Shown here: positions 1 to 24,000 of the stretch, piece after piece | How positions within the stretch are numbered: position 1 is the stretch's first letter | Layout of the letters: each line of letters begins with the position of its first letter | NCBI GenBank assembly: GCA_026168805.1 | Contig: JAPFDS010000047.1 | Span: 11,241-35,240 of the forward strand | DNA: 24,000 nucleotides | Direction of reading: 5' to 3' | Source of the DNA: Bacillales bacterium | GTDB taxonomy: Bacteria; Bacillota; Bacilli; Bacillales; Amphibacillaceae | The notes under the pieces: generated by a model | Database searches by the model: none | What the model was told of the DNA's origin: nothing | The model's input: only the letters and a program-made list of their open reading frames with translations | Program-made: the position numbers and the translations under genes

Positions 1-173
1 ACTCTTCAGATCCTGAAGGTTTTGATGATGAAGTTAGTCAAGTCGTCGAATATATCATGAAAAGCCCACTTCTAAAAGAAGAGTTATTCCGTATGCAGTC
101 CCTTACCATTCGAAAACAACAATCATTACAAACGATATTCAAAGCAATTATCGATCAATATGAACAACTATAA
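1..173 (+). CDS. 3' end of an unidentified CDS entering from upstream (...FKAIIDQYEQL*)
   Basis: Frame 3 is open from the window edge to TAA at 171-173. A terminator hairpin follows immediately. Confidence 0.5.
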   Translation, partial: SSDPEGFDDEVSQVVEYIMKSPLLKEELFRMQSLTIRKQQSLQTIFKAIIDQYEQL

Positions 174-175
174 GG

Positions 176-207
176 CAAGCCTTTTTTAACAAGGGCTTGT
201 TTTTTTG
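176..207 (+). terminator. Rho-independent terminator
   Basis: Stem CAAGCCTTT (176-184) pairs with AAGGGCTTG (191-199), including one G-U pair. A T-run follows at 200-207. Confidence 0.8.
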
Positions 208-247
208 TTGCTTTTATAAAACACCTGTTATATTATAACTATAACAG
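208..247 (+). promoter_or_regulatory. Putative sigmaA promoter with palindromic GntR-type operator
   Basis: TTGCTT (208-213), 17 nt spacer, TATTAT (231-236). A perfect inverted repeat CTGTTATA-N7-TATAACAG (225-247) overlaps the -10. This is the usual position for autorepression by the downstream GntR regulator. The role is inferred. Confidence 0.45.
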
Positions 248-277
248 ACATATCACTTTAGAAAGGATGGTGCCCAT

Positions 278-676
278 GTGTTTATAAAAATTGATTTGGA
301 AGCAGATATTCCTATATATGAACAACTAAAACAAGAAATCATTGCTGGAATTGCAAAACAAGCGTTATTACCTGGTGAAAAGCTTCCTTCTGTACGTGGG
401 TTAGCTGCAGATATTGGCGTTAATTTACACACTGTCAATAAAGCGTATCATCAACTGAGAGATGAAGGATATATACTGATTCATCGCCAACGTGGAGTTG
501 TCATACATCCTGATGGAATGGCTCAAGCAGATGAAGCGTATATGGAGAAATTAAAAGAATCATTACACCCTATTATCGCTGCTTCCATTTGTCGAGATGT
601 TTCTAGTGAAGAATTTCAACAGTTATGTGCAAGTATTTATGAAACATATAATCCTAGAAAGGATGATGAACAATGA
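278..676 (+). CDS. GntR-family (YhcF/YtrA-like short form) transcriptional regulator
   Basis: GTG start 8 nt after AAAGGATGG. The N-terminal winged HTH reads IPIYEQLKQEIIAGI...GEKLPSVRGLAADIGVNLHTVNKAYHQL. It is the first gene of the operon. Confidence 0.9.
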   Translation: MFIKIDLEADIPIYEQLKQEIIAGIAKQALLPGEKLPSVRGLAADIGVNLHTVNKAYHQLRDEGYILIHRQRGVVIHPDGMAQADEAYMEKLKESLHPIIAASICRDVSSEEFQQLCASIYETYNPRKDDEQ

Positions 677-1785
677 CTTTCTATCTTGCTTTCTTTCAAC
701 TGTTACTCATACTTCCTTTGGCGATTATTCTTATTGCCACACCATATTGGACACGTAAAACGGAAAGTTTCGGCGTAACTATTCCGGAACATATGTATGA
801 TGATCCATTTATAAAACATGTGCGTAAACGATATGTTCTGCACATGAGCAGCGTTAGCATTCTTCTTATTCTTGTCCTAACCGTACTCTTTATGACCTTC
901 ACTCTAAATGAAGAAATCGCGGTTACCTTGTCTATCACAAGTGTATGTATATTAATCATCGTTGGATTTTTATATTATCTGTTTTTCCATAAACAAATGA
1001 AACGTTTTAAGAAAGAACACGTAGATACTACAGAGAAGAAACAAGTAGTTGTTGTACAAACAACTTTCGCTTCAGAGAAAAAGACACATTCCAATGCTTG
1101 GTTCATCATTCCGTTTGTACTCATTGTACTAACAATTATTTTTACATACTTGAATTACAGTTTATTTCCAAACCAAATACCAACAAACTTTAATCTATCT
1201 GGGAAAGCAACAAGCTGGATGGATAAATCTCAAGCAACAGTACTCTTTATTCCTTTGATGCAATTATATTTACTCGTCATCTTTATGTTTGTAAACATAG
1301 TCATACGTACAGCAAAGCAACAAACAAATCCGAACACCCCGAAAGAATCTCTGCAAAAGAACGTAATATTTCGCAGGCGCTGGTCTGGATTTTTAATGAT
1401 TTTCGCAACTCTTTTAATTGCGATGTTTTCTTTCTTACAGTACACACTTGTACATCCTGTATCTATGTCCATCCAATCAAGTATATATATCGGTGTCACC
1501 GTATTTATTTTAGTCGGTTGTATCTACTTGTCGTATACAATGGGGCAAGGTGGTAGTCGTATTCATATAGACACGGAATCTGAAAATGATCAAACCGATT
1601 TTTACGGAGATGACGACAAGTACTGGAAACTTGGTATGTTTTACGTAAATAAAAATGACCCTTCTCTATTTATCGAAAAAAGATTTGGCGTTGGATGGTC
1701 TGTCAACTTAGCCCGTCCACTTATTTGGATCTTACTCGGTCTCATTCTTGGATTTAGTATTGTACTTATTTTATTTGTGCCATAA
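673..1785 (+). CDS. Polytopic membrane protein, DUF1648-like with a C-terminal GVGWSVN motif
   Basis: 370-aa ORF whose start overlaps the GntR stop in ATGA, indicating translational coupling. It has multiple long hydrophobic segments. The family name is recalled from memory and not verified. Confidence 0.75.
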   Translation: MTFYLAFFQLLLILPLAIILIATPYWTRKTESFGVTIPEHMYDDPFIKHVRKRYVLHMSSVSILLILVLTVLFMTFTLNEEIAVTLSITSVCILIIVGFLYYLFFHKQMKRFKKEHVDTTEKKQVVVVQTTFASEKKTHSNAWFIIPFVLIVLTIIFTYLNYSLFPNQIPTNFNLSGKATSWMDKSQATVLFIPLMQLYLLVIFMFVNIVIRTAKQQTNPNTPKESLQKNVIFRRRWSGFLMIFATLLIAMFSFLQYTLVHPVSMSIQSSIYIGVTVFILVGCIYLSYTMGQGGSRIHIDTESENDQTDFYGDDDKYWKLGMFYVNKNDPSLFIEKRFGVGWSVNLARPLIWILLGLILGFSIVLILFVP

Positions 1786-1801
1786 CAACAAAGGAGGAAA
1801 A

Positions 1802-2008
1802 ATGAATATGTCTTTATTTGCTTCGATAAACTGGGCGGTTATCGCTCCATTGGTAGTCATACAATTTATTTTAATGGCAGTAGCTCTCATTGATTTGCTA
1901 AGAAATGAACAGCCAAACGGACCTAAATGGATGTGGATACCCATTGTTATTTTCGGACAAATCCTTGGTCCTGTTGCCTACTTTATTTTTGGGAAAGGAG
2001 ATGAATAA
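1802..2008 (+). CDS. Small membrane protein, PLD-nuclease N-terminal (PLDc_N)-like
   Basis: ATG at 1802 is preceded by AAAGGAGG. The product is 68 aa with two hydrophobic helices and WMWIPIVIFGQILGPVAYFIFGK. The longer ORF from 1748 has no SD and overlaps the upstream gene. Confidence 0.8.
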   Translation: MNMSLFASINWAVIAPLVVIQFILMAVALIDLLRNEQPNGPKWMWIPIVIFGQILGPVAYFIFGKGDE

Positions 2009-2011
2009 TCG

Positions 2012-2920
2012 ATGACTTTATTAGCTGTGAAAGATGTAAGTAAGCATTATAAAAGTAAAAAAGCTGTTGATCACGTGAGTTTTAATTTGAAGGAACATAC
2101 ATGTGTTGCTCTGCTTGGACCCAATGGAGCTGGGAAAACAACTATTTTACGCTGTCTTGCACAACTGTTACATCCAACAAGTGGAAGCATACGATATAAA
2201 AATAATCTACAACAGGAAGATATTCGTCCTTATATAGGATACTTACCACAATACCCTACATTTTATGGGTGGATGAGCGGGTATGAATTTCTGATTTACA
2301 TCGGAAAGTTGGCGAATATGAGTAAAGATGACGTAAGTGAACGAGCTGAAGAACTCCTTACACTCGTCGGATTATCTGAAGCTAAAAACAAAAAAATCCG
2401 TACATATTCAGGAGGTATGAAGCAGCGGCTCGGCATTGCTCAAGCAATTATTCATCGCCCACAAATTTTAATGCTCGATGAACCTGTTTCGTCACTGGAT
2501 CCGATCGGTAGACGCGAAGTTCTAGAATTAATGGAACAATTAAAACAGGAAATGACCATTATTTTTTCAACGCATATTTTATCTGATGCAGATGAAATTA
2601 GTGATGAGTTGCTGTTATTACATGAGGGAAAAATGATTGAATCTGGTCAGTTAAGTGATTTAAGAAATAAATATAAAACGGAAATGCTTGAGCTGGAATT
2701 TGCAGATGAGATTGAACTGTATAGACAACTTGTGGAAGAACTTCCGTCTGTTCAACATACATCTATCGTGCGCAACACACTGCACGTGACCGTAACAGAC
2801 GTAAATGAAGCACGAACGGAAATATTCGCGGCTAGTAATGAAAACCAGTGGCCACTTATATCATTTTCAGTGAACAAAGCATCTCTTGAAGACATGTTCA
2901 TGAAGGCGGTGAGTAAATGA
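2012..2920 (+). CDS. ABC transporter ATP-binding protein
   Basis: Walker A GPNGAGKT, signature SGGMKQRL and Walker B ILMLDEP are all present. Confidence 0.95.
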   Translation: MTLLAVKDVSKHYKSKKAVDHVSFNLKEHTCVALLGPNGAGKTTILRCLAQLLHPTSGSIRYKNNLQQEDIRPYIGYLPQYPTFYGWMSGYEFLIYIGKLANMSKDDVSERAEELLTLVGLSEAKNKKIRTYSGGMKQRLGIAQAIIHRPQILMLDEPVSSLDPIGRREVLELMEQLKQEMTIIFSTHILSDADEISDELLLLHEGKMIESGQLSDLRNKYKTEMLELEFADEIELYRQLVEELPSVQHTSIVRNTLHVTVTDVNEARTEIFAASNENQWPLISFSVNKASLEDMFMKAVSK

Positions 2921-3693
2921 TGCAGTGGATGACATTATTTCAAAAAGAAGTCGTGGAAAACTGGCGCAATTTTAAATGGGTGTGGGTACCACTTGTGTTT
3001 ATTTTAATAGCCATTATGGATCCGTTAACGATGTACTACATGCCTGTACTACTTGAAAGTGGAGCAGGAGTTCCTGACGGTGCGATCTTTGAAATGCCAA
3101 CACCTTCGACGACAGAACTCTTAATGATGAGTCTTAGTCAACTAAATACAATAGGAATTGTTGTCGTCGCTTTAATGGCGATGGGCACAATCGCAAATGA
3201 ACGCAAAAGTGGGGTTCTCGAACTTACACTTGTCAAACCAATCTCTTACTCGAAGTATATTACCGCTAAATGGTTATCACTCGTATGTCTTATAGCCGTG
3301 TCTTTATTTGCCGCACTAAGTGTCCATTGGTATTATGTCAATTTATTATTTGACACCATATCATATACAGAAATATTGCTAGTGGGACTCTTTTTTGGGA
3401 GTTGGTTTTTGTTCGTCGCAGCGCTCATTATTTTGTATAATACATTCGCGCCATCTGCAGGAGTAGTCGCAGCTTTGTCAATTGGTACGATCATTGTTTT
3501 GTCCGTCGCTACAAGTACATTTTCGAAATATCTCACATGGAGCCCAGCAAATATTCCTGAGCTTATTCAAGAAATGTTGTATACTTCTTCCATCCCTTTT
3601 GATTTAATGATGGCTTTAGGCGTCACCTGGATTCTCACAGTTGCCTGTCTCTGGGTGAGTGTAATATGCATGGAAAGAAAAGAAGTTTCATAG
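2917..3693 (+). CDS. ABC-2 type transporter permease
   Basis: ATGA overlap with the ATPase gene. The product is 258 aa with about six hydrophobic helices. Confidence 0.85.
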   Translation: MMQWMTLFQKEVVENWRNFKWVWVPLVFILIAIMDPLTMYYMPVLLESGAGVPDGAIFEMPTPSTTELLMMSLSQLNTIGIVVVALMAMGTIANERKSGVLELTLVKPISYSKYITAKWLSLVCLIAVSLFAALSVHWYYVNLLFDTISYTEILLVGLFFGSWFLFVAALIILYNTFAPSAGVVAALSIGTIIVLSVATSTFSKYLTWSPANIPELIQEMLYTSSIPFDLMMALGVTWILTVACLWVSVICMERKEVS

Positions 3694-3728
3694 AAAAAGA
3701 GCTAGGAGATGAAATCCTAGCTCTTTTA
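3694..3728. terminator. Bidirectional rho-independent terminator between convergent operons
   Basis: 12-bp stem AAAGAGCTAGGA (3696-3707) pairs with TCCTAGCTCTTT (3715-3726). It is flanked by an A-run on one side and a T-run on the other. Confidence 0.8.
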
Positions 3729-3729
3729 C

Positions 3730-4422
3730 CTATTTCTTCGCAACGACTGTTATTTTTCGTAGTAAGAGCCATGCTACTAAATAGGTGATGAGTGCGATCA
3801 GTCCGAATTGTGCAAAAAAGAGATAAATACTATTTTGAAATGCATCCATAATATATGTGATTAGCTCACCTGAATAGAGACTATACGTAAATAGCACAAT
3901 TACCATACCAATGATTAACCCACTCACAAGTAACCCAAATTTATGAAACGACAAACTAATCAGGAATGTCAAAGTTGTTAAAAATATAATAATAAAGAAA
4001 TCAGTATAGATACGGTTTAGAATGGTATCTTCATAAAGATTCATCGGATGAGCAAATAGAAAATTCATATCATCTTGTAGGACAAACTTCGTCACTCCGC
4101 CTTGAATAAGGGCTGCAATCGTACTTTTCATGAGTGCAAGTAATACAAAGAAGATTCCCATGCTTATATATATGTTTTTGCGCGTACCACCAAGTTTAAT
4201 TCCATAAGCAATTGTATGTTTCGCCATTAAAAATCCGATGATTGCACAATATACATAAATAGGTGCTGTAAAGCTAAAGGACATGAAATCAATGGATGGG
4301 AACAGAAACATCATTGATACAGAAACTGTCAGCATTGCTAGTAAAATACTCCAAAACACCATTAACGAAAATTGTATATCTGTCCAATAAAAATAAAGTA
4401 ACCCTTTAATTTGTCTTCCCAT
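3730..4422 (-). CDS. Integral membrane protein, probable permease partner of the upstream ABC ATPase
   Basis: 230 aa, highly hydrophobic. It starts 2 nt after the ATPase stop. Confidence 0.8.
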   Translation of the reverse strand: MGRQIKGLLYFYWTDIQFSLMVFWSILLAMLTVSVSMMFLFPSIDFMSFSFTAPIYVYCAIIGFLMAKHTIAYGIKLGGTRKNIYISMGIFFVLLALMKSTIAALIQGGVTKFVLQDDMNFLFAHPMNLYEDTILNRIYTDFFIIIFLTTLTFLISLSFHKFGLLVSGLIIGMVIVLFTYSLYSGELITYIMDAFQNSIYLFFAQFGLIALITYLVAWLLLRKITVVAKK

Positions 4423-4424
4423 TA

Positions 4425-5279
4425 TTAAACCTCCTCGCTTTCCGTTAAATAAATCATTAAATCTTGAATGGGAATATTGTCTGCTGTTAACCCATGTTCA
4501 TGCGCCTCTTCAGCTGTTGCAAATACATGTGCAGTCATCATTCCGGCTAACTTATTTCGATCAAGCACTTCTTTTCCTTCAATAAATCTTTCTACTTCCT
4601 CTTCTGTTCCTGACACGATGCACGTACGATTTCGTAATGATTCTGCATCTTCTTGCAAAATGAGTTTTCCTTCTTGTAAAATGAGAACTTCCTCAAACAA
4701 TAAACTTACCTCATCAATTAAATGTGTGGAGAAAATAATCATCCGTGGTTCTTTTTCATACTCCTCAAGTAATACATTGTAAAACCGCTTACGTGCTGCA
4801 GCATCTAGACCAATATACGGTTCATCAAAAATTGTAATTTGTGCTTTGCTAGATAATCCTACGATGATTCCAAGGGCAGATTCCATCCCTTTTGACAATG
4901 TTTTCACCCGGGCATTCATTGGTAATTTGTATTGTTTAATGAGTTCAAGGGCTAATTCTTTATCCCAGTTTGGATAAAAAAACGAATAAATATTTAACAC
5001 ATGCTTTACTTTTAAATCCCTTTTAAAGTTATTTCCTTCGCTAATCAAACAAATCTGTTCACTAATGTGTTGCTGATCAAACGGATCCTCTCCATTAATT
5101 GTAATGGATCCATTTGAAGCCACATTGTGCCCTGCAAGTATATCCATGAATGTCGTTTTCCCAGCACCATTTCTACCTAAGAGTCCAAAAATCTTTGGTT
5201 CATCCAATGAAAAACTAACATCGTCAAGTGCCAAATTCTCATTGTATTTTTTCGTTACGTGCTCAACTTTAACCTTCAT
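4425..5279 (-). CDS. ABC transporter ATP-binding protein (YtrB-like)
   Basis: Walker A GRNGAGKT, signature LSKGMES and Walker B ITIFDEP are present. Its start overlaps the GntR stop in ATGA. Confidence 0.95.
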   Translation of the reverse strand: MKVKVEHVTKKYNENLALDDVSFSLDEPKIFGLLGRNGAGKTTFMDILAGHNVASNGSITINGEDPFDQQHISEQICLISEGNNFKRDLKVKHVLNIYSFFYPNWDKELALELIKQYKLPMNARVKTLSKGMESALGIIVGLSSKAQITIFDEPYIGLDAAARKRFYNVLLEEYEKEPRMIIFSTHLIDEVSLLFEEVLILQEGKLILQEDAESLRNRTCIVSGTEEEVERFIEGKEVLDRNKLAGMMTAHVFATAEEAHEHGLTADNIPIQDLMIYLTESEEV

Positions 5280-5644
5280 TGTTTTTCCCCCTTATGAATC
5301 ATTTCTTGAATATGTTCCAGCGAAATTCCTAACCGTCTAGCTTCATCTTTTAATGGTTCAATATACATGTCATAAAACGTTTCTTTCCTCTTTTCAATGA
5401 GCTTTTCTTTCGCTATTTCAGTGACAAACATACCGACACCCCTTCTTTTTTCAATAATTCCTTCATCCACGAGCTCATTCACGCCTTTTCTAGCAGTCGC
5501 AGGATTTATTTTATAAAATTGGGCAAATTCATTTGTCGAAGGAATTTTCTCACCTGCATTCATCGTTCCACTAAGAATTGATTCTTCAATATACTCTTTA
5601 ATTTGTATGAAAATCGGCCGATCTTCTGTCAGTTTTAATTTCAT
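5276..5644 (-). CDS. GntR-family regulator, YtrA subfamily
   Basis: ATG at 5644 follows GGAGAGGAAG. The HTH reads GEKIPSTNEFAQFYKINPATARKGVNELV, followed by a short C-terminal domain. The ORF-track start at 5662 lacks an SD. Confidence 0.9.
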   Translation of the reverse strand: MKLKLTEDRPIFIQIKEYIEESILSGTMNAGEKIPSTNEFAQFYKINPATARKGVNELVDEGIIEKRRGVGMFVTEIAKEKLIEKRKETFYDMYIEPLKDEARRLGISLEHIQEMIHKGEKQ

Positions 5645-5685
5645 GACTTCCTCTCCAGTCATTTTGTTGATTACTTATGTAACTA

Positions 5686-5714
5686 ACCATACAAGCGTTT
5701 GTTTTTTTCGTCAA
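5686..5714 (-). promoter_or_regulatory. Putative sigmaA promoter of the ytrA-like operon
   Basis: On the minus strand, TTGACG (5714-5709), 17 nt spacer, TATGGT (5691-5686). A partial dyad AGTTAC-ATAA-GTAATC lies just downstream and is a possible operator. Confidence 0.5.
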
Positions 5715-5721
5715 GCCTTTT

Positions 5722-5760
5722 TTATAAAAAAATCTCCACCATCTATGTGATAGTGGAGAT
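5722..5760 (-). terminator. Rho-independent terminator of the MBL hydrolase gene
   Basis: Stem ATCTCCAC (5732-5739) pairs with GTGGAGAT (5753-5760). On the minus strand a T-run follows (plus-strand A-run at 5725-5731). Confidence 0.75.
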
Positions 5761-5775
5761 TTTTAAAGGACATAT

Positions 5776-6639
5776 TCACTCAGAAAGCGCGTCAAATGGG
5801 CTTTTTTCAGGAAAAACGACGTAATCTTTTCCGTCTGATTCTATAACAATATTTCCAAAAACAGCTGTTGAATAAATGAGCGAGGTTAGTGATTGGAGTT
5901 CGTTAATGACTCTCGGTGCTGGATGACCAAAATCATTTTCTTTGCTATAGGTTAAAATAGCGATTTCTGGTTGAGCTTCTTCTAAAAAGTGTGCAGAGCT
6001 ACTCGTATTGGATCCGTGATGAGCAATTTTAACAATTTCAGCGGACACATCTGTTTGTTTCATGATGGTCTTTTCTTGTGCTTTTTCAACATCTGCTAAA
6101 AAAAGTACATCTACTTCGTCATATGTTAGCTTTAACGCAAGTGAAGAAGGGTTGTTATCTTTTGTATCGGATGAACTATTTAAAATTTCAATCTGTAATA
6201 ACGGATCAATGTCAATACGGTCGCCCTTTTTAGCCACTGTAAACGGTATTTGCTTCACAAAGACTGTTGCTGCATATGTAGCATACGTTTTTGTCAGATG
6301 AAATTTACCTGTTTCGACAATATGCTTTACAGATATATTTTCCATCACTTCTGGCAAGCCACCAATATGATCGAAGTCAGGATGCGTCGCAATCATCAAA
6401 TCAATCGACTGTATGTTTCTTTTTTCCAAGTATGAAACAACTACCTTCCCAGCTTTGGGGGGACCACCATCAATGAGTACATTTTTGCCATTAGGAGTTT
6501 CAATCAACATACTATCCCCTTGTCCAACATTGATAAAGTGAACTTTTAATGGTTGTTTATCTTGTTCCAATGCAAGCACAAACGAACTGGGGAAAAATAA
6601 ACATACACATGTAACATATAAAATCAGCCTTCTTGCCAC
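5776..6639 (-). CDS. Exported MBL-fold metallo-hydrolase, ComEC C-terminal-domain-like
   Basis: N-terminal signal-like segment, then GQGDS and THPDFDHIGG (HxHxDH-type) and HHGS motifs. The likely start is GTG at 6639, 6 nt after AGGTGA. The ORF-track TTG at 6645 abuts the SD. Confidence 0.85.
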   Translation of the reverse strand: MARRLILYVTCVCLFFPSSFVLALEQDKQPLKVHFINVGQGDSMLIETPNGKNVLIDGGPPKAGKVVVSYLEKRNIQSIDLMIATHPDFDHIGGLPEVMENISVKHIVETGKFHLTKTYATYAATVFVKQIPFTVAKKGDRIDIDPLLQIEILNSSSDTKDNNPSSLALKLTYDEVDVLFLADVEKAQEKTIMKQTDVSAEIVKIAHHGSNTSSSAHFLEEAQPEIAILTYSKENDFGHPAPRVINELQSLTSLIYSTAVFGNIVIESDGKDYVVFPEKSPFDALSE

Positions 6640-6700
6640 GAACAATCACCTATACTTCGTTTATTTTTCTCTTATCATTTCTCAATAAGAGAAAAATATG

Positions 6701-6733
6701 AAAAAAAGTTGCTGCCAAAGTGGCAACAACTTT
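6701..6733 (-). terminator. Rho-independent terminator of clpE
   Basis: Stem GTTGCTGCCA pairs with TGGCAACAAC (9 of 10 bp). On the minus strand a T-run follows (plus-strand A-run at 6701-6707). Confidence 0.75.
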
Positions 6734-6745
6734 TCATGTGAACAA

Positions 6746-8869
6746 TTATTTACTTTGAACGTGAATGGTATCTTCGTCAAAGCTTACAACGACATGTTCT
6801 ACAGGACCGTCTAGTAAGAGATCCGTCATTTGATTTTCAATTTTGTCTTGAATCACTCGACGTAATGGACGAGCACCAAAGCGTGGGTCATATCCAAGTC
6901 GAACAATTTCTTTTTTCGCATCCTCCGTCACTTCCATAGTAATTCCTTGTTCTTTGACCATATTTTCTACATCGACAATGAGTAAATCAACAATATGAAC
7001 TAAGTCATCTTCTGTTAACTCATTGAACGGAATAATCGCGTCAAAACGGTTTAAGAATTCTGGTTTAAAGTAGTCACTGAGCATTTCTAACGTTGTAATG
7101 GATTCATCTTGTTCTTTTTGGAATCCAACGTTGATTTCTTTCGCTCCTGTTCCAGCATTACTTGTCATAATGATGACCGTATCTTTAAAGCTGACGGTTC
7201 TTCCTTGCGAGTCTGTTAAATGTCCATCTTCCATAATTTGTAAGAACATATGTTGTACATCTGGATGTGCTTTTTCAATTTCATCTAATAAGATAATGGA
7301 ATATGGGTTTCTCCGTACTCGTTCGGTTAATTGACCAGCTTCTTCATGACCAACATATCCTGGAGGTGATCCGATCAGTTTAGAAACGGAATGTTTCTCC
7401 ATATATTCACTCATATCTAGTCGAATCAACGCATCACGTGTACCAAACATTTCTTCTGCAAGCACTCGCGTTAATTCTGTTTTACCGACACCTGTTGGGC
7501 CGACAAATAAGAACGAACCAATTGGACGGTATGGTGATTTAAGTCCTGCACGACTACGACGAATTGCTTGAGCAATTTTATCGACCGCTTCATCTTGTCC
7601 AATAACGGATTGTTTCAAGTCATCTGCAAGATTTTTCATTTTTGTTTGTTCATCTTCTTGTAGTTTTGTTACTGGAATACCTGTTTTTTCCTCAACAAGT
7701 AAGGCAACATCTTCAACTGAAATCGGTGCAATGTTTTCTTTGTCTGCTTCTTTTGCTTTCTCGAGTTGTTTTTGAAGTTGAATTTCTTGGTAACGTAAGT
7801 TTGCAGCCCGTTCATAATCTTCTACCTCAGCCGCTTCTTCTTTTTCTTTTACAATGTCTTGTATTTTCGCTTCAATCGAATCTGAATCTTTTTCCGTGTT
7901 CGCTAAGTTTGTTCGTGATCCAACTTCATCCATTAAATCAATTGCTTTATCTGGTAAGAAGCGATCTTGAATATAGCGATCGGATAACGTTACAAAAGCT
8001 TTCACAACTTCATCTGAATACGTTACATCATGAAACTCTTCATAGTATCCTTTAATTCCTTGTAAAATATTTTCGGTTTCTTCTAATGATGGTTCATCAA
8101 CAATAATTGGTTGTAAGCGACGTTCTAAAGCAGCGTCTTTTTCAATTTGACGATACTCTTTTAACGTTGTCGCTCCAACAAGTTGCATATCCCCACGAGC
8201 TAAGGCTGGTTTTAAAATATTTCCTGCATCCATTTGTGAACTTTCGGCCGTTCCAGCTCCCATGAGTAAATGAATCTCATCGATAAATACGATGACTTCA
8301 GGACGTGATTGAATTTCAGCAATGAGCTGTTGCATTCTTTCTTCAAATTGTCCACGAATTCCTGTATTTGCAACAAGGGACGCAACATCTAGTAAATAGA
8401 TCTCTTTATTCATTAATTTCGCTGGGACATCACCTTCAACAATTTTCACTGCAATTCCTTCAGCAATCGCTGTTTTACCAACACCAGGTTCACCAATGAG
8501 CACTGGATTATTTTTATTTCGACGGTTTAACGTTTCAATCACACGCTGGATTTCTTCATCACGTCCAACGACATGATCAATTTTACCTGAACGTGCACCA
8601 TCTGTTAAATTCGTTCCAAGTTCATCAAGTAAACCATTCCCACCTTGTTTTTCTTTCGTTTGTGTTCTTGTTTGGGAATTCCCTTGGGCCCCATTAAAGA
8701 AGTTATTCGCAAAATCTTGTTGACCTTGACTAAAATCATTCATTTGTGGCATCTCGTTTTTCATTTCTTGAAAACAAGATGAACAAAGGTGTACATTTTT
8801 CGTATCATTGTTAAAACGCATCATTAAATTCACATTTGCATGATTGATTCCACATTTTTCACATTTCAT
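6746..8869 (-). CDS. clpE: ATP-dependent Clp protease ATP-binding subunit ClpE
   Basis: 707 aa. N-terminal zinc finger CEKC...CSSC. Two AAA+ modules with GEPGVGKT and GPTGVGKT, separated by a coiled-coil middle region. CtsR boxes lie upstream. Confidence 0.9.
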
Positions 8870-8913
8870 CTTTGTTTCCCCCTAGTATTTTATATGAATA
8901 TTGTTTGATTAAA

Positions 8914-8973
8914 TTTGACTTTGACTATCTTTGACTATGATTTTATTATACACTGACCATCTTTGACTTTCAA
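8914..8973 (-). promoter_or_regulatory. clpE sigmaA promoter with two CtsR operators
   Basis: On the minus strand, TTGAAA (8973-8968), 17 nt spacer, TATAAT (8950-8945). CtsR box AGTCAAAGATGGTCAGT (8968-8952) sits inside the spacer. AGTCAAAGATAGTCAAA plus a third GTCAAA (8936-8914) lies downstream of the -10. The known consensus is RGTCAAA-NAN-RGTCAAA. Confidence 0.85.
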
Positions 8974-9006
8974 GTCCTTTTTTAAACTTTTTTATCTTTT
9001 TTCTAT

Positions 9007-9044
9007 AAAAAATCTGCTCTAATGATGGTTTTCATTAGAACAGA
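9007..9044 (-). terminator. Rho-independent terminator of pdaA
   Basis: Stem TCTGCTCTAATGA (9013-9025) pairs with TCATTAGAACAGA (9032-9044). On the minus strand a T-run follows (plus-strand A-run at 9007-9012). Confidence 0.75.
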
Positions 9045-9051
9045 CGCTTGT

Positions 9052-16889: not shown

Positions 16890-17015
16890 AAGTTATTCCC
16901 TCCATCAAATAATTCATTTGCCGCTGAACCCGTACCGTGGATGCCTGATTGATGTTCATTGGGAAATTTTGCTGAATGTATGTTCCACCATTCATGCTCC
17001 CCTCCCATCATGACT

Positions 17016-17405
17016 TTATTTCTCCCGTTCAAAATAACAGTTATGATTTTCAGATATTCCAGCTCCGAGCAGTACTAAATTATCTTCATTTTCAATAACT
17101 ACCTTTAAAAAGTCGATTTCACCATTGGGATTATAAAAGCTAATTTCCATTCCATCATCGGACTCCCTTAAGCGATATCTAAAATCTTTATCTCTATCTT
17201 CCACATAAACTGTTTCTTCATCTTTAAATTCTATACCTTCATCGAATGGAGGGCATAGTGCCACACCAGTTGCTTCTCCATCATTATAACCTGATTTAGG
17301 TACCCATTTCCCGCCAATCAGCTGATCTTCAGTTATCACTTTACTACAACCACTCATCATAATTATTACTATCATAAGCAACAAAAAGTTACGACCAACA
17401 TTCAC
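17016..17405 (-). CDS. Small lipocalin-like lipoprotein, paralog 1 of 3
   Basis: GTG start. Signal peptide with lipobox MMSGC. The mature part begins LIGGKWVP, has two conserved Cys, and carries the conserved SDDGMEI and NCYFEREK. Confidence 0.85.
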   Translation of the reverse strand: MNVGRNFLLLMIVIIMMSGCSKVITEDQLIGGKWVPKSGYNDGEATGVALCPPFDEGIEFKDEETVYVEDRDKDFRYRLRESDDGMEISFYNPNGEIDFLKVVIENEDNLVLLGAGISENHNCYFEREK

Positions 17406-17728
17406 ATCTTAGCATTCCATTCTTCTCCATGTAGTCTATTTAATAAATTCAATCAAGAACCTTTCATTCTACTTCTTTAATTATTTTCATCAATGTTTTA
17501 ACATTTTATCCTAGGGCTTCATTACAAACGTAGTTTGATGCATCTTTTCCGTACTCTATCTAAATTTCTGGTGCTAGCGCTTGCGGGTCTTCTGTGAACA
17601 TATTTTGTAGCCAACTTCTAAACAATAAAATATTTTCATCACCTTTTAAAATAATTGCTGTACCATAATTTATTCGCTTACCAAGGCTATAATTAGTCAT
17701 TTCTAGTAATGTCAACGTACCGATTATG

Positions 17729-18244
17729 TTAATTCAGTGCAGCCTCTAACACCTTTTTTTCGTGTTCTGACATACTACATATTACAATGCCACAAACTAT
17801 ATTATTTGCATCTAAAATAAAAACTAATTTATTATTTTGAATCATTGATTTTGGTTTCTTATTTGAAAACAAAATGAGTACTTTGTCATTACCTATATAG
17901 ACATCCAACATACCAGGTTCATCTATATAAGTTTCACCGCTATATTGTTTAATCTGACATTTAGGTAAACCTTTATTCATTGGTACATTCTCCATATCAA
18001 AGTTTAAATATTTCAGTTCCTGTACCTTTTCAATCAAAGTTAGTGTAATAGAACGCAGATCGCCTGTATCTTTACCTATTCCTATTTCAATTAACGACTT
18101 TGTAAAATTACCAGTTCTCCAATATATAGTTGATTCTTTTGATATATTCCAAGTACCGAATTCTACAGTCACCGGTGTATAGATATCATATTCAATATGT
18201 ACTGGTTGAATTTCTTTATACTCTACTACTTTTAACATAATCAC
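17729..18244 (-). CDS. Hypothetical protein (171 aa), putative immunity-type
   Basis: ATG follows AAAAGGAG. No family was recognised. A short ORF tail ends within its SD region. Confidence 0.7.
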   Translation of the reverse strand: MIMLKVVEYKEIQPVHIEYDIYTPVTVEFGTWNISKESTIYWRTGNFTKSLIEIGIGKDTGDLRSITLTLIEKVQELKYLNFDMENVPMNKGLPKCQIKQYSGETYIDEPGMLDVYIGNDKVLILFSNKKPKSMIQNNKLVFILDANNIVCGIVICSMSEHEKKVLEAALN

Positions 18245-18422
18245 GACTCCTTTTAAGGAAGGGTTTCATCAAGCATTTGATCTGCTTTTGGTACGCCTTT
18301 CTTTGAAGCATCTGTATCTCACTTATCGACTATCCCGTAAACCCGCCCTAGAGGGAAACTCATGAAAATTAACTAAAGAGGGCTATCCATCCCAACAAAA
18401 CTATGTTTTCGAACTGCAACTA

Positions 18423-18710
18423 TCAATTCACATCCATTACATGTATTTCTTTAGCCTGGGCATAGGCATTAATCTCTCTGATCAAATTGTTTCTATAAAC
18501 TGATATTGCTCCGTGTATTTCTCTTTCATCATCTGCATCTATATATTCGGGAAATAAGATGAAATTTGTTTGATCCATTTTTTTAATTATATATTCATTT
18601 CCTTCAAATTCTCCACTTCTAATATGATATGAAGTTATAAATGACATTATATCTTCATATAATTCCTGTGTGTTAATCTCAGCCCGCAAAAACCCTTCTA
18701 AAACATTCAT
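18423..18710 (-). CDS. Hypothetical small acidic protein (95 aa)
   Basis: ATG follows AAAGGTGAG. No family was recognised. Confidence 0.65.
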   Translation of the reverse strand: MNVLEGFLRAEINTQELYEDIMSFITSYHIRSGEFEGNEYIIKKMDQTNFILFPEYIDADDEREIHGAISVYRNNLIREINAYAQAKEIHVMDVN

Positions 18711-18807
18711 AATAATAATCTCACCTTTCTATTTTGGTTGAGCTGACAACATCCTGCAGAACTTAATTTTCAATAATATTATTAAATTCATGTTGACCAT
18801 TTTGAAG

Positions 18808-19149
18808 CTATTCTTTATACATTTCCCTTTCCCATACTCTCTTTCCGTCGATTAAAAATACTGAACTTGGTGGATCATCATAAAGAGAAATTTCAACCAA
18901 TGAACTTTCTTCTTGTTTCAACCAATTATATACACTACCTTCGTTAGTAGAAGGATGTGATAAAACATTATTTACTTGAAATGCAGTTGCATAGTATTCT
19001 GCATATCCGGTATCATCCTTATCTAAACCATTGTCTGTCTCAAAAAATGTGTCTGTTTTTCCTACAATTCTTAATCCACTGTTCCACTCTACTATGATCT
19101 CTACACCTTCATACTCTATTAATGTTTCAAATAAAGAATCTGCTTCCAT
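18808..19149 (-). CDS. Hypothetical small acidic protein (113 aa)
   Basis: ATG follows AAGAGGA. No family was recognised. Confidence 0.65.
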
Positions 19150-19292
19150 AGATATCCTCTTTCTTATTTTATTATAATGGTTTTGCTGCTACTATATGAT
19201 TACCATATGATCCATAATGTATCATTCCTCTATTGGTCTCTATATAGAGGGCAGTTCAATAACCAATCAAAATATGATGTTTATTATGTTCT

Positions 19293-19733
19293 TTAATCGG
19301 CTAGTAATTCCAAGTAATATTGATCATTTTGTTCTATTTTTCTTAAAAATTCTTCAAGTGATCTTGCAATCTTAATATCATAATAGTAAACTGGGCTATG
19401 ATCATTTTCATTCAATTCGATTGACATTAAAGCTGATTCACTACCCTCAAAAAATATTAATTTATTATCTTCAAATTCATCATAGATTTCTATATCTGGA
19501 TAAAACTCAAAATCGTTCACTCTTAAACGAAAATCTCTTACGGAGTAAGGGTCCATAATACGATTAATATTATGTTCTGAACCCTTTATAAATCCGTAAC
19601 CAACCTTTGTATAAAAAACGACTAATTCCCTAGGTAACTTTAAGTCGAGATCCCTCTCAACCTCATTGATTTCCTTTTCAGCCACTGGATAGAAAACATT
19701 TTCTTTATTTTCATTAATACGTTCATAGGACAT
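19293..19733 (-). CDS. SMI1/KNR4 (SUKH) family immunity protein, intact
   Basis: ATG follows GGAGG. It encodes LKLPRELVVFYTKVGYGFI...NKLIFFEGSESALMSIEL...SLEEFLRKI, the typical SUKH layout. Confidence 0.85.
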   Translation of the reverse strand: MSYERINENKENVFYPVAEKEINEVERDLDLKLPRELVVFYTKVGYGFIKGSEHNINRIMDPYSVRDFRLRVNDFEFYPDIEIYDEFEDNKLIFFEGSESALMSIELNENDHSPVYYYDIKIARSLEEFLRKIEQNDQYYLELLAD

Positions 19734-19768
19734 TATTATTTACCTCCAAATTATTTTTCTTGCATATT

Positions 19769-20024
19769 TTACTTGATTGATGAAACTTCCATTACTTCTG
19801 AAAAGTTACTGAAAGCTTCTTGCCGAGCTTCCTCTAGTTCTTCTTTCAGCTTAGCGATTATCAAGGATCATATTTGCATCATTCAGAAATGAAAGTGACT
19901 GTAACATACTAGATGATTCGGTTGTAATAAGTCCTTCTCCAGTTTGTGATTGTGCTTCAGTCATAAGTGTTTCTACTTGGTAAAGCATTTCCTCCGTGCT
20001 CTTATTGATTTCCCTTAATGTCAT
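19769..20024 (-). pseudogene. Frameshifted ~85-codon helical ORF remnant (possible T7SS/LXG accessory or toxin N-terminal piece)
   Basis: MTLREINKSTEEMLYQVETLMTEAQSQTGEGLITTESSSMLQSLSFLNDANMILDNR* continues in another frame as IIAKLKEELEEARQEAFSNFSEVMEVSSIK*. It ends 35 nt before the SUKH start. Confidence 0.35.
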
Positions 20025-20087
20025 TTATCATAGAACCAACAGAGCACCAACCATAATTATATGATTGGTGTTTTTTATCGTTACTCG

Positions 20088-20216
20088 TTTGTATGTCACT
20101 TGTGAAGGAAAGTCACAAGTAATCCCTCTTAAGTAGCCCTCTTTCTTTCAGTGTCTACGTTAGTGTGATCATATCAAAGTGATTCCTGAATCCTTTTTCG
20201 CTTTTATTAAGCTGGA
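20088..20216. repeat. Copy B of the ~130-bp repeated intergenic element (partner at 13968-14098)
   Basis: It aligns by eye to copy A. It contains a perfect 8-bp hairpin ACTTGTGA-N7-TCACAAGT (20098-20120). Confidence 0.7.
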
Positions 20217-20238
20217 TTTGTTTTAGCCTTTGGTAATT

Positions 20239-20499
20239 TTATTTTTCACGTTCGAAATAACAGTTAAAATTTTTAGAAACTCCAGTTCCAAACCCAATCA
20301 GAGCTAATTTATCTTTATTTTCAATAATGATTTCATAAATGTCTATATCACCGCTTGGATTATAAAATGTAATTTCCATTCCATCATCCGATTCTCTTAA
20401 TTGATATCTAAAATTCTTGTTCCTATTTTCCACATAAACCGTTTCCTCATCTTTAAATTCTATACCTTCGTTTAAATATGGACATTGTGGTTCACCAGT
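20239..20499 (-). pseudogene. C-terminal part of lipocalin-like lipoprotein paralog 2, split by IS21
   Basis: It encodes ...TGEPQCPYLNEGIEFKDEETVYVENRNKNFRYQLRESDDGMEITFYNP...NCYFEREK*. The first 20 or so codons of the ORF-track ORF (20500-20568) are IS sequence. Confidence 0.85.
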
Positions 20500-20672
20500 T
20501 GAGTATTGCATCTGATATGTACCAACCTTGCGGTTCTTTGTACCAGTGATTGCGGAGAAGTTTACCACACTTTGCGGAACAATTTACCAATACGAATAAA
20601 ACCTCTTGTATACTAAATGAGCATGCCGATGATTTATCGGTGTGACTCTATGTATACAGGAGGTTTTTTAGT

Positions 20673-22223
20673 ATGTATCCATATCGGAAGATTTTGGAGT
20701 TGCATGCAGAAAGTGTTTCGTTGCGAAGTATCGCTATGATTACACAACATTCTCGTCAGAAAATCACAGAGATCGTTGGACTGGCGGAAAAGAAGGGAGT
20801 GAAAATACCACTTGAAGAGGAAATGACGGATCCTTGGTTAGAGGATTTTCTTTATCCAGAGAAAAAACAAGAAGCAAGCGGAAGACACTTGATGGATTTT
20901 GAATATATTCATCAAGAATTAGCCAAGCCGAACATAACTTTAACACTATTACACGATGAATACGTAAGGGAGGCACATAATACTCAGAAAATACCTTATG
21001 CTTATCGGACGTTCGCAGAACATTATCGTGATTATGCCATGAAGTATAAAGCAACCATGCGTATTCGAAGAAAGCCTGGAGAAATACTAGAAGTGGATTG
21101 GGCTGGAACAACATTATCAATCATAGACTCAGATACTGGAGAAAAGAGAAAGGTGTATGTTTTTATCGCTACACTGCCATGTTCCCAATTGTTTTATGTA
21201 GAAGGTTCTTATCGAATGGACCTTCCATCGTGGATTCGATTACATCAACATACATTTGAATATATTGGTGGAATCCCTCAAATTCTTGTTCCAGATAACT
21301 TGAAAACAGGTGTCACCAAACATACATCAAAGGAGCTCATTTTAAATAAAGTATATGCAGAAATGGCAACACACTATCAAACAATCGTTATGCCTGCACG
21401 TGTTCGTTCACCTCGTGACAAGGCGAGTGTTGAAAGTTCTGTTAATATCGTTACAACTTGGATTATTCAAGCCCTAAGAAACACTACCTGTTTTTCATTG
21501 GAAGAACTAAATAAAGAAATATGGAGTAAGTTAGAATTGTTAAATCATCGACCATTTCAAAATAGACCAGGTTCACGATGGTCGGCATTTTTGGAAGAGG
21601 AGAAATTTGCCCTTTCCCCACTTCCAAATTCACCATATAAATTATCTGAATGGCGCAAAGAAAAAGTCCGACCTGATTATCATATTACCATTAATAGTAT
21701 GTTTTATTCTGTCCCATATGAATTAATAGGAAAAGAAGTTGAGATAAAGGTTTCTCCTCACATAATTGAAGTGTATTTCAATCATATGAGAGTTGCATCT
21801 CACCAAACATTATATGGTCAATTTGGTCAATTCTCTACTCTAAAAGATCATATGCCGGATAACCATCGGTTATATATTGAACAAACACCGGAAGAAGCAA
21901 TCAAGTGGGGTTCCGAATTGGGGCCATCCGTTTTAGATGTGGTAACTTTTATTCTGGAACAATATGAAGTTGAAAAGCAAGCGCTAAACGCTATTTTTAC
22001 GCTGAAAAAGCTAGAAAGAAAATATTCATCATATGAAATAGAACAGGCATGTAAATTAGTGCTTCAAGCTACTAATAGACCGACTGTTAAAAGCGTACAA
22101 ACAATGATTAAAACATTACATCAAGAAGATGAACGCAAAGCTTCTACACGTGACTCAAAGTCAATAGATAAAAAGTACGGCTTCACGCGTGGCGCATCTT
22201 ATTTTGGAGGGAAATCAAAATGA
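20673..22223 (+). CDS. istA: IS21-family transposase IstA
   Basis: 516 aa. ATG follows AGGAGG. N-terminal HTH, DDE core (EVDWAG..., VPDNLKTGV...), and typical IS21 operon order. Confidence 0.92.
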   Translation: MYPYRKILELHAESVSLRSIAMITQHSRQKITEIVGLAEKKGVKIPLEEEMTDPWLEDFLYPEKKQEASGRHLMDFEYIHQELAKPNITLTLLHDEYVREAHNTQKIPYAYRTFAEHYRDYAMKYKATMRIRRKPGEILEVDWAGTTLSIIDSDTGEKRKVYVFIATLPCSQLFYVEGSYRMDLPSWIRLHQHTFEYIGGIPQILVPDNLKTGVTKHTSKELILNKVYAEMATHYQTIVMPARVRSPRDKASVESSVNIVTTWIIQALRNTTCFSLEELNKEIWSKLELLNHRPFQNRPGSRWSAFLEEEKFALSPLPNSPYKLSEWRKEKVRPDYHITINSMFYSVPYELIGKEVEIKVSPHIIEVYFNHMRVASHQTLYGQFGQFSTLKDHMPDNHRLYIEQTPEEAIKWGSELGPSVLDVVTFILEQYEVEKQALNAIFTLKKLERKYSSYEIEQACKLVLQATNRPTVKSVQTMIKTLHQEDERKASTRDSKSIDKKYGFTRGASYFGGKSK

Positions 22224-22975
22224 ATCAACAAAATTATGATAAAATGAAAGCACTTAATTTAACTGGAATGGCTGAATCTTATGAAACATTATTTGCGAAT
22301 CCTTCTTTTCAGGAAATGGACTTTGATGACCTACTAGGTCTTCTATTAGATCACGAAGAAAGTGTTCGTAAAACCAATAAGTTAAATCGTCTTTTAAAAC
22401 AAGCAACATTTCCTGAGGAAGCAGCAATTGAAGAGATTATTTACGATACAGACCGTAAACTAAATAAAGATTTATTAATGAAGCTCTCTACAGGAAATTA
22501 TATAATAGAAGGAAGAGATATTGTGTTCAAAGGAGTATCTGGTGCAGGTAAAACATGGTTAGCGATTGCATATGGTGTGCAGGCTTGTCGTCAGTTTTAC
22601 AAAGTGAAATATGTTCGGTTACCAGATCTTTTAGAAGAGTTTAAAGTAGCAACATATCAAGCTGATGGTAGTTATACAAAACTAATGAAAAAGCTCATTA
22701 AGGTTGATCTTTTAATCATTGATGAGTGGCTGTTATTTGAGCTTTCAAAAGAGGAAGCAACTTTACTATTGGAAATTATTAATTCACGCTATACGGCTAA
22801 GAAATCAAACATTTTTTGTTCTCAATTTGACATACAAGGTTGGTATGAAAAACTTGGAGATGGAACACTAGCGGAGGCTATACTAGATCGGATTATCCAT
22901 AATTCATATGACATATTTATTGATGGGGCCGTATCTATGCGCGAAAAACTAGGAATTAATGCAGTGAAAATATAG
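22220..22975 (+). CDS. istB: IS21-family helper ATPase IstB
   Basis: 251 aa. Walker A GVSGAGKT and Walker B LLIIDEW. Its start overlaps the istA stop in ATGA. Confidence 0.92.
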   Translation: MNQQNYDKMKALNLTGMAESYETLFANPSFQEMDFDDLLGLLLDHEESVRKTNKLNRLLKQATFPEEAAIEEIIYDTDRKLNKDLLMKLSTGNYIIEGRDIVFKGVSGAGKTWLAIAYGVQACRQFYKVKYVRLPDLLEEFKVATYQADGSYTKLMKKLIKVDLLIIDEWLLFELSKEEATLLLEIINSRYTAKKSNIFCSQFDIQGWYEKLGDGTLAEAILDRIIHNSYDIFIDGAVSMREKLGINAVKI

Positions 22976-23009
22976 AATTTAAGCAAACAGTATCATAAAT
23001 ACAAAACAA

Positions 23010-23047
23010 AGCATGGATAGATATAAGTATCTATTCATGCTTTTTTC
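23010..23047 (+). terminator. Rho-independent terminator inside the IS21 right arm
   Basis: Stem AGCATGGATAGATA pairs with TATCTATTCATGCT (13 of 14 bp). T6 follows at 23041-23046. Confidence 0.8.
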
Positions 23048-23144
23048 ACACAAGTGGTAAACCAGTCCGCAAGGACTGGTACATTTGTCCGCAATGTGTG
23101 GTAAAAAGAATCGCAAGCCTGGTAAGGATCATCCGCAATACTCA

Positions 23145-23284
23145 CCAGTTGCTTCTCCATCTTTATAACCTGACTTTGGTACCCACTTACCCCCTATTAA
23201 ATCGTCCGTTGTTACCAATTCATTACATCCTGCCAAGATAATTAATAATGTACTAATTATGAAAAATAAACTATGTTTTCTCAT
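23145..23284 (-). pseudogene. N-terminal part of lipocalin-like lipoprotein paralog 2, split by IS21
   Basis: ATG at 23284 follows GAGGGAG. It encodes MRKHSLFFIISTLLIILAGC (lipobox) NELVTTDDLIGGKWVPKSGYKDGEATG. Joining it to 20499 after removing one CCAGT copy restores a 131-codon gene. Confidence 0.85.
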
Positions 23285-23506
23285 GTGATATCACTCCCTC
23301 AATAAATTAAAGTTATCTCCTTAAATATCCGGACAGACGAAACTACATGTTCCATTAATGTAGCTGATTTTGGTAACTTCGGAATATGCAGTTAGATAAC
23401 GATTATCCAAAATTTCTCCTTACTACAGGAGAGAGAATCTGAGATGTTTCCAACCACTGTATTAATCACAAGTATCCAGTTGGTTTCATCCTAAAATATC
23501 ATGACT

Positions 23507-23896
23507 TTATTTCTTCCGCTCAAAATAACAATTTAACCTTTTGATTATCCCTGAACCATTTAAACCAAATGCATCTTCACTTTCCATAGTAATCTCAAAA
23601 AAATTAACTTGTCCACTTGGGTTAAAAAATATTATTTCCATTCCATCATCTGACTCAGTGAGTTTATAGTCAAATTCTTTTTCTTCATCAATCACATACA
23701 CTTTTTCGTTATCAATAAATTCCATACCTTCATCAAAAGCAGGGCATAATGGCTCTCCGCCGATTTCTCCATCCTCATACCCATTTGTAACAAGCCACTT
23801 ACCCCCAATAATTTGATCTTCAGTTATCACGTTACTACAAGCTCCCATAACTATTATTACTATCATAATCATTAAAAGGCTTCTGCCAAGTTTCAC
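23507..23896 (-). CDS. Small lipocalin-like lipoprotein, paralog 3 of 3
   Basis: GTG start. Lipobox VMGAC. The mature part begins IIGGKWL, with the two conserved Cys, SDDGMEI and NCYFERKK. Confidence 0.85.
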   Translation of the reverse strand: MKLGRSLLMIMIVIIVMGACSNVITEDQIIGGKWLVTNGYEDGEIGGEPLCPAFDEGMEFIDNEKVYVIDEEKEFDYKLTESDDGMEIIFFNPSGQVNFFEITMESEDAFGLNGSGIIKRLNCYFERKK

Positions 23897-24000
23897 ATCT
23901 CAACACCCTTTCACTCTCACCCGCAGTCTACTTACCAATATATTCGAAGACGTCTTCTATTGTATTTATAAGTTATCAATTTCTTCTTGAAATATGTCTA

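Follow-up and report, generated by a model that had tools for sequence, protein, structure and literature searches.

The window analysed here, a 24,000-nucleotide stretch of a Bacillales contig, carries three paralogous genes, P1, P2 and P3, which encode proteins of 129-131 aa from the minus strand and have SUKH, CdiI_3 and DUF2247 immunity genes as neighbours. This setting raises the question of whether the three are themselves immunity genes and, if so, which toxin they counter. A preliminary description of this DNA had proposed them as an extracytoplasmic, lipid-anchored immunity family, and its placement of the three genes on the minus strand agrees with the list of open reading frames and their translations. 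The features that bear on the question are the following.

17016-17405, minus strand: P1, intact lipoprotein gene by open reading frame and translation, 129 aa, GTG start, lipobox MSGC with Cys20
17443-17568, minus strand: decayed remnant of a cognate-type LXG toxin gene, covering its final ~44 codons with stop codons inside, directly upstream of P1
20239-20494, minus strand: 3′ part of P2, 106 bits against the family HMM
20501-23144, plus strand: IS21-family insertion sequence that splits P2, with istA (20673-22223) and istB (22220-22975)
23145-23284, minus strand: 5′ part of P2 (60 bits against the family HMM), which encodes the signal peptide, the lipobox LAGC and the sequence through ...GEATG
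23507-23896, minus strand: P3, intact lipoprotein gene, 129 aa, GTG start, lipobox MGAC with Cys20
23897-23950, minus strand: toxin-end/spacer junction upstream of P3, conserved in the alignment with positions 2850-3500 of locus L003
23967-24000, minus strand: 3′ end of a SUKH/SMI1-KNR4 immunity gene upstream of P3

In pairwise comparison the three proteins are 58-63% identical and share 55 invariant columns, a likeness that, as judged by alignment, is far above chance. Against the family HMM, P1 and P3 score 177 and 171 bits. Most motifs read earlier from the translations are borne out: pattern matching finds the lipoboxes SGC, AGC and GAC in P1, P2 and P3, each with Cys20; the mature domain starts with (L/I)IGGKW in all three; and the two conserved cysteines lie in C51-P52 and N-C-Y-F-E. 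Two cores had been called invariant, of which ESDDGMEI is present, whereas DEG(I/M)EF is not invariant, P2 having NEGIEF. The lipoprotein signal is likewise upheld across the family. The G+LPP pattern fits 32 of the 34 members, including P1, P2 and P3, and the remaining two gene calls lack part of the N-terminus; in the three window copies Cys20 also satisfies a PROSITE-like lipobox rule, and Pfam LPAM_1 matches 6 of the 34. These matches establish a predicted type II (lipoprotein) signal peptide on each paralogue. Two cysteines are found in the mature part of 33 of the 34 members. The GTG starts of P1 and P3 are backed by homologues in which the signal peptide is conserved, some of them with an ATG start.

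P3 and P2 are in tandem, as had been described, and are separated by a 222-nt spacer. The element that splits P2 can be classed as IS21-type by its two-gene organisation and repeat structure: its terminal inverted repeats are 97 nt long (73% identity) with reiterated ~20-nt repeats, and its 6-bp target duplication (AACTGG on the minus strand) is found at 20495-20500 and 23145-23150, the latter copy being the last 6 nt of the 5′ part of P2. Removal of 20501-23144 together with one copy of the duplication restores an open frame of 396 nt for 131 aa. The join proposed earlier (23284-23145 with 20499-20239) gives 401 nt and is out of frame, and should be corrected to 23284-23145 with 20494-20239. 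To judge from its broken frame, P2 is inactivated by the insertion. In P1 and P3 the reading frame is full-length, the signal peptide and lipobox are retained, and none of the family-invariant residues is lost. The dN/dS ratios among the window copies are 0.17-0.30, and by this estimate purifying selection acts on the intact P1 and P3. Between the window copies dS ranges from 0.85 to more than 2, and on this ground an origin of P1, P2 and P3 by recent local duplication was rejected. A promoter and terminator scan returned fewer promoter-like sites than were found in shuffled sequence.

We then asked how far the family extends. When 1.84 billion representative proteins were searched exhaustively with a profile, only 59 relatives were recovered, and the family is confined to a few Bacillales genera, namely Pseudogracilibacillus, Oceanobacillus and relatives. 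Three matches were left out: P0080 (946 aa), whose repetitive, Asp/Glu-rich sequence was judged to match by composition, and P0090 and P0092, which are about 2900-3300 aa long. Pfam and NCBIfam scans of P1, P2 and P3 assigned no family, the sole match being a chance one to spiralin, and the lipoprotein profile gave only chance-level matches against the PDB (E of at least 0.48), in agreement with the earlier view that no described family fits. A truncated relic of the family was also seen amid housekeeping genes at locus L011.

The mature domain of about 110 aa is predicted to be all-beta with eight strands. In the AlphaFold model (pLDDT 75.8) a short helix is followed by these eight strands, and Foldseek matched 4mve, 4gzv, 3hty, 4qrl and fatty-acid-binding proteins with TM scores of 0.40-0.53 (best E = 3.5e-3). 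The best match in a viral library is a "lipocalin-like domain" protein (E = 2.2e-3). Pfam Lipocalin_4 matches 6 of the 34 members, all of them distant ones and none of them P1, P2 or P3, at a best E of 1.8e-4, which is below threshold. The lipocalin-like label given to these proteins at the outset is thus weakly supported by the model and by sub-threshold matches, but curated thresholds are not reached.

Which toxin the family accompanies is evident from other genomes. At 12 independent loci (L001, L003, L004/5, L006, L009, L010, L012-L015, L020 and L022), the gene of an LXG (type VII secretion) toxin is followed immediately, in the same orientation, by a family member. These loci come from Pseudogracilibacillus, Oceanobacillus, Ca. 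Avamphibacillus and metagenomes, and their toxins are intact, frameshifted or orphan.

L001: DUF5344-like helper, 584-aa LXG toxin, then eight tandem members; toxin relics are also present
L003 (Pseudogracilibacillus sp. SO30301A): LXG toxin with six members, orphan toxin tip with three, and second LXG toxin with three
L005: minimal triplet of helper, toxin and lipoprotein
L006, L009, L013 (Oceanobacillus) and L015 (Ca. Avamphibacillus): intact LXG toxin with members directly after it
L004, L010, L012 and L014: frameshifted or orphan toxin tip, then a member
L020/21: distant members (~30% identity), toxin tip at E = 1e-29
L022: distant member (~30% identity), toxin tip at E = 1e-9

Every locus with sufficient upstream sequence has the homologue directly downstream of a toxin gene, as would be expected from the immunity proposal, and no family member was found in a metabolic operon among the loci examined. 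Upstream of P0085 (L018/19), the most distant member examined, no toxin tip was detected on a contig of 1.4 kb. Tandem arrays of three to eight lipoprotein copies are frequent and are interspersed with orphan toxin tips. All the adjacent toxins share one C-terminal domain of about 200 aa (HMM E = 1e-29 to 1e-123). Searches of PDB sequences with the LXG toxin and with the toxin-tip profile gave chance-level matches only, TelC not among them, and the AlphaFold model of the tip (P0098, 11-sequence alignment) has a pLDDT of 44. The residues of the tip that never vary are Glu, Gln, Arg and Trp; neither His nor Asp is invariant at any position, and inspection of the Pseudogracilibacillus and Oceanobacillus toxins by eye showed no glycine zipper or hydrophobic helix common to both. 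When the identity matrix of the toxin tips is compared with that of the first downstream lipoproteins, the two are found to diverge together in sequence (r = 0.96, Mantel p ~0.001), a correlation to which shared genome phylogeny contributes.

Traces of this toxin type are found in the window. The relic upstream of P1 aligns by tblastn with the C-terminus of the L006 toxin (45% identity over 44 aa, E = 1e-3, in-frame stops), and by blastn window positions 17009-17568 match positions 2872-3436 of L003, which comprise the 3′ end of a toxin gene and the first immunity gene (72% identity, E = 3e-78). Upstream of P3, positions 23928-23946 (CGAATATATTGGTAAGTAG) match the point at which the ~600-620-aa toxins end in "...RIFGK stop", and the motif AGTCTA(T/C)TT, previously noted in the flanks, is the stop-codon region of that toxin end. 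The flanks shared by P1 and P3, from which duplication of whole cassettes had been concluded, are real and represent remnants of the toxin gene's final codons with the stop codon and of the toxin-immunity spacer; they do not show a recent local duplication, given the dS values above. The gene upstream of P3 was suspected from its last 10 codons to be a toxin. This was ruled out by a metagenome contig (L017), found in an exact 33-mer scan, which matches the P3-upstream end with 94% identity over 211 nt and keeps the same junction; the corresponding open reading frame encodes a 141-aa SUKH_5 protein (E = 5e-21). Because P1 and P3 are preceded by toxin 3′ relics and no intact cognate toxin is found within the window, P1, P2 and P3 are read as orphan immunity cassettes in a poly-immunity island. 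The island is also rich in insertion sequences and in truncated or frameshifted SUKH genes.

The three window copies represent three different predicted specificity clades. The clade of P3 comprises the lipoproteins that follow ~600-620-aa toxins, and P3 itself is 68-72% identical to the first downstream lipoproteins of L003, L006 and L009; P1 is 88% identical in DNA to the sixth array gene of L001.

Taken together, the 12 toxin-linked loci, the co-divergence with the toxin tip and the toxin relics at P1 and P3 uphold the immunity proposal, and we consider it likely that the family consists of lipid-anchored extracytoplasmic immunity proteins to one LXG toxin family. Judged only by the location of the immunity protein, the target of the toxin would lie outside the cytoplasm, in the cell envelope. 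After processing by Lgt and Lsp, the lipoprotein would be anchored in the membrane's outer leaflet, where it could bind the incoming toxin domain 1:1 and block it before it reaches its target in the membrane/wall zone, as TipC does with TelC and TilA with TslA. The two cysteines may form a disulfide, and the variable, alternating strand positions 76/78/80, 87/89 and 117-121 could make up the specificity surface. The orphan cassettes P1 and P3, which are kept in the island, probably guard against toxins of neighbouring strains.

That the lipoprotein gene is strictly adjacent to the toxin gene is also compatible with a role as accessory to the toxin, for example as an extracytoplasmic chaperone, a release factor or a producer-side receptor needed by the LXG toxin to cross the wall, and the minimal locus L005 has no visible cytoplasmic immunity candidate. 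Nevertheless, three to eight diversified tandem copies accompany one toxin, modules of an orphan toxin tip with a lipoprotein exist, and toxin-less orphan copies are present in a poly-immunity island; these are hallmarks of immunity genes and argue against a helper role. Moreover, the known LXG helpers (Lap, DUF5344-type) are small, cytoplasmic, helical and encoded upstream, and candidates for them are separately present. We regard an accessory role as improbable.

Slightly less probable again is a ligand-binding lipocalin-like lipoprotein, for a lipid, an isoprenoid or a nutrient, that hitchhikes on mobile toxin cassettes or protects by shielding a small-molecule target of the toxin rather than by binding the toxin itself. 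The weak similarity to lipocalin-like barrels in Foldseek, in the viral library and in the sub-threshold Lipocalin_4 matches (6/34) speaks for it, but that fold assignment is itself weak (E of at least 2e-3), diversified paralogue arrays are not called for by a conserved ligand, and the co-divergence with the toxin tip and the clade-specific pairing point to protein-protein specificity. As for the window copies, they could be recombination debris with no present role, considering that P2 is split by the IS21 element, that insertion sequences and damaged SUKH genes abound in the island and that the toxin relics beside P1 and P3 are decayed. The complete frames, signal peptides, lipoboxes and family-invariant residues of P1 and P3, the low dN/dS and the retention of the same junction in a second sample (L017) make this very unlikely.

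If the family indeed confers immunity, it can be compared with TipC of Streptococcus intermedius, which gives immunity to TelC, a lipid II phosphatase and T7SS LXG toxin (PMC6193138). TipC is also encoded directly after its LXG toxin, is held at the membrane so that the inhibitory domain lies in the wall zone (as predicted here), is followed by several diverged paralogues, of which only the first neutralises the cognate toxin, and occurs in heterogeneous immunity arrays too (PMC6193138). In contrast to the lipobox of the present family, its anchor is an N-terminal transmembrane helix, and TipC is a protein of ~200 aa with a crescent alpha/beta fold of three helices and seven strands (PMC6193138). 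TipC2 and TelC are absent from the PDB profile matches, and TipC is absent among the top 50 Foldseek matches listed. TelC-type domains have a described His/Asp active site, unlike the partner toxin here.

A second counterpart is TilA, a DUF576/Lpl "tandem lipoprotein" that protects Staphylococcus aureus against TslA, a T7SS lipase. It is a genuine lipoprotein directed against a T7SS toxin whose site of action is outside the membrane, and its genes are found in variable tandem arrays and immunity islands (PMC10730906). TslA has the reverse domain order with the immunity gene upstream, whereas here the toxin has a canonical N-terminal LXG domain and the immunity gene is downstream. None of the 34 members matches Pfam DUF576 at E <= 1, which indicates that TilA belongs to an unrelated family. 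DUF576 proteins are about twice as long as the proteins described here.

Immunity proteins to Lipocone, or lipid-head-group, toxins are similar in that a small secreted or lipid-anchored beta-rich domain intercepts the toxin outside the membrane (PMC12419801). Their folds are BamE-like, OB-fold or beta-sandwich, on transmembrane proteins or lipoproteins; no eight-stranded lipocalin-like barrel is among those given, and the active-site residues of Lipocone toxins are His and Asp (PMC12419801), in contrast to the partner toxin here. Bacterial lipocalin-like domains (Lipocalin_4, PF13648; 4gzv, 3hty and 4qrl) are also small, eight-stranded antiparallel beta domains, often on lipoproteins, but they match the family below curated thresholds and have no known toxin link.

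To our knowledge, few proteins give extracytoplasmic immunity to type VII-secreted toxins (TipC, TilA, TsaI and ExiCD). Each of them pointed to an envelope-acting toxin. The family described here is very probably an antidote family, new and unnamed but of a known kind, with TipC and TilA as counterparts, as far as sequence comparison can tell, and it implies that an uncharacterised LXG toxin tip probably has its site of action outside the membrane. More tentatively, and with somewhat less than even confidence, we suggest an undescribed T7SS toxin-immunity system, in which a ~200-aa LXG tip with no detectable relative would attack an extracytoplasmic target by a mechanism unlike that of TelC (lipid II phosphatase), TslA (lipase) or the pore-formers TspA, TelE and EsxX, and a lipid-anchored lipocalin-like barrel would act against it, perhaps by trapping a segment of the toxin in the calyx. 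The wider impact hinges on the toxin mechanism proving new, because the family is rare and found in few Bacillales genera. For annotators, the family gives a name to "hypothetical" genes that automated callers sometimes truncate, with loss of the signal peptide; the database copy of P1 starts from Met17 and is without it.

Three paralogous genes for predicted lipoproteins, P1, P2 and P3, lie on the minus strand of the window, two of them intact and the third in two pieces. Their placement in the preliminary description is confirmed by ORF listing and by direct reading of the strand:

17016-17405, minus strand: P1, intact, GTG start, 129 aa
23507-23896, minus strand: P3, intact, GTG start, 129 aa
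23284-23145 joined to 20494-20239, minus strand: P2, an open 131-aa frame once the inserted element and one copy of its target duplication are taken out
20501-23144: IS21-type element inside P2, with istA at 20673-22223 and istB at 22220-22975

P2 had already been described as split by an IS21 element, which is correct, but the join proposed then (to 20499) gives 401 nt and is out of frame, five bases off. The element ends in imperfect inverted repeats of 97 nt that contain reiterated sub-repeats of about 20 nt, and its 6-bp target duplication, AACTGG on the minus strand, is found at 20495-20500 and 23145-23150. The three proteins share 58-63% identity, with 55 invariant columns in their alignment. 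The lipoboxes (SGC, AGC and GAC, with the lipobox cysteine at position 20) and the motifs (L/I)IGGKW, C-P, NCYFE and ESDDGMEI are present as described earlier, while DEG(I/M)EF, which had been called invariant, reads NEGIEF in P2. The copies are old, given dS values of 0.85 to >2, and are under purifying selection (dN/dS of 0.17-0.30). Between P3 and P2, the minus strand has a terminator-like hairpin at 23415-23432 (TCTCCTGTAGTAAGGAGA, with a T-rich tail after it), and these adjacent genes may be separate transcription units.

The published G+LPP lipoprotein pattern is matched by 32 of the 34 family members, including P1-P3, and the remaining two are N-terminally truncated gene calls. Exactly two cysteines are found in the mature part of 33 of the 34, whereas Pfam LPAM_1 matches six. 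The amino acids of the signal peptide are conserved across homologs, some of which have ATG starts, and this supports the GTG starts of P1 and P3. The database gene call for P1 (P0001) is a 113-aa protein that begins at Met17 and has lost the signal peptide, and P3 with its GTG start has no record in public protein databases. Automated annotation conceals the lipoprotein nature of this family.

No Pfam or NCBIfam match was found for P1-P3. By a word-indexed search of 5.8 billion proteins we found 35 relatives, none below 50% identity and every one annotated as "hypothetical". An exhaustive HMMER profile search against 1.84 billion cluster representatives yielded just 59 matches with E <= 1e-3, of which 41 have E <= 1e-10. 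The full-length relatives retrieved are 123-135 aa long and have in common the lipobox, W34, F60, Y77 and the two cysteines. In a survey of one genome per GTDB species, the hosts are Pseudogracilibacillus (3 genomes), Oceanobacillus (2), Candidatus Avamphibacillus and unclassified Bacillota MAGs. [quoted passage not shown] We built HMMs for the family and for the N-terminal, middle and C-terminal parts of the toxins, and mapped all fetched loci (numbered L001-L022) with them. At every locus with upstream sequence (L001/2, L003/8, L004, L005, L006, L009, L010, L012, L013, L014 and L015), a family member starts right after a gene or gene fragment bearing one common toxin C-terminal domain of about 200 aa, the toxin tip, and all intact toxins at these loci carry Pfam LXG domains. 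The linkage extends to distant members of about 30% identity (L020/21 and L022). Representative arrangements, listed in gene order, are as follows:

L001, 118-kb MAG contig: small DUF5344-like helical protein, 584-aa LXG protein, eight tandem members in 4 kb
L003, Pseudogracilibacillus sp. SO30301A, first block: Lap-like gene, 605-aa LXG toxin, six members
L003, second block: orphan 214-aa toxin tip (6281-6925), three members
L003, third block: second Lap-like gene, second 605-aa LXG toxin, three members
L005, minimal triplet: helper, 584-aa LXG toxin, one member
L020/21: three small helical genes, 500-aa toxin whose tip is of this type (E = 1e-29), one member
L022: toxin-tip end (E = 1e-9), two tandem members

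L004 is a pseudogenised counterpart of the L005 triplet. The exceptions give no information on linkage: the member lies at the contig edge in L007 and L016, L011 has no more than a truncated relic, and L018/19, a 1.4-kb contig with the most distant member, shows no toxin-tip match upstream. The orphan tip of L003 shares 76% identity with the toxin tips resident there, and a short tip relic also precedes the seventh member of L001 (10586-10747). Such orphan toxin C-terminal fragments among lipoprotein arrays are the classic signature of tip-displacement recombination. Directly upstream of the Lap-like/LXG operon of L001 is a 944-aa protein with a PhageMin_Tail (tape-measure-like) domain (1995-4829), itself preceded by a small HTH_Tnp_1_2 protein, and this toxin locus may be beside or inside a prophage remnant.

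The toxin tip and the lipoprotein also diverge together. For 11 toxin tips and their first-downstream lipoproteins, the pairwise-identity matrices are strongly correlated (r = 0.96, Mantel p about 0.001), which partly reflects shared genome phylogeny. Toxin and lipoprotein clades pair within a single lineage too. Toxins of about 600-620 aa are followed by the "GGTWLVTNGYEDGEIGG" clade, of which P3 is a member (68-72% identity), and after the 584-aa toxin of L001 comes the "MRK…" clade, which is nearest to P2 (68%); P1 falls in a third lipoprotein clade.

Relics of such toxins are found beside P1 and P3. Window positions 17009-17568 are 72% identical (E = 3e-78) to L003 2872-3436, which takes in the final 140 nt of a toxin gene together with the spacer and first immunity gene. 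The stretch 17568-17443 translates to EI*IEYGKDASNYVCNEALG*NVKTL..MKIIKEVE*KVLD*IY and, as its resemblance to the toxin end in L006 (EIKAEYGKDATDYLRDEILEINDKNTDDEELIKELEKKELERIF) shows, is the decayed 3' end of a toxin gene. On the upstream side of P3, CGAATATATTGGTAAGTAG (23946-23928) matches the "…RIFGK stop" of the toxins of about 600-620 aa, and the spacer is conserved. The flank shared by paralogs 1 and 3, pointed out in the preliminary description, is indeed conserved, and its motif AGTCTA(T/C)TT can now be identified, from this match, as the toxin stop-codon region. With toxin-end relics and spacer upstream of each, P1 and P3 are orphan "toxin-end plus immunity" cassettes, of the kind made by tip-displacement recombination. 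For P2, all that is left of the conserved leader is about 18 nt. No intact toxin was found within the 24-kb window by mapping with the family and toxin-part HMMs. The putative immunity family is represented in the window by two intact orphan copies and one IS21-disrupted copy. Toxin-adjacent loci, co-divergence and window relics together provide strong comparative evidence for the extracytoplasmic immunity reading first proposed from the sequence alone.

The minus-strand genes around P1-P3 belong to families typical of polymorphic-toxin immunity:

19293-19733, minus strand: SUKH/SMI1-KNR4
16578-16889, minus strand: SUKH/SMI1-KNR4, truncated after profile position ~67
13454-13768, minus strand: SUKH/SMI1-KNR4, truncated, beside an IS4-like transposase
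11085-11604, minus strand: SUKH/SMI1-KNR4, frameshifted, two ORFs matching the N-terminal and C-terminal profile halves
15194-15577, minus strand: CdiI_3
10440-10967, minus strand: DUF2247
10191-10382, minus strand: DUF7674, weak match

A metagenome contig (L017) matches window 23790-24000 at 94% identity. It identifies the gene whose end lies at the window edge (23967-24000) as a further SUKH gene, with more immunity-like genes upstream of that gene. With its decayed SUKH genes at 11085-11604 and 16578-16889, the island shows erosion alongside accretion. Within 11637-13768, a SUKH gene appears to be interrupted by an IS4/IS1182-like DDE transposase gene (11979-13457, minus strand), which leaves a SUKH 5' part at 13454-13768 and, at 11637-11852, an ORF that resembles the 3' part but has no Pfam match. 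An IS30-like transposase (HTH_38 plus rve integrase core) at 14136-15107, between CdiI_3 and the truncated SUKH gene, belongs to a third IS family inside this 14-kb island. Four co-oriented ORFs of 95-219 aa (15665-16324, 17729-18244, 18423-18710 and 18808-19149) have no Pfam match and may be additional unnamed immunity families.

Searches connected the toxin C-terminal domain to no Pfam family, PDB entry or named protein. Conservation between genera is complete at Y, G, Y, F, three Glu, Gln, Pro, Thr, Arg-Trp, Phe-Pro, Trp-Tyr and Gly. No His or Asp is invariant, and inspection by eye showed no conserved glycine zipper, so the tip does not resemble TelC/Lipocone, colicin M or the TspA/TelE/EsxX class. 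TipC (PMC6193138) is a functional analog of the lipoproteins, being membrane-tethered, acting in the wall zone and having multiple paralogs after telC, but it has a TM anchor and an alpha/beta crescent of about 200 aa, and it appears neither among the matches of the family profile against PDB nor among the 50 best Foldseek matches. TilA/DUF576 (PMC10730906) is a precedent for lipoprotein immunity in tandem arrays, although it is an unrelated family with reversed gene order. None of the several TM or lipoprotein immunity folds in the Lipocone survey (PMC12419801) resembles this one, and our literature search found no paper combining "lipocalin-like" and "LXG". The earlier failure to link the family to any described immunity family is borne out by these comparisons and by the Pfam and NCBIfam searches.

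An AlphaFold model from a 26-sequence alignment (pLDDT 75.8, pTM 0.69) consists of a short helix and then eight beta strands. Foldseek against PDB gave nothing below E = 1e-3; the best matches, all with TM of 0.40-0.53, comprise 4mve and three Bacteroides "lipocalin-like" proteins (4gzv, 3hty, 4qrl), as well as fatty-acid-binding proteins and de novo barrels. The best match in a viral library is a "lipocalin-like domain" protein (E = 2e-3), and six distant members match Pfam Lipocalin_4 below threshold. The lipocalin-like label given earlier is therefore reasonable for a small barrel, in that weak fold and sequence matches point there, but is not established. In the close clade, the positions that vary most are alternating residues of strands (76/78/80 and 87/89) and a cluster at 117-121, as would fit one exposed face that serves as a candidate specificity surface.
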